Sequence record: SRR2962707_3097
Length of the DNA: 64,000 nt
Strand: one strand, 5' to 3'
Shown: positions 1-64,000 of the stretch, in pieces
Layout of the letters: each line of letters opens with the position of its first letter
How positions within the stretch are numbered: position 1 is the first letter of the stretch
Position numbers and translations under genes: made by a program
Notes under the pieces: model-generated
The model's input: the letters and a program-made list of their open reading frames with translations, nothing else
Told to the model about the DNA's origin: nothing
Database searches by the model: none

Positions 1-30
1 GAGTGTTAGTGTCATAGGTGGTGGTCAGTA

Positions 31-56
31 TGGACCTCCCACACTTTACTAGACGC
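31..56 (+). mobile_element. Possible isolated IS3-family terminal inverted repeat remnant
   Basis: TGGACCTCCCACACTTTACTAGACGC resembles the TG...GAC architecture of IS3-family IRs as I recall them; no transposase in the window. Confidence 0.3.
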
Positions 57-73
57 CTATCTTATTTATTACC

Positions 74-964
74 CTAGTCTATTCTATCAAAATGCGATAT
101 TAGGCTATCTAGTAGCTTTCTAATCGCGACAGATTGATGTTTTCGAGAACGGTATATGGCGTAAATACCTAAAGATGCGGGTTCATAGTTGGGAAGTACA
201 TGAACTAATTTCTTATTACCGATCAACTGTTCTACGGCACTTTCGGGTTGTAAGGAAATACCGCGACCTTTGAGCGTAGCTTGTAGTAATAGCATGGATT
301 CATTCGCACTAAAATTACCTGAGACGGAAGTAACAAACTCCTGATTCTGTTTGCTAAAGTGCCACAAACTTTTACCAAAATTGGAGTAAATTAGGCAGTT
401 ATGTTTTGCTAAATCATCCGGATATACTGGATATCCAAAGCGCTTTAAATATTCGTCGGTGGCACACAAAACAGATCGGCACCGACCTAGGGAGCGTGCA
501 ATAATATTAGGGTCTAAGTCGTTGGTAATACGTATTGCTAGATCGATTCTATCCTCAACTAAGTCGGTTACTTGGTTGCTGATATGGATATCAATATGTA
601 CTTTGGGAAATTGATCTAAAAACGCATCGATAACCTTGGGTAATAGAACAGTTGCTGCAAATTGGGAACACGAAATACGTATTGACCCTTCAGGTTCAGC
701 AACACGATCTTGTTGAGAAGGAATAGATACTTCTTGAGCTAAATCTAATAACGACAGACAATTTTCAAAAACTTTTTCACCGGCCGCCGTAAGCGAGAGT
801 TTACGCGTAGAGCGGTGCAATAATTGCGCATTCGCCCAAGCCTCCATTTCGCTTAAGTATCTTGTCACCATTGAGCGTGACATATCTAATGACTGAGCAG
901 CACCCACCATACTACCTTGTTCGACAATTCTGACAAAGACTTGAGCCGCAGTAATCCTGTCCAT
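74..964 (-). CDS. LysR-family transcriptional regulator (CrgA-like substrate domain)
   Basis: N-terminal HTH (FVRIVEQGSMVGAA...LLHRSTRKLSLT), DLVEDRIDLAIR; divergent from the dsbA/nitroreductase/MBL cluster. Confidence 0.95.
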   Translation of the reverse strand: MDRITAAQVFVRIVEQGSMVGAAQSLDMSRSMVTRYLSEMEAWANAQLLHRSTRKLSLTAAGEKVFENCLSLLDLAQEVSIPSQQDRVAEPEGSIRISCSQFAATVLLPKVIDAFLDQFPKVHIDIHISNQVTDLVEDRIDLAIRITNDLDPNIIARSLGRCRSVLCATDEYLKRFGYPVYPDDLAKHNCLIYSNFGKSLWHFSKQNQEFVTSVSGNFSANESMLLLQATLKGRGISLQPESAVEQLIGNKKLVHVLPNYEPASLGIYAIYRSRKHQSVAIRKLLDSLISHFDRID

Positions 965-1079
965 TTATCAACCTATATGTTCGATATATGCAACTAATAA
1001 TTGCCTACTATGGGGTTTGTTGCAACATATTTGCAACTTATACTTGTTTCATACCGTTAATACTACTCAGGAAAACAAA

Positions 1080-1727
1080 ATGAAGACCCTACACTACATT
1101 ATGGATCCGCAGTGCGGCTGGTGTTACGCCGTCGCACCGCTTATTGATGCACTCACTCAATTAACTAATGTAGATATTAAAATATATGCTGGCGGCTTAT
1201 TTTCAGGCGTAAGAAAACGCCAATTATCCGCTGCTTCTCATCAGCAAATTGTTGCTATGGACAAAAAGATTACAGCCTTAACAGGCCAAGTATTTAGTCA
1301 TACTTATTACACAACAATATTGGAAGATAAACTGCGAATTTTAGATTCTGATACGCCCATTACCGCGCTGTTAGCAGCCGAATCCTTAGGGCTTAATCCA
1401 TTGGCGATGTTGCATAAGATGCAAATCGCGCAATTTGTACAAGGGCGTTCTCAGTCCGATGTTCCTAATCTAGCCAACATTGCCAATGAACTCGGTGCTA
1501 GCACTTTGGATTTCATAAATGCTTTTGACCTTTTTAGTGGTGAAAAAACGCAGCAACACATAAATAAAGCACGACACATGTTGGAAACGGTCGGAGGTGG
1601 TGGATTTCCTACACTTGCATTTGAGCATTCAGATGGCGCCTTTATCAAATTGGACCACCATCATTATTACGGCCAATCTGTAAAGTGGTTAGCCTATATA
1701 AAACAAACATTGAACTCGATCGATTGA
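1080..1727 (+). CDS. DsbA/FrnE-family thioredoxin-fold protein
   Basis: MKTLHYIMDPQCGWC (CxxC) and GFPT cis-Pro loop; ATG at 1080 follows AGGA. Confidence 0.88.
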   Translation: MKTLHYIMDPQCGWCYAVAPLIDALTQLTNVDIKIYAGGLFSGVRKRQLSAASHQQIVAMDKKITALTGQVFSHTYYTTILEDKLRILDSDTPITALLAAESLGLNPLAMLHKMQIAQFVQGRSQSDVPNLANIANELGASTLDFINAFDLFSGEKTQQHINKARHMLETVGGGGFPTLAFEHSDGAFIKLDHHHYYGQSVKWLAYIKQTLNSID

Positions 1728-1790
1728 ATAATGACTTTTATAAAGCATGTATTTATGAATGAAAATTAGTTAATAAACGTGGAGCGTTAC

Positions 1791-2384
1791 ATGAATAATA
1801 AATTAGATAGAAAAGCCCAAGCACAATTGTTTAGCGAAGCACGCACATTTAATGCGTTCTTAGATAAGGAAGTTCCTGATGCGTTGATTAAAGAACTTTA
1901 TGAGTTAATGAAGTGGGGGCCAACCTCCATGAACTGCCAACCTGCTTATTATGTGGTGGTAAAAAGTGCCGATGCGAAAGAAAAACTAAACAAAGCCTTA
2001 GCTCCTGGCAATCAACAAAAGAGCCTAACGGCACCTGCTACGGTGATTATTGCTTCGGATACGCAGTTTTATAATAAATTACCTGAGTTGTTTCCTGCGT
2101 ACCCAACGGCCAAAGACCTATTTGCTAGCAATGATGCTTTTCGAGACGCCACCGCATTTAGAAATTCAAGTTTGCAAGGCGCTTATTTCATTATGGCCGC
2201 TCGCAGTCTGGGTTTAGATTGCGGTCCAATGAGTGGCTTTGACAATAAAATCGTTGATGACACCTTCTTCCCTGATGGTCGTTATAAGTCTAACTTTATT
2301 ATTAACATTGGCTACGGGGATGCAACAAAGAATTATCCAAGAGGACCGCGTCTGGCATTCGAAGACGTTGTCGATATTCTTTAG
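1791..2384 (+). CDS. rutE: Nitroreductase, RutE/malonic semialdehyde reductase family
   Basis: LFSEARTFN, WGPTSMNCQP, NSSLQGAYFIMAARSLGLDCGPMSGFD, NIGYGD, RGPRL. Confidence 0.85.
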   Translation: MNNKLDRKAQAQLFSEARTFNAFLDKEVPDALIKELYELMKWGPTSMNCQPAYYVVVKSADAKEKLNKALAPGNQQKSLTAPATVIIASDTQFYNKLPELFPAYPTAKDLFASNDAFRDATAFRNSSLQGAYFIMAARSLGLDCGPMSGFDNKIVDDTFFPDGRYKSNFIINIGYGDATKNYPRGPRLAFEDVVDIL

Positions 2385-2466
2385 CAAGTGCTTTTATATC
2401 CCTTAATTTTATACATTTATCAACAGCATATTCACTCGCTGCATTCACAAAAGACTAGAGACTATT

Positions 2467-3348
2467 ATGACACTTTTATCCAAATTCATTCAGTTAAGTA
2501 TGCTTGCTGTAACGGTGGTTGTATCTGCCAATGCTGTTAGCGCAACACTAGAAACAACGGTGTTTAATCCACAAGAAAAAAGCGTGTTTCCTGTCAGCTC
2601 CGTACTTATTAGTGGCCCAACAGAAGCAATCTTAGTTGACGCACAATTCCAACGAAATGACGCACAATCATTGGTTGAACTCATTAAAAAATCCGGTAAA
2701 AAACTAACCACTATATACATTAGCCACGGTGACCCCGATTATTATTTTGGGCTAGACGTGATTACAGAGGCGTATCCTCATGCCAAGGTATTGGCATCCG
2801 CTAAAACTCAAGCGTATATCAAAGCATCCATGGCGCCTAAAAAAGCGTACTGGGGGCCTATCCTTAAAGAAAATGCACCACAAAAGCTGGTTGTGCCAGA
2901 CGTATTGAAAGGCGATACCTTAATGGTTGATGGTGAAAAAGTGAATATTGTGGGTCTTAACGGCCATGATCCCAAGCATACCTTTGTGTGGATCCCTTCT
3001 ATTAAAACCATGCTTGGTGGTGTAGTGGTGTTTAGCAATATGCACGTTTTCTTAGCGGATACGCAAACCCCTGAATCACGTCAAAATTGGTATAAAACCC
3101 TTGATGTGATTGAACAACTACATCCTACAACCGTTATCCCAGGGCACATGTTAGGTGACAAGCCAATGACTATTCAGTCGGTTAACTTTACCCGTAAATA
3201 CATTCAAGATTTTGAAGCTTCTGCTCAATCTTCAACTAACTCAAATGAATTGATTGATAAAATGAAAGCCATCTATCCGAATATTGGCGGCGATGCGATA
3301 TTGGGTTTAAGCGCCAAAGTTATCATGGGCGAAATGCCTTGGGGATAG
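2467..3348 (+). CDS. Secreted MBL-fold metallo-hydrolase (Vmh-like)
   Basis: Signal peptide, LVDAQF, SHGDPDYYFG variant metal motif, VIPGH. Confidence 0.85.
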   Translation: MTLLSKFIQLSMLAVTVVVSANAVSATLETTVFNPQEKSVFPVSSVLISGPTEAILVDAQFQRNDAQSLVELIKKSGKKLTTIYISHGDPDYYFGLDVITEAYPHAKVLASAKTQAYIKASMAPKKAYWGPILKENAPQKLVVPDVLKGDTLMVDGEKVNIVGLNGHDPKHTFVWIPSIKTMLGGVVVFSNMHVFLADTQTPESRQNWYKTLDVIEQLHPTTVIPGHMLGDKPMTIQSVNFTRKYIQDFEASAQSSTNSNELIDKMKAIYPNIGGDAILGLSAKVIMGEMPWG

Positions 3349-3398
3349 ATAGGGGCGCGGTTACGCGGGGATGAGCCTATGCAGCATTGACGAGGTTT

Positions 3399-3431
3399 AA
3401 AATGGCGATCTTGTGTGAGATCGCCATTTTT
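3399..3431. terminator. Bidirectional intrinsic terminator
   Basis: AAAATGGCGATCT-TGTGTG-AGATCGCCATTTTT between convergent genes. Confidence 0.85.
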
Positions 3432-3475
3432 CGTTGGGTCAGATTGGTTAACTTTATTTCATTGAATTTAAGTTG

Positions 3476-4312
3476 TTAGCGAGTTTGTCGAGCTTTTGGG
3501 ATGATCAATGGCGTGCCAGAAATAGGGTCGTCCAAGATCATACAGGGTAAGCCAAACACTTCTTCTATTAGGGTTTCCGTGACAATGTCTTTTGGCGCGC
3601 CAGTGGCAATGATTTTGCCGGCTTTCATTGCAATAAGGTTGTCTGCATAACGACAAGCATGGTTAAGATCGTGTAACACAGCGACTAAAGTGTGGCCTTG
3701 AAGTCGATTCAAATCCTGAAACAAATCCATTAGCTCAATCTGATGAGCAATGTCCAAATACGTGGTCGGTTCATCGAGCAAGAGTAATGGGGTTTCTTGT
3801 GCCAATGCCATGGCAACCCAAACACGCTGGCGTTGTCCGCCGGACAATTGGTCAACATTGTGCTGCGCAAATTCTGTGATGCTGGTGGCTTTCATGGCGG
3901 CGTCAACGGCGTTTTGATCTTCTTCGCGCCAAGGTTGAAACCATGTTTGGTGAGGGAAACGACCACGGGCAATCAAATCGACGACTTTTATGCCATCTGG
4001 CGCAATGGCGCTCTGCGGTAACAATCCTAATATTTTGGCGACGTCTCGTGTTGCCAGGGTATGAATGTCTTGGCCATTCAGCAGCACTTGGCCTGATTTT
4101 GGCTCAAGCAATCGGCTCATGGCACGCAGTAAGGTAGATTTACCGCAGCCGTTTGGGCCGACAATCACGCTAAATTTTCCCTCAGGAATACGAACAGAAA
4201 GATCCTGCGCAATGATGTTCTGGTCATAGCATAAGGTTATCGATTCTGTTGCGAGTGATAGTTCTGTAAGAGATAACCCCGTTACGTGAGGTTTTACGGA
4301 GGGCGCTGTCAT
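3476..4312 (-). CDS. fepC: Iron-siderophore ABC transporter ATP-binding protein
   Basis: GPNGCGKST, LSGGQRQR, LLLDEPTTYLD, VLHDLN; operon context. Confidence 0.9.
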   Translation of the reverse strand: MTAPSVKPHVTGLSLTELSLATESITLCYDQNIIAQDLSVRIPEGKFSVIVGPNGCGKSTLLRAMSRLLEPKSGQVLLNGQDIHTLATRDVAKILGLLPQSAIAPDGIKVVDLIARGRFPHQTWFQPWREEDQNAVDAAMKATSITEFAQHNVDQLSGGQRQRVWVAMALAQETPLLLLDEPTTYLDIAHQIELMDLFQDLNRLQGHTLVAVLHDLNHACRYADNLIAMKAGKIIATGAPKDIVTETLIEEVFGLPCMILDDPISGTPLIIPKARQTR

Positions 4313-5322
4313 AATTTTCCTTCACGAGTAATCAAATAGACCAAGTAAATACCGCCTAAACTGATAGTGACCAGGCCGACTGGCAAGGTGGAGCCTGCCC
4401 AGCCGTGTTGCGCAATAAAGTCGGCACACAATAACAATAAAGCACCAACATACGCAGACGAACTCAGCGATACGCTGGCACTGTTTTCTAACCGACGGGC
4501 GATTTGTGGGGCGGCCAATGAAATAAACGCGATCGGCCCAGTAATCGCGGTAGCAACGGCAGTGAGCGATACCCCGACAAACATGAGAATCAGGCGAGTT
4601 TTATTGACCGGCACCCCCAAAGCGGCAGCAGTATCGTCCCCCATTTCAAGTAATTTCATCCGCGTATTGAGTAAAAATGCGCACACCATAAAAGCCGAAA
4701 TCAGTGCCGCGGCGGGCAAGATACGAGCCCATGTCATACCGTTTAAGGATCCTGCGCTCCATAATGCAGCGGTCATCGCGGTTTCCAGTGATACGGTGAG
4801 TGATAACCATTGATTAAACGCCGTCAGCGTTGCGCTAATGGCAATGCCCACGATGATTAGGCGAAAGCCAGAATGCCCCTCACGATAAGCAAACAAATAC
4901 ACAAGTAGTGCCGAAAAAAGCCCCCCTAGAATGGCGCCTAACACACTCAACCAGTATAGGTTTCCAAAAAAAGCGATGGAGATCAACACGCCAGTAAAAG
5001 CACCAACGTTAAAACCGGTTATGTCTGGGCTACCAAGCGGGTTACGAACGAGGGATTGAAACACAGCGCCGCTGACGCCCAACGCCGCACCAATCAGCAA
5101 TGCAGAAAACAATCGCGAGGCACGCCATTGCCAAACCACAATGGATTGATAATGGTTGGCTTTTCCGGCGATTAACTGCCAGACATCACTCAGATTGTTG
5201 GCAATGTGATCACCAAGAAAAAGCGTGGCAAAGATCAGCAGTATCGTCAGAAAAAGAACAAGGATTCGTGAGGGCTGGATGCCAAAAAATGAGCGGGCTA
5301 GATTGCTTTGAGGCGGTTTCAT
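4309..5322 (-). CDS. fepG: Iron-siderophore ABC permease (FecCD family)
   Basis: FQSLVRNPLGSPD, EMGDDTAAALG, GPIAFISLAAPQIARRL. Confidence 0.88.
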   Translation of the reverse strand: MKPPQSNLARSFFGIQPSRILVLFLTILLIFATLFLGDHIANNLSDVWQLIAGKANHYQSIVVWQWRASRLFSALLIGAALGVSGAVFQSLVRNPLGSPDITGFNVGAFTGVLISIAFFGNLYWLSVLGAILGGLFSALLVYLFAYREGHSGFRLIIVGIAISATLTAFNQWLSLTVSLETAMTAALWSAGSLNGMTWARILPAAALISAFMVCAFLLNTRMKLLEMGDDTAAALGVPVNKTRLILMFVGVSLTAVATAITGPIAFISLAAPQIARRLENSASVSLSSSAYVGALLLLCADFIAQHGWAGSTLPVGLVTISLGGIYLVYLITREGKL

Positions 5323-6332
5323 AGTCCATTGGCTCCTTTTCTACGCACCAAATAAATCAAAATAGGCGCGCCAATAAAGGCGGTCACAATCGACACTCTA
5401 AGTTCTCCCGCAATTAATACGCGACCAATAATGTCGGCGATCAGTAACAATGTTGGCGTCAAAATAAAGCTAAAAGGGATGATCCAGCGCTGATCTGGCC
5501 CAACCATCCAGCGGGCAATGTGCGGCATCATTAAGCTCACAAAACCAATGGGGCCAGCCGCGGCGGTGGCAGCGCCACAAAGTAAGGTAATGGAGATCAA
5601 ACTTATGATTTGAACACGAGCAGGCTTGCTTCCCAGTGCAGCGGCGAGAGAATCGCCCAGACTAAACGCATTGAGCGTAGGGGAAATAGCCATGGCTAGA
5701 AAGCACCCAAAAATCACCACAGGCGCAATAAACAAGGGCACCATAAGTGTTCGTGAATCCAAGCTGCCAACCGACCAAAATCGAATTTGATCAAACGCAC
5801 TAGGATTGAAAAGCGTCAGGCTGGAACTGAACCCAGCAAACGCCGCGCCGATGGCAACACCAGCCAAGGTCAACTTTAAAGGGTCGACTTTGCCAGCGCC
5901 TGTACTGCCGACAAAATACACTAAAACGCTGGCCAGCAAGGCGCCAATGGCGGAATAAAAAAAGAACTCAGTTAGTTGGGTTGCGCCTAAAAAAACAATC
6001 GCGATGGCAATGGCCAAACTTGCGCCAAGGTTCACGCCAAGTATGCCAGGGTCCGCCAGCGGGTTTCGAGTAATGGCTTGAATCAATGCGCCAGAAGTGC
6101 CAAGAGCCATACCAACAAAGAGTCCATTTAGCGTTCTGGGTAGCCGACCTTCAAGAATGATGGTTTCAGCAAGACCGTGTTCCTTGCCGACTAGCACATT
6201 CCAGAGCATGTCGATAGACAGCGGCTTGGCGCCAATACACAAACTCACCACCATGATAATGGACAATAGTAATATTGACCCCAGTAACCAACTATAACGC
6301 GTTCCACTAGAAACGAAGGGGTTATTCGACAT
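5319..6332 (-). CDS. fepD: Iron-siderophore ABC permease (FecCD family)
   Basis: RLPRT, QAITRNPLADPGILGVN, GPDQRW, GELRVSIVTAFIGAP; ATG at 6332 chosen. Confidence 0.9.
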   Translation of the reverse strand: MSNNPFVSSGTRYSWLLGSILLLSIIMVVSLCIGAKPLSIDMLWNVLVGKEHGLAETIILEGRLPRTLNGLFVGMALGTSGALIQAITRNPLADPGILGVNLGASLAIAIAIVFLGATQLTEFFFYSAIGALLASVLVYFVGSTGAGKVDPLKLTLAGVAIGAAFAGFSSSLTLFNPSAFDQIRFWSVGSLDSRTLMVPLFIAPVVIFGCFLAMAISPTLNAFSLGDSLAAALGSKPARVQIISLISITLLCGAATAAAGPIGFVSLMMPHIARWMVGPDQRWIIPFSFILTPTLLLIADIIGRVLIAGELRVSIVTAFIGAPILIYLVRRKGANGL

Positions 6333-7359
6333 GGTTTTTGTGTCCAAACAGGGTTTGCAATCGTGTTAATAAATGGCTGGCGCTGTAGTAGTCCAAGCGA
6401 AAGGTATCTTCACCAACGGCGTACACTTGATGGTTGATCACTGCGTGAGTAGTTTGTAAATAATGGTTGTTTTTAAACGCGGCGGTTCTGTCTTCGGAAG
6501 CGGAAAATAACAACACAGATTCGCCGGTGACAGCATCGGGGAAGCGCTCGCCTGTGGCGATGACAATGTCGTTACGTAGCCCCATACTGATGTTGCCTTT
6601 AACGGCTTCTGGCACCTTAGCGATGGTGAATCCAAGCTCTTGTAATAGACGGCCTTGGGCGGATTCTGTTGTCCAAATGTTCGCTCCTGTATCGTCTTGG
6701 TAATAGACCATGGCGGAGGTGGGTTGAGGAGGGAGCGTGATGGCTTCTTTTGTGAGCTTTAGCTGTTTTTCGAAGTCTTGAATGACCTGATTGGCTTGGG
6801 TTTCTAGGCCAAGTAAATCACCAAAAATGTGCGCTAATTGCATCCAGCTTTTGTCGTCATAACCAATGACAAGCGTCGGGGCGATGTCTTTTAATTGGTC
6901 GTACAGTTTCATGGCAGAATCCCCGCCAGTGGCGGAGATAATGATGAGATCTGGGTTGGCCTTGATAATGGCTTCGGCATTCGGTTCAGTTTGATACAAA
7001 GACACCACGCCGCGCTCTTCTGCGATGTCTGACCATTGGCGCATAAAGCCTTGTTCGGATGCAACACTGGTATTGGCCATGGTGCCACCCGATGCGACAA
7101 GTGGCGCGTTTATCGCTAACAAGGTGCCAGATAGAGTCACACTGGTGGACACAATTCGAGTCGGCGCCTGTTTCAGAGTTAATAGGCCTTCACGCGTCAT
7201 AATGCTTCTTGGCCAGCCAGAATCACTTTTCTCAACTTGATCTATGGTTAAGGTTTTTTGAGCAGGTGGTGCAGAAGGTGACTGATCACAGCTTGCAAGA
7301 ATGAGGCTGAACAAGAGCAGTGTAAAAACTCGTCTGAAATGCGTAATGCGGCGAACCAT
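6322..7359 (-). CDS. fepB: Ferric-enterobactin-type substrate-binding lipoprotein
   Basis: Lipobox LASC; RIVSTSVTLSGTLLAINAP, SATGGDSA, DTFRLDYYS; ATG 7359 with AGGA RBS. Confidence 0.9.
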   Translation of the reverse strand: MVRRITHFRRVFTLLLFSLILASCDQSPSAPPAQKTLTIDQVEKSDSGWPRSIMTREGLLTLKQAPTRIVSTSVTLSGTLLAINAPLVASGGTMANTSVASEQGFMRQWSDIAEERGVVSLYQTEPNAEAIIKANPDLIIISATGGDSAMKLYDQLKDIAPTLVIGYDDKSWMQLAHIFGDLLGLETQANQVIQDFEKQLKLTKEAITLPPQPTSAMVYYQDDTGANIWTTESAQGRLLQELGFTIAKVPEAVKGNISMGLRNDIVIATGERFPDAVTGESVLLFSASEDRTAAFKNNHYLQTTHAVINHQVYAVGEDTFRLDYYSASHLLTRLQTLFGHKNHVE

Positions 7360-7419
7360 GTCTGAAATCCTGTAGACCAATATGAGCGCGCTATTATATC
7401 GATGAGAATAGGAATTAAC

Positions 7420-7438
7420 ACTATTGATAATCATTTTC
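7420..7438. promoter_or_regulatory. Fur box upstream of fepBDGC
   Basis: ACTATTGATAATCATTTTC matches GATAATGATAATCATTATC at 15/19, about 60 bp upstream of fepB. Confidence 0.85.
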
Positions 7439-7663
7439 ATTGTGTTTTATCTAGATGCCTGAATCAAGAGGTTTAAATTCGCATTGAAATGAGAGTCAAT
7501 TGACCAGCCTTAAGCGACTGAGTATGGTGGAATTTTCGCTTTCTAAAAGAGCCTTAGGGTGGTCTAAAGTTTGTATTGACTCGATCATCTCAGAGCGCTT
7601 ATATACACCACTAAAATACACCACACAGCTTTATCGTAAGTTGTTAAAGGCAGGGCATCTGGC

Positions 7664-8575
7664 ATGTTAAGGACGACCAATCTCAACTTATTACGATCAC
7701 TTCATGTTTTATTGGAGGAATGTCATGTCACCAAAGCGGCGGCTCGCCTTCATATTTCACAATCTGCCGTAAGCCGCCAATTGGCACAACTCAGAGAGTT
7801 ATGCCAAGACCAACTGTTAGTGCGAAATGGCAATCAATTAATCCCAACGGCGAAAGCGGCGACCCTTAAAATTAAGTTGGATTCCCTTCTTGGAGAGTTT
7901 GATGCGCTTCTGACCGAGGTTCCATTTGAGTCTAAAGACTATCAAGGGGAGCTGGTTTTCGCATCGAGTGATTATGTGGCTCAGTATCTATTTCCGGATA
8001 TAGCTCAGCATCTCACTCAGCAGTCTCCTAAACTTGATCTCTCTTTTCAGCTCTGGGAGCCAAATCTAATCAATCAGTTACACGAAACTGGCATTCATCT
8101 AGCGTCCTCGATGCTCGCCCAAAAGCCTGACAATGTATCCAGTATTTATTTAGGCTCAGATGTACCTGTATGCGTGATGGCTAGCGACCATGCCTTAGCC
8201 AAACAAACGAGTATAACGGTTCAAGACATCGTTCAATATACCCATGTTAAAGTGACAGGTGGTGCTGATAAAGACTCCTTAGTTGATCGCCAATTGTCCG
8301 CTAAGGGCTACTCTCGTCGGGTTGCATTAAAAGTGCCTTTTTTTAGTACCGCTATGAGTTTACTGGTAAACAGTGACCGCTTGATGGTACTCCCTGAGCA
8401 CATAGCGACGAACCTAGCCAGGCATTGGGATATAAAAACTCACTCACTACCATTTAAGACACAAGAACAGAAATATTGGCTGTTTTGGCACCCAAAATTT
8501 GATAATGAACCCGCGCATAAATACTTCAGGAATGAGGTCGCTCAAAAATTAAGGACCTCGAAATATTCAGTCTGA
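7664..8575 (+). CDS. LysR-family regulator (NodD/MexT-like)
   Basis: NLNLLRSLHVLLEECHVTKAAARLHISQSAVSRQL, WHPKFDNEPAH. Confidence 0.93.
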   Translation: MLRTTNLNLLRSLHVLLEECHVTKAAARLHISQSAVSRQLAQLRELCQDQLLVRNGNQLIPTAKAATLKIKLDSLLGEFDALLTEVPFESKDYQGELVFASSDYVAQYLFPDIAQHLTQQSPKLDLSFQLWEPNLINQLHETGIHLASSMLAQKPDNVSSIYLGSDVPVCVMASDHALAKQTSITVQDIVQYTHVKVTGGADKDSLVDRQLSAKGYSRRVALKVPFFSTAMSLLVNSDRLMVLPEHIATNLARHWDIKTHSLPFKTQEQKYWLFWHPKFDNEPAHKYFRNEVAQKLRTSKYSV

Positions 8576-8680
8576 TGAAGGTATCGTCATGACTTTATAT
8601 CATCTTGATCATGATTAATTATGATTTCAGTTAATGATCTAGTTCCTATCTAATGAGAGAAAATAAGAGAAGGATAGATT

Positions 8681-9295
8681 ATGACAATCACAGTGTGGTT
8701 ATCACTTTTTAGTATTTGTTTGTTAGGCGCTATGTCACCGGGTCCTAGTCTTGCGATTGTCGCAAAGCACTCTTTAGCAAGCGGTCGAGTCCACGGTATA
8801 GCGGTCGCTTGGTCACACGCAATGGGGATTGGTCTCTACGCTTCCATTGCTATCATGGGGTTGTCTGTCATGATGGAGCAGACGCCACTGATATTTAAAG
8901 GCATTACATTAGCTGGCGCCGCTTACTTAATTTACCTAGGTACGCGTGCTCTGCGCTCAACGGGTGGCTTGGCGGCTAAATTAGCTTCTGGAGAAAAGAC
9001 ATCCATTTTTGAAGGAATGCGTGAGAGCTTTTTGATTTCGATTTTAAGCCCCAAGATCATGCTTTTTTTCACGGCTCTTTTTAGTCCGTTTATAGCAATA
9101 GCCAATGATGTTTTTGATCAGCTTGTGATCGTCTTCACACCATTATTGATTGATGGATTATGGTATAGCTTGATTGCTACTTTTCTGACTAATGCCAAGG
9201 TAATAAACACGGTTCGCGCTAAGGCATTGATCATTGATCGTCTATCTGGTGTTATTTTGATCTTACTTGCATTACGAGTAATTTATACCATTTAG
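8681..9295 (+). CDS. LysE/RhtB family exporter
   Basis: GAMSPGPS, GAAYLIYLG, SPKIMLFF, hydrophobic. Confidence 0.92.
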   Translation: MTITVWLSLFSICLLGAMSPGPSLAIVAKHSLASGRVHGIAVAWSHAMGIGLYASIAIMGLSVMMEQTPLIFKGITLAGAAYLIYLGTRALRSTGGLAAKLASGEKTSIFEGMRESFLISILSPKIMLFFTALFSPFIAIANDVFDQLVIVFTPLLIDGLWYSLIATFLTNAKVINTVRAKALIIDRLSGVILILLALRVIYTI

Positions 9296-9429
9296 AGCGA
9301 ATAAGGATGAGAGCCGTGACCATTGACTGACGTTAATTGTCTCGGTGTGGATCTGCTCCTAACATAGCGGCTGCCTCATTGGCGGATACGTAATTCACCA
9401 TAATACTCTGCAGTCTTCTGCCTAAGCGT

Positions 9430-10350
9430 AAAGCCACGAAACTGGAAACCATTTACGACCGAATTCATGAGATTCGCATGCGAGTAGAAGTGATCAAGCG
9501 TGAGACAGAGATTCAATTTTTGCGCAGTACACTGGATAAGAACGCCATTGTGGTTGACGACGCGGCGTTGCATGAAACGTTGGCTCAACTGGATGATGAC
9601 TTTGCATTTGTGGCCAAGTTGAATCAAGGCGGGGAGTATTTGGATGAAAGCAAACAAGGCCGCATGGACAGCATTGCCCAAAAAACCTGGACTCGAACCC
9701 TCGACGATCGTATTGGCATTTCCCATGAAGAACTAGAAAGGAAAAATAGAACAACAGCCCCTACATTGCCGATCAAAGAGCCATTACTTGCTGACCGGCC
9801 AGAACATCTTTTTGAGCGACCTGACTCAGAAAAATTACCAGAAGGTAATCCATGGGGGTTCAAAATGAATGTGCCTGAATTTCTTTACAATCGAGGGGAA
9901 CTGCACAATCTCTCAATTCAGCGTGGCACGTTGACACCAGAAGACCGTTACAAGATCAATGAGCACATTGTTCAAACCATAAAAATGCTGGATAAGTTGC
10001 CGTTTCCGAAGCATTTAAAGTCTGTGCCTGAGCTTGCTGGTGGCCATCACGAAAAAATGGATGGAACTGGGTATCCTAAACGGTTAACCCGAGATGACAT
10101 GTCGCCCGTTTCTCGAATGATGGCCGTAGCCGACATATTTGAAGCACTGACAGCAGTAGATAGACCCTACAAAAAAGGTAAAAAACTGTCCGAAGCCATT
10201 AAAATCATGTCTTCTATGGTAACCAACCAGCATATCGACCCTGATATCTTCCGGTTGTTTTTAGAATCGAAGGCTTATCTGGCTTACGCTCAAGAATACA
10301 TGAACCCAGATCAGATTGATGACGTGCCAATTGCTGATTATCTTTCGTGA
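9430..10350 (+). pseudogene. 5'-truncated HD-GYP phosphodiesterase
   Basis: Homology starts abruptly at KATKLETIYDRIHEIRMR (9430); retains HHEKMDGTGYP, ADIFEALT, RPYKK; the HD motif and sensor region expected upstream are absent; in-frame TAA at 9391. Confidence 0.8.
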
Positions 10351-10417
10351 CATGATTGGTACCATTGTCGAGGTCATCTCGTTACTAGATCGAGAATGAT
10401 CAGACAGGCACTTGTGA

Positions 10418-10843
10418 TTAGCCAGTAAGATTGCGAGTAAGTTGTTTGGTAACTTGCTGAAAGCCCTCTAATGTCTCCTCTGACATGCCGTTCGACATCA
10501 TCTTGAAGATGGCCTTTTCAATGCCTTTTATTTGCTTTAGCAAATGCAATCCTTTCTCGGTAAGGCGCAGACATTGACTGCGTTTGTCGTCAGGATTGTT
10601 TTCTTTAGTGATCAAATCGTCTTTGATGAGCGCGTTCAGCAAACGGGTTATTTGAGCTTTATCGCGCTGTAAGAAGCTGGCTACCTCGCTGGCTGTGCAA
10701 GACCCTTTTTCATTAATGATGCTGATGGTACGTATGTGCATCGCGGTAATATTTAAGCCAAGCTCTTCAATGTGTCGATGCATTTGTTGTTTCAGTGCGT
10801 GCACCAGGTGGAATAGATTTTCTAGTGATGTGTTAGTAGGCAA
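10418..10843 (-). CDS. MarR-family regulator
   Basis: RDKAQITRLL, NPDDKRSQCLRLTEKG; TTG start at 10843 after AAGGGAGAG. Confidence 0.92.
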   Translation of the reverse strand: MPTNTSLENLFHLVHALKQQMHRHIEELGLNITAMHIRTISIINEKGSCTASEVASFLQRDKAQITRLLNALIKDDLITKENNPDDKRSQCLRLTEKGLHLLKQIKGIEKAIFKMMSNGMSEETLEGFQQVTKQLTRNLTG

Positions 10844-10863
10844 TCTTAGCTCTCCCTTGGAGT

Positions 10864-10910
10864 TGGTTGACTTTATCAATTATGTCTATATTATGGTTGA
10901 TATTATCAAT
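10864..10910. promoter_or_regulatory. Two palindromic operator-like boxes between marR and the DUF2798 gene
   Basis: TGGTTGACTTTATCAAT (10864-10880) and TGGTTGATATTATCAAT (10894-10910), 15/17 identical, 30-bp period, each TTGA-N5-TCAA. Confidence 0.75.
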
Positions 10911-10944
10911 CACTTATCTATTGAATTCAAGGTTGGGTTTTAAA

Positions 10945-11436
10945 ATGACCATTAAAACGATTGCATCCGCTCCAGAATTAGAACAAAAGAAAACCCCTTT
11001 ATTGCATAAAATCGCCCTTGTTTTAGGGGTAATGACCCTTATAGGTGGTTCTTTAACCGGCATCATGACGTATCGAAATATTGGCTTTACCGACACTTTT
11101 TTCTTAAGCTGGTTAACCTCATTTATAACCGCGCTGTTTACCGTGATGCCAGCAGGGTTTATTTTGATGGCCTTGGTCACTAAGCTGGTAGAAAAGCTCA
11201 CTCCCAAAATGCGGGAGAACAAACGCAATTTGATCGTTGGCGTTGGCATGGCGTGTGTCATGGAATCTTTTATGGCGTTCAGCACAGCGGCTAACAATAT
11301 TGGCTTTCATGACCTTTCTGCATTTTATCATGGCTGGTTAAATGGATTATTGGCGGCGTTGCCGGTGGCGTTAACCTTGTCGACTGTCATCACAATGACA
11401 ATAAAACCAAAAATAGAGCGTTTTTTGCGCAGCTAA
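10945..11436 (+). CDS. DUF2798-type membrane protein
   Basis: Repeated hydrophobic units (IMTYRNIGFTDTFFLSW / STAANNIGFHD...HGW); divergent from marR. Confidence 0.75.
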   Translation: MTIKTIASAPELEQKKTPLLHKIALVLGVMTLIGGSLTGIMTYRNIGFTDTFFLSWLTSFITALFTVMPAGFILMALVTKLVEKLTPKMRENKRNLIVGVGMACVMESFMAFSTAANNIGFHDLSAFYHGWLNGLLAALPVALTLSTVITMTIKPKIERFLRS

Positions 11437-11526
11437 TAGCGCTTCGTAAGCAAATGAACAAGCAAGATGAGTAAACTAAAATACACTTTTACAAAGACTG
11501 ATTATCAGCAAAACAGGGGAAAAAAA

Positions 11527-12384
11527 ATGAAAATTGCCGTTACCGCAGCTAGTGGCCAGTTAGGCGCAGCCATTGTTAACGCCTTGTTATCCTTAACATC
11601 GAAAGAGAATATTATTGCTTTGGCAAGAACGCCTGAAAAAGCACAACACTTGGGCGTGGAAGTACGACCAGGGGATTACAATGACTTGGCACAACTCGAA
11701 GCATCACTGCAATCGGTTGACACCTTGTTGCTTGTTTCTGGTATGGACGCACCTGATAAACGCATAGGTCAGCATAGAAATGTGATCGCTGCAGCAAAGA
11801 AGGCTGGAGTAACAAAAATCGTTTACACCAGTGTGCAGGGAGCAGAAGAAAATACCGCGTTTTCACCCGTGATTCAAAGCAATCGTCAGACCGAGCAAGA
11901 TGTGCGTGAAAGTGGTTTAGAATGGGTGATTGGCCGTAATGGCATTTATATTGAGCCAGACATTGAATACATTGAAAACTACAAAAAAGCGGGCAGTATT
12001 TTTAACTGCGCTGGAGAGGGTAAATGCGGTTATACCACCCGCGGTGAATTGGCCTAAGCTTACGCAAAAATGCTGCTAGAAGATAAACACAAGGGTCACA
12101 CCTATAACCTCAATGGCGAATCGATTACCCAATCCCAATTGGTGGACTTTATGAACGAGGCGTTTGATGCCAACTTGGTGTATCAAGCGATGACGGTTGA
12201 AGCGTTTAAAGAGAACCGAATTGCCGAACTAGGGGATTTCCTTGGTACTGTGATAGCGGGCATTTACCAAGGTATTTTAGAAGGTAAATCTGATAACCCT
12301 AGTCAATTCGCCGCCGCGGCAGGGCGAGAGCACATTCGCTGGGAAGATTACTTTTCCAAGCTAAAAGCTGAGCACAAGCACTAA
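11527..12384 (+). pseudogene. NmrA/QorB(YtfG)-like NAD(P)H-binding oxidoreductase with in-frame stop
   Basis: MKIAVTAASGQLG Rossmann start; frame reads GELA*AYAKMLL with TAA at 12055-12057 and continues in frame to 12384. Confidence 0.85.
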
Positions 12385-12444
12385 CCGCTGTCTTCTTTAG
12401 CTTAATGACGTCGCTTAACATAAACACCTGTCGACCAAGATGGG

Positions 12445-12882
12445 CTACAGGTGTTTATCTTTCGTATTGGTTGAACACCATCCGTCTCTATGGCCACCAT
12501 TATAAGGGCGAGCCAATCCTAAGGAAATCAACTCTTTTGAGAGTGACTTTCCATCCACGTAAACATCGGCAATCAAGCGAAAGTACTTACCGCGCTTCAT
12601 GCCTCTTAGTTCTATTAAATGCCCCTTCTTTAAAAACGCTCTTGTAAAGTCCCGAGCCATTTTGGCTTGCAACTTCTCGCTTGGGCATTTGCCACGGATT
12701 TCGGCGGCGTCGACGCCATTCACTCGAATCGACATGTTTTTGCCAATGATCTGTGGCCAACTATCAATGTCGACTCGGAAAGTATCGGCGTCGTATACAG
12801 ATATAATGCGATCTACTACGATCGATTGGGCATACACGAATGGTGTAAACAGCAGCCCAAATAAGATCAAAACGCGGGTCAT
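12445..12882 (-). CDS. Secreted thermonuclease (SNase) family protein
   Basis: Signal peptide; VYDADTF, IRVNGVDAAE, GKYFRLIADV, LISLGLA. Confidence 0.88.
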   Translation of the reverse strand: MTRVLILFGLLFTPFVYAQSIVVDRIISVYDADTFRVDIDSWPQIIGKNMSIRVNGVDAAEIRGKCPSEKLQAKMARDFTRAFLKKGHLIELRGMKRGKYFRLIADVYVDGKSLSKELISLGLARPYNGGHRDGWCSTNTKDKHL

Positions 12883-13000
12883 CTCTTGTTACCTCAAAGA
12901 GTATTAGCACGTCCTGTGCTGAGCTTATTTTCGTTCAAGTAGGTGAGTTAACACCTTAATATTTCGGCTATTTTAGCGTATTTGCTGAGTCAGTGATAAT

Positions 13001-13036
13001 AAAAAGCCTGAGTGGCTTTTACGCTACTCAGGCTTT
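13001..13036 (-). terminator. Intrinsic terminator of the betaine-binding protein gene
   Basis: AAAAAGCCTGAGTGGC...GCTACTCAGGCTTT. Confidence 0.8.
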
Positions 13037-13059
13037 AATGATGTTTGTCTAATCGGATT

Positions 13060-14055
13060 TTATAACGCGTTTTCTACCTTTTCGGCGGTGTCAGCCGACA
13101 CCCACGCTTTCCAAATTTCTGGATACGTTTCTAAAAAGTAGTACATTGCGGTTTCTTCGTCTGCTTGATTGTCTTCCATCCACGCGAGTAATTTACTCAT
13201 CTGTGGGTTAGTAAAACCACGTTTTTCAAAGTAAGCGTAGGCCAAAGGTTCTTTTTGGGCGAAAGCTTCAGTGGTGATGGTATGCACAGGCGAAGGTGGA
13301 TACATGGTTACTTTAGGGTTTTGGCAGTCAGGCTGCGTGGTGCAATTTCGATACTCGTCTACGTCTGCTCCGGTACCAAAGTCCACTTTTACCATAGGGT
13401 ATTTGCCCAGTACCGGCGTTGGTGACCAGTAATAACCAAACCAAGGTTGGTGGCGTTCGTAAGCTCGAGAAATGCTGCCTGCTAATCCCGCACCGGAACC
13501 TGGGTCGACCATATCAAAACCGTAATCAGCCAGTTTTAGAGCATTAAAAAGGTGCTCTGCGGTAATTTGGCAAGTCCAGCCAGCAGGGCAGCTATAAAAC
13601 GCGTGTTTGGTTTCACTTTCTGGGTGTTTGAATAGCGCTGCGTGCTTGATTACCCCTTCTATGGTGGCCATTTCAGGGTATTGTTCGACAAGATAAGCAG
13701 GAACCCAAAAACCTTCTTCACCACCATTAACCAAGGCTTTTCCTGCATAACGCAATCGCTTGTCTGCGACGCCCTTGTCTAAGGCTTCTTTGACGCTGTT
13801 AGTCCAAAGCTCAGGGGCGACATCAGGCTTACCTTTTTCAATCATGGAAATACCGGTGGGAATGCTGTCACCTGGGATAAGCTCTGCATCACAACCATAT
13901 CCATTATTCAAAATAAATTGGTCAATATGCGCAATCAAACTCGCGGAATTCCAGTTCATGTCCGCTATGGTAAAAGAACCACAGCTTGCGGCGCTGGCAT
14001 TGACAGAAAAAGCAGACACTAGCATGGCTGGTAGAAGTGAAGGAAGAATCTTCAT
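13060..14055 (-). CDS. Glycine betaine/choline-type ABC substrate-binding protein (orphan)
   Basis: Signal peptide, IADMNWNSA, PDVAPELW, CPAGWTC, WFGYYWSP; no permease or ATPase adjacent. Confidence 0.85.
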   Translation of the reverse strand: MKILPSLLPAMLVSAFSVNASAASCGSFTIADMNWNSASLIAHIDQFILNNGYGCDAELIPGDSIPTGISMIEKGKPDVAPELWTNSVKEALDKGVADKRLRYAGKALVNGGEEGFWVPAYLVEQYPEMATIEGVIKHAALFKHPESETKHAFYSCPAGWTCQITAEHLFNALKLADYGFDMVDPGSGAGLAGSISRAYERHQPWFGYYWSPTPVLGKYPMVKVDFGTGADVDEYRNCTTQPDCQNPKVTMYPPSPVHTITTEAFAQKEPLAYAYFEKRGFTNPQMSKLLAWMEDNQADEETAMYYFLETYPEIWKAWVSADTAEKVENAL

Positions 14056-14161
14056 TAGGCTGGATTCCTTAATAGTGGACAGAAAACTAAGTATATACAC
14101 AAGCGATAATAAGAATAAACGAGCGCGTTAAAATCTCTAAAAAATAATAGAAAAACGCACA

Positions 14162-14584
14162 CTATATTTTTAATAAAACCACATCGCAGGGCATTTCTCG
14201 AATAATCGGTTCCGAAATAGAAAGAAAAAATTGCCGTAAGGCTGATGATTTATGATGCCCAAAAACCACTAAATCAATGGCTTGTTGTTTAAGGGTGTGC
14301 AGAATTTCGTCGTCAATGTTGCCAGAAGTAATAAAGTATTTATCGACCAACATCTTATTATCGGCAAACAGAGCGCGCATCGCATTAATGGATTCCTCTT
14401 CTAAGCGCGCTTCAAAGTCGGTCTCATTTATATTCACAAGACCATCGTAGGTGCCTAAAAAACTTTGATCCACATGCAGCACATGCAATTTGGCGTGGTA
14501 TAAGCGTGCCAGTGCACTGGCCTTTTTGAGTATCAAGCTTGATTCTTTAGACAAATCAACGGCGACTAATATTTGTTGGTACAT
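14162..14584 (-). CDS. Universal stress protein
   Basis: MYQQILVAVDLS, IDLVVFGHH, PCDVVLL. Confidence 0.92.
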   Translation of the reverse strand: MYQQILVAVDLSKESSLILKKASALARLYHAKLHVLHVDQSFLGTYDGLVNINETDFEARLEEESINAMRALFADNKMLVDKYFITSGNIDDEILHTLKQQAIDLVVFGHHKSSALRQFFLSISEPIIREMPCDVVLLKI

Positions 14585-14594
14585 AATGAGCTCC

Positions 14595-15605
14595 TTAATG
14601 AAATAAATGCGCGACCGCGGTGGTGATGCCATAGCCACCAAAGATCAACCAGGTAAACAGAATGGCGGCTAAAATAATCGGTTTGATACCCACACCACGG
14701 ATCTTTGTCAGATTGGTGTCTATCCCCAATGCTCCCATGGCCATGGTGAGTAAAAAGACAGAGCTTTGTGTTAACCAATGAACTATTTCTTGCGGAATAA
14801 TATCGAGAGAGTTAATGCCAGACGCGACCACAAAAAAGACCGCAAACCAAGGGATTGTAATTTTCGTTTTCTCGCTAATAACCCCTTCTTTCACAGCACT
14901 TCGTGACAAATAGACGCTTAATGCAATAAGAAAGGGCGCCAGCATCATCACGCGAGTCAGTTTCACAATGACAGAAGTCACCGCTATATCGCTGTTCATG
15001 GCGTTTCCCGCAGCAACCACTTGAGCGACTTCATGCACTGTGGCCCCCGTATAAATGCCCATTAGCCTTGGGTCAATATGGAAAAGATGGAAGATGGCGG
15101 GGTAAACAAACATGGCGAGAGTGCCAAAAATAACCACAGTTGCCACCGCAACAGCGGTTTGATGAGGTTTGGCTTTCACCACTGGCTCAGCAGCCAAGAT
15201 GGCCGCGGCGCCACAAATAGAAGACCCTGTCGCCGTCAACATACTGATTTCACGGTCAAGCCCTAATACTTTCATGCCAATAAAAGTACCGCCGATGAAG
15301 GTGGTCACAATAATGATGGCATCCGTTACTAGCCCAGGTAGGCCCACTTCAATAATTTGCTGAAAGGTTATAAAGAACCCATAAAAAATAATGCCCAATC
15401 TAAGCAGCTTTTGTTGGCTAAATTTGATACCAGGTAGCGCGCTTTTAGGGATACGCTTTTGAAAAAGATTGCCCAACACCATGGCCATTAAAATACAGAT
15501 CACCAGTGAGCTTATTTGGTAATGCTTAATGACGTTCAAGTTGGCTATTTGAAAAGAAACAAGGCTCATAACCAGCATGACGACTAAACCACTTAAATAT
15601 TTCAT
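14595..15605 (-). CDS. yeiH: YeiH/UPF0324 putative sulfate exporter
   Basis: LLRLGIIFYG, GSSICGAAA, GATVHEVAQVVAAG, VKLTRVMMLAP; ATG 15605 with AGGAG. Confidence 0.9.
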   Translation of the reverse strand: MKYLSGLVVMLVMSLVSFQIANLNVIKHYQISSLVICILMAMVLGNLFQKRIPKSALPGIKFSQQKLLRLGIIFYGFFITFQQIIEVGLPGLVTDAIIIVTTFIGGTFIGMKVLGLDREISMLTATGSSICGAAAILAAEPVVKAKPHQTAVAVATVVIFGTLAMFVYPAIFHLFHIDPRLMGIYTGATVHEVAQVVAAGNAMNSDIAVTSVIVKLTRVMMLAPFLIALSVYLSRSAVKEGVISEKTKITIPWFAVFFVVASGINSLDIIPQEIVHWLTQSSVFLLTMAMGALGIDTNLTKIRGVGIKPIILAAILFTWLIFGGYGITTAVAHLFH

Positions 15606-15748
15606 ATCAACTCCTGTCGTAGGTAATGAGTCAATTATTATCAATATGGTTATATTCATATATCTTGTAATTATTAACAGGCGTTTGGTTTTTCTAAACG
15701 ATAGAGGGGGAGAGTGCTTTATTTCCAGTTTTTGCGTCATCAAAACAC

Positions 15749-15790
15749 AAAAAAGACCAAAATCAACAGTATGATTTTGGTCTCTTTTTT
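15749..15790. terminator. Intrinsic terminator
   Basis: AAAAAAGACCAAAATCA-ACAGTA-TGATTTTGGTCTCTTTTTT. Confidence 0.8.
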
Positions 15791-15827
15791 CAGTAACAGA
15801 GTGCTTTTGGGAATATGAAGGAAGCTA

Positions 15828-16556
15828 TCAAATGTCGATCACGACTTTGCCAATCACTTTTCGGCTAGCAAGGCGGTCGTGGGCTTTACTAACCTCTTCT
15901 AAAGCAAAGGTTTCAGTATCAAGAATAGGCTTAAGTTTGCCTTCATCTACTATGTTAGCAAGCTGGGTTAATATGTGGCCGTGTTGCTCACGTTTATGGT
16001 TATTCAGCATAGGAATCAACATAAAGACAACATGTAGCGACAAACCTTTGAAATGCGCTGCGGTCAAATCAAGATTGAGCAGTGACAATGTGGTTGCAAT
16101 GTTGGCGTTCAGGGCAGCCGCTTCAAAGGAAGCGTTCAAGTTTTCACCGCCAACCGAATCAAACACTAGATCAAAACCTGCACCAGCGGTGTGTTTGGCA
16201 ACATAGTCTGCCACACTTTCTTGCTTGTAATTGATGGCTGTGCCACCCAATTTCTCAATCACAGAAACCTGTTCATCGTCACTGATGGTTGCGAATACTT
16301 GAGCGCCGAAGTAATTAGCAAGTTGCACAGCAATGTGCCCAACACCACCAGCGCCACCATGAACCAGTACTTTTTGACCTTGTTTGATGCCCGCTCGCAT
16401 CAGGCCTTCGTAAGCCGTAATGCCGACCAATGGCAATGCAGCGGCGTCACGCATAGAAAGGCTTTTAGGTTTTTTGGCAACCAATTTCGCATCGGCGAGC
16501 ATGTATTCCGCCAAGGTGCCTGGCAAATCTGCCACTCCACCTGCGCAACCAAACAC
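15828..16556 (-). pseudogene. 5'-truncated MDR-family quinone oxidoreductase / zinc-type ADH
   Basis: Begins mid-domain at VFGCAGGVADLPGTLAEY; retains AAALPL, HGGAGGVG, GKVVI; N-terminal GroES-like part, start and promoter absent. Confidence 0.85.
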
Positions 16557-17206
16557 AAGGCACACTGCGCTTAACGGCACCTGCGTCGTTTGCGCGCATG
16601 CATATTATTCCAGCGCTAAAAGCGTTTTCTGAGGTTTATCCCGAACTCAAAATTGACATGCGCATGAGTGATAGCATTGTCGATATGGTGGAAGGTGGCT
16701 TTGATGTGGCCATTCGTAATGCGTCATTGAATGATTCTACCTTGGTCGCGCGAAAGTTGGCGGCAGACAAGCGAATAGTGTGTGCGTCACCTGAGTACCT
16801 TGAACAATTTGGCGAGCCTAAAAAGCCTCAAGATCTGGTGAATCATCAGTGTATTAATCTTGTTGGTTTAGAGCACTGGGTGTTTGACACGCCTGAAGGA
16901 GAAAAGAAAATCCGTATTCAAGGTCCATTACGTGCGGACAATGGCGACTCGATTCGCGACGCTTGTATTGCCGGCATGGGGATCACAATCAGCTCGATCT
17001 GGTGTGCCTATCAAGCCTTACAAGAAGGGCGCTTGGTGCAAGTGCTAGAAGAGTATCCATTGTTGCCTGAAACAAACATTTGGGCGGTGTACCCAAGCTC
17101 TCGTTTGTTAGCGTCTAAAGTGCGTGTGTTCATCGATTATTTTGCCAAGCGGTTCGGCGATGTGCCTTACTGGGAAAAAGAGCTGAACAATAAGCAAAGA
17201 AACTAA
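16556..17206 (+). pseudogene. 5'-truncated LysR regulator (substrate-binding domain only)
   Basis: Frame reads QGTLRLTAPASFARMHIIP from 16556; DMVEGGFDVAIR, KVRVFID present; HTH absent. Confidence 0.87.
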
Positions 17207-17248
17207 AAAAAGAGCAAACATGAGATGCCTCCCTGTTTGCTCTTTTTT
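17205..17248. terminator. Bidirectional intrinsic terminator
   Basis: AAAAAAAGAGCAAACA...TGTTTGCTCTTTTTT. Confidence 0.8.
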
Positions 17249-17285
17249 CACTCTAGACCATTCAACGGTCTGTCTCAGGCATTGA

Positions 17286-17522
17286 TTAGGCTTTTAAACG
17301 CTGATAAATGACGTCTTTTAGAGACGCTCGATCGTGCTTTAATTGGTGCATGGCCTCGTCGTCGATAGGGGCATTGTCTAGCTCAAGCTGTCGAATTTCT
17401 TGGTCTAAAGCGTGGTAGCGACGAGCGTGCTCAGCAAAATTTGAATCCGTCTTATTTAATTCAGAGATTTTTTCTTTGTATTCCGGAAACTCAATGATGA
17501 TCGCGTGATCTTCACCTAACAT
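17286..17522 (-). CDS. YdcH/DUF465 family small coiled-coil protein
   Basis: EFPEYKEKISEL, YHALDQEIRQLE, LKHDRASLKD; AGGAG RBS. Confidence 0.85.
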   Translation of the reverse strand: MLGEDHAIIIEFPEYKEKISELNKTDSNFAEHARRYHALDQEIRQLELDNAPIDDEAMHQLKHDRASLKDVIYQRLKA

Positions 17523-17643
17523 AGTATTCTCCTTTCGCTAACAATACGGCTAATTTGATTCACTTTTTTACCATAGCTGCAATCTCATACAATGGCTAAT
17601 TTTCTTGCCTATAGACTCAGATGACCATGACTCTATTCGCTAC

Positions 17644-18444
17644 TTAATCCGTGTGTCTTTGAGCCAATATTTGATCGAGAGTACGGCAGATTTCGGCGTT
17701 TTTCTCTGGATCAAGCGCGTCGGCGTGCGGAGCAGAAAATTGGCCAATGTCGTTGTCAAAGTACAGGCCACTAGCGTTAGCAAACTCATCTGACAAAGCG
17801 GCTTTGGTTAAAATATCAGCCCCATCTTGTAGATTGCCACCAGCGATACCATAGGCTTCTTTGACCATTTTGCTGCCCAGCAATGATTTAGGGTTAACGG
17901 CAACAATCACAGGCCCATGTTTGCCTAAAGACTCCGCCATATGGCGAGACCACATAGTCAGAGCCAATTTGCTTTTGGCGTACACTGGACCATCTGCGAG
18001 TTCGCTTGGGGTGCTCAGCTCAGAGCTTGAAATTGGCGCTTGTGCTGCTGATGATAAGTTGACCACACGACCGTTAGGGGATAACAAAGGCAATAGTTGC
18101 TGAGTCAATAAGTAAGGCGCGATCGTGTTGACCATATAACGTACATCCAAACCGTCTTCTGACACCACAACAGGCGCGGTATATACACCAGCATTGTTAA
18201 TAATGACGTCCAATGTGGAGTGCTTTGCTCGAATCTGTTCCACCAATGAATAGACATCATCCAAACGCGACAAATCCGCTTGATAAGTCTCTATGTTTTG
18301 ATCCGATAAATGGGCTTTTGCTGAGGCCAGTTTACCCGCACTACGACCGTGCAAAAGAACCGTATGGCCCAGTGATGACAAAGAGTTAGCGGTGGCAAAG
18401 CCAATGCCATCGGTAGAGCCAGTAATCAGTATGGTTTTTTTCAT
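17644..18444 (-). CDS. Short-chain dehydrogenase/reductase
   Basis: ITGSTDGIG, NNAG, YAKSK; ATG 18444 with AGGAG. Confidence 0.93.
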   Translation of the reverse strand: MKKTILITGSTDGIGFATANSLSSLGHTVLLHGRSAGKLASAKAHLSDQNIETYQADLSRLDDVYSLVEQIRAKHSTLDVIINNAGVYTAPVVVSEDGLDVRYMVNTIAPYLLTQQLLPLLSPNGRVVNLSSAAQAPISSSELSTPSELADGPVYAKSKLALTMWSRHMAESLGKHGPVIVAVNPKSLLGSKMVKEAYGIAGGNLQDGADILTKAALSDEFANASGLYFDNDIGQFSAPHADALDPEKNAEICRTLDQILAQRHTD

Positions 18445-18686
18445 GGTGTTACTCCTAACGTAAAAGTGATCTAGCGATGGGACGCAGCCAACCTGTGACA
18501 TTGATTAAACATAAGTGTAGTGCAGGATAAAGCGTTGCCGTGTTATCTACGCCTATAGGGTTGTTGTCATCAATAACGCTAGAGAATAAAACCATAATAA
18601 TAGTCTTGATTGTTTTTGATAATACTCGCTTTAAAGCAATCAGTTTTTACTTTTTATGAATAATCAAATGAGCGGGGTTCAAAATG

Positions 18687-18716
18687 AAAAAAGGCCAGCA
18701 CGTAGGCTGACCTTTT
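18687..18716 (-). terminator. Intrinsic terminator of the yqhD-like gene
   Basis: AAAAAAGGCCAGC-ACGTAG-GCTGACCTTTT. Confidence 0.75.
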
Positions 18717-18758
18717 GTTTGACGCATTCGTGTGCGCTTGTACTCGTTTGTTTAGCGA

Positions 18759-19919
18759 TTATTTCGCGGCAACAAGGATCTTACGAACGATATCAAGCGT
18801 TAAATCACCACTTTCAGACAATGCTGTCATGCCAACGTTTTCTAAGTTCGCGATCACTTTATCAATCCCAGCATCATCAATACCGTAATGGGTTAGGTTC
18901 GTTACGATATCTAATGAGTTAAAGAAGGCTTCTGTTTTGTTAATTGCCGCTTCAATTTTTTCATCATCAGTCCCTTCTGTGATGTCCCACACACGCTCTG
19001 CAAACTGAAGCAATTTAGCGTGTTTTTTCGCTTTGCGTTCGCGCAATAGAGAAGGCAACACAATGGTCAGGGTACGACCATGAGCAATACCGAACAAGGC
19101 CGTCAATTCGTGGCCGATCATGTGTGTAGACCAGTCTTGTGGTACGCCGGCACCAATCGCGCCATTTAAGGCATTAGTAGCAGACCAGATGAAGTTTTTA
19201 CGAGCGTCTAAATCATCGTTGTCATGGTAGGTTACAGGGCCCACTTCAATCAATGTTTTTAGAATGCCTTCACTGGTACGGTCTTGAATTCGCGCGTCCA
19301 CAGGAATGGTTAAGTATTGCTCTAAAACGTGAATAAAGGCATCAACAACACCATTGGCGATTTGTTCTTTCGGCAAGGTTTTTGTTAAGTCAGGGTCCAA
19401 TAATGAGAACTTAGGAAAAGCCAAAGGTGACATGAATGGGCGCTTTTGACCTTCTAATGTAATCACGCCGCCCATGTTCATTTCAGAGCCTGTTGCTGGC
19501 AATGTCGCGACACAGCCAAGAGGCAAAATGTCTGTAACAGGAACCGGAGCAAAGCCGTGAGACAGTAGGCCTGCGTAATCTTCAGGCGCGGCTTTTGCGG
19601 CAAGGCCGATGAATTTTGTGCCGTCCATTACCGAACCGCCGCCGACAGCAAGAAGAAAATCTACCTTCTCTTGTTTGGCAATGTTCGCCGCTTTAATCAG
19701 TGTGTCAAATTGAGGGTTGGCTTCGATGCCGCCAAACTCAATGATGTCACGAGAAGCCAAAGCAGTACGAACGGCATCAATGGTGCCGTATTTTTTAGCG
19801 CTCTGACCACCGAAGGTAATCATAACTTTGGCATCCGCTGGAATAAGGCTGTTTAGTTCAGCGATGCGGTTCTGTCCAAAGACGATGCGAGTCGGGTTGT
19901 AATAATCAAAATCAAGCAT
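18759..19919 (-). CDS. yqhD: Iron-containing NADPH-dependent aldehyde reductase (YqhD/BdhA-like)
   Basis: FDYYNPTRIVFG, AVGGGSVMD, TLPATGSE, QDWSTHMIGHELTA. Confidence 0.9.
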   Translation of the reverse strand: MLDFDYYNPTRIVFGQNRIAELNSLIPADAKVMITFGGQSAKKYGTIDAVRTALASRDIIEFGGIEANPQFDTLIKAANIAKQEKVDFLLAVGGGSVMDGTKFIGLAAKAAPEDYAGLLSHGFAPVPVTDILPLGCVATLPATGSEMNMGGVITLEGQKRPFMSPLAFPKFSLLDPDLTKTLPKEQIANGVVDAFIHVLEQYLTIPVDARIQDRTSEGILKTLIEVGPVTYHDNDDLDARKNFIWSATNALNGAIGAGVPQDWSTHMIGHELTALFGIAHGRTLTIVLPSLLRERKAKKHAKLLQFAERVWDITEGTDDEKIEAAINKTEAFFNSLDIVTNLTHYGIDDAGIDKVIANLENVGMTALSESGDLTLDIVRKILVAAK

Positions 19920-20172
19920 AGGTTTCCTCGTATGCGATATAGTTACCAAATTTGTCATGCACTATAGTATCAATATAATTGTTTTCATATCCACAAACCG
20001 CTTAAAAACATGCATAATCGTACATTCCCTGATATTTGCACGGATGGGTGAGTGTTCTTTCTTAAATGCTCCTTGAATCCTGTCGATTGTTTGCATACTA
20101 GAACCTTATCTTTCCTTAAACCGCTCAATAGGCCATCTAACAGCAATGATGAAAGTCGTACGATCAAACCAA

Positions 20173-21039
20173 ATGGATGAGTTTAATCAGTTGATTAAAC
20201 AAAATGTTCATCACGAAGGATTCACCGAAATGCACATCGAGGGTGTGGGTGTGGTGCAATGGCACCGTGCGCAACAAATGTCGCCCTTTTTGTATGAGCC
20301 TATTATTTGCATGATGGGCCAAGGTGAAAAAATTTGCCGGATTGGCGACGCTGCTTTTGTGTATCAAGGGGGCGATTTTTTCATCAACTTTTTGCCCATA
20401 CCCGTGTACGCCGAGGTGACGAAAGCATCCTCCGAGGTGCCATTTCAATCGGCGGTGATGAGCATCAATTTAATAAAATTGGCCGATATGATTGTGCGCA
20501 TTGAGCGCCAAGAGATGAGTTTGCGAAAAGCCGTGCCAGAAACGGCGTCCTGTGTGGTTGTAGGTAAAGCCAATGGCGATCTGGTTGAATTGTTTTCACG
20601 ATTGTTGAAGGTCGCATCGGACCCATTGGAATCCGCCATTTTGGGGGAATCTGTTATTGACGAAATCTACTACCGATTACTCACTGGTGAACACGGTTAC
20701 GCCTTGCGTCAATTGTTGCATCAATATGGCAATATACAGCCTGTGTCACGAGCGGTGAATCACATCCATAACAATGTCAACAAGATCATCAAGGTGGATG
20801 AGTTGGCGTCCATTGCCAATATGAGTAAAACGTCTTTTTTTAACGCGTTTAAAAAGCTCATGCATGTTTCACCCATGCAATACATCAAATCCATTAAGCT
20901 ACAGAAAGCACAGGCGTTGTTGATTCAAGGTATACAAGCAAACGAAGCCAGCTACCAAGTTGGCTATAACAGCTTTTCTCAATTTAGTCGGGAATATAAG
21001 CGGTTTTTTGGTTTTCCACCGTCGCAAACCGCCAGTTAG
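20173..21039 (+). CDS. AraC-family regulator (YqhC-like)
   Basis: LYEPIICMMGQGEK N-domain; SPMQYIK, VGYNSFSQFSREYKRFFG; divergent from yqhD. Confidence 0.9.
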   Translation: MDEFNQLIKQNVHHEGFTEMHIEGVGVVQWHRAQQMSPFLYEPIICMMGQGEKICRIGDAAFVYQGGDFFINFLPIPVYAEVTKASSEVPFQSAVMSINLIKLADMIVRIERQEMSLRKAVPETASCVVVGKANGDLVELFSRLLKVASDPLESAILGESVIDEIYYRLLTGEHGYALRQLLHQYGNIQPVSRAVNHIHNNVNKIIKVDELASIANMSKTSFFNAFKKLMHVSPMQYIKSIKLQKAQALLIQGIQANEASYQVGYNSFSQFSREYKRFFGFPPSQTAS

Positions 21040-21144
21040 AAGCCGTATTGTTGGGCAGGGAGAGAGGAGAAATCACGCCCATTCTATAAAAGAAGTATGG
21101 GCGAGATTCAAATGGACAAGGGCAATGACCATTAGATAGAAGCG

Positions 21145-21546
21145 TTATAGGAGTACGTTGGCTTCTTCAAAGACGATTGGTTTGCCATTTTCAGTAATGG
21201 AGGCGATGGTCATTTTGGCGGACAAGTATTTGTTACCTTCAGAGTCCAAAATAACTTGATGAAAAACAAATTTGAAGCGAGAAGTTCTTTCTACAAAGGT
21301 TTCTACAACAAACTCATCACCGCTTTTTAGAGAGCGTTTGTAATCGAGCTCCGCCTTCATTAAGACAAGGTGAATGCCGCTTTTTGTGATTTGTGCAAAA
21401 TCCAATCCCTTGGATTTGATAAAAGAGTGACGAGCATGTTCTAAATAATTCTGATAGACGGCGTTATTCACAATGCCTTGTAAATCACATTCATAATCTC
21501 TCACGCTAAAAGCAATAGAATGGGGAGCGGTGAGGTTGGTAGACAT
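21145..21546 (-). CDS. Acyl-CoA thioesterase (4HBT/YbgC hotdog fold)
   Basis: VRDYECDLQGIVNNAVYQNYLEHAR. Confidence 0.9.
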   Translation of the reverse strand: MSTNLTAPHSIAFSVRDYECDLQGIVNNAVYQNYLEHARHSFIKSKGLDFAQITKSGIHLVLMKAELDYKRSLKSGDEFVVETFVERTSRFKFVFHQVILDSEGNKYLSAKMTIASITENGKPIVFEEANVLL

Positions 21547-21563
21547 AAATTTTCCTAAGTATT

Positions 21564-22571
21564 TTATCGGTCAGATGTACAGTTTTTACCTGATTGCTTT
21601 GCCCGCAACAGGTTTTTACGCGCTCTTTCTAAAAACTCTTCCGGCCCTTCTTGGCCCAGTAGAGTCGCAATGCCAACGGATACAGTGACTTGTGGCATGT
21701 GAATTTTACTTTGTTTATAACGGATTTTTTGCTCAGAAATTTGTTGCCTAAGCAGCTCAGCGAAACGGTGGGTAAAATCCAAGGTCGCTTCATTAAGGAG
21801 TATGCCAAAGGTGCCACCTTCAAACCTGGACATAACGCTTTTCTCTAACGCTAGGGTCTTCATCAGATCTGCGATATAACGGATCAATGCGGTGCCGGCA
21901 CGCTTTCCAAACTGCTGATTAATGGACGCCAAATTATCAATGTCCAACAAGATAATACTGATGTCGTCTTCGGCGTCTGGAAGCCATTGATACAAGGTGC
22001 GTTCAAAGCCTTTTTGATTGCCTAATTGAGTAAGCTCATCGACATCGTTTTGCTTTTTAATGTCGTCTAATTCTGCTTTTAGTTTGGCGAGTTCGGCGTG
22101 CACTTGTTCAAGGGATTGATTAAAGTGATTGGCTTTTTGACTGGCAACCAAGGCGCCTTTTTCAAGGTAATTGATCACGCTATCAATGTGTTCTTCTTTG
22201 TCGGCGCGCTTTAGGATTTTTCGACTTTTCGCTAACACGGTATTTAGCTCATCAAGCCCTTTACTCATGTCTTTAGAGGAAGAGGCGGCGCTATCAACAA
22301 TGGATTTTAGCTTTTTTTTCTGGCCATTCCCCTGTTGGAATTCATCTGGCAGCAGAAATTCATGGAATAACTCACGGGACAAGAAACCTGGTAAGTGTCC
22401 CAGCTTTCGTAAGGTACCGTCCATAATTTGATTGAGCTTTTGGTTTCTATTAGAAACATACTCATACCATATTCCATAGTTATATGGTGTCGGAGCTACC
22501 TCTAGCTTTAACATCATAGGGACTGCTTTTTGCATCAGCTCAGTGGCTTTTGTAGGGCTTTCGTTCTGCAT
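21564..22571 (-). CDS. GGDEF-domain protein with degenerate active site and helical N-terminal domain
   Basis: PTPYNYGIWYEYV N-terminus, DELTQLGN, LLDIDN, VTVSVG, AKQSGKN; signature reads RFEGGTF. Confidence 0.88.
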   Translation of the reverse strand: MQNESPTKATELMQKAVPMMLKLEVAPTPYNYGIWYEYVSNRNQKLNQIMDGTLRKLGHLPGFLSRELFHEFLLPDEFQQGNGQKKKLKSIVDSAASSSKDMSKGLDELNTVLAKSRKILKRADKEEHIDSVINYLEKGALVASQKANHFNQSLEQVHAELAKLKAELDDIKKQNDVDELTQLGNQKGFERTLYQWLPDAEDDISIILLDIDNLASINQQFGKRAGTALIRYIADLMKTLALEKSVMSRFEGGTFGILLNEATLDFTHRFAELLRQQISEQKIRYKQSKIHMPQVTVSVGIATLLGQEGPEEFLERARKNLLRAKQSGKNCTSDR

Positions 22572-22723
22572 TACTACCTCTATACAGAGAACAACTTACC
22601 TAAAAATCCATTCTAAAATGGTAAGAATATGAGCGCGGTACAACGCACTGTTCGCGGTTCTATTAAAAAGCTTGGATGTTATATGCTTAGGGGAAGCAAT
22701 AACAATGTAGGTAACACGCTAAG

Positions 22724-22750
22724 CTATCGGCGTACAAAGTGGAAGCTTTA
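22724..22750 (-). promoter_or_regulatory. Sigma-28 (FliA) promoter
   Basis: Minus strand TAAAGCTT-N11-GCCGATAG vs consensus TAAAGTTT-N11-GCCGATAA (7/8 + 7/8, exact spacer). Confidence 0.8.
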
Positions 22751-22766
22751 ATCGTGTTGATTTTCT

Positions 22767-23117
22767 TCAAGGCTGGCCGCCCGAAAATTTACTTTTTATG
22801 CCGTCTTTTTCTAACAAATCTTTTAACTTTTGTCGATGATCGCCTTGGATTTCAATGTGACCGTCTTTGACCGCTCCGCCTGTGCCACATTGAGCTTTTA
22901 GTTTTTTGCCCAATGTCTTAAGCTCGTCTGGCGTCATAGCAAGCCCTGAAATTAGGCTAACGCCTTTGCCTTTTCGGCCTTTTGTTTCAAGGGAAATTTT
23001 CACATTGCCATCGCCAATAATCGCGCTATTTTGGCATTGGCACTGATCAACAGGTTGCTCACAGTCAGGGCAGAGTCGGCCTTGATCGGTAGAGTATACG
23101 AGATTGTTTTTTTTCAT
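22767..23117 (-). CDS. yciH: SUI1-family translation factor
   Basis: LVYSTDQG, KGRKGKGV, CGTGGAVKDGHIEIQGDH. Confidence 0.93.
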   Translation of the reverse strand: MKKNNLVYSTDQGRLCPDCEQPVDQCQCQNSAIIGDGNVKISLETKGRKGKGVSLISGLAMTPDELKTLGKKLKAQCGTGGAVKDGHIEIQGDHRQKLKDLLEKDGIKSKFSGGQP

Positions 23118-23250
23118 TTAGGCTTCACTTAATGGGTCTTAATCTTGCTGTATTTTACCATTTATAAAAATATAGATCACACTAGAATTCAACATAAATG
23201 AAGCGAATAGCCTAAACTGAATAGATTAAGGTAACAGTGCGTGTGTCATT

Positions 23251-23775
23251 ATGAAAAGTGATATCGATGAGCGTTTAAGAATACAACGGGCTACCGAAGC
23301 CAATATTGAGGATATCCTGTCGTTTGAGGCCCGCAACCAGCAATGGTTTGCGCAATTTTTGCCTCAAAAGGTGCTAGAAAAACAAAACAAGCAGTATTTT
23401 CAAACGCAGATTTCTGACACCAGAAACACCCTCCAATATCTTATCTATCATCGACATAACAATGTCATAGGTCGATTTTGTGTGCAGCTGCTGGATCGCC
23501 GCGCTAAGTCCGTAGAAATCAGTTATCGCATTGGGCAGAGTTTTACAAAGCAGGGGATTGCCCGGTATGTTTTGCGCCGACTCTTGGTGCTCTTTTCGTG
23601 TTATGGGGTACGGACGGTTTATGCCTATGTAGGCGACGGCAATGAAGCCTCCATTCGGTTATTGCTCTCTTGCGGATTTTCGCATACCGCCACCGATACC
23701 CATTCGATAAAATTACCCACCGGCATTCAAGACAAACTAAGCTTTAAATGGGAAAACAGCGCGGTGCTTCTTTAA
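23251..23775 (+). CDS. GNAT N-acetyltransferase (RimJ/RimL-like)
   Basis: EISYRIGQSFTKQGIA, NEASIRLLLSCGF. Confidence 0.85.
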   Translation: MKSDIDERLRIQRATEANIEDILSFEARNQQWFAQFLPQKVLEKQNKQYFQTQISDTRNTLQYLIYHRHNNVIGRFCVQLLDRRAKSVEISYRIGQSFTKQGIARYVLRRLLVLFSCYGVRTVYAYVGDGNEASIRLLLSCGFSHTATDTHSIKLPTGIQDKLSFKWENSAVLL

Positions 23776-23815
23776 ACGCTGTTTTTCTTAATAGAGCCTC
23801 TTTTTAAGCCACTTT

Positions 23816-24544
23816 TTAAGCCACTTTATAGGCTTCCAGCTTTGCTAACACGGCGTTTAACTGATCGTCTAATGGCGCGTTAAAGGTCATGGATTTGTGC
23901 GTGTGAGGGTGGAAAAATGTCAGCGAAGAGGCGTGTAACATTAGCCTTTGTTCATCAGGCCACAGTGTTCGGACCACCTTATTAATATGGCGACAGCCAT
24001 AACAAGTATCGCCCACTAATGGGTGAAACTGATGCTTAAAGTGACGTCTAATTTGGTGCTTTCGTCCTTGCTTTGGCGAGACTTCAACCCAACTTAAGCG
24101 CATGGCATCGTAACGACTAACCGGTACAGGAAGCTGATAATGCTGCACACAAACAAACTCGGTTTGTGCTTCTTTTTCAGTGCCTTCGATTTTGAACCGA
24201 GACATGCCTTTTTGTTCGTTCAGCTTCGCCAATGGGTAATCAATCACACCTTGATCAAGACAAAAGCCGCGGACTAAACAATGGTAGGTTTTCGCCGTGG
24301 CCGCATTGGCAAATTGCTCCGATAAATAGCGTGCAGTTTGTGGCGAAAAGGCCATGACCAAAACGCCAGATGTGCCTCTGTCTAATCGGTGAACCGGAAA
24401 TACCCAACGACCGGTTTGATCTCTTAATCGCTGAACCACGGCATCTTCTTCGGTTTTATCCAGTTCGGTTCTGTGGACTAACAAACCTGCCGGCTTATTA
24501 ACCACAACCAAGTATTCGTCTTCAAATAAGATCTCTAGGCTCAT
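23816..24544 (-). CDS. truC: tRNA pseudouridine(65) synthase
   Basis: NKPAGLLVHR, HRLDRGTSG, GRKHQIRRH, HPLVGD. Confidence 0.85.
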   Translation of the reverse strand: MSLEILFEDEYLVVVNKPAGLLVHRTELDKTEEDAVVQRLRDQTGRWVFPVHRLDRGTSGVLVMAFSPQTARYLSEQFANAATAKTYHCLVRGFCLDQGVIDYPLAKLNEQKGMSRFKIEGTEKEAQTEFVCVQHYQLPVPVSRYDAMRLSWVEVSPKQGRKHQIRRHFKHQFHPLVGDTCYGCRHINKVVRTLWPDEQRLMLHASSLTFFHPHTHKSMTFNAPLDDQLNAVLAKLEAYKVA

Positions 24545-25479
24545 TGCGCGACTTCTGAGAATTGCTTGATTTTATCCATGCCAATATCAACGAGGGATTG
24601 CATGGCTTCGGCGCTTGCCCAAGCAACGTGAGGCGTCAGCAAGAAGTTCGGTAGTTCGGTCAGCTTTTGCAGTGGATGATCAACTGGCATTGGCTCTTGT
24701 GTGGCAACGTCAAAGCCTGCGGCGGCAATTTTGTGTGTGGTTAATGCATCAATCAAGGCGTCTTCATTGACCAAGCCACCACGGCCGGTGTTTAACAACA
24801 CACAGTTGGGCTTCATCATTTTAAATTCATCATAAGACAGCATATTGGCGGTGTTGTCGGTTAATGGGCAATGTAAGGTAATCACATCGGCCAGTTTCAA
24901 CGCCTGTTGAAACTCTGTGTAACCTGGGCGCACTGTGGTGGCGTTTTTGTGCTCAACAAAGAGAACCTTCATGGAAAAAGCGGCGGCAATGTTTGCGACT
25001 TTGTGCCCCAAATTACCCTTACCAAATATGGCCATGGTGGTATTGGCCAAATCTCGAATAGGATAATCCAAAAAGCAAAAATACTCGGATTTAGCCCAAT
25101 GCCCTTTCTTTACATCATCAAGGTAGGAGACCAGGTTGCGGCGCAGCGCCAATAAAAGAGAGAAGGTGTGCTCAGGAACACTGATGCCGGAGTAGCCTTC
25201 CACGTTTTGCACTGCGATGGCTTTTTCTTCACAGGCAAGCTTATCAACATTGTTGGTGCCCGTGGCCATGACTTGTACTAATTTAAGGGCGCTTGTTGAC
25301 TCGATGGCCGCTCGGTCGACCACCACCTTGTTGGTTAGTACTATGTCGGCGTCTTGAATTCTTTGGATTACTTGATCTGCGTGAGTGTTTTCGAATTCAA
25401 CCACCTGAGTGATGCATTCTGGGTACACCAGATTGACGCTGTTAGGGAAAGAGCCACGATCTAAAAATACGGCTTTCAT
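24541..25479 (-). CDS. D-2-hydroxyacid dehydrogenase (glycerate dehydrogenase-like)
   Basis: VFLDR, ATGTNNVD, GKGNLG, LHCPLT, NTGRGGLV, TPHVAW. Confidence 0.92.
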   Translation of the reverse strand: MKAVFLDRGSFPNSVNLVYPECITQVVEFENTHADQVIQRIQDADIVLTNKVVVDRAAIESTSALKLVQVMATGTNNVDKLACEEKAIAVQNVEGYSGISVPEHTFSLLLALRRNLVSYLDDVKKGHWAKSEYFCFLDYPIRDLANTTMAIFGKGNLGHKVANIAAAFSMKVLFVEHKNATTVRPGYTEFQQALKLADVITLHCPLTDNTANMLSYDEFKMMKPNCVLLNTGRGGLVNEDALIDALTTHKIAAAGFDVATQEPMPVDHPLQKLTELPNFLLTPHVAWASAEAMQSLVDIGMDKIKQFSEVAQ

Positions 25480-26105
25480 TGTATTTTCTCTTTGTCTAAT
25501 AATGGAATGAGGTAGGGTAGAATATTCTTTAATACTTGTTTTTGACCTTCCGCTGTAGGATGTAACCCATCTTGCTGCATCAGTTTTTTATTGAGTGCAA
25601 CATGTTCTAGCATAAACGGCAGATACGTAACATCATATTGATCTGCAAGTGTTTTATACAAACCAAAAAACATGTCTGTGTAGCGCTTGCCATAGTTTTG
25701 TGGAATCCTGTTACCAAGTAATAAGACCTGAGCACCGGCTTGCTGAGCTTGCTCAATCATTACGCCTAAGTTCGCGCGGGTCTGGTCAAGAGGATAACCC
25801 CGTAAGGCATCGTTCGCACCAAGCTCTAAAATCACCCAATTTGGCGTGTATTCTTGCAATAATGAAGGGAATCGAGACAGCCCACCTTGACTGGTTTCGC
25901 CACTCACACTGGCGTTATTGATGGTCACATTGGGGTAAGAATGTGCAAGTGAGTTTTTTAATAAACTAACCCAACCTTCTTGTTGTCGTAAATTATGAGC
26001 GGCACTGAGACTGTCTCCCATAACCAGCAATGAAGAAGCGTGCGCTACGCCAAGAGACAATATCAAGAGAATTGAACTCAACAGAAGCCGTATTTTGAAT
26101 GGCAT
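25476..26105 (-). CDS. tesA: Arylesterase / acyl-CoA thioesterase I (SGNH)
   Basis: GDSLS, NASVSGET, ELGANDALRG, DGLHP; signal peptide; divergent from ybbAP. Confidence 0.93.
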   Translation of the reverse strand: MPFKIRLLLSSILLILSLGVAHASSLLVMGDSLSAAHNLRQQEGWVSLLKNSLAHSYPNVTINNASVSGETSQGGLSRFPSLLQEYTPNWVILELGANDALRGYPLDQTRANLGVMIEQAQQAGAQVLLLGNRIPQNYGKRYTDMFFGLYKTLADQYDVTYLPFMLEHVALNKKLMQQDGLHPTAEGQKQVLKNILPYLIPLLDKEKIQ

Positions 26106-26132
26106 AAGAAACCTTAAGTGAGAATACTGTTT

Positions 26133-26816
26133 ATGGATAAAATTACCGCACTTCAAACACACAATCTAACACACACGGTAACGTCTAAAACCGGAAATTT
26201 GACCATATTGAAAGGAATCGATATAGAAATCAAGGAGGGAGAGTCGGTTGCCATTGTTGGGGCGTCAGGCTCAGGGAAGTCTACGCTGCTTGGTTTGCTT
26301 GCGGGATTGGACCGTAATACGGCAGGAGAGATAACCCTTTACAATCATTCACTAACGTCATTAAGCGAAGAAAAACGCGCGTTGCTACGCGGTCAGTATG
26401 TGGGCTTTATTTTTCAATCTTTTCATTTGTTGCCCAGCCTAGAAGCCGTTGAAAACGTCATGCTTCCTGCAGAATTAAAAGGTGACAAGCAAGCACGTCA
26501 AAAAGCGGAACACCTCCTTGAGCAAGTCGGTTTATCGCATCGATTAACCCATTACCCTCGTCAACTTTCTGGTGGCGAGCAACAAAGGGTAGCCATTGCT
26601 CGAGCGTTTGCCTCCGAGCCTAAAATCTTATTTGCTGACGAACCAACGGGCAACCTGGATGAAGAAAATGGCAAAACCATCATTCAGTTGTTGTTCGATT
26701 TGAATCGCTCTCAAGGCACAACGCTGATCATGGTGACCCATGACAATACTTTGGCGAGCATGTGTGACCGCCAGTTAATTATGTCTGCTGGGCAACTTAA
26801 GGAAGGCAATCTATGA
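26133..26816 (+). CDS. ybbA: ABC transporter ATP-binding protein
   Basis: [27 protein letters not shown]; conserved tesA/ybbA/ybbP synteny. Confidence 0.88.
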
Positions 26817-29272
26817 GTTTTGCTCTGCGCTTTATTCTTAGAGAAATACGCAGCAGTGAGGTGATCACGCTCATCATAGCGCTGATTATTTCTGTGGGGA
26901 CTGTGACCTCGATTAGCTTGTTTGTTGACCGCTTGCAGCTCTCCTTCGAACAAGAGTCGGCCAATTTACTGGCCGCTGATCGGGTGGTGCGCTCAGATCA
27001 ACCGATACGAGAGAGCTGGAAATCTCACGCCACGGAACAGGGGCTTGAACAAGCCGAGCGCACCTCGTTTGCCACTATGATTTTCGCGAATGACAAACTG
27101 CAACTGTCGCAAATCAGTGCGGTGAGTGCGAGTTACCCATTAAAAGGGCAGTTTTTAGTCGATGACGCCTTATTTGCCCAAGGCAACCCTTCTACCATAG
27201 CCCCTGCCAGTGGGGAGATCTGGCTCTCGTCTCGTTTGGCCAGTTTGTTGGCGGTAAAAATAGGGCAAATGGTCGAAGTGGGCGATGCCAAATTGCGTGT
27301 GTCTAAATACCTTGTATTGGACCCAGGCTCTAGTACTTCTGCGTTTGCTGTCTCGCCACGGGCGGTGATGAATGTGACTGATTTGGCCGCGACCCATGTC
27401 ATTATTCCTGGTAGTCGAGTGCGCTATTCATTGTTGCTCGCGGGTGACCGAGACGCCTTGCAGCAATACGAAACTTGGATTGAGCCGCAACTGAAAGAGG
27501 GTCAACGTTGGCAAACACCCAAGCAGAAAGGCCAAAGCATCGGCCAAACCATAAATAAAGCCGAGTCCTTCTTATTATTGGCGGGGACCTTGGCTGTGGT
27601 GCTGTCTGGTGTGGCAATGGCCTTGGCCTCGGCACGCTTTGTAAAACGCCATTTAATGCAGGTTGCTGTGTTAAAAACGTTGGGGGCAACCCCTCGCATA
27701 CTCGCAAAATTATTTTCGTTGCAGCTGTTTATCTTATTTGTGGTGGGCGCATTAGGTGGCTTGATCAGTGGTTGGTTTATTCAAGAAGGGATTTCGTCAC
27801 TGCTTTCAAGCTTAATGACAACCACCTTGCCGGAACCATCCATTGGCAAACTTTGGCTTGGGGTGGCGACGGGCTTTATCTCGTTAATTGCTTTTTGCTT
27901 GCCGCTGATGATTCGGCTGATTCAAATTTCACCGCTGTCAGTGCTGCAGCCTTCTGCACGAGTGGAAAAGAACGCCTTGGTTATCTACGTGGTGGGCTTT
28001 GTTGGACTCTATGGTCTGATGTGTTTGTACACCCAAGGCTTTATGCTGCCAAGTATTATGACGCTGGCCATTGCCGGCGTCGGTTTGGTGGTGTCGATTC
28101 TTGGCTGGGGGATGTTTAAGTTAGGTCGATGGGCGACTTCTGGCGCGACCAGTGGTTGGCAAATTGGCTTGGCTTCTTTGTATCGCCGCCTGACTCCTAA
28201 TTTGTTCCAATTATTGGTGTTTACCTTAATCATTATGCTGGGGCTTATTTTAGTTGGCATAAAAACCAGCTTGGTATCCGATTGGCAAGCACAACTGCCG
28301 GAAGACGCTCCGAATCACTATTTATTTAATGTGCAAGCGGATCAGGTTGCCGGCATTAACGACATCAGTCAGCGATTAAATCTCTCGTCATCAAGCTGGT
28401 TTCCTATGGTGCGAGGCCGAATCACGAAAGTGAACGATGATTTGGTGGAGACACTGTACCCCGAAGGCACGCCTGAACCTGAATTGTTTGAACGCGAAAT
28501 GAATTTAACCTGGGCCGATCACGTTGGTGAGGGCAATCAAGTTGTCGCGGGGGATTTTCATGATCAAGGTATTTCATTAGAGCAAAAAACCGCCGCGGAA
28601 GCGGGCATCAAAATGGGCGATAAGCTCACGATTAGTATTGGCGGCCTGCATTATACGTTGCCGGTGACATCCATTCGTACGGTCGATTGGGGAAGTATGC
28701 GACCTAACTTTTATGTCATTGTGCCGAAACAAACTTTAGCAAATTACCCCGCGAATTTTGTTAGCAGCTTTTTCATTAAACCGGATCAGGCGCAGGCTTT
28801 TTATCAAAATATGTCCCGTTATCCTACTGTGTCTATTTTGAATGTGGGGGACTTGCTTAAGCAAATTCAGACCATCATTGCGCAGCTTTCTCAAGCGATT
28901 CAGCTGGTGCTGCTGTGTATCTTAGCGGCAGGCGCCTTGGTGTTAATCGCAAGCATTGGTTCCACCTTAGAAGAGCGCCGTGAAGAAGGCGCTTTGTTAA
29001 GAGTGCTGGGGGCAAAAGCCAGCTTGGTGAGACAAGCTTTGATCGTTGAATTCGGCTTTCTTGGTTTGTTTTCTGGCGTGATTGCCGCGCTAGGTGCGGA
29101 GGCTTCCTTGTACGGCGTGCAAACCTTTGTCTTTAAGTCTGCGGTTAGCTGGCACCCGCTACTTTGGGTACTTGGCCCATTAATCGGGGTGATCTTGATA
29201 ACGAGCATTGGTGTCTTCGCAAGTCGAACTGTGTTAAAAGTGCCGCCTATGCACCTGTTGCGTGATTTTTAA
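26813..29272 (+). CDS. ybbP: ABC transporter permease (FtsX-like, YbbP)
   Basis: 819 aa, LKTLGA, PMVRGR, RTVDWGSMRPNF, LRVLGA. Confidence 0.88.
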   Translation: MSFALRFILREIRSSEVITLIIALIISVGTVTSISLFVDRLQLSFEQESANLLAADRVVRSDQPIRESWKSHATEQGLEQAERTSFATMIFANDKLQLSQISAVSASYPLKGQFLVDDALFAQGNPSTIAPASGEIWLSSRLASLLAVKIGQMVEVGDAKLRVSKYLVLDPGSSTSAFAVSPRAVMNVTDLAATHVIIPGSRVRYSLLLAGDRDALQQYETWIEPQLKEGQRWQTPKQKGQSIGQTINKAESFLLLAGTLAVVLSGVAMALASARFVKRHLMQVAVLKTLGATPRILAKLFSLQLFILFVVGALGGLISGWFIQEGISSLLSSLMTTTLPEPSIGKLWLGVATGFISLIAFCLPLMIRLIQISPLSVLQPSARVEKNALVIYVVGFVGLYGLMCLYTQGFMLPSIMTLAIAGVGLVVSILGWGMFKLGRWATSGATSGWQIGLASLYRRLTPNLFQLLVFTLIIMLGLILVGIKTSLVSDWQAQLPEDAPNHYLFNVQADQVAGINDISQRLNLSSSSWFPMVRGRITKVNDDLVETLYPEGTPEPELFEREMNLTWADHVGEGNQVVAGDFHDQGISLEQKTAAEAGIKMGDKLTISIGGLHYTLPVTSIRTVDWGSMRPNFYVIVPKQTLANYPANFVSSFFIKPDQAQAFYQNMSRYPTVSILNVGDLLKQIQTIIAQLSQAIQLVLLCILAAGALVLIASIGSTLEERREEGALLRVLGAKASLVRQALIVEFGFLGLFSGVIAALGAEASLYGVQTFVFKSAVSWHPLLWVLGPLIGVILITSIGVFASRTVLKVPPMHLLRDF

Positions 29273-29317
29273 TGGCAATTTAACAAGACAATTTACATAA
29301 GACAATTTGGTTTATCG

Positions 29318-31693
29318 ATGTTTGTAGAAAAAAATGGCTATATCATTAGTCGCCATACCAAAGAAGTAAACGGACAGCTCGAGATGAGCTTGTTCGTGAA
29401 AACACCGGAAGGCACAGTGCAGGTATTACCTGACCGCCAATTTAGTACGTTTTTCAGTGATGCTCCGCGTCACTGTTTTCCAGACAGCCTGCGCGGTGTT
29501 CGTGTTAGTGAGCCCAGTTATCGGGCCTTTAATGATCAATATGTCACCTTGATTCAAAGTAAGAGCTTGGTGCTGCATCAGCAAATGGTCGCACTGGCTA
29601 AGAAAAATGGCTTTTCTGTGTACGAAGAAGACATTAAAGCCCATAACCGCTATCTCATGGAGCGCAACATTCGTGGCAGTGTTCGCTTTATTGGGATTCC
29701 AGACAGCAGCGGTCTGCGTTATACCAAAGCTAAGGTGATTCCCGGTGAGTGGCGTCCTGATTGGACCGTCTGGTCGCTGGACATTGAAACCTCTGTGAGC
29801 AAAAACTGCTTGCTCTCCATTGGCATCACTTCTAACCAGCAGCGCATTGCTTTTGTGGTGACAGATCAAGCGGTGAACACCGACGTTATTAAAGCCTATC
29901 AGAATGAAAAAGACCTGCTGTTGGACTTCATTCGTTACGTCAAAAAGTATTCGCCTGATATTTTTATTGGTTGGAACCTGATTGGTTTCGATCTGAACTT
30001 TATCAATCAGCGTTGCGAGCGCTTGGGTATTCGCCCTGCTTTTGGGGTGAATGGTGAAACATGGCGAATTCATTCGTCGGATAACCAAGGCAAATATTTT
30101 GCGAGCATTCCTGGGCGGGTCGCGCTGGACGGCATCACCTTACTGAAAGTGGGGGGGTATCATTTTGAATCTTACAGCCTGAACAACGTAAGCAAAGAAA
30201 TTTTACAAGATCAGAAGTTGTTACAGGGTGGCGACCGTTGGCAAGAAATCGAACGCTTACACCAAGAAGATTTGCAAGGCTTTGTCGATTACAACTTGCA
30301 AGATTGCGATCTGGTGCTGAAGATTTTCGAAAAGCTCAAACTCATCGAATTACAGCAAACTCGCGTGGACTTGACCGGCATTCCTTTCGAACAGACTGGC
30401 GGTTCGGTGGCGGCGTTTGAAAACTTGTATCTGCCTAGGCTGCATAAAGCAGGATGGGTAGCGCCCGCTTGGCATGACGACGTCTTTGTTCCAAGTCCAG
30501 GGGGCTTTGTGATGTCCTCTATCCCTGGTTTGTACAAGAACGTATTAGTATTCGATTTTAAGAGTCTGTACCCCAGCATTATCCGAACCTTTTACATTGA
30601 TCCGCTTGCTAGAATCACCGCAGGGCAACAAAAAAAAGCGCTGCAACACAGCGATGCTATTGAACCGCAAGAGCCTGATGACCCGACAGAGACCTTAGTG
30701 CCTGGTTACTTAGGCGCGCACTTCAATCGCAAAGAAGCCATTCTGCCAGAACTGGTGACTGAGCTTGCTCAGGCAAGGGAAAAAGCCAAGCAAGAGGGTA
30801 ATAATATCCTAAGCTACGCGATCAAAATCATCATGAACTCTTTCTATGGTGTACTAGGCTCTAATGTTTGTCGTTTTTACCACGCTGAGCTTGCCAGCTC
30901 GATCACCATGCGCGGCCATGAGTTGCTAGGGCGCACCCAGCAATGGATGGAAGAACGCGGTGCAAAAGTCATCTACGGGGACACGGACTCTATTTTCATT
31001 ACCCTAAATGATCAAGAAACCGACCCAAGAGTCTTGGGGCAGCGTCTTTGTGACGATATGAACGCCTTTCTGACTCAGTGGTGCCAAGAGTACGCGCATT
31101 TAGAATCTTATTTAGAGCTTGAGTTTGAACGGGTTTACGACCGCTTCTTTATGCCAACCATTCGTGGCCAAGAAGAGGGCAGTAAAAAACGCTATGCTGG
31201 CTTGTCTGATGGTAACTTGGTCTTTAAAGGGCTAGAAGCCGCTCGTACTGACTGGACCCAATTGGCTCGAGAGTTTCAGCGTGAGCTTTTCAAGAAAATC
31301 TTTAACGATGAAAACCCCATTGATTATATTCAGGATACGGTCAATAGACTCAAGGCAGGGGAGTTTGACGAACAGCTGATTTACAGTAAGCAGTTGAGCA
31401 GACCGCTGGCGTCCTATAAGAAAAACATTCCTCCTCACGTAAGAGCGGCCGCTATGATAGACGCGAAAAGAGCGGAACTTGGACAGCCTCTTGAATACGA
31501 TAAAGGGCGTAAACGAGTGAGTTATCTTTATCAGCGTCGTGGGGTTGTGCCTTATGAAAGCGCTGCTGATCTGGTGGATTTGGATTACGAACATTATATT
31601 AGTAAGCAGATAGAACCCATCGCAGACAGCATATTGACGCACTATAAATCCAGTATGGAAGCCATTTTGAGTAAGCAAATCTCGCTTATCTAA
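29318..31693 (+). CDS. polB: DNA polymerase II (family B)
   Basis: Exo SLDIET and IGWN; Pol DFKSLYPS, KIIMNSFYG, YGDTDS, SKKRYAG; C-terminal clamp-binding-like QISLI. Confidence 0.95.
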   Translation: MFVEKNGYIISRHTKEVNGQLEMSLFVKTPEGTVQVLPDRQFSTFFSDAPRHCFPDSLRGVRVSEPSYRAFNDQYVTLIQSKSLVLHQQMVALAKKNGFSVYEEDIKAHNRYLMERNIRGSVRFIGIPDSSGLRYTKAKVIPGEWRPDWTVWSLDIETSVSKNCLLSIGITSNQQRIAFVVTDQAVNTDVIKAYQNEKDLLLDFIRYVKKYSPDIFIGWNLIGFDLNFINQRCERLGIRPAFGVNGETWRIHSSDNQGKYFASIPGRVALDGITLLKVGGYHFESYSLNNVSKEILQDQKLLQGGDRWQEIERLHQEDLQGFVDYNLQDCDLVLKIFEKLKLIELQQTRVDLTGIPFEQTGGSVAAFENLYLPRLHKAGWVAPAWHDDVFVPSPGGFVMSSIPGLYKNVLVFDFKSLYPSIIRTFYIDPLARITAGQQKKALQHSDAIEPQEPDDPTETLVPGYLGAHFNRKEAILPELVTELAQAREKAKQEGNNILSYAIKIIMNSFYGVLGSNVCRFYHAELASSITMRGHELLGRTQQWMEERGAKVIYGDTDSIFITLNDQETDPRVLGQRLCDDMNAFLTQWCQEYAHLESYLELEFERVYDRFFMPTIRGQEEGSKKRYAGLSDGNLVFKGLEAARTDWTQLAREFQRELFKKIFNDENPIDYIQDTVNRLKAGEFDEQLIYSKQLSRPLASYKKNIPPHVRAAAMIDAKRAELGQPLEYDKGRKRVSYLYQRRGVVPYESAADLVDLDYEHYISKQIEPIADSILTHYKSSMEAILSKQISLI

Positions 31694-31731
31694 TGGCCCT
31701 AAAATTGTCTATTGACTGCGTTTAGGTCAAT

Positions 31732-31772
31732 AAAAAAGCTGTACTGTATGAATATACAGTACGGCTTTTTTT
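31732..31772. terminator. Bidirectional intrinsic terminator between polB and tatD
   Basis: AAAAAAGCTGTACTGTAT-GAAT-ATACAGTACGGCTTTTTTT. Confidence 0.85.
31742..31761. promoter_or_regulatory. LexA (SOS) box-like palindrome inside the terminator stem
   Basis: TACTGTATGAATATACAGTA, 18/20 to TACTGTATATATATACAGTA. Confidence 0.6.
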
Positions 31773-31796
31773 GTCACTTCCTTAGGCTGATGGCTA

Positions 31797-31832
31797 AGGA
31801 AACAATTGAATCATAGGAAACAATCGAACCAT
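31797..31832 (+). repeat. Tandem 18-bp direct repeat
   Basis: AGGAAACAATTGAATCAT / AGGAAACAATCGAACCAT (16/18). Confidence 0.8.
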
Positions 31833-32602
31833 CAGAGGGCAAAGAGGCGTTTTGTATTGGCCATTGTGTGCGCAACAAGCTCGTCCTGAGACAGATCTTT
31901 TAATCTAGCAACTTCTGCGGCGACCCAAGGCAAGTATTTCGGGTGATTCTTTTTCGGTCTTGGACGAATGTTTCTTGGCAGTAAGTAAGGCGCGTCGGTT
32001 TCTAGCAGCAAACGATCTAGGGGAATGTGTGGCACCGCTTGTTGCAATGACAATCCTCGTCGCTCATCACAGACCCAACCTGTTACGCCAATATGCAGAC
32101 CTAATGCTAAATAGTTCTCCAGTTGCTCTATGCTGCCAGTAAAGCAATGAATAACGCCTGTTATTTGCTCTCCTCCGATCGCGCGTAACAGAGCGACCAT
32201 CTCTTCATGGGCGTCACGTTCATGCAAATACAGCGGTAGATTATGCTGCAAAGACAATTCAATTTGTTCCTGAAAGGCGTAGCGTTGCTCATCTGGCGTT
32301 GAATAATTACGATTAAAGTCCAGCCCCGTTTCGCCAAGTGCGATTGGGCGGTTATGTTTTATCATCTGCGTAAGCTCATTGGCGCTGTTCGAATGCCAAC
32401 TTTTTGCCTGATGCGGATGACAGCCAAAGGTTGGCCACAGGGAAGGATGTTCTAAGCACAAGGTCTGTAAAAACTGACTTTCTTCCAAGTCTGACGCAAT
32501 GCAGACCATGCCTTCGACCCCAGCCTGTTTACTTTGCTCTATGGTGTCTTCTATATTTTGCAAAAAGAAGTCGTGTTGGATATTAACGCCGATGTCGATC
32601 AT
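31832..32602 (-). CDS. tatD: TatD-family nuclease
   Basis: MIDIGVN, GCHPH, GETGLD, LYLHERDA, IHCFTG, LETDAPYL. Confidence 0.93.
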   Translation of the reverse strand: MIDIGVNIQHDFFLQNIEDTIEQSKQAGVEGMVCIASDLEESQFLQTLCLEHPSLWPTFGCHPHQAKSWHSNSANELTQMIKHNRPIALGETGLDFNRNYSTPDEQRYAFQEQIELSLQHNLPLYLHERDAHEEMVALLRAIGGEQITGVIHCFTGSIEQLENYLALGLHIGVTGWVCDERRGLSLQQAVPHIPLDRLLLETDAPYLLPRNIRPRPKKNHPKYLPWVAAEVARLKDLSQDELVAHTMANTKRLFAL

Positions 32603-33792
32603 TATATTTGGTAAATCTCTTTGGCTGCTTTTAGGCTGTCTATGTAAACTTGGCGAAGCTGATTACTGGATAAGCTTTTCTGTGCTAATTGCTCAAAAGG
32701 AATCTTCTCCCAACAACCTGACTCATAGTTTTTAGCCACCGCTAGAATGCTGCCTAAATGCCCTTGATGATGGCTTAGCGCCACGACTAGACTTTCATCC
32801 AATGGCAGATCTTTTAAAATCTCTTCCATCGGAGAATCAAAGAAGCTAGGCAGGTAAGAAAACAAGCCAACCAAAAACGCCCCTTCTAATTTTGGGTAAA
32901 TCGCTTTTGCAATGCCATCACACAAACAAGCCCGGTTCACCGCCATGGAGAACAGACAATCCGGCTTACCATCAATACTGCTGAACATGGCTAACGTGAC
33001 CCATTTGATTAGGTCCTTAATGCCAATTATCTCAATCGCCCGTTGTACGTTATGCACGTTAAATTGACGGTGATACATCACACTCTTGGTCAGCTTTAAT
33101 ACTCGATAGGACAAGGTGACGTCTTTTTCTATGGCCGCTGAAATATCGCGGATCGAAGAACGGCCATCTTGCAGGCGAGTGAGTAAGTCAATCAAAATCA
33201 AGCGATAACCGGGGACATTGCTGCCTCTCACAGGAACGCTCTGGGACAAAAAGTCACCACTAAACCAGCTTGCGTGAGTATGAGTGTCGATTTCTCGATG
33301 TTGCTCTTGCGTTTTAATATGGCTAATCCATATCTCTTTATGGGCAAGCGCTTGATGACGGTCCACGTGCAAAACATGACTCACATCGTATTTGTTAAGG
33401 CTAAGCTCAACAAATGAAAAGTAGTCAAAAAAAGGCGTGCCAAAAAACTTAAGCGAAAAATTGGTTAAACCTAACTGATAGCCATCTAAGCGCAGTCCAG
33501 ACAGACGATCGCTGTCTCTTTCTGGGACCAACTCTGCGGCGTCAAAAAACAGCACAAAGCGCAATGCGGAAGGTGGTGTAGGAAGGTGTTCTACCTCATG
33601 AATTGAAACAGTGATAAAGATCGGTTGATGCTTTATGACATCAACAATACTCAAGTCCGTAAATAATAAACTTAAGAAAGAATCCTTTTTTTCTTGCTCC
33701 ATGTTGTTGAGATGAAACAAATTATTCGCTTTGACCGACAATTTGCTGTCGACGACAGCTTGGCGGCTAAAAAGAAAATTGTTACTGATCAT
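32602..33792 (-). CDS. Degenerate EAL + HDOD domain protein (YuxH/CdgJ-like)
   Basis: FSRQAVVD N-terminus, DVTLSYRVLKL, AFLVGLFS, LPLDESL; EAL and DDF positions read NLF and TNF. Confidence 0.82.
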   Translation of the reverse strand: MISNNFLFSRQAVVDSKLSVKANNLFHLNNMEQEKKDSFLSLLFTDLSIVDVIKHQPIFITVSIHEVEHLPTPPSALRFVLFFDAAELVPERDSDRLSGLRLDGYQLGLTNFSLKFFGTPFFDYFSFVELSLNKYDVSHVLHVDRHQALAHKEIWISHIKTQEQHREIDTHTHASWFSGDFLSQSVPVRGSNVPGYRLILIDLLTRLQDGRSSIRDISAAIEKDVTLSYRVLKLTKSVMYHRQFNVHNVQRAIEIIGIKDLIKWVTLAMFSSIDGKPDCLFSMAVNRACLCDGIAKAIYPKLEGAFLVGLFSYLPSFFDSPMEEILKDLPLDESLVVALSHHQGHLGSILAVAKNYESGCWEKIPFEQLAQKSLSSNQLRQVYIDSLKAAKEIYQI

Positions 33793-33906
33793 TAAATTGT
33801 CTCTGTAAGCGCAGTTTGTATAAAAATTTACTGTAACGGATAGCCGAATACAATATCATGGTTGCTATTAAATAGATCCCATATAAGAAAACCATTGGAG
33901 TAGCAT

Positions 33907-34842
33907 ATGGCCGGCATGTTGGACGCCGTAGATCAAAGAACTAAATTGGTCGGTGAGAACCGTTTGGAACTTCTCATGTTCCGCTTAGGTGGAATGCAAA
34001 CGTTTGCCATCAATGTGTTTAAAGTCCAGGAAGTAGTTCAGCTTCCTAGGCTAAATTTAATGCCCCATCGTCACCCTTCGGTGGCCGGTGTGACACATTT
34101 TAGAAATCGAACCATTCCCGTGATCGATTTGTCTGAGTCCATTGGCATGAGACCGATAGACCGAAGCCAACCTTGTAACTTAATTGTGACCGAGTACAAC
34201 AACACAGTGCAAGGTTTTATGGTCGGCGAAGTTGATCGCATTATTAATATGAATTGGAACGAGATTCTGCCACCGCCTGACGGTACCGGTAGACAGCATT
34301 ATCTAACGGCGATTACGCGCGTTAACGAACGCTTGGTAGAAATCATTGACGTGGAAAAAGTTCTGGCGGTGATTTCACCTTATGACACCAGTGTCAGTGC
34401 CGACGTTATTGATACTAAACTGCTGAGTCAAGCAACGGATCTTGAGGTGCTGGTGGTCGACGATTCTTCCGTTGGTTTGTCTCAATGTCAGTCCACGCTC
34501 GACTTCATGGGCATTAAGGTGCATACCGCCACCGACGGTAAAAAAGGCTTGGAAAAACTCAAAGGCTGGGCAGATCAGGGAGAAATCGTCCCCGAGAAGT
34601 TACTTATGCTGATTACAGACGCCGAAATGCCGGAAATGGATGGTTATCGATTAACCCGTGAAATCCGCGAAGACCCTCGATTAAAAGATCTTTATATTGT
34701 GCTTCATACTTCATTAAGTGGCAGCTTTAATAAAGCCATGGTACAGAAAGTTGGCTGTGATGATTTTTTATCTAAGTTTCAGCCAGATAAGCTCGCTGGC
34801 GTGATTCAAGAACGCATTCGCGATGTCATGGCACGCAAATAG
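33907..34842 (+). CDS. cheV: Chemotaxis coupling protein (CheW + receiver)
   Basis: VDQRTKLVGENRLELLMF, FAINVFKV, ITDAEMPEMDGY, HTSLSG. Confidence 0.95.
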   Translation: MAGMLDAVDQRTKLVGENRLELLMFRLGGMQTFAINVFKVQEVVQLPRLNLMPHRHPSVAGVTHFRNRTIPVIDLSESIGMRPIDRSQPCNLIVTEYNNTVQGFMVGEVDRIINMNWNEILPPPDGTGRQHYLTAITRVNERLVEIIDVEKVLAVISPYDTSVSADVIDTKLLSQATDLEVLVVDDSSVGLSQCQSTLDFMGIKVHTATDGKKGLEKLKGWADQGEIVPEKLLMLITDAEMPEMDGYRLTREIREDPRLKDLYIVLHTSLSGSFNKAMVQKVGCDDFLSKFQPDKLAGVIQERIRDVMARK

Positions 34843-34856
34843 TGTGTTTGTGCGTT

Positions 34857-34886
34857 AAAAAAAACAGGCTTAATGCCTGTTTTTTT
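34857..34886. terminator. Intrinsic terminator after cheV
   Basis: AAAAAAAACAGGC-TTAAT-GCCTGTTTTTTT. Confidence 0.85.
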
Positions 34887-35002
34887 GTCTTCTTAATGTC
34901 TCTTGCCAATTTGTGCTTTTAATCTGTCGTTTCAACCTGTTTAAGAATGCCTTGTATCTCGTTAGGCTATTTGTTTTTGACATTATTTTTTAGGTAACAA
35001 CC

Positions 35003-35827
35003 GTGGAACTGCAACTGCTTATTTTGTTATTCATCATTGGAGGCGTCGCTGGGGCCTTGTACGCCACCACTCAAGTCTCCACACCTTTGTTTATTGTCTC
35101 TGCTGTGCTGCTATTTTTACCCGCATTAGGCGTAGAGCTGAGCGGGGTGTTGCTCCCGGTCATCGCCACCGCCGTCGTTTCTTTTATTCCTATTCTGTTG
35201 CTTGAGTGGGTTAGGGATATGAAAGAGCGTAAGGTCGACTCTGTCGTGCTGATAGCCTTGTCTCCTGGTGCGGCAATGGGCGGTGTCATTGGCGCGCAAC
35301 TGGTGTCTTTTATGTCGCCGATTTATTTCAAAGTGGCATTAAGCATACTTGTCTTATTGCTGGTGTATCGTGGTTGGTTAAGCGCTCGCCAGCGTTTGCA
35401 AAACACAAATGATGCGTATTTAGGTAATCTAAACAGCCACGCTTTGCGTATGCCCATTGGTTTGTTTATTGGTGTTGTCAGCATGATGGCTGGTGGCGCG
35501 GGTAAAATCATGGCAGAGACTGTGTTAACCAAATCGTCGGTGGATGACGAACATCGACATTCGACGGCGGTAGGTGTGGCATTGTTTGTTTCCATTGCGG
35601 CCATGGTTGGGTTTTCATTTCCAGCCATGCCATTGAGTCTGCCTAATACGGCCGGTTTTATTGGCGGCATTCAGTTGCTGTCGTGCTTAGTCTTGGCGGT
35701 TAGCCAGATGTTGTTCTATCTGTTGTGCCGTGAGAAAGGAAACCGCTTAGATCGCCTGGTATTAACCATAGGTTTTGTTCTCTTTATGTTGATTGCGGCA
35801 TCCAGAGTGTGGCTGATGGCGCTTTAA
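35003..35827 (+). CDS. Membrane protein, TauE/SafE (TSUP)-like, divergent
   Basis: Multi-TM; GAAMGGVIGA, GLFIGVVSMMAGGAG; GTG start. Confidence 0.7.
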   Translation: MELQLLILLFIIGGVAGALYATTQVSTPLFIVSAVLLFLPALGVELSGVLLPVIATAVVSFIPILLLEWVRDMKERKVDSVVLIALSPGAAMGGVIGAQLVSFMSPIYFKVALSILVLLLVYRGWLSARQRLQNTNDAYLGNLNSHALRMPIGLFIGVVSMMAGGAGKIMAETVLTKSSVDDEHRHSTAVGVALFVSIAAMVGFSFPAMPLSLPNTAGFIGGIQLLSCLVLAVSQMLFYLLCREKGNRLDRLVLTIGFVLFMLIAASRVWLMAL

Positions 35828-36009
35828 TGAGCGCGTTCAGTTACTTTTATTCTGACCCTCTTTATAGCGGGTCTTTCTAGAGTGTCTTTCTTGCTCGTGC
35901 AGCAGATAGCAGTAAGCTATTAACAGGATTGAAAATTCACAGGCTATGACGATTTCTATTGCTTCGTTTAACGATATAATAGCCCTCTAATATGACGAAA
36001 AGGTTTATC

Positions 36010-37005
36010 ATGAAAAGCTCACCAAAATACGGCGTACTAATGATTAATTTAGGCACGCCAGATGCACCTAAAACACCTGAAGTGCGCACGTTTCTAAGAG
36101 AGTTTTTGTCTGACAAGCGAGTGGTAGATTTAAACCCTCTTATTTGGAAGCCGATTTTAAACCTGATTATTTTAACGATTCGCCCAGCCAAGGTGGCCAA
36201 GGTTTACCAGCAGGTCTGGATGGAGGAGGGTTCTCCATTGTTGGTGCTAGGTAATCGATTAAAGAATCGTATCGCCGCCGCTCTTGAAAATCGCTTCGAT
36301 CACGGAATTCCGGTAGAAATGGCGATGACGTACGGTAATCCAAGCATGGAAAGCGCCGCGAATAAATTGCGGGCTGCGGGCGCGGATAAAATCCTAGTCG
36401 TGCCTATGTACCCACAATTCTCGTCCACCACAACTGCGGCAGGGTATGACAGATTAATGAGTTCGCTGAAAAAATGCCCTCATTGGCCTGCATTGCAGCT
36501 GATTCAAGATTATGCGGATCACCCCTTATACATTAAAGCGCTGGCCAATTCAGTGCGAACGCAATGGGCAAAGCAAGGCGAACAACGCCATCTCGTGCTG
36601 TCTTATCACGGCATTCCAAAGCGCTATGTTTCAAACGGTGACCCATACGCACGACGCTGCGAAAACACCAGTACGTTAGTGGCAGAAGCATTAGGGTTAA
36701 GTGACAGCGAGTGGACGCATGTTTATCAATCTCGCTTTGGTCGCGAAGAATGGTTGAAACCTTATGCTGATGCGACGCTTAAATCCATGCCTGAGATGGG
36801 CATTAAACGCATCAATGTCATCAGTCCAGCCTTTTCCATTGATTGCATTGAAACCTTAGAAGAAGTCACTCTAGAGCTTGGTGATGAGTTTAAGCAGCAT
36901 GGCGGACAGGCTTTTGATTACATTCCTGCACTAAATGATAGCGATGACCAATTGGCTCTGTACCTTGATTTGATCGAGCAAAATACGCAACAGTGGACAC
37001 AATAA
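36010..37005 (+). CDS. hemH: Ferrochelatase
   Basis: INLGTP, FLSDKRVV, PMYPQFS, SYHGIP, QSRFGREEWLKPY, DCIETLEE. Confidence 0.97.
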   Translation: MKSSPKYGVLMINLGTPDAPKTPEVRTFLREFLSDKRVVDLNPLIWKPILNLIILTIRPAKVAKVYQQVWMEEGSPLLVLGNRLKNRIAAALENRFDHGIPVEMAMTYGNPSMESAANKLRAAGADKILVVPMYPQFSSTTTAAGYDRLMSSLKKCPHWPALQLIQDYADHPLYIKALANSVRTQWAKQGEQRHLVLSYHGIPKRYVSNGDPYARRCENTSTLVAEALGLSDSEWTHVYQSRFGREEWLKPYADATLKSMPEMGIKRINVISPAFSIDCIETLEEVTLELGDEFKQHGGQAFDYIPALNDSDDQLALYLDLIEQNTQQWTQ

Positions 37006-37727
37006 CATTGACAAAGCTTTCTCAACAGAAATTCCCTATTATCGCCTTTGATGCCGATGATACTTTATGGCGCAATGAAGATATTTTCGTTTCTGCACAA
37101 GGTGAGTTCATTGAACTGCTCTCTCAATATCATGATGAGCAGTACATTCGTTCGCACCTAGGCGATGTGCAAATTAGAAATTTGAAGCATTTTGGCTATG
37201 GCATTAAGGGTTTTACGCTTTCTATGATAGAAACCGCGATAGAGCTGACAGAAGGCCGTGTTACAGGCCATCAAGTACATAGTATTATTGAGCTTGCTCG
37301 GCGTATGCTTGAGGCGCCCATTGAATTACTCCCAAGCATCAAATCCGTGCTTGAACAGCTGCAAGCGGATCATAAATTGATGATTATTACGAAAGGGGAT
37401 TTATTGGATCAGGAGAGCAAAGTAGCACGCTCTGGCTTAGCCCCGTTTTTTGATATTATTGAAGTTGCTAGCGATAAAACGCCTGAAGCCTATGAAAAAA
37501 TACTCAGCAAACACAAGATTTCCAGAAAAGAGTTTCTCATGGTCGGCAATTCCTTGAAATCCGATGTCTTGCCTTTGTTCGATATTGGCGCCACCGCAAT
37601 TCATGTGCCTTATCACACCACATGGGCTCATGAAGAAGTCTCTGAGCAAACTTTAATAGAATACCCTCAGTTAGTGACGTTGGAGTCTATTGCGTTACTG
37701 CCTAAGTGGTTATCACAACATTCATAA
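36993..37727 (+). CDS. HAD-superfamily hydrolase
   Basis: FDADDTLW, ITKGDL, MVGNSLKSD. Confidence 0.9.
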   Translation: MDTITLTKLSQQKFPIIAFDADDTLWRNEDIFVSAQGEFIELLSQYHDEQYIRSHLGDVQIRNLKHFGYGIKGFTLSMIETAIELTEGRVTGHQVHSIIELARRMLEAPIELLPSIKSVLEQLQADHKLMIITKGDLLDQESKVARSGLAPFFDIIEVASDKTPEAYEKILSKHKISRKEFLMVGNSLKSDVLPLFDIGATAIHVPYHTTWAHEEVSEQTLIEYPQLVTLESIALLPKWLSQHS

Positions 37728-37739
37728 AAGGTATTAAGT

Positions 37740-38087
37740 ATGCGTTTTCTGCCATTATTATTGTCTGTTTTTTTACTCACAGCGCCATTGGCTCAAGCAC
37801 AAGATCAAGACAGCGACAGCAAGCTGGACAGTGCCAAAGCCAAAGCCTCAGAAATGTGGGACAAGACCAAAGAGAAAGCTTCTGAATACGGTGGTATCGC
37901 TGTCGATAAAAGCAAAGAGTACGGCGGCATTGCTGTTGATAAGAGCAAAGAATATGGTGGTATTGCCGCTGAGAAAACCAAAGAAACCAGCGTAGAAGTA
38001 TGGGATAAGATGAAAGAGCTGGGGTCTGAAGCGGCTGATAAAAGCAAAGAAGGCGTGCAGAAAATACGAGCAGCGGCAGGCCAATAG
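37740..38087 (+). CDS. Secreted small protein with 11-aa amphipathic repeats (LEA/apolipoprotein-like)
   Basis: Signal peptide; KEKASEYGGIA VDKSKEYGGIA VDKSKEYGGIA AEKTKE. Confidence 0.75.
   Translation: MRFLPLLLSVFLLTAPLAQAQDQDSDSKLDSAKAKASEMWDKTKEKASEYGGIAVDKSKEYGGIAVDKSKEYGGIAAEKTKETSVEVWDKMKELGSEAADKSKEGVQKIRAAAGQ
37869..37985 (+). repeat. 33-bp coding tandem repeat (about 3.5 copies)
   Basis: GAATACGGTGGTATCGCT at 37884, GAGTACGGCGGCATTGCT at 37917, GAATATGGTGGTATTGCC at 37950; differences mostly synonymous. Confidence 0.9.
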
Positions 38088-38136
38088 CCTGTGGCAACAA
38101 CCGATGTAAATCTCAGAAAAATAGGCATGTGTTGTA

Positions 38137-38646
38137 ATGAGTCAAAAGGATGACAACAATAAAATCTCAGCAAATTACTGGGAGCAAGAGTTTATCTCAC
38201 AAGATAATGCTCAGTTAGTTACGCCTAATGTTCGTTATAGATGCCCAAAGTGTGAGAGTTTATTGGTTCACAAAGAAGGGAAAAACGGGTTGTTTTGGGG
38301 CTGTGAGTCCTACCCAAGCTGTGATTATACCGCCAATGATGAAGCGGGTAAGCCAGTCAGGGCAAAGCGATTTCTTTGCCCCGCTTGCCAATCTCCGTTA
38401 CGTCGAAAGACCTTTAAAGACAATGTGTTCTGGGGTTGCAGTGGCTACCCAGAATGTAAGGTCACCGTGGAAGATGACCATGGTGTCCCGTCTAGTACCA
38501 AAAAGTACCCATGTCGTGAGTGTGGGCACTATTTGGTTCGTAAAAAAAGTAAAAATGGTTATTTCTGGGGGTGTATTGAGTACCCCAAATGCACACACAC
38601 ATTAAACGATGATAAAGGCTTGCCAGTATTACGGCGTAAACGCTGA
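38137..38646 (+). CDS. Stand-alone topoisomerase-type C4 zinc-ribbon protein (3 repeats)
   Basis: CPKC...FWGCESYPSC; CPAC...FWGCSGYPEC; CREC...FWGCIEYPKC. Confidence 0.88.
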   Translation: MSQKDDNNKISANYWEQEFISQDNAQLVTPNVRYRCPKCESLLVHKEGKNGLFWGCESYPSCDYTANDEAGKPVRAKRFLCPACQSPLRRKTFKDNVFWGCSGYPECKVTVEDDHGVPSSTKKYPCRECGHYLVRKKSKNGYFWGCIEYPKCTHTLNDDKGLPVLRRKR

Positions 38647-38652
38647 GCCGCT

Positions 38653-39537
38653 TTAATGTTTGTTTTCTATGGCCATGAGCGCCGCTTCCAAATTTTTGTA
38701 ATCAAACAGAAAGCCTTGTTCTATCAGACGCTTAGGGTACGCTTTGACGCCATGAGTCAGCAGCGAGCTCATTTCTCCAAATAACAGGCGCAAGAGCATG
38801 TTCGGCGTGGTGAAAACAGCAGGGCGCTTGAGTACGTGGGCATAGCACTTAGCAAATTCTTTTTGCGCAACACAGTCGGGGGCGGTGAGGTTATAAATGC
38901 CATCGAAGCGTGGATCTAGCATGGCGCTTACAATCCCTTTTAATACATCTTGAAGGTGTACCCAGGAAAATCCGTGATTACCTCGACCTATTTTTCCTCC
39001 CAGTCCGCATAAATAGGCCGGTCTCATTTTGCTTAAAGCGCCGCCATTCTTGCCAAGGATAACGCCAAGACGAAACACCACGGTTCTTGCTCCTAACTCG
39101 GAAAACTCGAAGGCCGCCGCTTCCCATTTGTCACACAGTTCATGGGCAAAGCCTTTGTCAGGCTCACTGAATTCATCCACTTCAGCATTGGAATGGCTGC
39201 CGTAATAACCAATGGCCGACATAGAAATAACAGTATGGGGCGTTTTCACCAGTTGCTCTTTGACGCTTCTCGTTAAGGTGACACGGCTTTCATAGAGGCT
39301 TTTCTTGCGTTTTTCTGACCAAGGTTTGTCAGCGATGCCTTCCCCTGCAAGGTTGATAAACACGTCCATTTGCTGATCAAGCTCGTGCAATGTCTCTAAC
39401 GTGTATTGTGTGATACTAGGTGCCAATCTGATATCGACATGTCTGACTAAGGCAAACAGCTGATGGCCTGACGATTGCAGTAACGCTGTCAGAGCTGTGC
39501 CAACAAAACCCGTTGCACCGGAAATAAGAATTTTCAT
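38653..39537 (-). CDS. TIGR01777/YfcH family NAD-dependent epimerase-like oxidoreductase
   Basis: ISGATGFVG, INLAGEGI, SAIGYYG, LCDKWE, FSWVHLQD. Confidence 0.92.
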   Translation of the reverse strand: MKILISGATGFVGTALTALLQSSGHQLFALVRHVDIRLAPSITQYTLETLHELDQQMDVFINLAGEGIADKPWSEKRKKSLYESRVTLTRSVKEQLVKTPHTVISMSAIGYYGSHSNAEVDEFSEPDKGFAHELCDKWEAAAFEFSELGARTVVFRLGVILGKNGGALSKMRPAYLCGLGGKIGRGNHGFSWVHLQDVLKGIVSAMLDPRFDGIYNLTAPDCVAQKEFAKCYAHVLKRPAVFTTPNMLLRLLFGEMSSLLTHGVKAYPKRLIEQGFLFDYKNLEAALMAIENKH

Positions 39538-39732
39538 CTAAGCGCCTATTGTTTGAGAGTTAACCAACTGGATACGAAAAAAATATGAAATAGGATCAAT
39601 CACTTCTGAATTTTAGCCAAATGTTAGGATTTAACCGGAATATTTAAAAGCCTGGTAAGCTTTTTCTTTTAACGCCTTCTTTTTCTAAGGTAGGATGGCT
39701 AAAATGGGGAAGCTGAAACATTAGGTATCAAA

Positions 39733-40113
39733 ATGCTACACAATGAATACGATCACATCATACTTCTTGCTCACGGCAGTCCAGACCCATTATGGAAGAA
39801 GCCGTTTGAAGCCTTGTATGAACAAGCTGTTGAATTTTACGGCACAGAACATTCCAGCTTAGCTTTTATGGAATTAACCACACCGACGTTAGAAGACGTG
39901 GTGGGGCAGCTAGACGAGAAAATTAAGACAGTCGCTGTTTTGCCTTTGTTTTTTGCTGTAGGTCGTCATTTACGTCACGACGTTCCCGCGCAGATCGCCG
40001 CCCTGCAAACTGAGCAGTTACGCATTGATCTGTTGCCACCGATCGGCGACGATGAACTGGTTAAGCAGGCCATGTATACCGTCATTGCGCGCCATTTAGG
40101 ACGAGAAGAATAA
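39733..40113 (+). CDS. Small CbiX/SirB-type sirohydrochlorin chelatase
   Basis: AHGSPD, AFMEL, PLFFAVGRHLRHD, LPPIG. Confidence 0.88.
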   Translation: MLHNEYDHIILLAHGSPDPLWKKPFEALYEQAVEFYGTEHSSLAFMELTTPTLEDVVGQLDEKIKTVAVLPLFFAVGRHLRHDVPAQIAALQTEQLRIDLLPPIGDDELVKQAMYTVIARHLGREE

Positions 40114-40146
40114 TGTCATTTTTATTGCTGATCTCTGGAGCACGGA

Positions 40147-41538
40147 ATGCTGTTTAAACATTTACCTGACGAAATATTTCAGGCGCTGTCCGGCTCCAAT
40201 CGCGCCTTGATAGAGGCTGTGTTATACGATCTTGCGGATGTGTTTTACGATCATGCGGAAGACCCGATAAAAGAAAAGTCGGCCATCATTGAGTCGATTG
40301 AAGACACCTTGCACAAGCTCGAAACGCTGGCTTGGCATGATGATCAAAAAGAGCCCTTTGAGTCCCCCAAAACGATCCATGATTATGCCCTTCGGATTTA
40401 CCATCGTTTGGTGAACACCGGTTGGCTGGTTGAAGAACAAGAGCTTTACCGGATTAGCGTGCTAATGACACCGCAAATATCCATGTTACTGCGCTCTCTT
40501 GTGGAAATCAGTCGTCACGGAAAGCGCAATTATGGCGCCACCGTTCTGAGCATTTTAAGCAACCTTGAATCCGTAGCGAAATACCCTAAAGAGCGCGGTG
40601 TGACCTTGAGCCAATCCGCTGAAGCGTCTCGCGATTTTTCGGCGCATCTGAATCAGATTTTACTCGGTATTAGAAGTTTGCAGCGTGAGTTGTTTTCTAG
40701 TCGTGACCCGAAGGCGATTGTGGCAGGCTTTTTTGACTTGTTTGTCGAAGGGATTTTGATTGCTGACTACAAAACCATCAAAACCAGCAACAACCCATTT
40801 CGTTTTCGTCGCCAGATTCTAGAGCTTGCGCAGGAATTTCTTGCGAATCCAGATTTATTGCAAGACGTTTCCCAGTGTTATGTTGATCAACAACTGATCA
40901 GTCATAAAGCGGCGCAAGTGATGGTCGAGAAAGACTGTCGTGACATCATCCAGACCTTTAGTAACATAGAGCAGCGCCTTGATCGTATCGATGAATATCG
41001 CTATCGATTAGAGAAACGAGCCGCAGACACCGCCAGATACATGGACAGCTCGCGCCCAGGTATGGCGAATAAAATTGCCGGCATTATTACCGATGCCGCG
41101 AAGTTTGAGCATCTGCCCATAATGAAAAATGTGGTGGGTTCAAAGTTCGTGGGCATGGAATCCGCGGCTCAGCCAATGCGTCGCCGTGAGCCACCGCCAC
41201 CAAGGGTAATGACCCCGGCAGAAGTGTCTGCCAATGCCATTCAGGTAAGAGATCAACAACGCCGTTTCCATGAAATGCGACAAGTGACAGTAGCCAAGCT
41301 GCAATCGTATTTGGAGCGTCAAATGGAAGATCAACCAAACAAGCATATTTTGGACTTTTCCATTGAGTCGGTTGAAGATTTTGTGTGTTTTGACCACTTA
41401 CGCTACGTTGGCTCCTTGGGCGTTACCGCGAAGAAAATTGAAAAAGCATTTGAAGTCCAATTTACTGAACAGTTTTTAGATGTGCATGATTTTGTTGAAT
41501 GTAGAGAATTTAATGTGGTCCGTAGGAGCGAAGCGTAA
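40147..41538 (+). CDS. jetA: Wadjet JetA / MksF-like kleisin subunit
   Basis: MLFKHLPDEIFQALSGSNR, LVNTGWL, DYKTIKTSNNPFRFR; first gene of the canonical A-B-C order before an SMC ATPase. Confidence 0.75.
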   Translation: MLFKHLPDEIFQALSGSNRALIEAVLYDLADVFYDHAEDPIKEKSAIIESIEDTLHKLETLAWHDDQKEPFESPKTIHDYALRIYHRLVNTGWLVEEQELYRISVLMTPQISMLLRSLVEISRHGKRNYGATVLSILSNLESVAKYPKERGVTLSQSAEASRDFSAHLNQILLGIRSLQRELFSSRDPKAIVAGFFDLFVEGILIADYKTIKTSNNPFRFRRQILELAQEFLANPDLLQDVSQCYVDQQLISHKAAQVMVEKDCRDIIQTFSNIEQRLDRIDEYRYRLEKRAADTARYMDSSRPGMANKIAGIITDAAKFEHLPIMKNVVGSKFVGMESAAQPMRRREPPPPRVMTPAEVSANAIQVRDQQRRFHEMRQVTVAKLQSYLERQMEDQPNKHILDFSIESVEDFVCFDHLRYVGSLGVTAKKIEKAFEVQFTEQFLDVHDFVECREFNVVRRSEA

Positions 41539-42176
41539 TGCTTAGAGAATTAAAGAAAGTCGTCGAAGAGTCAGGGAAAGACGCTCAAGAGTTTCAGCAA
41601 ACGGCGAACTTCGTTCTTGCGAACCAATTTGCCAGTGCGTACAAGCATGGCCAGCGTAAACATTACTTATTGATAGAAGCTTACCAAGACTATTTTAGCA
41701 AACTGTTTGATGCGCTAGGAATGAAGCTTTACATCAATGAAAACGAACGATTAGCGGGCGTTCTGCCGGTACAACGCGAAGCGTTCGTGCGTTTAAAAAC
41801 CGATGAAACCTTGTTCTTGTTGGTCTTGCGTCAAATCTACGAAGAAAAAATTGAAAACTTTGAAGTCGATAACGGCTTTGTGGCGACCAATACACACACG
41901 ATTCTCGAACGTTATGTACAACTGGTAAAACGAGAAATTCCAACCGAAACACGGTTTAAAGACATTCTTTCGTTGTTGAGTCGTCACGGCGTCATTATTC
42001 GTGGTAAATCCTACGAAGAAGACAGCAAGAACTTCATCATTAACATTACCCCTGTGGTTCGCCTGATTGTGACAGAAGCCTATTTGAGGCAGCTAGAGTC
42101 TTTTAATGGCGCAGACCCAGACGAAGATGACCTTGATGAAGAAGAACAAACCTCACCAGCAGAAAGCCAGGAATAA
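41538..42176 (+). CDS. jetB: Wadjet JetB / MksE-like (DUF4194) KITE subunit
   Basis: 212 aa, RLKTDETLFLLVLRQIYEE, acidic tail; TAATG coupling to jetA. Confidence 0.8.
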   Translation: MLRELKKVVEESGKDAQEFQQTANFVLANQFASAYKHGQRKHYLLIEAYQDYFSKLFDALGMKLYINENERLAGVLPVQREAFVRLKTDETLFLLVLRQIYEEKIENFEVDNGFVATNTHTILERYVQLVKREIPTETRFKDILSLLSRHGVIIRGKSYEEDSKNFIINITPVVRLIVTEAYLRQLESFNGADPDEDDLDEEEQTSPAESQE

Positions 42177-42187
42177 AGGGCCAAGAC

Positions 42188-45100
42188 ATGAAAAAGTTAA
42201 ATCGAATTGTATTGGTTAACTGGTACCTACTAGGGGCAGAAGAAATCAATATCCGCGGTAATACCGCCATTATCGGACCTACTGGGTCTGGTAAGTCCTC
42301 CTTGTTGGATGCCATTCAAACGGTATTGACCGGGGCCAGTAAGCGTCACCTTAATTACAACGCCAGTGCCAACGATGGTAAAGCCAGCGGTCGTAGTATC
42401 CGCTCATACATTTTGGGCATGATAGACGCAGGGCAAGTCAATAATAAGTCCAGTGGCACTCAGCCAAGACAAGACGCAATCAGTTACCTTGGTCTCGTCT
42501 TTGAAGACAGTGTAACCGGCAAGGAATCTACGGTCGGACTCTGCTTAAGTGCGTCTTTAGCATCGCCAGAAGAAGACATTTTAGGCCGCTTTGTATTGCC
42601 TAATTATGGTGTGCGACGTGACGATTTTATCGATGCAATGGAAGGCAAAAGCTACAAAGCCAAGCCTTGGATCGAAGTTCGCGAGGCGATGAAAAAGATT
42701 TGTTTCGACCCTTACATCAAGTCTGGCAGTGCGTCTGCAACCCAATATATTAATCGCTACCTAGAAGAATTAAGCCCAAGTGCGGATCATTTGATCACCT
42801 TAGATGGCTTTTTGAAGAACTTTAAAAATGCGCTGAAATTTGTGCCTATTGCCTCACCGACTCGTTTTGTTCAAGACTTCGTTCTTGCCGAAGCGCCATT
42901 GCAAGTAGGGGCGTATCAAAAATCGCTGCACGAATATCGTCAACTAGAGAGCAAAACGCTTGAGGTGGCAAAGCGAATCGACGACCTTAAGCTGATTCAG
43001 CAAGATTGTGAGAAAAAGCTGCAACAAGAGCAATCTGCGGTGAATTACCATTGGATAGCAACGGAAGCACGTTTTGATGAGCTTGGCACTAAGCAAGACG
43101 ATATCCAAGATCAATACGAGTTACACAAAGAGCGTGAAGAAGAAATAGACGAACAATTGACCACACAAAGCAGCTTGTTAAAGCAACTGCAAGGTCAACT
43201 TATTCGTCTGGAGCAGCAATATGAGCATTCCGATGTTGGCTTAAAGCTTCAGCAATTAGAGCAGAACAAAAAATTCTTAACGCTGCAGAGTCAGCAAGAT
43301 CAAAAAGCCATCATTCAAGCGCACCAGATGACACTCTTGTTGTCGTCTCTTAAAGGCTTTGCTGATTTTCTTTCTGCTGAAACCAATGCCATTGTCTCAG
43401 AAATGGAGAAGCACAGCGGCTTGATCAGCGCTGAGGGTAAGATCGAAGGCAACCTAAAGCCTCTCACGCAAATTCTGAGCACGCTCAATAAGACGTTGGA
43501 CACCGAAAAGTCTCTTGTCTTTAGACAACGTTCAGAGTTGAACCGCACCATCTTGAATTTGAAAGATGAGTGTAAGCAATTAGAGTCTGACGTGTCTTCC
43601 TTGAAAGGAGGGGTTAGCCCACTTTCTCAAAACACTCGTCGCTTGATCAGCTTATTAAATGACGCCAACATCACAGCCACACCGTTAAGTCACTTAGCCG
43701 AAGTCACCGACCGCAAATGGCAAGACGCGATCGAAGGGTATTTAGGCGCTCAGCGTGAAGCCTTGATTGTTGAACCAGATGATGCGGAAGAGGCGATTCG
43801 AATTTTCCGTGCACACCGTCGCCAATTGATGGGTTGTCGAGTCATTGATACCACGCAAACTCGATTGTGGTTAAACCGCGGCAATCATAAATCTGCGCTT
43901 AAATTTATTCGCTGCAATAACGACCACGCACAAGCGTATCTGAATCGTCGATTGGGCGGTATTTTGCCGGTCGAAACAGAGCGTGAGCTATTGCGCGAAG
44001 ACAGCGCAATGACCGCTGACGGCATGTTGAAATTGTCTGGGACCATTTCGACGATCCGTTTTACCTCGCACATGATGGTTGGTATTAATACCGAAGGCAT
44101 GCGTGAGTCTCGCGAGCAGCAGCTTGCAACGCTAAGCGGCGAACTCATGGCCCACTTAAAAGTCGACCAGCGCTTAGAGCAAGCGGATAACTTGTTAGGC
44201 CGAGTGATAGCAAACAATCAATTTGACGTTGAGTCATTAAACAGCGCCAGCCACACAGTGACTCGCATTGCTCAAGAGTTGAGTCATGTGGAAGCAGAAA
44301 TTGCCCAGCTACAACAGCACGATGATAAGGACCTTCAAGAAAAGATCGAAGGTCTAAAAGCGCGCATTTCAACGGTTGAGCTGGATCAGAAAAAATTGGA
44401 CCGTGAACGTCAGCAAATTGCTGAGCAATACGGCGCCTTGAACACTCAGAAAAACCAGCTAAGTTCCGCGCTGGCCGCCCTTGACGAAGAACGTAGTCGT
44501 CTAACGTCGAGTCCTTTGTACAATGCCGAGTTCGCCAGTGAGCGTTACGCCTTGTTGGAAAGCAGCATGGTGAATGGTGCCGCTATTTACAAAGAAGCGA
44601 TTAGCCGAGCCGAAAAAGCCGAAGATAAGGTGCGTAACTTCGATCAAAAAGTGCGTAAGGAAGTGGCGGATCACTATGCTAAATACCATCAAGCCAATAT
44701 AGACAATGATATTCAGTTGGACTATTTAGAGTCTAAATTTGAAGAGTTCCAGCATTATGTGTCTTATCAAATTGATGTGTTAAGTGAAACAGAGTTGGCT
44801 AAATACGCGAAACGAGCGGAATTGGCGCGTCGTGAGGCGGAAGAGACCTTCCGTTCAGATTACGTTTCCAAACTGAAAGATTCCCTCGATCAAGTGGCGC
44901 ACATTATTCGTGAGCTTAATCACAGCCTTAAACGCCGCCCCTTTAACCAAGAAACCTATCAGTTCCGTTATTACCCAAATGGTGACATGAAGGACATTTT
45001 GGATTTGGTTGAGCGCTTTAGTGCACAAGACCAAGCGAACGTTGGTGGGTTGTTTGACCCAGAAGCGACTGGCGACCCAGAACACATTCGCGCCATTACC

Positions 45101-45604
45101 GCCATCCAAGAATTGATTACTGATGACGAGAAACAACAAGACCTTGCGGATTACCGTAAGTTTTATAATTTCGAAGTCGACATTCTGGATGAAGAAGGCA
45201 ATAAGAAAACCACCTTAAGTCAGCGTATCCAAACAGGGTCCGGTGGTGAGCACCAAATTCCTTTCTACCTTGCTATTGCGGCGGCACTGTCTACGACTTA
45301 TCGCCTGCGAGAAACCCCAGAAGGCGATATCGTCGGTGGCTTCTCATTGGCGATGTTCGATGAAGCCTTTAACAAAATCGATATGGTCAAAACGTCGACT
45401 TGTATGGGCTTTATGAAAGACATTGGCTTGCAGGTTATTGCGGCGGCACCTGACGACAAACGTGCTGTTATGGCCGCCAATATGGACACGGTTATCAGTG
45501 TATGGCGTGAAGGTGGTGCTGTTTCAATTGATGTTGCTTACCCTAAAGAGAAAGGCAAGACCTTATTGAACGGCAACTCTGAGGCTGAACTAAGCCCGGT
45601 ATAA
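42188..45604 (+). CDS. jetC: Wadjet JetC / MksB SMC-family ATPase
   Basis: LNRIVLVNW, Walker A GPTGSGKS, long coiled coils around a central globular region, signature GSGGE, Walker B AMFDEAF. Confidence 0.9.
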   Translation: MKKLNRIVLVNWYLLGAEEINIRGNTAIIGPTGSGKSSLLDAIQTVLTGASKRHLNYNASANDGKASGRSIRSYILGMIDAGQVNNKSSGTQPRQDAISYLGLVFEDSVTGKESTVGLCLSASLASPEEDILGRFVLPNYGVRRDDFIDAMEGKSYKAKPWIEVREAMKKICFDPYIKSGSASATQYINRYLEELSPSADHLITLDGFLKNFKNALKFVPIASPTRFVQDFVLAEAPLQVGAYQKSLHEYRQLESKTLEVAKRIDDLKLIQQDCEKKLQQEQSAVNYHWIATEARFDELGTKQDDIQDQYELHKEREEEIDEQLTTQSSLLKQLQGQLIRLEQQYEHSDVGLKLQQLEQNKKFLTLQSQQDQKAIIQAHQMTLLLSSLKGFADFLSAETNAIVSEMEKHSGLISAEGKIEGNLKPLTQILSTLNKTLDTEKSLVFRQRSELNRTILNLKDECKQLESDVSSLKGGVSPLSQNTRRLISLLNDANITATPLSHLAEVTDRKWQDAIEGYLGAQREALIVEPDDAEEAIRIFRAHRRQLMGCRVIDTTQTRLWLNRGNHKSALKFIRCNNDHAQAYLNRRLGGILPVETERELLREDSAMTADGMLKLSGTISTIRFTSHMMVGINTEGMRESREQQLATLSGELMAHLKVDQRLEQADNLLGRVIANNQFDVESLNSASHTVTRIAQELSHVEAEIAQLQQHDDKDLQEKIEGLKARISTVELDQKKLDRERQQIAEQYGALNTQKNQLSSALAALDEERSRLTSSPLYNAEFASERYALLESSMVNGAAIYKEAISRAEKAEDKVRNFDQKVRKEVADHYAKYHQANIDNDIQLDYLESKFEEFQHYVSYQIDVLSETELAKYAKRAELARREAEETFRSDYVSKLKDSLDQVAHIIRELNHSLKRRPFNQETYQFRYYPNGDMKDILDLVERFSAQDQANVGGLFDPEATGDPEHIRAITAIQELITDDEKQQDLADYRKFYNFEVDILDEEGNKKTTLSQRIQTGSGGEHQIPFYLAIAAALSTTYRLRETPEGDIVGGFSLAMFDEAFNKIDMVKTSTCMGFMKDIGLQVIAAAPDDKRAVMAANMDTVISVWREGGAVSIDVAYPKEKGKTLLNGNSEAELSPV

Positions 45605-45614
45605 CGAGATAAGT

Positions 45615-45926
45615 ATGAAAATTCAAAATGAAATAGAAGAGGCGATTCGTGCTGCATTCGGCATCGAATTCCTCTCTCTTGAAAACGAAAGTTACATGCA
45701 CAACGTACCAGCGGGAAGTGAATCTCACTTCAAGCTGGTATTGGCCAGTGATGCCTTTTTAGGCAAAAGACTGGTGCAGCGCCATCAGCTGGTATATGGT
45801 GTTTTAACAGAACAAATGCCAAAAATACATGCGTTAGCGCTTCATTTATACACAGTAGATGAATGGCTAGAGCGCGAAAAAACAGCGCCTTTTTCACCCA
45901 AATGCCATGGAGGCGAGCGCGAGTGA
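45615..45926 (+). CDS. bolA: BolA family protein
   Basis: NESYMHNVPAGSESHFK, RHQLVY, IHALALH, SPKCHGG. Confidence 0.95.
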   Translation: MKIQNEIEEAIRAAFGIEFLSLENESYMHNVPAGSESHFKLVLASDAFLGKRLVQRHQLVYGVLTEQMPKIHALALHLYTVDEWLEREKTAPFSPKCHGGERE

Positions 45927-45954
45927 TGTTTTTTTATAGCGGCTCGATAAAAAT

Positions 45955-46257
45955 ATGAGTATTTCAGTTACGGTCAACAAGGCAAGCAATGCCATTGAAC
46001 TATCAATACTAGGTAGCTTCGACTTTTCGTTGTTTCACGATTTTCGAGAAGCCTATTCAGGGTTCATTGGTGAACAGCACCACTTTATTGTGGATCTTAG
46101 CCAGGTAGAGTACTTAGACAGCGCTGCGCTTGGGATGCTGTTGAGTATGAAAAACGCATTAGGAGAAGGTGCGACTATTGAGCTAAAAGGTGCGAATGAT
46201 TTTATTAAAAATATTTTGATGATTTCACGCTTTGATAAACGCTTTGAGATACGGTAA
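45955..46257 (+). CDS. STAS-domain anti-sigma-factor antagonist (HsbA-like)
   Basis: FDFSLFHDFREAY, VDLSQVEYLDSAALGMLL with the conserved phospho-Ser. Confidence 0.9.
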   Translation: MSISVTVNKASNAIELSILGSFDFSLFHDFREAYSGFIGEQHHFIVDLSQVEYLDSAALGMLLSMKNALGEGATIELKGANDFIKNILMISRFDKRFEIR

Positions 46258-46269
46258 ATAACGGATTAT

Positions 46270-47412
46270 ATGAAACTTTTATGCGTAGATAGCGAACCTG
46301 TTTATCAAGAAATTGTTTCTATATGTGCTCAAAAAGAGGACATGGAGGTCATCACGGCCTCCTCGTATGATGAAGCGATTAAATCCTATGAAGTGCACAA
46401 GCCGGATATTGTGACTCTAGAGGTTGTTCTTCAGGGGGGAAGCGGACAAGAGCTTGCCAAGAGATTGAAAGCGCTCGACCCAGAACGCTTTGTGCCCATT
46501 ATTTTTCTTACCTCTCATATTTCTGATGCTGTGATGAACGCGTGCTTTAAAGCAGGGGCTGACGACTTTATTCCTAAGCCCTTTAATGAAATGCTTTTTA
46601 GCACTCGCATTAGCACCCACAAAAGACAGATCCATTTGATACAAGAAATGTATCGAAAAAATCGCGAGCTTACTTTTTATCAAGCGATGATTGAGCGCGA
46701 GCATAAGATGGCTCATCAGGTGTTGGATCACATTTTGACGCGCAGTGAGCGACCCAGTCAAAAATTGGCCATTACGCGCCTATCCGCCACCAATTTTAAC
46801 GGTGATTTAGCCTTAGCCTGTACGCGATCAGACGGCGCGAGAGTTGTGTTTGTTGGGGATTTTACCGGTCACGGTTTGTCTGCTTCTATTGGCGCATTGC
46901 CGGTTGCGCAAGCGTTTTTTGACGGTGTTGACCACCATGTTGGTCTGGCGGATCTTGCTATTCAGCTGAACAGAATTCTGTTAAATATTTTGCCGGATTA
47001 CATGTTTTGCGCCGCCTATATTATTTTAATAAGACCGTCTGGAGTGATTGAATATTGGGGAGGGGGTATGCCTAATGGTTATATTCGCCGCGCTGATAAT
47101 TCTGTCGACTACATAGCGTCTTCTCACATGCCTTTAGGGATTCTTGGTGTCAATGAATTTGAAACGAGCATAGAAATCGCTCATATCGATGAATTGGATA
47201 CCTTGGTGATCGCTTCTGATGGCATTGTTGAGTTAAAAAACGCCGATCATGAGATGTTAGGCTTAAACGCCATGGAGGCTTTGGTGGTATCGTCTTATGC
47301 GGATCAAGATTTGGCGAAAGCACAGGAAACCATGGAGGCGCATTTGGCAGCCTTTCAAGGGAAATCTGAACAGCTTGATGACATTACCTTGGTCGCCATT
47401 CGAAAGGTATAA
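46270..47412 (+). CDS. Receiver-like domain + PP2C/SpoIIE serine phosphatase
   Basis: REC fold (GADDFIPKPF) plus GDFTGHG, SDGIVE, DDIT. Confidence 0.9.
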   Translation: MKLLCVDSEPVYQEIVSICAQKEDMEVITASSYDEAIKSYEVHKPDIVTLEVVLQGGSGQELAKRLKALDPERFVPIIFLTSHISDAVMNACFKAGADDFIPKPFNEMLFSTRISTHKRQIHLIQEMYRKNRELTFYQAMIEREHKMAHQVLDHILTRSERPSQKLAITRLSATNFNGDLALACTRSDGARVVFVGDFTGHGLSASIGALPVAQAFFDGVDHHVGLADLAIQLNRILLNILPDYMFCAAYIILIRPSGVIEYWGGGMPNGYIRRADNSVDYIASSHMPLGILGVNEFETSIEIAHIDELDTLVIASDGIVELKNADHEMLGLNAMEALVVSSYADQDLAKAQETMEAHLAAFQGKSEQLDDITLVAIRKV

Positions 47413-47440
47413 AAAAGCGGCCTTAGATGTGGCCGCTTTT
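47411..47440. terminator. Bidirectional intrinsic terminator
   Basis: AAAAAAGCGGCC-TTAGATGT-GGCCGCTTTT. Confidence 0.85.
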
Positions 47441-47467
47441 AGAGGGTGCTTACCTTATTAGACAGGG

Positions 47468-48118
47468 TTAGCGCTTTTTGTTTTTCTTGTTTTTATTGCC
47501 ATTTTGTTTGTTACCAGCGTGTTTTGATTTTGCCGGCGCGCGCTGTTTTTCTGGCTCTGTTCGTAGGACAAGGAAAAGATCGGTTACTACGTCTGGAATT
47601 TGTTCGATGCAAGATTGTGTGAGTTTTTCGCTCTGACGAATCTGCACAACTTCTTCGTCATCAAAAAGATCTGAAGCGACCATAATCGGCAATAAAAGCT
47701 CAGCAATGACTTCTTCTTTTTCTGACTCAAACCAATGTTGTTCGGTCATGAAAACGCCTTCCATAAAGCCCGTAGCCCATTCTTGCAGCTCACTTAGCTC
47801 TTCGGCGGATGACCCCATTTCAATTTCGCAAGGAATGACGAATTCATCTTCTGATTCAAGCTCTTTCTGGATGTCTAGTGACAAGCGACTAAGCAGTTGC
47901 AGTATCTGTTTCTGTTGCTTTTCTGTTTCGAAGTCCGGAGTGTCTTCAAAAATAACAGGAAGCCACTGTTCTTCAGAAATAGTAAAAGGACAGATTGCTA
48001 ATGCGGTTAAAAAACCGTGCGCCATAACGAAGTTCTGACATTCTTCATGAACCCGATCTGACTCCAAAAACGCTTCTAGTGTGTCTAACTCAAGATCATC
48101 AAGAGGTTGGTGTGCCAT
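47468..48118 (-). CDS. YecA/UPF0149 family protein
   Basis: HGFLTALAICP, WLPVIF, WATGFMEG, LLLPI; no SEC-C motif. Confidence 0.85.
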   Translation of the reverse strand: MAHQPLDDLELDTLEAFLESDRVHEECQNFVMAHGFLTALAICPFTISEEQWLPVIFEDTPDFETEKQQKQILQLLSRLSLDIQKELESEDEFVIPCEIEMGSSAEELSELQEWATGFMEGVFMTEQHWFESEKEEVIAELLLPIMVASDLFDDEEVVQIRQSEKLTQSCIEQIPDVVTDLFLVLRTEPEKQRAPAKSKHAGNKQNGNKNKKNKKR

Positions 48119-48212
48119 TTTACAATTCCTAATACTAAATAAGTCTGCGATTTTAGCGAAAAGGGCGCTAAAAATCGATGCACAATCCCCATGGTTAAGA
48201 GATAATTCACGA

Positions 48213-49982
48213 ATGATTCAAAAGAACACCATTCTTTCAAAATTAGGCTACCTTCAGTATCGTCCGTTACAGGAAGAAGCTATTGATGCGCTGTGCTTAG
48301 GCCAAGATGTTTTGCTTGCTGCACCGACTGGCGGCGGCAAGTCATTAGTGTATCAATCTGCTGGACTTATCAGAGAAGGGGTTGGGATTATTATTAGTCC
48401 TTTAATTGCCTTGATGTCACAACAAGTCGAAGAGCTGAGAGAAAAAGGCATCAATGCCCATTTCCTGAATGCCAATTTGCAGCCTAGTGAACACGATGAT
48501 CTGGTTTGGGCATTGCGTAATAACCACATTGACCTCTTGTTCTTATCCCCTGAAAAGCTCGTACAACCCTCTGTTATGAGCTTCCTAGACAGTATGTCTA
48601 TTTCTCTGTTTGCCATTGATGAAGCCCATTGTATTACGCAGTGGGGTGGCTCCTTTAGACCAGAATATGGGCAACTTGGACAGCTTAGACAGCGTTTTCC
48701 TGATGTGCCTATTATTGCGTTAACCGGTACGGTCGATGAGGCAACCATTCGGGTTATTCAAACCTCGTTAGAAATGACCAATAGCCTAGTTTTAAAGGGC
48801 AGCTTTGACCGAAAAAACATCGAAATTCAAATTGCTCAGAAAAGAAAATCCAAGCTACAAGTCCTGTATTTTCTGCACAATGAAATGGCAGGGGAAAGTG
48901 GCATCATTTATTGTCGTTCCCGCAAGAAAACAGAACAACTCGCAAACTGGTTAAATCAACTTGGTTTGCCAAGCTTGGCGTATCATGCGGCTATGAGCGA
49001 CAGGGACAGACAGCTTAGCCATAAACGATTCTCGACGGAAAAGGGATTGATCATGGTGGCCACCACCGCTTATGGAATGGGCATTGATATTGCTTATATT
49101 CGATTTGTCGTGCATGTGGATTTACCAGACAGCCCCGAGGCTTACTTTCAAGAAATAGGCCGCGCAGGGCGCGATGGCAAGCCCGCCAAAGCCTTGTTGC
49201 TTTACGGCTTACAAGACATGCTTAATGCTCAGCAATTTAGCGCCTTTCAGGATCACGAAGATGGGGATAAATCGGCACGACTGAGTGCGTTTTTCAAAGT
49301 CATTGAAGGTCGAGGCTGTCGCCGTAAAAACTTGCTCAATCATTTTGGCGAGGCGTCTGATAACTGTGGTCATTGTGATCGCTGCTTGCATCCTTCGTCA
49401 GAACAAAACACCACGATCGCCAGTCAGAAATTGCTGTCATTAATTTATCACACCAAAGGGATTCGCCCTTTTTCTGTGCTGATACAGGTATTATTAGGGA
49501 AAAGAACTAAAGGTGTGAGTGCAATACAGGGGGAGCGACTGTCATTATTTGGCAAAGGTAAGGAGCTTAATGAGGCGCAATGGAAAGCGGTGATTCGTCA
49601 TTTAATTGCCTTCAATTATATCGAGGTTCATCAAGCTCAGGTGTTTTGTGTTCACCTAAAAGAAAAAGCCCGCAGCGTATTGAAATCACAAGCACAAATT
49701 TTGTTGGCACAAGAGAAGTATTACCCAACATTAGACAGCGAAGAGAGCATTAAAGAAACGGCCACTTGGCATAAGTTAAAGAGTTGGAAGCTATCCCAAG
49801 GCAGTGACACATTAAGCGACAATCAGCTGAGAAAGGTTTACCAACACAAACCTAATTCTATTGCTTCACTAAGTCGGCTAACGGGTTTGTCAAAAGAGTC
49901 TGTGGCGGCTTTCGCAGCATCATTGCTGCCATTGCTGCATGACATCGAAGAGAGAAAGGAACAGGATTATGCTTGCGAGTAG
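48213..49982 (+). CDS. recQ: RecQ-family DNA helicase
   Basis: PTGGGKS, IDEAHC, GIIYCRSR, YFQEIGRAGRDG, Zn-binding CRR...CGHCDRC, RQC region. Confidence 0.92.
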   Translation: MIQKNTILSKLGYLQYRPLQEEAIDALCLGQDVLLAAPTGGGKSLVYQSAGLIREGVGIIISPLIALMSQQVEELREKGINAHFLNANLQPSEHDDLVWALRNNHIDLLFLSPEKLVQPSVMSFLDSMSISLFAIDEAHCITQWGGSFRPEYGQLGQLRQRFPDVPIIALTGTVDEATIRVIQTSLEMTNSLVLKGSFDRKNIEIQIAQKRKSKLQVLYFLHNEMAGESGIIYCRSRKKTEQLANWLNQLGLPSLAYHAAMSDRDRQLSHKRFSTEKGLIMVATTAYGMGIDIAYIRFVVHVDLPDSPEAYFQEIGRAGRDGKPAKALLLYGLQDMLNAQQFSAFQDHEDGDKSARLSAFFKVIEGRGCRRKNLLNHFGEASDNCGHCDRCLHPSSEQNTTIASQKLLSLIYHTKGIRPFSVLIQVLLGKRTKGVSAIQGERLSLFGKGKELNEAQWKAVIRHLIAFNYIEVHQAQVFCVHLKEKARSVLKSQAQILLAQEKYYPTLDSEESIKETATWHKLKSWKLSQGSDTLSDNQLRKVYQHKPNSIASLSRLTGLSKESVAAFAASLLPLLHDIEERKEQDYACE

Positions 49983-50496
49983 GCAACAGCAACCCCCTCT
50001 TGATCTAGACGATAGCGCGTCACTGGCGGCACAAATTCAGCACAAAGTGACCTTGTGTATGCAGCAAGCGGATGTTTTCTTTGGTAAACATTTTGACCCG
50101 CCAAGCTGTAATTTAAAGCAGAGAGGGCGGGCTGCTGGTACCGCGCATCTGCACAAAAATGAGGTGCGCTTTAACCTTTTGATGCTGCAGCAAAATACCG
50201 CGCTTTTTCTGGAGACAGTGGTACCCCATGAAGTCGCGCATATCATTGTTTACCAAATTTATGGTCATGAAGTTCGCCCCCATGGTAAAGAGTGGCAAGC
50301 TGTGATGAAAAAGGTGTTTCATCTTGAGCCAAACCGAACCCATAACTTTGAGGTTCCCTTACCAAAAAAAGCCTTCCGCTATCAATGCCAGTGCCAAATC
50401 CATACTTTCACAGCCCATCGTCATAACCGAGCGAAGAAGGGCACCGAATACATTTGCAAGCTGTGTCGCTCTCCACTTTATTTCTTGAAAGAATAA
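49969..50496 (+). CDS. sprT: SprT-family zinc metalloprotease
   Basis: RGRAAG, VVPHEVAH, PHGKEWQ, YQCQC, YICKLC. Confidence 0.92.
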   Translation: MLASRQQQPPLDLDDSASLAAQIQHKVTLCMQQADVFFGKHFDPPSCNLKQRGRAAGTAHLHKNEVRFNLLMLQQNTALFLETVVPHEVAHIIVYQIYGHEVRPHGKEWQAVMKKVFHLEPNRTHNFEVPLPKKAFRYQCQCQIHTFTAHRHNRAKKGTEYICKLCRSPLYFLKE

Positions 50497-50604
50497 TTAA
50501 TGAGAGGTTTGTGACCTCCATGGGGTAAGAGCAGATGTTTTTTAATGCGACTGGGAGGACTGTATAGTAAGATAGTCGCATTTCGTTTTATACACGTGTG
50601 GACC

Positions 50605-51441
50605 ATGGATTTTACTAGCAAACCCAAAGAAAAAGCCGAGCTTAACAAGCTCCAAAAACGCTTACGCAGACAAACAGGTCAGGCCATCGCAGACTTCAAT
50701 ATGATTGAAGAGGGTGATAAGGTAATGGTGTGTTTGTCTGGCGGTAAAGACTCATACACAATGCTTGAAATTCTTCGTAATTTACAAGCCAGTGCACCGA
50801 TTAATTTCGAACTCGTTGCGGTCAATTTAGACCAAAAGCAACCCGGCTTTCCTGAGCATATTTTACCGGCTTATTTAGAAGAGCAAGGGGTGGATTTCCA
50901 TATATTGGAACGCGATACCTACAGTATCGTTAAAGAAATTGTTCCTGAAGGAAAGACCACATGCGGCTTATGCTCACGTTTAAGACGAGGTTCCCTGTAC
51001 GGATTTGCAGAAGAAATTGGCGCCACTAAGATTGCCCTGGGTCACCACAGAGATGACATCTTAGAAACCCTCTTTTTAAATATGTTTTTTGGTGGTAAGT
51101 TAAAATCAATGCCACCAAAGTTGCTTAGCGATGATGGCAAGCATGTGGTTATTCGTCCTTTGGCTTATTGCAAAGAGAAGGACATCGAAGCCTTTGCTAC
51201 CGCAAAGTCTTACCCAATTATTCCTTGTAATTTGTGTGGTTCCCAGCAGAACCTGCAAAGACAAGTGGTAAAAGATATGCTTCAGCAATGGGATAAAGAG
51301 TACCCAGGTCGTACGGATATTATGTTTACAGCAATGCAGAATGTCGTTCCTTCTCACCTTGCTGATACTGAGTTATTCGACTTTAAAGAATTAAAGCAAT
51401 CAGAAGATGCTTTCAACAAGTTAAACATCATCTCAATATAG
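50605..51441 (+). CDS. ttcA: tRNA 2-thiocytidine(32) synthetase
   Basis: [30 protein letters not shown]. Confidence 0.96.
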
Positions 51442-51446
51442 GATTA

Positions 51447-52019
51447 ATGGAAATGAATCTAACGAATAAGGCCTTACTGCTAACAGCGGGTATTTTAAGT
51501 TCATCCATGGTGTTGGCGTCTAACGCAGGCGTGAGCTTAACCAATGATTTAGCTAAAGCTGATGTGAGCCTAGACATGGGGCCTTTCGCCTTGACGGCTG
51601 GCGGCACGCACGATTCTGATGATGACACTTCTTCAGCTTATGTTGGCTTAAACATTCAAGACACAGACACTAGCGGCCCATTGCAGATTGGTCTTGGGGT
51701 TCGTGTGTATGCGCTGGATAACAATCTGAACGGCAGAAACGATGATGTGGCGGTTGCTGCAGCATTGGGTGGTTGGTACCGTTACACCTTCCCAATGGCA
51801 AATCGCTTAAGCGTTTATGGCTCAGCGTATTACTCTCCTGAAGTCTTGTCTGTGTCTCGTTTGGATCACATGTACACTTACGACGTTCGTGGTGAATACA
51901 TGACCACTCAAAACACACGTGTTTACATTGGCTATGGCAGCACAGTGTCTGTTTATACCAATGATGAGCGTCGCGAAACAAGCGATGGTCTTAGCGTTGG
52001 TGCTTCCGTCGCATTCTAA
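51447..52019 (+). CDS. YfaZ-family outer membrane beta-barrel protein
   Basis: Signal peptide, YYSPEVLS, C-terminal Phe. Confidence 0.8.
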   Translation: MEMNLTNKALLLTAGILSSSMVLASNAGVSLTNDLAKADVSLDMGPFALTAGGTHDSDDDTSSAYVGLNIQDTDTSGPLQIGLGVRVYALDNNLNGRNDDVAVAAALGGWYRYTFPMANRLSVYGSAYYSPEVLSVSRLDHMYTYDVRGEYMTTQNTRVYIGYGSTVSVYTNDERRETSDGLSVGASVAF

Positions 52020-52039
52020 GAATGGGCTGGGTTAAGCAT

Positions 52040-52071
52040 AAAAAAAGGTGGTCATATTGACCACCTTTTTT
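52040..52071. terminator. Bidirectional intrinsic terminator
   Basis: AAAAAAAGGTGGTCA-TAT-TGACCACCTTTTTT. Confidence 0.88.
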
Positions 52072-52110
52072 GTTTCTGCTGCCCCTGCTAATTAGGGGCA
52101 GAAGTGTGTA

Positions 52111-52653
52111 TTACTCGCCTGCAAATGCGCAAAGACTGAAAATAGGGATCTCATTGTCGCGTAACTTTTGGCTGCCCCCAAGATCAGGCAGATCAATAAT
52201 AGCGGCGACTTCTTTGATTTCTGCTCCTTGGCTAGTAAGCAGTTCAATGGCAGCAAATAGGGTGCCACCGGTTGCAATCAAATCATCAAACAGCAACACA
52301 TGATCGCCTTCTTTAACCGCGTTTTCTTGAATCTCAAGCTCTGCTGAACCGTATTCCAAATCATAGCTCTGAGAAATGGTTTTGCCCGGTAGCTTACCTT
52401 TTTTTCGAATCAAAATAAGTGGCTTTTGCAGTTCATAAGCTAATACAGCTGCAATCAAAAAGCCTCGAGCATCAATACAGGCAATGTGTGTGATATCGCT
52501 TGCGATATAGCGATGCACGTAAGCATCCACCACCATGCGCATGCCTTTCGGGTCGCTAAAGATAGGAGTGATATCGCGGAAACTGATGCCAGCTTTTGGC
52601 CAGTCTTCAACAGTGCGAATTAATGACTTAACGTAAAAATCGTCGTAAAGCAT
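52111..52653 (-). CDS. apt: Adenine phosphoribosyltransferase
   Basis: WPKAGISFRDITP, DARGF, RKKGKLP, YDLEYG, FDDLIATGGT. Confidence 0.96.
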   Translation of the reverse strand: MLYDDFYVKSLIRTVEDWPKAGISFRDITPIFSDPKGMRMVVDAYVHRYIASDITHIACIDARGFLIAAVLAYELQKPLILIRKKGKLPGKTISQSYDLEYGSAELEIQENAVKEGDHVLLFDDLIATGGTLFAAIELLTSQGAEIKEVAAIIDLPDLGGSQKLRDNEIPIFSLCAFAGE

Positions 52654-52679
52654 AAAGGGAAAGAGCCTTAATTTGTGAA

Positions 52680-53441
52680 TCAAATATCGGCTATTCTAGC
52701 ACAATCGTCCGCTATCCCTACCAACTTTTGCATCTCGCTCAGGTTGATGATTGAAATCTCTTTGCCGTCTACCTCGATCAGCTCATTTTTTTGAAAACGA
52801 GTCATCACTCGGCTAACCGTTTCAACCGCCAAGCCTAAATAGTTACCTACTTCGCCGCGAGACATGGCCAATCTAAATGAAGTGGCTGAATAACCGCGTT
52901 TTTTAAAGCGGTTGGAAAGGTTCAATAAGAAAGAGGCGACTTTTTCGTCGGCATTCTTTTTACCCAGCAAGACCATCATTTGTTGGTCATCGCTGATTTT
53001 TCGGCTCATCACCCTAAACAATTGATGTTTCAGAGAAGGGATTTGCGATGTTAGGTTCTCAAGGTGGCTAAACGGAATTTCACACACAGTCGTGGTTTCC
53101 AGCGCTTTCGCTGTAATCGGGTAGCTATTGTTATCAATGCCACTCAAGCCAACCAGCTCACTTGGGCAATAGAACCCTGTGATTTGCTCTTCACCAGAAG
53201 CCGTGATGTTAAATGTTTTTAGTGTCCCAGTACGAACTGCAAACACTGAATCAAACGCTTGTCCTTGATGAAATAGAATCTCACCTTTTTTAAGTGGGCG
53301 CTTCCTTTCAATGATCTGATCCAGTCTATTTATATCTTCATCAGCCAAAGCAATAGGCAGACATAATGCACTTAGACTACAGTTCTGACATTGCGAAGTA
53401 AGTTTACTGTTAAATCTTGATGGTGCGGTTGAGATTGACAT
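52680..53441 (-). CDS. fnr: FNR/ANR anaerobic regulator
   Basis: CQNCSLSALC, VCEIPF, YLGLAVETVSR. Confidence 0.95.
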   Translation of the reverse strand: MSISTAPSRFNSKLTSQCQNCSLSALCLPIALADEDINRLDQIIERKRPLKKGEILFHQGQAFDSVFAVRTGTLKTFNITASGEEQITGFYCPSELVGLSGIDNNSYPITAKALETTTVCEIPFSHLENLTSQIPSLKHQLFRVMSRKISDDQQMMVLLGKKNADEKVASFLLNLSNRFKKRGYSATSFRLAMSRGEVGNYLGLAVETVSRVMTRFQKNELIEVDGKEISIINLSEMQKLVGIADDCARIADI

Positions 53442-53465
53442 AAATGTTTCCCTGACTGTAATTTA

Positions 53466-54836
53466 TTATATAACTTTAGAGTATTTGATAGCGCTGTCTA
53501 GATACTGATCAAACACCATGCACACGCAACGAATCAAAAGGCGTCCTCGCTCTGTTACCCTAATATGAGTATGTTCCTTAAGGTGATCGATTTCAACAAT
53601 TCCATCTTTTTCCAGTTGTTCTAATTGTTCTAATTCTTGGGAAAAATACTGGTCAAATTGAATTGAAAAGGCTTTCTCAATAGACTCGCTACGCAATTCA
53701 AATTGGCTAATTAAAGTCATAATAACTTGATGACGAATACGGTCATCTTGATGACTTATATAGCCTTTCATAATGGCCAACTGACCATTTTCGATGCTGT
53801 TTTGATAAAGCGATAAATCCGTGTGGTTTTGAATGTATACGCCTTTTAAGTGGCTAATGGCCGACACACCAAATGCAATCAAATCGGTTTCTGCGTGGGT
53901 GGTGTAGCCTTGGAAATTACGCTGTAATTGGCCTTTTTCTTGCGCCACTTTCAAACTGTCGTTTGGCTTGGCAAAATGATCCATGCCAATGTATTCATAA
54001 CCCGCTTCAGTTAATGTCTCAATGGACAGCTTTAATAAGTTTAATTTTAATTCTGGAGACGGCAAGTCTTGGTCTAGTATTCGGCGCTGTGAGCGAAATC
54101 GATCCGGTAGATGAGCGTAGTTAAAGACGGAAATTCGGTCTGGGTTTAACTCAATCACTTTCTCTAATGTCTCTTTAAAGCCTGCAATTGTTTGCTTTGG
54201 CAGGCCATAAATAAGATCAAAGTTGATCGAAGAAATGCCCAGCTTTCTGGCGTCTTCAACCAAGTTGCTGACCATTTTTATTGGCTGCACTCTGTGAATA
54301 GCAAGCTGTACTTCTTGATCAAAATCTTGCACGCCAATACTGATACGGTTAATGCCATTTTTTACCAGTAATTGCATTTTTGACGAGGTGATTTCTCGTG
54401 GGTCAATTTCGATGCTGTAATCTTGGCTGCCATCTTGCACTAGGGTGAATTGTTGATTTATCGCGGCAAATAATTGCTCTAGATGCTGCTCAGAAAGAAA
54501 CGTTGGAGTCCCGCCGCCAAAGTGCAACTGGGTAACAGGTCTATGCTGATCAATCATCAGGCTCCGTAAACGCATTTCCTCTTCGAGTAATTCTACGTAC
54601 TCAGCGCCTTTATCATATTGCTTGGTAACCACCTTATTACAAGCGCAGTAATAACAAAGATGCGCGCAAAAAGGGATGTGAAAGTACAAACTGATAGGGC
54701 CTTGATTTGGCACTAGCATTTTGTCAATTAAAGCAATTTTACTGATGGCATTATCAAATTGTGGTGCTGTTGGGTAAGAGGTATAGCGGGGCCCAGATAA
54801 GTTGTATTTGGTGATAAGCGATTGATCCCAAAGCAT
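53466..54836 (-). CDS. hemN: Oxygen-independent coproporphyrinogen III oxidase
   Basis: GPRYTSYPTA, HIPFCAHLCYYCAC, GGGTPT, IGMDHFA, RNFQGY. Confidence 0.97.
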   Translation of the reverse strand: MLWDQSLITKYNLSGPRYTSYPTAPQFDNAISKIALIDKMLVPNQGPISLYFHIPFCAHLCYYCACNKVVTKQYDKGAEYVELLEEEMRLRSLMIDQHRPVTQLHFGGGTPTFLSEQHLEQLFAAINQQFTLVQDGSQDYSIEIDPREITSSKMQLLVKNGINRISIGVQDFDQEVQLAIHRVQPIKMVSNLVEDARKLGISSINFDLIYGLPKQTIAGFKETLEKVIELNPDRISVFNYAHLPDRFRSQRRILDQDLPSPELKLNLLKLSIETLTEAGYEYIGMDHFAKPNDSLKVAQEKGQLQRNFQGYTTHAETDLIAFGVSAISHLKGVYIQNHTDLSLYQNSIENGQLAIMKGYISHQDDRIRHQVIMTLISQFELRSESIEKAFSIQFDQYFSQELEQLEQLEKDGIVEIDHLKEHTHIRVTERGRLLIRCVCMVFDQYLDSAIKYSKVI

Positions 54837-54894
54837 GGTGTCTTCCTATTAAATTTTCTAATGCGAAGTTTACTCTTAGCCTCAGGGTGGCTTC

Positions 54895-54908
54895 ATGATA
54901 TAGATCAA
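54895..54908. promoter_or_regulatory. FNR box upstream of hemN-fnr-apt
   Basis: ATGAT-ATAG-ATCAA, 9/10 to TTGAT-N4-ATCAA. Confidence 0.75.
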
Positions 54909-55019
54909 AACTTGCTTCTAGTAAGTGTACGAAATCCTATGCAAGGCTTGCCTATCCGCCTCTTCAAAGGAGCCTGGGAATCTGCTCTAATGACTTTTTT
55001 ATTTTGGTGCCTGATTTAT

Positions 55020-55616
55020 ATGTTAAAACTTCCTCTCTATTTGGCGCACGGGGCTGGTGCGGGCCATCAATCGAGCGACTTTTTGCGCGCTTTTGCCGAT
55101 ACTTTGACCCAGCAACACGCAAGACCAGTGGTCCCTGTTACATTTGATTATATGAAAGAGCAAGAACGGACCGAAAAAAGGCGTCCTCCTTCTAAATTCG
55201 TCAGTTTAGTGCCTGAATTTGCCGCGCAAATTGGCACTGAGAAAGCCCTGATTGTGGCGGGTAAGTCGATGGGGGGGCGAGTGGCCACCCAGCTTTCAGA
55301 GCAAGAAAATGTTAAAGCGATTGTCTGTTTGGGGTTTCCCTTTCATCCGCCAGGAAAGCCTGAAAAACACAGGTTGGCCTTTTTGGATGCGGTGAGTGTG
55401 CCTTGTTTAATCATACAGGGCACAAGAGACCCTTTTGGCAAGCCTGAGTGGGTCAATGAGCAAACACTTAATGAGAAGGTTGAAGTTCAATGGTTTGAGG
55501 GAGCCGATCATGATTTCAAAACATTAAAAAAGCAGAAACTAAGCACAGATGAGGTTATTAATAATATTTCGGTGTCTATTGAGGCTTGGTTAGCGCGTCA
55601 TGGATTGGACTACTAG
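55020..55616 (+). CDS. Alpha/beta hydrolase (KANL3/Tex30-like)
   Basis: AHGAGA, GKSMGGR, LGFPFHP, QGTRDPFG, ADH. Confidence 0.88.
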   Translation: MLKLPLYLAHGAGAGHQSSDFLRAFADTLTQQHARPVVPVTFDYMKEQERTEKRRPPSKFVSLVPEFAAQIGTEKALIVAGKSMGGRVATQLSEQENVKAIVCLGFPFHPPGKPEKHRLAFLDAVSVPCLIIQGTRDPFGKPEWVNEQTLNEKVEVQWFEGADHDFKTLKKQKLSTDEVINNISVSIEAWLARHGLDY

Positions 55617-55640
55617 CCAGTGCGTTTTATAATGCGCCCC
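55605..55640 (+). promoter_or_regulatory. Sigma-70 promoter of tusA with GC-rich discriminator
   Basis: TTGGAC-N17-TATAAT-GCGCCCC. Confidence 0.6.
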
Positions 55641-55668
55641 ATAAACAACGACAAAGAGTGAGTCGATA

Positions 55669-55905
55669 ATGGAACACCAAGCTGAATTGGACGCTACTGG
55701 GTTGTTATGCCCTGAACCTGTGATGATGCTGCATGTCGAGATGCGCAAATTGGCAGAAAAAAACATTTTAAAAGTGATTGCAACAGACCCTTCAACAACT
55801 CGAGATATCCCTAAGTTCTGTAACTTTTTAGGTCATACTTTGCTTGAGCAAGCGCAAGAGGGTGATACTTACTTTTATTGGATTCAAAAGAAAGCAAGCC
55901 AATAG
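55669..55905 (+). CDS. tusA: Sulfur carrier protein
   Basis: [28 protein letters not shown]. Confidence 0.95.
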
Positions 55906-55943
55906 GGCTTAAAAAGTCTGTCTTGAAAACAAGGATTTAACCC

Positions 55944-55984
55944 AAAAAAAAGCTCATGCCTCTGAATCGTGGCATGAGCTTTTT
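55944..55984. terminator. Bidirectional intrinsic terminator
   Basis: AAAAAAAAGCTCATGCC...GGCATGAGCTTTTT. Confidence 0.88.
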
Positions 55985-56008
55985 AGGTTTTCAGGGTGTC
56001 TATTAGGG

Positions 56009-56602
56009 TTAGGCTACCTGCAATTTGCTTGGCGCGTGTACTTCACCCAATAAAGCGATTTTATAAATATTGCGGAAACTTGAAAAGGTAACATCGATGT
56101 CCAATTTTAATTGGCGCGCAATGTCGCTTGAAGAAATCAATCCACGAATCGTTTTGTTGTTCTCATCAATAACAAGAAGGTGCTGTAGCTCATTGGTTTT
56201 TTGGCTGTACAACAATGATTCAATGTCGGCATTTTTCAATGAGTTGTAAGACAGCGCCAATAGCGTTTCTTTTGGACGCATTAGGTCAGCAACCAAAAGT
56301 TCAGAGCGAGTAAAACCTTTTGCGACTTGCTTGATGAAAGCTTCTTCAGACAGGTCTTCTAACCCTACCACACCGACAAATGCGTTGTTGGCGTCTACCA
56401 CTACTTTCATGCGAACGTGCTCTTTTCTCATTAAGCGAACCAATTCGTCAGCACGAGTACTAGACTCAATAACACGAGGCGCCGCGGTTTTAAAATCTGT
56501 GAATACGCTTAATGCAGGAGAATATAGGTTGATATTCTCGATGGTTACAGGCCAAGTTAATGCATTAACGTCTTTAGTAGAAACATAAGTAAGTGTTTTC
56601 AT
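56009..56602 (-). CDS. Stand-alone CBS-pair protein
   Basis: SPALSVFTDF, HVRMKVVVD...FVGVV, VADLMRP, QHLLVID...IRGLISSSDI; GGAG RBS. Confidence 0.88.
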   Translation of the reverse strand: MKTLTYVSTKDVNALTWPVTIENINLYSPALSVFTDFKTAAPRVIESSTRADELVRLMRKEHVRMKVVVDANNAFVGVVGLEDLSEEAFIKQVAKGFTRSELLVADLMRPKETLLALSYNSLKNADIESLLYSQKTNELQHLLVIDENNKTIRGLISSSDIARQLKLDIDVTFSSFRNIYKIALLGEVHAPSKLQVA

Positions 56603-56659
56603 GATAGTTCTCCAAAAATAGATAAAAAAAGTAAATTGGTGAGTTATATCAAGAAAACA
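56594..56659 (-). promoter_or_regulatory. Predicted hairpin sequestering the SD and start codon of the CBS gene
   Basis: mRNA UGUUUUCUUGAUA (56659-56647) pairs 12/13 with UAUCAUGAAAACA (56606-56594, contains the AUG); CUC(AC)CAA can pair with UUGGAG (SD). Confidence 0.75.
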
Positions 56660-56949
56660 GGAGGGGCCCTTGGTTTGATTCTATCAGAAGGTGATGTGCT
56701 AATAGGATGACGGTAAAATGAAAACAGCTTGTTGTCTTTTTTAGTCGGCACTACTAATGAAAGGTATAATGCGACGTAGCTGTCATCTATTGGGTCAACA
56801 TCTAAATCAGGAATGGCGGCTTCACAGCATATCTGCCCAGTCGCTGGCACCCAGCGCTGTTTACTTTCTTCTTGTGCGTTCGCGCGTTGAGACAGGCTCA
56901 ACAAAGACGATGCGATAACGACAAGAATGATAAGTAGATGGAAGTTCAT
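56644..56949 (-). CDS. Putative secretion-monitoring leader / ribosome-arrest peptide (signal peptide + C-terminal RAPP)
   Basis: MNFHLLIILVVIASSLLSLSQRANA signal-like N-terminus, CC at 41-42, RAPP at 94-97 of 101 aa; alternative start at 57024. Confidence 0.7.
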   Translation of the reverse strand: MNFHLLIILVVIASSLLSLSQRANAQEESKQRWVPATGQICCEAAIPDLDVDPIDDSYVALYLSLVVPTKKDNKLFSFYRHPISTSPSDRIKPRAPPVFLI

Positions 56950-57173
56950 AAAACGCCTTAACTCATGATTTATATCATTAAATATATTCTTCTCCGGAAA
57001 TAAATCCAGCGTTTTTTGATACATGTCGCGTATTTACACTATCCAATATCTTTTTTTGGGATCTCGTTCACTATAAGGACGAAACAGGGACCTTTGCAGA
57101 CCAGTTTTAAAGCATTAGTAAGTGATGTGTGAGGGCGCTACATATATAAGAACCGCTTGCGCCGTCTTTCAAT

Positions 57174-57199
57174 AAAAAAGCACAGAAAATCTGTGCTTT
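57174..57199 (-). terminator. Intrinsic terminator of the MaoC gene
   Basis: AAAAAAGCACAGA-AAA-TCTGTGCTTT; separates the leader-CBS unit from upstream transcription. Confidence 0.8.
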
Positions 57200-57225
57200 A
57201 TATTAAAGGAACGATAAGTGCTTAA

Positions 57226-57648
57226 CTATTCGCCCGCAGGTACCATAACAATGGCTTCGCCTGTTACTACGGCTTTGCCTTCGCATTCACATACGGTTTT
57301 TAACGTCACACGACGGCGGCGCTCATTAATCTCAGCCACTGTGATTCTGGTCACGACTTCTTGACCCAGAAAAACAGGCGCACGGAATTTCAAGTTTTGC
57401 TCCAGGTATATGCAACCAGGTCCTGGTAATTGCGTACCTATCGCGGCAGAAATAAAGCCAGCAGACAACATGCCATGGGCTATTTGCTTACCAAAAGACG
57501 TCGTTGCTGCGTATTGTGCATCGAGATGAACAGGGTTGGAGTCGCCTGTGACAGCCGCAAAGGTATGAACATCATCCTCTGTTACTATCTTGCGGTATTC
57601 GATGCTTTGATCGATGAATAATTGCTCTAAAGTGAAACCAGAAGTCAT
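57226..57648 (-). CDS. MaoC-family (R)-enoyl-CoA hydratase (PhaJ-like)
   Basis: FAAVTGDSNPVHLD, IAHGML, LPGPGCIYL. Confidence 0.9.
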   Translation of the reverse strand: MTSGFTLEQLFIDQSIEYRKIVTEDDVHTFAAVTGDSNPVHLDAQYAATTSFGKQIAHGMLSAGFISAAIGTQLPGPGCIYLEQNLKFRAPVFLGQEVVTRITVAEINERRRRVTLKTVCECEGKAVVTGEAIVMVPAGE

Positions 57649-57716
57649 TGCTAATCCTTATCTTACATTTTTTCGCTATGTTACACTCTTGGCGCACCAT
57701 TCTTAAGAGGTATTGC

Positions 57717-58370
57717 ATGGTTAAGTTAGTGATTTTTGATTGGGATGGCACTCTTTTCGATTCCATTGCAGGAATTTGCAACAGTATGTTAGAAGCGGGG
57801 GCTCGCGTTGATGCGCCTAAAAGACATTTCGATGACATCAAGAACATCATAGGTTTGTCTCTAGATACGGCCGTTCAAACCGTGTGGCCAGAACTGGATG
57901 ACGCTCACCGAACTAGATTGACCGAGCATTATAAGCAGATTTACGTCGATCAAGACCAAACACCACCAAACGCTTACGATGGCGTTTTTGAGTTACTTGA
58001 AACATTACGCCAATCAGGTTTGGCCCTAGCTGTGGCCACCGGAAAAACTCGACGCGGTTTAAATCGAGTGATGGGGCTAACCAAAACCAACGATTTTTTT
58101 ACCACTTCTCGCTGTGCAGACGAGGCGCTTTCTAAGCCGCACCCTTTGATGCTGGAACAGATATTAGAAGAGCTCGAACTTACTCCCGATGACGCCATTA
58201 TGATCGGCGATACTGAATACGATTTGAACATGGCAACAAACGCAGGAATGCGCAGTGTCGGCGTCACCTATGGCGCCCATCATCAAGAGAGATTGCAGGC
58301 CTGTAACCCCCATGCCATCATTAATGATATTAGGCAGCTAACATCAATTTTAGGATTAACAAAGCAATGA
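57717..58370 (+). CDS. HAD-IA hydrolase (phosphoglycolate phosphatase-like)
   Basis: IFDWDGTL, ATGKTRRGL, SKPHP, MIGDTEYD. Confidence 0.92.
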   Translation: MVKLVIFDWDGTLFDSIAGICNSMLEAGARVDAPKRHFDDIKNIIGLSLDTAVQTVWPELDDAHRTRLTEHYKQIYVDQDQTPPNAYDGVFELLETLRQSGLALAVATGKTRRGLNRVMGLTKTNDFFTTSRCADEALSKPHPLMLEQILEELELTPDDAIMIGDTEYDLNMATNAGMRSVGVTYGAHHQERLQACNPHAIINDIRQLTSILGLTKQ

Positions 58371-59380
58371 GTTGGACCGAAGAACAAGACAAGCAAAATG
58401 CCCAAGACGCAGAACAAAATCCCGCGACAACACCAGATCCAGCGAATCAAGAAAAAGACAGCGATTCGAGACTCTGGCAGCTGTTGGAAAAAACACTGAA
58501 TGATACTGTGGTGGAAAAGCGTCGAGCGCGCCGCTGGAAAATCTTTTTCCGTTTTACCGGTTTACTCTTTGTGCTGGCTTTGATTGGCGCAGCACTAAGC
58601 CAGATGTCATTTGATACAACCCAATTAAATAAAGACACGGTTGCGGTTATTCCAATGCGAGGCGTAATTGGCAGCGGCGCAGAAATTGACGCATCTGAAT
58701 ATGTCGGCTTGTTGGATGAGGCGTACCGAAGCCATAACTTAACCGGCGTTGTGATTGAAATGAATAGCCCAGGTGGCAGTCCTGTTCATTCGGGCATTAT
58801 CTATGACGCCATTCGCCAAAAAGAAGCGCTTTACCCTAATGTCCCAGTCATTGTGGTGGTTGAAGACATGGCGGCCTCTGGCGGTTATTACATTGCGTCG
58901 GCGGCAAATGAAATTTACGCGGACAAAGCCAGTTTAGTAGGTTCCATTGGGGTTATTTCATCAGGCTGGGATGCCAGCAAGTTAATGGAGAAAATTGGTG
59001 TTGAGCGCCGCACGTTCACCGCAGGGCGAAATAAAGACTTCCTTGATCCTTTTGTGCCTATGAGTAAAGAGGGGAAAGAGAAATGGCAAGCGGTATTAGA
59101 TGAAACGCATCAGCAATTCATTCATGCGGTAGAAGTGGGTCGAGGCGACCGATTAAAAATCACAGATGATGTTTTCTCAGGAATGATCTTTACCGGCGTT
59201 CAAGCTCAGAAAATTGGATTGATTGATGGTTTATCCAGTGCGCATGACTTGTTAAAGACTCGTTTCCCGAATTCAACTCCAGTGGTCTATGCCCCTGAGC
59301 GCGATCCATGGGAAAAAGTCGCGAAAGAATTTGGCGTGCAATTCGCGGCTAAGATACTCAGCACAGTGACGCTGCAATAA
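58367..59380 (+). CDS. sppA: S49 signal peptide peptidase
   Basis: N-terminal TM, NSPGGSP, AASGGYYIA, GSIGVI. Confidence 0.92.
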   Translation: MSWTEEQDKQNAQDAEQNPATTPDPANQEKDSDSRLWQLLEKTLNDTVVEKRRARRWKIFFRFTGLLFVLALIGAALSQMSFDTTQLNKDTVAVIPMRGVIGSGAEIDASEYVGLLDEAYRSHNLTGVVIEMNSPGGSPVHSGIIYDAIRQKEALYPNVPVIVVVEDMAASGGYYIASAANEIYADKASLVGSIGVISSGWDASKLMEKIGVERRTFTAGRNKDFLDPFVPMSKEGKEKWQAVLDETHQQFIHAVEVGRGDRLKITDDVFSGMIFTGVQAQKIGLIDGLSSAHDLLKTRFPNSTPVVYAPERDPWEKVAKEFGVQFAAKILSTVTLQ

Positions 59381-59408
59381 TTTACTAAGCAAGATTGCTA
59401 TCGTCATC

Positions 59409-59436
59409 AAAGCCTCTGTCAAACAGGGGCTTTTTT
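59409..59436 (+). terminator. Intrinsic terminator after sppA
   Basis: AAAGCCTCTGT-CAA-ACAGGGGCTTTTTT. Confidence 0.82.
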
Positions 59437-59522
59437 ATTCACGGCATTGAGATAAACTGTTTTAATGATAAAAAAGATAATATAATGACTTAATTGATTA
59501 TTGTATAAGAAGGTGTTTCGTT

Positions 59523-60284
59523 ATGGCTCGTAAAGCAAATATTGCAAGAGAAGAGATTCATCAGGCTTGTTGGGATCTATTGGAGCAAAACCATTTCCCG
59601 AACATCCCAAGAATAGCCGACTATTTTCTTAAGAAAGACGGCCGCCATGCATCGAATACCACCTTGCTGAATGCGATCACTGAGTGGGAAGAGTCCTATA
59701 AAGAATACCAACAGCATCAGCTGAAAGAATTAAATGATGCCTTGCAGCCAGCCTTCAATCATTTCTCACGAGAAATAACACAAACCCTTGGGACCTTGCT
59801 GGATGAAAAGCAAGTCGACCTTGAAAATCAGCAAGCCTTAAAAGAAAGCGCGACGCACCAAGGTTTTCTCTCATTGAGTTCTGTTTTATGTGAGACGCAA
59901 GATTCTTTGGCTAAGGTAACAGAAGAAAAGCAGCAGTTAGAAAACGCTCACCAAGCGCTCATCGAGAAACACCAGATGATTCTGGAGCGCCATGACGACA
60001 TAGTTTCACACAACAAGGTCATCGACAGTCAACTTAAGCAAACGCAAAAAGAGCGGGACGAGTTGCAGTTAAACTTGTCACAAAAAGCCGTTGATCTCGC
60101 CAAGCTAGACAACAAAGTCAGCGGCCTTGAAGAAGAAAACACTCAGCTAAAAGAGCAGTTACACGCGCTGAAAAATCAACATCAATCCATACAAGATGGC
60201 CATCTAGAAAAACTCAATAAGCAGATGGAGGAATTAACGCAATCCGTCGCTCGTATCCAGATCAAGGATAGAGACAATAAATAA
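59523..60284 (+). CDS. KfrA_N-type DNA-binding coiled-coil protein
   Basis: IAREEIHQACWDLLEQNHFPNIPRI...ASNTTLLNAITEW matches the KfrA N-terminal pattern; long heptad-rich C-terminus. Confidence 0.75.
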   Translation: MARKANIAREEIHQACWDLLEQNHFPNIPRIADYFLKKDGRHASNTTLLNAITEWEESYKEYQQHQLKELNDALQPAFNHFSREITQTLGTLLDEKQVDLENQQALKESATHQGFLSLSSVLCETQDSLAKVTEEKQQLENAHQALIEKHQMILERHDDIVSHNKVIDSQLKQTQKERDELQLNLSQKAVDLAKLDNKVSGLEEENTQLKEQLHALKNQHQSIQDGHLEKLNKQMEELTQSVARIQIKDRDNK

Positions 60285-60333
60285 TAAAGGCTATAATGCC
60301 GCTTTGTTTTACCCCATACATGGCCGAATTCTA

Positions 60334-61248
60334 ATGAGCAGTAGACAATCCGCAGTTCGCGACTTAAACACCATTAAAGATTTTATTCGCTGGACCTACA
60401 GCCGCTTCCAAAAAGCGGACCTTTTTTATGGGCATGGCACAGACAATCCTTGGGACGAGGCGGTTCATCTTGTCATGGGGGGATTAAGTTTACCCTTAGA
60501 TTTTGATCGGGATATGTTAGATTGTGCGCTGACATACAATGAAAAAAAACGTTTACTGAAGCTTATCGATAGCCGCATTAATAAGCGTGAACCCTTACCG
60601 TATTTACTTGGTGAAGCATGGTTTATGGGGCTTCCATTCAAGGTGACAAAAGACACCTTGATCCCGAGATCGCCTATTATTTCTCTGTTAGAAAGTGAGT
60701 TCGCCCCTTGGCTGAACCAATATCCAAGAACTATTCTGGATATGTGTACAGGCAGTGGCTGTTTAGGCATTGCCGCCGCGTTGGTTTTTGATGAAGCCTC
60801 AGTGGATCTGAGTGACATCAGTGAAGCCGCTCTTGTGGTCGCGAATGAGAATATCGTGCGCCATCAAGTCGAAGATCGTGTGCAGGCCATACATTCTGAT
60901 ATGTTCTCCGCACTGACCGGCAAACAATACGATTTAATTATTTGTAACCCTCCTTATGTCGATAAGCAGGACTTCCAACAAGCGCCTGCAGAGTTCCATA
61001 ATGAACCAGAATTAGCGCTAACCTCTGGTGATGATGGGCTGAACTTTACCCATAAGTTTTTAGCTCAGGCCGCGCATTATCTTCATGATGACGGTATATT
61101 AGTATACGAAGTGGGTAATACCGAAGTGGCATTGCAAGCTGCCTACCCAGAAATCCCCTTTATGTGGGTTGAATTAGAGCAGGGCGGAAACGGCGTTTTT
61201 GTCCTCACCAAAGAACAATTAAACCAACTATTACACGAGCAACAGTAG
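60334..61248 (+). CDS. prmB: 50S ribosomal protein L3 glutamine methyltransferase
   Basis: [32 protein letters not shown]; prmB-aroC synteny. Confidence 0.96.
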
Positions 61249-61252
61249 CATT

Positions 61253-62350
61253 ATGTCTGGTAATACTTTTGGAACACTTTTTAAAGTCACCACATTTGGT
61301 GAAAGTCATGGCCTCGCATTGGGGGCCATTGTCGACGGCTGTCCTCCAGGCATAGAGATATGCGAAGCCGATTTACAAAGAGACCTTGATCTACGTAAAC
61401 CTGGCACATCAAAACACACGACTCAGCGTCGCGAAGCGGATGAAGTAAAAATCATGTCCGGTGTTTTCGAAGGCAAAACAACAGGCACGCCAATCGGCTT
61501 GATCATTGAGAATACCGATCAACGCTCACGAGATTACGGCAACATTGAAGACACCTTCCGCCCGGCGCACGCTGATTATACTTACGACCAAAAATATGGC
61601 TTCCGTGATTATCGCGGTGGCGGTCGTTCTTCTGCCCGTGAAACCGCCATGCGCGTTGCCGCAGGCGCGATTGCTAAGAAATACCTAAAACAGCAATTTG
61701 GCATTGAAATTCAAGGTTTTTTGTCACAACTTGGTCCCATCAAGCTGGCAGTGAAAGATTTAAGTCAGGTCTACAATAATAGCTTTTTCAGCCCTGACCC
61801 AGATGCGATTCCTGAACTAGAAGAATACATGACAGCCTTGCGCCGTGAAGGCGACTCTATTGGTGCGAAAATTTCCGTCATCGCAAAAAACGTAATGCCA
61901 GGCCTTGGCGCCCCCGTTTTTGATCGACTGGATGCTGATATAGCCAAAGCGATTATGAGTATTAATGCCGTGAAAGGCGTTGAGATTGGCGATGGTTTTG
62001 ATGTCATTGAACAAAAAGGCAGTCAGCATCGTGATGAAATGACACCAGAAGGCTTCTTAAGCAATCACGCCGGCGGTGTGCTTGGTGGCATTTCTTCAGG
62101 ACAAGATATTATTGTCCATATGGCGCTGAAACCAACATCGAGCATTACCATTCCAGGAAAAAGCATCAACCGTGCGGGCGAAGCCATCGACGTGATTACC
62201 AAAGGGCGTCATGACCCTTGCGTTGGCATTCGAGCAACACCGATTGCCGAAGCCATGGTTGCCTTGACGATCATGGATCACTTGCTAAGACATAGAGCGC
62301 AAAATGCGGATGTGGTGTGCCCCACTCCCATTATTAACGCTCAAGCTTAA
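61253..62350 (+). CDS. aroC: Chorismate synthase
   Basis: [37 protein letters not shown]. Confidence 0.98.
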
Positions 62351-62367
62351 ATTGAATTGAGTCACCC

Positions 62368-62396
62368 AAAGCCGCAATCCTTGATTGCGGCTTTTT
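62368..62396 (+). terminator. Intrinsic terminator after aroC
   Basis: AAAGCCGCAATC-CTT-GATTGCGGCTTTTT. Confidence 0.88.
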
Positions 62397-62417
62397 GTTT
62401 TTAAAGGAAGCCAGCTT

Positions 62418-62969
62418 ATGCCTAACACTGTTATTCGAATTCGCGTTGCATCGAAAAACCCCGTCAAAGTAACGGCCGCGCATCAGGCCTTCAATCAAGT
62501 ATTCCCAAATCACACAATTCACTGTGAAGGCATGGAAAGCGAATCTGGGGTCGCCGATCAACCAATGACAGAAAATGAAACGCGCCTGGGCGCGCAAAAT
62601 CGCATTCGTTATTGCAGAGCTCATGACACGAACAAGGAAGAAGATTACTTTGTGTCGATGGAAGGTGGCGTTGATGATTTTGAGGAGGGCGCTGCGACCT
62701 TTGCTTATGTCGCTATTGCTGGCCGTGATGGAAAAATACACACGGGTCGATCCGCTAACTTGCCGATACCAGACGCGGTTTATCTGCGTTTAAAAAATGG
62801 CGAAGAGCTTGGCGATGTCATGGATGATCTGTTTAAAACAGACAACGTCAAACAAAAAGGTGGCGCGATCGGTTTGCTTACAAACCATAGGGCCACTCGC
62901 GAAAGTACCTATACGCAGGCACTTATACTTGCGCTCGCGCCAATACTGCACCCTGATTTGTATTTATAA
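62418..62969 (+). CDS. yjjX: Inosine/xanthosine triphosphatase
   Basis: ASKNPVK, SGVADQP, EGG, ELGDVMD, KQKGGAIGLLT. Confidence 0.93.
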   Translation: MPNTVIRIRVASKNPVKVTAAHQAFNQVFPNHTIHCEGMESESGVADQPMTENETRLGAQNRIRYCRAHDTNKEEDYFVSMEGGVDDFEEGAATFAYVAIAGRDGKIHTGRSANLPIPDAVYLRLKNGEELGDVMDDLFKTDNVKQKGGAIGLLTNHRATRESTYTQALILALAPILHPDLYL

Positions 62970-62984
62970 GGATAAAATAGATAA

Positions 62985-63674
62985 ATGAATTACGATTGGA
63001 TTATCTTTGACGCCGATGAGACCTTATTCCACTTTGATAATTTCTCAGGTTTAAGCCACATGATGCTAAAACACAAGGTGACTTTTAGCGCAGATGACTT
63101 TGCAGAATATCAAAGTATCAATAAACCATTATGGGTGGCTTACCAGGATGGAAAAGTGACGGCGAAAGAGCTGCAAACTCGTCGATTTCAACGATGGGCT
63201 GATCGACTGAATATTCCTGCCCATCAGCTTAATCAACAATTTCTAGAATCCATGGCAGAGATATGTAAGCCGTTGCCAGGCGCACAGGCGTTAATGACGC
63301 ATTTAGCAGGCCAATCTATTAAATCTGCCATTATCACCAATGGATTTACGCAACTTCAAAAAGTGCGATTGGAACGAACAAAGTTTGACCAATATTTTTC
63401 CCATGTGATTATTTCGGAAGAAATAGGCGTAGCGAAACCCAATGTTGCCATTTTTGATCATGCACTTGAGAAAATGGGCAATCCAGATCGTAAGAAAGTA
63501 TTGATGGTTGGTGACACATTAGAGTCGGACATTCTGGGTGGCATTAACGCACAGATTGATACTTGCTGGCTCAATCATCATGGCAAAGTACACCCAGAGC
63601 ACATTGTGCCCACATATCAGATCAGCTCGCTGGATCAACTGACAGAAAAACTAAAGGCTGCAAGTAATCGTTAA
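62985..63674 (+). CDS. yjjG: Pyrimidine 5'-nucleotidase (HAD)
   Basis: YDWIIFDADETLFHF, ITNGFTQLQ, AKP, MVGDTLESDILGG. Confidence 0.93.
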   Translation: MNYDWIIFDADETLFHFDNFSGLSHMMLKHKVTFSADDFAEYQSINKPLWVAYQDGKVTAKELQTRRFQRWADRLNIPAHQLNQQFLESMAEICKPLPGAQALMTHLAGQSIKSAIITNGFTQLQKVRLERTKFDQYFSHVIISEEIGVAKPNVAIFDHALEKMGNPDRKKVLMVGDTLESDILGGINAQIDTCWLNHHGKVHPEHIVPTYQISSLDQLTEKLKAASNR

Positions 63675-63936
63675 TCAAAAGTCCTGATTGCTTGTTAACG
63701 TTAGCGAATTAACAAACGCGATAACAAGCAAATCAAGGCAACGAGGAAGTAACAGAAATAAGTGTTTGGGTGCACGGCTATTTCACCCCACTATTTCCGG
63801 TAAATGTTATTATCGGAATTAGTGTATATTAGTACTTCTGGGCTGTTTTATCGCTAAATCCCTTGATGATGATTCATTTAACACGCTACGGACTGTTTGT
63901 TGGGCAAAAAATAACGCTTTCTCCGCATCCTTATCT

Positions 63937-64000
63937 TTACCTAGCATCAAGCTCACTCGATTTCTTCTGCCACTCTTTTGGTGACATGCCCGTTTTCTTT
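63937..64000 (-). CDS. 3' end of a probable AraC-family regulator (runs off the window)
   Basis: Minus frame from 63999 reads KKTGMSPKEWQKKSSELDAR*, like the KKxTGxSPxxW/YR end of AraC HTH domains. Confidence 0.55.
   Translation of the reverse strand, partial: KKTGMSPKEWQKKSSELDAR

Follow-up and report, generated by a model that had tools for sequence, protein, structure and literature searches.

A putative RAPP arrest-peptide leader and a predicted hairpin masking the start site of the downstream CBS-domain gene

On the minus strand of the window, by which we mean the whole stretch of 64,000 nucleotides analyzed here (sequence record SRR2962707_3097), a short leader open reading frame lies just upstream of a gene for a CBS-domain protein (Table 1). 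The start of the leader was set at the MNFHLL/MKIQLL position, as in its relatives; the frame given in the open reading frame list reaches farther, to an ATG at 57024. The N-terminus of the leader combines a hydrophobic core with an A-x-A-like site, as judged by eye over 34 aligned leaders, and its C-terminal Arg-Ala-Pro-Pro motif (RAPP) stands four codons ahead of the stop. Between the leader stop and the CBS AUG (56602-56600), where the gene begins AUG AAA ACA, there is a spacer of 41 nt that is U-rich and contains 8 C by count.

Table 1. Coordinates of the leader, the CBS gene, the flanking terminator-like elements, and the parts of the hairpin over the CBS start site.
Feature	Position	Strand	Basis
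Leader ORF, 101 aa + stop (MNFHLL...KPRAPPVFLI*)	56644..56949	minus	ORF list, relatives' alignment
Signal-peptide-like leader N-terminus (MNFHLLIILVVIASSLLSLSQRANA, then QEES)	56875..56949	minus	by eye, 34-leader alignment
RAPP codons AGG GCC CCU CCU	56659..56670	minus	R 56670-56668, A 56667-56665, P 56664-56662, P 56661-56659
Leader tail VFLI (GUU UUC UUG AUA)	56658-56647	minus	read from sequence
Leader stop codon UAA	56644..56646	minus	read from sequence
CBS gene, 197 aa, putative regulated gene	56009..56602	minus	Pfam CBS, E 3.8e-11
Terminator-like hairpin 3' of the upstream MaoC-like gene	57177..57199	minus	pattern match only
Terminator-like hairpin 3' of the CBS gene	55895..55911	minus	pattern match only
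Outer helix, 5' arm (UGUUUUCUUGAUA): last base of Pro codon 2 + VFLI codons	56647..56659	minus	fold + pair probabilities
Outer helix, 3' arm (UAUCAUGAAAACA), holds CBS AUG 56602-56600	56594..56606	minus	fold + pair probabilities
Inner helix, 5' strand (UC.CCAA), anti-Shine-Dalgarno just 3' of the stop	56636..56642	minus	fold + pair probabilities
Inner helix, 3' strand (UUGG.GA), holds Shine-Dalgarno GGAG 56613-56610	56609..56615	minus	fold + pair probabilities
U-rich loop, 20 nt, closed by the inner helix	56616..56635	minus	sequence + fold

The terminator-like hairpin 3' of the MaoC-like gene suggests that the leader and the CBS gene form a transcription unit of their own. The CBS gene is the last gene of this unit; the second terminator-like hairpin lies beyond it, and a TusA gene converges on the end. 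No promoter-like site 5' of the leader on this strand emerged from a scan with a sigma-70 pattern. In one study, RNA-library contigs from two runs span positions 56028/56036 to 56962, which comprises the leader, the spacer, and nearly the whole CBS gene; they stop short of the flanking genes, and these uncovered flanks carry no weight. Parts of the unit are also covered by contigs from two more RNA runs, which belong to two other studies. Because contigs can show neither the ends nor the strand of a transcript, a discrete bicistronic leader-CBS RNA is only weakly hinted at by these data. One RNA-library contig ends at 56668, an observation without weight, as is the case for contig ends in general.

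An earlier note on this DNA, made from the letters alone, had described two arms that pair at 12 of 13 positions and cover the CBS AUG, together with bases near the leader stop that pair with the Shine-Dalgarno (SD) sequence and close a U-rich loop. Both elements can be read from the sequence and return in the computed folds. The outer helix joins U56659..A56647 to U56606..A56594, with 12 of the 13 positions paired and a lone mismatch, U56652/U56601, at the U of the AUG. The inner helix is formed by U56642, C56641, and C56639-A56636, which pair with U56615-G56612, G56610, and A56609. This hairpin is the minimum free energy structure as well as the centroid (ViennaRNA) for a stretch of 77 nt (−13.8 kcal/mol) and for one of 121 nt. 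Within a leader-to-CBS context of 421 nt, 11 of the 13 outer positions pair with probabilities of 0.91 to 0.997, the terminal U-A pair has a probability of 0.32, and the mismatch has one of 0; the pairing probabilities of the SD bases are 0.90, 0.99, 0.40, and 0.95. A search against Rfam with E values up to 1 returned no family at the hairpin.

The stem is thus favored when the region is refolded, though its energy is modest. For the 77-nt stretch it is not beyond chance (z of −2.11, with 6 of 200 dinucleotide shuffles as stable), and for the 121-nt stretch it is unremarkable (z of −0.59; 56 of 200 shuffles). Given these modest energies, the case that the hairpin goes beyond chance comes from the comparison of orthologues and from synonymous recoding, and with these the start-site-masking hairpin is confirmed.

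The CBS protein turned up in 40 of the 61 related genomes; for the genus Marinomonas the count is 33 of 37. All 30 congeneric Marinomonas loci have an upstream open reading frame with the motif R[A/G/T]PP (27 RAPP, 2 RGPP, and 1 RTPP), located 2 to 7 codons before the leader stop and 35 to 55 nt before the CBS AUG. A second CBS paralogue, present in six of these genomes, lacks such a leader. The 34 leaders that were aligned (29 congeneric loci, the window, and four added) are mostly 89 to 105 residues long, so that their length is nearly constant at ∼100 residues; the outliers are L014 with 128 (most likely mis-started), L043 with 117 by its start call, and L003, whose 94 residues are cut by a contig end. 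Across this alignment the leaders keep the signal-peptide-like hydrophobic start with its A-x-A-like site and the invariant (P)RAPP, and they share a loosely kept acidic stretch, RWLEP..EQ..E..VPDQD..SD, while the middle varies freely. In the congeners and in many other genera, RAPP is kept as amino acids while its codons vary.

Folding of the individual loci revealed several versions of the pairing between the codons after RAPP and the AUG region in the closer congeners. Leaders that end in VFLI form GUUUUCUUGAUA with a U.U mismatch, and those that end in FSLI form UUUUCAUUGAUA with a bulged U. Short leaders ending in IS* or VS* pair (A/G)UUUCAUA(G/A)CG with CGUUAUGAAA, with CAUAGCG/CGUUAUG as the arms, and L007 and L011 use yet other versions. 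In the distant congeners L024 and L026-L030, as well as in the RDPP leaders L079 and L087, it is the Pro codons and the bases next to them that pair with the Shine-Dalgarno sequence, and this pairing of the Pro codons was also seen in other genera. Several sequence solutions thus appear to build one masking architecture.

Covariation in orthologues, which the earlier note had named as a check, was examined in two alignments. Run on a MAFFT alignment of 24 loci, RNAalifold gave no consensus structure, since the 5' arm occurs there in two registers. Counts were made on a hand-set structure, and a covariance model and per-sequence folds were used as well. In the 24 rows of the MAFFT alignment, 77.0% of the cells are paired, versus 39 to 54% when the partners are slid; 5 of 16 pairs are changed on both sides, and the covariation score of 0.151 (versus 0.122) was reached by 0 of 500 shuffles. 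The covariance-model alignment of 31 rows gave 74.6% paired cells, versus 37 to 54% with slid partners, and both partners are altered in 12 of 16 pairs, again reached by 0 of 500 shuffles. This second alignment was built to fit the structure and is biased in its favor, and the sequences are related, so that neither covariation figure is a probability. Since the 3' arm (AUGAAAAC) has to serve in coding and in initiation and is thereby fixed, little room is left for classical covariation, and the better counts come from the structure-fitted alignment.

Synonymous recoding offers a view of the same question that is independent of any alignment. Synonymous changes were made in the two Pro codons, in the tail, and in the stop, and the free energy for opening the stretch from SD to AUG was compared between the native sequence and its recodings. 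With uniform codon choice, 300 recodings per locus, and folding from the Arg codon to +21, the native sequence masks the start site more strongly than its recodings do on average in 33 of 34 loci, and in 20 of 34 it surpasses at least 97.5% of them. At the window locus the native value is 11.84 kcal/mol against a mean of 6.4 kcal/mol for the recodings (fraction of 0.02), and the congener L026 gave neither a synonymous signal nor an effect of the ribosome footprint described below. When the recodings were weighted by the codon usage of the window and the context was extended to 45 nt upstream and 33 nt downstream, for 22 of 32 loci, the native sequence exceeded the mean in 21 of 22 and at least 95% of the recodings in 15 of 22. 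In this wider context the signal was lost at L002, which falls below the mean, and at L022, which is level with it. The last codon of the leader is the rare AUA in 15 of the 21 leaders that end in Ile, and AUA makes up 13% of the 929 Ile codons in the long open reading frames of the window. From the advantage over recodings and the excess of terminal AUA, the bases past the arrest point look selected as RNA.

A scan for the leader segment that best complements the start region placed the post-RAPP segment on top in only 15 of 34 loci, where we estimate about 3 by chance (31 eligible segment starts among about 330). Other segments of the leader, often near its own start, score equally in the pure duplex model.

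The search was widened with an alignment of 13 CBS proteins, which yielded 80 loci from a genome collection. A leader with R[AGST]PP, at most 16 codons from the leader stop and at most 240 nt from the CBS start, was found in 68 of them. The remaining 12 comprise two with RDPP, two with a RAPP leader that ends 221 to 269 nt upstream, one (L056) in which RAPP and the arm are kept but an in-frame stop lies inside the leader, and seven with none. Both RSPP and RDPP occur as motif variants among these wider loci. The genera include Glaciecola, Paraglaciecola, Aliiglaciecola, Zhongshania, Saccharospirillum, Colwellia, Thalassotalea, Neptunomonas, and Oceanococcus. Outside Marinomonas the spacers measure 37 to 163 nt and carry inner stem-loops. 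Compared with VFLI and FSLI, the leader tails of other lineages vary (IS, VS, QA, ILS, KLL, and others), with the pairing to the start region kept by other bases. The sequences that form this pairing can be quite different, as with CCUUCC and GGAAG in Paraglaciecola. In 23 of 27 loci, 3.4 or more bases of the start region are paired in the ensemble with the segment after RAPP, a figure that serves as description only, since the measure has no null control and a folded stretch tends to pair its two ends with each other. For loci outside Marinomonas, the synonymous test, run with 60 nt of upstream context and 80 variants (40 for the remaining loci), was mixed: it was positive, with fractions of at most 0.05, in 12 of 27 loci, weak (0.06 to 0.125) in 7, and without signal (at least 0.3) in 8. 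At the level of sequence, the interpretation given in the earlier note is supported: all 30 congeners have the R[A/G/T]PP frame, relatives retain the arm through compensatory and alternative solutions, and the native sequence beats its recodings.

In the published RAPP stall the first Pro codon occupies the P site and the second the A site (PMC10951233). Mapped onto the leader, this gives an expected position with the P site at 56664-56662 and the A site at 56661-56659. Counted from the first base of the P site, the 5' arm spans +5 to +17, mostly inside the mRNA channel. The earlier note had likewise placed it as beginning in the last Pro codon of RAPP and lying within the footprint of a ribosome stalled there. 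When a footprint of −12 to +15 was forced to be unpaired, the predicted cost of opening the stretch from SD to AUG fell from 11.84 to 3.58 kcal/mol with the fold ending at +21, and from 10.82 to 5.38 kcal/mol when more CBS sequence was included (3' limit of +33), which is a cut roughly to half or a third. This folding with and without the footprint was a proposed check, and it turned out as anticipated. Setting the limit of protection at +11, +13, +15, or +17 left residual costs of 5.84, 5.49, 5.38, and 5.38 kcal/mol, respectively. The footprint lowers the cost in 33 of 34 loci; in the wider context it does so in all 22 loci that were run.

The residual cost of 3.6 to 5.4 kcal/mol arises because the inner helix persists and because the SD is predicted to find an alternative pairing with CBS codons; once more 3' sequence is included, the prediction is that these codons and the freed start region form a weaker hairpin. 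Stall-dependent unmasking of the CBS start thus holds in silico as a much lower cost of opening, and "fully unmasked" would be too strong, given this weaker refold: the start becomes much easier to open, not free. A ribosome set on the leader stop codon gives an opening cost of 5.65 kcal/mol, versus 5.38 kcal/mol for the stalled one. Since both are equally effective, arrest would act by prolonging the time for which the arm is held open.

The product of the downstream gene is a stand-alone CBS pair, with the CBS domain as its sole family match (Pfam, E 3.8e-11). By eye it has no signal peptide or transmembrane segment, and it belongs to no specific NCBIfam family. Among PDB sequences the best match is CBSX2 (E 5.6e-5). 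Its AlphaFold model has a mean pLDDT of 79.7, Foldseek matches it only to CBS-pair proteins and modules, and in the ESM Atlas it falls into clusters named "CBS domain-containing protein." None of these sources (NCBIfam, PDB, AlphaFold with Foldseek, and the ESM Atlas) yields a function for it. It is not a Sec or YidC component, unlike the usual targets of monitoring substrates.

The leader belongs to a class that has been surveyed before. RAPP/RGPP upstream open reading frames (uORFs) were delimited as frames of fewer than 300 residues with R-A/G-P-P near the C-terminus, co-directional with a gene and just upstream of it (Sakiyama 2021; Fujiwara 2024, 2025). The window leader has each of these features, and its motif is conserved in homologues while the adjacent region is variable. 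RAPP and RGPP cores cause a robust arrest, refractory to EF-P, in varied N-terminal contexts, and RSPP and RDPP were named as arrest-permissive (PMC12992588). In the source data of that study (Fujiwara et al. 2025, EMBO J), the class "CBS domain-containing protein" holds 266 RAPP versus 94 AAPP uORFs, an enrichment of 11.1-fold (adjusted p 5.9e-103) that stands twelfth among the 30 rows listed. The identical 101-residue leader and many of its congeners are rows of the file uORF_List_RAPP.csv, upstream of a "CBS domain-containing protein" (PMC12992588). In the main text of PMC12992588, appendix figures apart, the terms "CBS," "hairpin," and "secondary structure" never appear. Its discussion raises the question of whether arrest does control the diverse non-Sec genes that follow, and how it would do so. 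A full-text literature search for a CBS domain with an arrest peptide or RAPP gave nothing on this system among the matches listed. The pairing of leader and target is thus already catalogued, and the hairpin and the regulation are not described in the main text of PMC12992588.

Arrest at RAPP of an exported leader, which would open the hairpin and raise CBS translation, is the best-supported reading of these data, and we give it a probability of about 0.7. From the leader and the hairpin we infer an arrest, its release by export, a state that is off by default, and a role for the CBS protein, which would fit together as follows. In free mRNA, the five codons after RAPP would pair with the CBS AUG and the bases past the leader stop with the SD, and both pairings would hold CBS initiation low by default. 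Translation of the leader, an exported peptide of ∼100 residues, would arrest at its C-terminal Arg-Ala-Pro-Pro, and the ribosome halted with the first Pro codon in the P site would enclose the greater part of the 5' arm in the mRNA channel. This would block the outer helix, and with the short inner helix weak by itself, a second ribosome could start the CBS gene. Release would presumably come from a pull on the nascent chain as the signal peptide engages the Sec machinery, and the CBS protein would rise when export, or the state of the envelope felt by the leader, falters.

Regulated arrest would be superfluous under plain translational coupling, in which the arm is melted by every ribosome that translates through the last leader codons and RAPP is a slow spot that tunes the ratio of the products, with neither regulated arrest nor release. 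This agrees with the location of the arm wholly within leader codons and with the finding that a ribosome placed at the stop codon brings an equal drop in the opening cost (to 5.65 kcal/mol, versus 5.38 kcal/mol for the stalled ribosome). However, all 30 congeners and many other genera keep RAPP as amino acids, written in varied codons, whereas the remainder of the peptide drifts; a signal-peptide-like start and a near-constant length of ∼100 residues have no role in simple coupling, and RAPP/RGPP gives a robust, EF-P-refractory arrest in the peptides tested (PMC12992588). On balance, coupling of this kind is unlikely. An arrested ribosome might instead shield the RNA from Rho and so permit transcription of the CBS gene, with the hairpin as a secondary feature. 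This is the mechanism demonstrated for the RAPP uORF CruR of Bordetella (PMC9426467). At the present locus, however, the conserved pairing targets exactly the SD and the AUG, and selection at synonymous sites favors the masking of the start site. Moreover, the window spacer has only 41 nt, is U-rich, and contains 8 C, and so is probably too short and too poor in C for a typical Rho loading site; control through Rho is quite improbable.

The complementarity itself could be incidental to coding, if VFLI or FSLI were kept for protein function and MKT and the AU-rich spacer for initiation. The 3' arm is indeed invariant for reasons of its own, AU-rich sequence pairs easily, and the z-scores of the energy are modest. 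Such an origin is nevertheless very improbable, given that the tail is located past the arrest point and differs between lineages with the pairing kept by other bases, that the native codons mask the start site better than other codons for the same peptide, and that the rare AUA stands at 15 of 21 terminal Ile codons. A structural RNA with another role, be it a transcript-end or processing signal, protection from RNases, or a site for a protein or small RNA in the U-rich loop, is scarcely credible. U-rich loops can bind S1 or Hfq; the contig end at 56668 would also be in keeping with such a role, were it not without weight. Against this, there is no run of U 3' of the 3' arm, the hairpin is absent from the terminator scan, Rfam has no family for it, and the RNA contigs of two runs pass through it.

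The arrest-dependent switch, if it operates as proposed, would give a concrete answer, testable by mutation, for one of the larger RAPP classes (CBS, 266 cases), namely, a SecM-type helix that masks both AUG and SD. It also points to a cytoplasmic, uncharacterized CBS-pair protein as the output of a leader that may sense export or the envelope, the function of which would be worth finding. More tentatively, and with less confidence than in the switch at this locus, the leader and the CBS gene may be a widespread module that connects the envelope to the cytoplasm. In such a module an exported "test cargo" would report on export or the state of the envelope via arrest, the output would be a cytoplasmic CBS-pair regulator of the adenine-nucleotide type rather than further export machinery and would form a new class of output for monitoring substrates, the codons after the arrest would be selected as RNA, and in some lineages the arrest codons would act as anti-Shine-Dalgarno sequence. 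The pair ranges over Marinomonas and at least ten other gammaproteobacterial genera, and the published table counts 266 cases.

Among the characterized systems, the candidate resembles SecM-secA, MifM-yidC2, and VemP-secDF2, in which a stem-loop that sequesters the start is opened by a stalled ribosome, here in silico only. In SecM-secA the SD lies hidden in a stem-loop that the stalled ribosome disrupts (PMC10987492), whereas the outer helix described here covers the AUG itself and is built from codons that follow the arrest point. The target also sets it apart from SecM-secA, MifM, and VemP, as it is a cytoplasmic CBS-pair protein rather than a component of Sec or YidC and suggests no obvious feedback loop. 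With ApdA and ApdP, which lie upstream of secDF, it shares the RAPP core; they also have a signal sequence, which the N-terminus of the present leader resembles by eye. For the RQH peptide of Alteromonas naphthalenivorans (uDF_RQH_Enterobacterales), stem mutations show that an SD-masking stem-loop 2 mediates the arrest-dependent induction (PMC10987492). Unlike the present leader, ApdA, ApdP, and the RQH peptide regulate secDF. A RAPP leader ahead of a non-Sec gene is found in CruR (Bp2923) of Bordetella pertussis, an exported uORF with RAPP three residues from its end that acts via Rho-dependent termination and a CXXC copper sensor (PMC9426467). In contrast, our alignment of 34 leaders has no conserved Cys pair, the spacer measures 41 nt, and a helix masks the start site; the leader also has no Pfam or NCBIfam match, and so none to DUF2946, the domain of CruR/DUF2946 copper-sensing uORFs. 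Taken together, these likenesses and differences describe a new candidate arrest-peptide switch of the SecM type with a putative target outside the Sec system.

The RAPP leader, named for its putative ribosome-arrest motif, is confined to one CBS orthologue group. Six Marinomonas genomes (L033-L038) carry a second CBS paralogue that is approximately 40% identical and begins MKTLDFYPTT, and no RAPP leader was found within 600 nt upstream of this paralogue in any of the six.

The motif itself varies among the relatives. In two Marinomonas loci, L079 and L087, the leader lying upstream of position 900 ends in ..SCRDPP.. rather than RAPP, and in their minimum free energy folds the Shine-Dalgarno region of the CBS gene is paired with the Asp-Pro-Pro codons (GACCCACC). 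The leader ORF of Marinomonas rhodophyticola (L056:700-915) is interrupted midway by an in-frame TAA (SYVVLSFF*KRAL), and despite this internal stop its RAPP motif, its FSSI tail and the arm, the 5' strand of the hairpin predicted to pair with the CBS AUG region, are all intact. This locus is either a natural nonsense mutant, in which the CBS gene is predicted to stay masked, or an assembly error.

In the mature part of the leader, the pattern RW(L/V)(E/P)P..EQ..E..(V/I)PD(Q/L)D..(S/P)D is kept in most Marinomonas sequences of the leader alignment. This acidic stretch is a possible sensing segment of the leader peptide.

Features of the leader and its neighborhood.
Feature	Position	Strand	Remarks
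Acidic stretch, mature leader	56875-56800	(-)	Leader alignment; just after the signal-peptide-like part
Peptidase S49 gene (SppA-like signal peptide peptidase)	58367-59380	(+)	~1.3 kb upstream, opposite strand

In the RNA-library runs, one contig of X6 ends at 56668, within the Arg codon of RAPP, and two contigs of X4 are separated by a gap at 56652-56663, over the arm and the codons of RAPP. Where a contig stops is no proof of anything.

The CBS proteins share a C-terminus, L(R/Q)VA or VA, which is kept in 13 of 13 rows of the CBS alignment (56009-56023, minus strand, in the window). Since this ending resembles C-terminal degradation tags, the CBS protein might be short-lived.

Follow-up and report, generated by a model that had tools for sequence, protein, structure and literature searches.

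A conserved RAPP leader, predicted to act as an arrest peptide, upstream of a stand-alone CBS-pair gene in Marinomonas and its relatives

Few devices are known in which a nascent chain reports on a physical state of the cell, and arrest peptides belong to them. To our knowledge, until 2025 they had been linked almost wholly to protein export machinery and one copper system. For SecM and VemP the proposed logic is that the pull of export frees the stalled ribosome, and that a long stall opens an RNA structure masking the Shine-Dalgarno sequence of the next gene. SecM carries RAGP within a longer conserved motif, and VemP an unrelated long motif. The leader described here is proposed to follow the same logic, and differs from both in its motif and also in its target gene.

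RQH/ApdA-ApdP peptides are found upstream of secA or secDF, as in uDF_RQH_Enterobacterales of Alteromonas naphthalenivorans and uA_RQH_Pseudomonadales (PMC10987492, PMC7897499). They have the same build as the present leader: an N-terminal export signal, then a spacer exceeding 30 residues, and R-A/G-P-P at the C-terminus close to the stop codon, with likewise little other sequence similarity. As a criterion for arrest peptides, PMC10987492 asks that over 30 residues separate the localisation signal from the arrest site; it also accepts a Q-A-P-P variant in the RQH family. In Alteromonas, an upstream ORF ending in RGPP was found experimentally to induce secDF2 by disrupting a stem-loop that masks its Shine-Dalgarno sequence (PMC10987492); the corresponding stem of the present locus is predicted. 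The RQH/ApdA-ApdP peptides control Sec or YidC components, whereas the present leader precedes a cytoplasmic CBS pair. There is therefore no evident feedback loop at this locus. The published Sec monitors have long and variable spacers (131.5 or 71 for SecM and 133 for VemP), whereas that of the present leaders is narrow in length (median 75 residues, interquartile range 73–77). The word 'acidic' does not occur in the main text of PMC10987492, and a fixed acidic cluster, such as the one described below, is not mentioned there for those families.

According to the main text of Fujiwara et al., EMBO J 2025 (PMC12992588), bacterial ribosomes stall at RAPP and RGPP tails in a way that resists EF-P, and proteomes avoid such tails; stalling was demonstrated for seven Streptomyces cases and for CruR. 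Their class is the same as ours, namely small secretory or membrane proteins with a C-terminal RAPP or RGPP that precede genes unrelated to export. The groups named there are the seven Streptomyces lividans cases and those associated with TonB-receptor, YcnI, PCuAC, PepSY, DsbA/thioredoxin and ECF-sigma proteins; most are linked to metals or disulfides and have conserved Cys or His residues, which the CBS leaders lack. CruR of Bordetella pertussis, a copper-responsive DUF2946 protein, is likewise exported, has RAPP near its C-terminus and controls the next gene, as is predicted here. The present leader differs from it in having no DUF2946 domain, no conserved Cys or His and no metal-related target.

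The present leader joins this published kind (Fujiwara 2024, 2025), and stands out by its unusual cytoplasmic target and its strict geometry. The initial annotation of the locus had been aware of no earlier description of such a leader paired with a CBS gene. This has to be narrowed, in that RAPP and RGPP ORFs in front of diverse non-export genes are published, but it holds to the extent that CBS is not named in the main text of PMC12992588, whose Figure 4 lists and supplements may name a CBS class. By occurrence count, 'CBS' is also absent from the searched text of PMC10987492 and PMC10951233. A literature search that left figures and supplements aside, for RAPP, arrest peptide and CBS together, returned co-occurrences only through a web address containing 'CBS' or the purification method 'RAPPL'. 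The pairing ties an arrest device to a cytoplasmic CBS protein, and its strict geometry predicts a site on which a pulling force acts. The family would thus provide a natural system for two questions raised in the field (PMC12992588, main text), which are the force that releases non-Sec arrest peptides and the targets that they control.

The leader and the CBS gene

The window is a stretch of 64,000 nucleotides from sequence record SRR2962707_3097, and all features of the two-gene unit lie on its minus strand. The leader ORF (56644..56949) encodes 101 amino acids, with its ATG at 56949-56947 and a TAA stop codon at 56646-56644. A Shine-Dalgarno sequence, AAGG, lies 6 nt upstream of the ATG; a longer reading of 126 amino acids from 57024 has no Shine-Dalgarno sequence, and the start at 56949 was therefore retained. 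The leader begins like a signal peptide: a short polar stretch leads into hydrophobic residues and then A-N-A|Q. This is followed by a spacer of about 70 residues that includes an acidic cluster, and by R-A-P-P, four codons and the stop. The C-terminal end reads K-P-R-A-P-P-V-F-L-I, the R-A-P-P codons being AGG GCC CCT CCT (56659..56670), followed by V, F, L, I and the stop codon. Searches of Pfam (E≤0.1) and NCBIfam gave no family match for the leader, and specifically no DUF2946. Within the window the motif is distinctive: among 504 ORFs of at least 45 amino acids in six frames, only the leader has R-[AGSD]-P-P in its last 16 residues.

The gene that follows, in the same orientation and after a gap of 41 nt, encodes a stand-alone CBS pair of 197 amino acids (56009..56602; Pfam CBS, E=3.8e-11, in two stretches). 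Its ATG is at 56602-56600, with a Shine-Dalgarno sequence, GGAG, at 56613-56610, 7 nt upstream. The protein matches one in a Marinomonas arenicola record with 100% identity, and all of its closest relatives are from Marinomonas. It has the appearance of a cytoplasmic protein, and gives only weak and partial matches to NCBIfam models. AlphaFold2 predicts a CBS-pair fold (pLDDT 84.3), with about 28 poorly structured residues at the N-terminus and a short C-terminal helix. Foldseek with this model returned 395 PDB matches at E≤0.001 with CBS-pair proteins on top; these are generic CBS pairs and gave no clue to function. Residues G77, D83, G154 and S157 are among those that are invariant or nearly so. 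They sit in G-h-h-(S/T/G)-x-x-D stretches, which we take to be the ribose-binding signature of CBS domains. No fused, longer relatives came up at E≤1e-10 when proteins of 358–2000 amino acids were searched with an alignment, which is weak evidence.

The two genes form a unit with terminators on either side. Downstream, between the convergent CBS and tusA genes, there is a terminator hairpin (55943..55980) with a perfect 10-bp stem (55980-55971 / 55960-55951), a 10-nt loop and eight T. It was read from the sequence, since the hairpin scan covered loops of 3–8 nt and so did not list it. Upstream, the scan lists a terminator-like hairpin (57177..57199) after a MaoC-like gene. The same scan, with loops of 3–8 nt, lists no intrinsic terminator in the gap that separates the leader from the CBS gene. 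There is no transporter or metal gene in the terminator-bounded unit, nor does a gene for localisation machinery follow the leader, the order being CBS pair and then terminator. The initial annotation was thus correct in describing a 101-aa ORF with RAPP four codons from its stop, 41 nt before a CBS gene and with terminators on both sides.

A candidate -10 element, TATATT (56981..56986), was inferred from its conservation 5' of the leader in most Marinomonas loci; the RNA-library contigs described below end at 56962, a little downstream of it. The hexamer replaces an extended -10 pattern, which was dropped as it occurs in just 2 of 34 Marinomonas-like loci. A consensus promoter scan of the window lists no promoter for the two-gene unit.

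Contigs from four RNA-library runs were aligned to the window. Two runs of one study (X2 and X3) each gave a single whole contig, of 927 and 935 nt, on 56036-56962 and 56028-56962 respectively. These span the leader, the junction and the CBS ORF and nothing beyond, ending 13 nt above the leader ATG and about 20–27 nt short of the CBS stop codon; the contig-free parts below 56028 and above 56962 are in themselves no evidence for transcript ends. A run from a second study (X6) gave a contig over 56072-56668, which crosses the junction between the two genes, and an RNA run from a third study gave four short pieces. These contigs hint weakly at expression of the leader and the CBS gene as one unit, given that such libraries may hold DNA and the contigs cannot prove a single transcript.

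Conservation and shared architecture of the leaders

Searches were centred on the genome nearest to the window (G001). The CBS gene was detected in 33 of 37 genomes of the genus. At all 30 Marinomonas loci compared, which like the other relatives counted here are kin and not independent cases, the CBS gene is preceded by a co-oriented ORF with a hydrophobic N-terminus, whose stop codon lies 35–55 nt 5' of the CBS ATG. The tails of these 30 ORFs carry RAPP (27), RGPP (2) or RTPP (1), at 2–7 codons before the stop. Two divergent copies of the CBS gene within the genus (45–48% identity) also have a leader; six paralogues within the genus (39–41% identity) have none.

In an even sample of the order, a CBS homologue is present in 77 of 401 genomes and in 34 of 157 genera (E≤1e-15). 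At 47 of 60 loci outside Marinomonas there is an upstream ORF for an exported product with an R-(A/G/T)-P-P-like tail. These loci again include kin, but their leaders cannot be aligned to that of the window except at the motif. In 41 of them the leader is within 160 nt of the CBS gene and in six it is further upstream; of the remaining loci one is doubtful and 12 have no leader. One locus carries Q-A-P-P. A sample of the class yielded two genomes outside the order with a CBS homologue at E≤1e-20, one of them with a leader; this ends in V-R-A-P-P-A-F, 39 nt 5' of its CBS gene. For comparison, an R-[AGSD]-P-P tail occurs in 5 of 2341 ORFs of the sampled loci that are not leaders. As 12 of the 60 homologous loci and the six paralogues within the genus have no leader, the CBS family exists independently of it.

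It had been suggested from the window sequence that a C-terminal RAPP or RGPP and an export signal should be kept upstream of CBS orthologues while overall identity is low. This is what is found: both features are retained and the rest of the peptide diverges. We conclude that the RAPP leader of arrest-peptide type in front of the CBS gene is real and strongly conserved, the stall itself being a prediction from its sequence.

The leaders were collected into a set of 87 unique sequences, which have RAPP in 67 cases, RGPP in 13, RSPP in five, and RTPP and RDPP in one each. The motif is written in 77 distinct 12-nt spellings, using all six Arg codons and all four codons each of Ala and Pro, and it must therefore be selected as protein. 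The residue that precedes the Arg is Ile in 38 and Pro in 34 of the 87 leaders, and in 73 of them the tail past Pro-Pro is 2–4 residues long. Signal peptides were assessed by a hydropathy window and by eye, as were A-x-A-type cleavage sites in the Marinomonas leaders. A strongly hydrophobic window of 12 residues (mean Kyte-Doolittle value at least 2.0) is present in 86 of the 87, and the exception is cut by the end of its contig.

It is striking how constant the distances are. From the hydrophobic window to the Arg there is a median of 75 residues (interquartile range 73–77, 87 leaders), and in most Marinomonas loci the distance from the start to the Arg is 93 residues. All 87 leaders also carry an acidic cluster in the same place. 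Asp and Glu account for 27–38% of the residues at positions 36–45 ahead of the Arg but for at most 9% at positions 1–35, a step that is equally sharp in the 35 Marinomonas-like and the 52 other leaders. At least four Asp or Glu occur at positions -55 to -36 in 83 of the 87 leaders, and the mean number is 5.4 at 36–55 residues before the Arg, compared with 1.9 in the 35 residues nearest the motif. The length of the spacer is itself fixed, so that placement of the cluster with respect to the stall site and with respect to the signal peptide cannot be separated. Inside Marinomonas the first 35 or so residues of the mature part are conserved; outside the genus only the architecture is kept. The roughly 20 residues preceding the motif, which according to published work contribute to arrest, are poorly conserved among these leaders.

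The leader in the window contains a Cys-Cys pair, which the initial annotation had read as a hint of a metal or redox input. This reading does not survive the comparison, as the pair occurs in 3 of the 87 leaders, and in 32 of them the mature part has no Cys at all.

Start-site pairing, proposed mechanism and alternatives

In the minimum-energy fold of the RNA at the junction of the two genes, the end of the leader ORF is paired with the start site of the CBS gene. The 5' arm of this predicted masking hairpin (56636..56658) comprises the last four leader codons, the stop codon and 8 nt beyond, and the 3' arm (56595..56615) comprises the Shine-Dalgarno sequence, the ATG and codons 2–3 of the CBS gene. 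Outside the hairpin the intergenic region is U-rich and unstructured. Taken alone the hairpin is unexceptional, with z of -1.4 to -1.6 and 15–17 of 200 shuffled sequences folding as well.

Complementarity was therefore compared across 77 unique loci with an adjacent leader. At each locus a short segment was scored by its duplex energy with the start region of the following gene (-18 to +12), and this score was ranked against those of all segments of equal length in the leader ORF of that locus. The 15 nt just after the Pro-Pro codons fall in the best 10% at 39 of the 77 loci (mean z -1.61). For the 15 nt that precede the Arg codon this is the case at 6 loci (mean z -0.05), and for the 15 nt starting 15 nt further downstream at 3 (mean z +0.45). 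The RAPP codons alone score in the best 10% at 36 of the 77 loci (mean z -1.20), a score that is perhaps partly compositional, since C-rich RAPP codons would to some extent pair with a purine-rich Shine-Dalgarno sequence even if nothing were selected. Outside Marinomonas the signal of the post-motif segment is stronger (25 of 42), and overall the segment is outside the top 10% at 38 of the 77 loci. Its pairing partner varies with lineage, being the region of the start codon in many Marinomonas and the Shine-Dalgarno sequence elsewhere. The pairing stretch coincides with the region that a ribosome would cover if it stalled when the two Pro codons are in its P and A sites. As read from sequence and predicted folds, the RNA layout is compatible with unmasking of the CBS start site that depends on a stall.

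On the basis of these observations, we hypothesise the following sequence of events. The signal peptide would bring the nascent leader to the Sec translocon during ongoing translation, and the ribosome would stall at R-A-P-P while Pro-tRNA occupies the A site. In the work on CruR and ApdA/ApdP, RAPP stalls the ribosome with Pro in the P and A sites (as reported in PMC12992588), and by analogy the P site is predicted to hold the first Pro codon of the arrest site and the A site the second. When export proceeds, the pull on the chain would free the stall and termination would follow four codons later; the last leader codons could then pair with the Shine-Dalgarno sequence and AUG of the CBS gene, and its translation would be low. 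When export is slow or blocked, the stalled ribosome would occupy the 5' arm of the hairpin, leaving the CBS start free, and the CBS-pair protein would be made. That the ribosome stalls, that export frees it and that regulation runs in this direction are all inferred here. We think it probable that the leader at 56644..56949 serves as a RAPP-type regulatory arrest peptide, or 'monitoring substrate' as the term is used for SecM, VemP and ApdP, and that it unmasks translation of the CBS gene when export fails.

Other explanations deserve consideration. The leader could be a ligand sensor of the CruR type, in which a metal, redox state or periplasmic ligand, for example a divalent cation bound to the acidic cluster, alters the pull and so sets the duration of the stall, export capacity not being the signal. 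CruR shows that RAPP leaders can answer to a ligand (PMC12992588, main text), the acidic cluster has a fixed place in the leaders, and the fold search with the target protein also matched CBS modules from two Mg2+ transporters, CorC and MgtE (ranks 17, 34, 42 and 50). However, these fold matches are generic for any CBS pair, and the scarcity of Cys noted above, the lack of DUF2946 or any other family match and the absence of a transporter or metal gene from the terminator-closed unit all argue against a ligand, which we consider quite improbable as the signal. A stall could also act on transcription, by blocking the loading of Rho or changing the folding of the RNA so that transcription continues into the CBS gene. 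Short ORFs are commonly followed by Rho-dependent polarity, and the U-rich intergenic region, unstructured outside the hairpin, would suit such a model. But the conserved complementarity is directed at the Shine-Dalgarno sequence and AUG of the next gene, there is no intrinsic terminator between the ORFs, and the RNA-library contigs cross the junction, all of which leave control at the level of transcription with little likelihood.

It is also conceivable that the product of the ORF is simply a small protein, secreted or periplasmic, that has its own function, with RAPP being a mere pause or incidental and exerting no control over the CBS gene. The conservation of the start of the mature part within Marinomonas would be expected for such a protein, and in published mutants RAPP alone is insufficient for arrest (PMC12992588, main text). 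Yet outside the genus it is the architecture alone that is conserved, and motifs such as RAPP, which are strongly avoided in ordinary proteins (PMC12992588), are kept in 87 leaders, mostly 2–4 codons from the stop. Moreover, the link to a CBS or HPF-like gene and the pairing with the start site persist across families, and we therefore regard an independent function without control of the CBS gene as very improbable.

HPF-like neighbours and a possible link to membrane potential

The reading of the leader as a monitor of export leaves room for a more specific signal. With the ribosome at the predicted stall site, the acidic cluster is computed to be 38–57 residues from the peptidyl-transferase centre, a distance that holds for a ribosome-SecY junction and would be inapplicable if SecA exports the leader away from the junction. 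Nascent segments reach SecYEG at about 45 residues (PMC7886326), and the membrane potential is reported to pull on acidic residues and thereby free a SecM stall (Ismail et al. 2015, as cited in PMC6028853). Together, these distances and the effect of the potential on acidic residues suggest that the leader may respond to membrane potential.

The neighbourhood of the CBS gene in three genomes of the order (G278, G202 and G329) provides a further lead. Here a gene of the HPF/RaiA fold, encoding 111–113 amino acids, lies between the leader and the CBS gene, 4–15 nt before the latter. From the sequence of the protein, Pfam gave nothing useful and the NCBIfam model yfiA matched at just E=0.024; a profile of four sequences matched an HPF in the PDB at E=0.0031, and the assignment is clear in the fold search alone. 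The gene is found in 7 of the 401 genomes of the order at E≤0.001, strongly in three only. With the same query it is found in none of 13 Marinomonas genomes, and there is none in the window, where the CBS protein also lacks an HPF domain in Pfam and in its predicted model. A complex prediction of the CBS protein with the HPF-like protein of the same genome, run without controls, scored 0.00, which speaks neither for nor against an interaction. The gene neighbourhood gives a lead, and for the window no more than a lead, that ribosomes are what the CBS protein acts on or with.

A dimer of the CBS pair would give a four-CBS disc. In the archaeal hibernation factors HibA and AHA, an HPF/RaiA domain is joined by fusion to a module of four CBS domains (PMC13324472, PMC13728122). 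The likeness to our system is that a gene of the HPF/RaiA fold adjoins the CBS gene after a RAPP leader in the three genomes; the differences are that the genes are separate here and not fused, and that the fold matches of the CBS pair are generic, with none specific to HibA or AHA. One could therefore propose that the leader is a sensor of membrane energisation, such that loss of the potential would prolong the stall and switch on the CBS pair, a likely adenine-nucleotide sensor, and in the three genomes the HPF/RaiA-fold protein too. The locus would then be a two-gene bacterial counterpart of HibA/AHA, coupling energy stress to the silencing of ribosomes. We regard this proposal as speculative and, taken as a whole, rather unlikely. 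Should the HPF-like neighbour prove to be a true clue, bacterial ribosome hibernation would be tied to stress at the membrane or in export, and the archaeal CBS-HPF factors would have a bacterial counterpart.

The complementarity to the next start site is also seen where the HPF-like gene is present. In these operons it is the Shine-Dalgarno sequence of the HPF-like gene with which the post-RAPP segment, or RAPP itself, can pair, and G278 has a second RAPP leader that precedes a second HPF-like copy alone.

Sequences flanking the leader and CBS genes

Upstream of the leader (window 56949-56644, minus strand), a promoter-like block is conserved at window 56981-57010 and in the matching regions of most of the Marinomonas loci (L001-L061). 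The block consists of a G-A-T-T-T-A element, a spacing of about 12-17 nt, and TATATT. When translated in the leader frame this block resembles a conserved peptide, and it is for this reason that an ORF variant of 126 aa is apparent.

At the other end, the CBS gene (56602-56009, minus strand) is convergent with a TusA-family gene on the plus strand (55669-55905; Pfam E=8.8e-22). The two are separated by a hairpin at 55943-55980 that is bordered by T-runs at one end and by A-runs at the opposite end, and that could act as a terminator for both genes.

Spacing and C-terminal variants of the leader

The distance from the end of a RAPP-type leader to the CBS gene is 146-191 nt at L062, L064, L065, L067 and L097/L098, which represent several genera, instead of 35-125 nt.

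The C-terminal motif is not identical in all leader-like ORFs. Locus L041 (G045:C10, about 1323-2550) has a tandem pair of CBS-pair genes. The first of them is preceded by an ORF whose start resembles a signal peptide but whose C-terminus is I-R-A-S-P-V-T-V-K, in which R-A-S-P replaces R-A-P-P. At L045 (G059:C11) the leader-like ORF, 85 nt upstream of a CBS homolog of 30% identity, closes with Q-A-P-P rather than R-A-P-P. PMC10987492 gives QAPP as an accepted variant within the published RQH family of arrest peptides.

Additional CBS copies

Six Marinomonas genomes carry a second, paralogous CBS-pair copy (L033-L038; 39-41% identity). No RAPP leader was found upstream of these six paralogs, and Marinomonas therefore often has one copy under predicted leader control and one leaderless copy.

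In a single genome, G278, RAPP leaders, HPF/RaiA-fold genes and CBS-pair genes each occur twice within one cluster (L130, G278:C5:686500-699500, positions 2821-10338): the leaders at 2821-3129 and 9654-9938, the HPF/RaiA-fold genes at 3196-3531 and 9994-10338, and the CBS-pair genes at 3547-4113 and 7825-8394. The DNA between these genes encodes a SulP/STAS permease and a CitMHS-type transporter and includes a COX15/CtaA gene.
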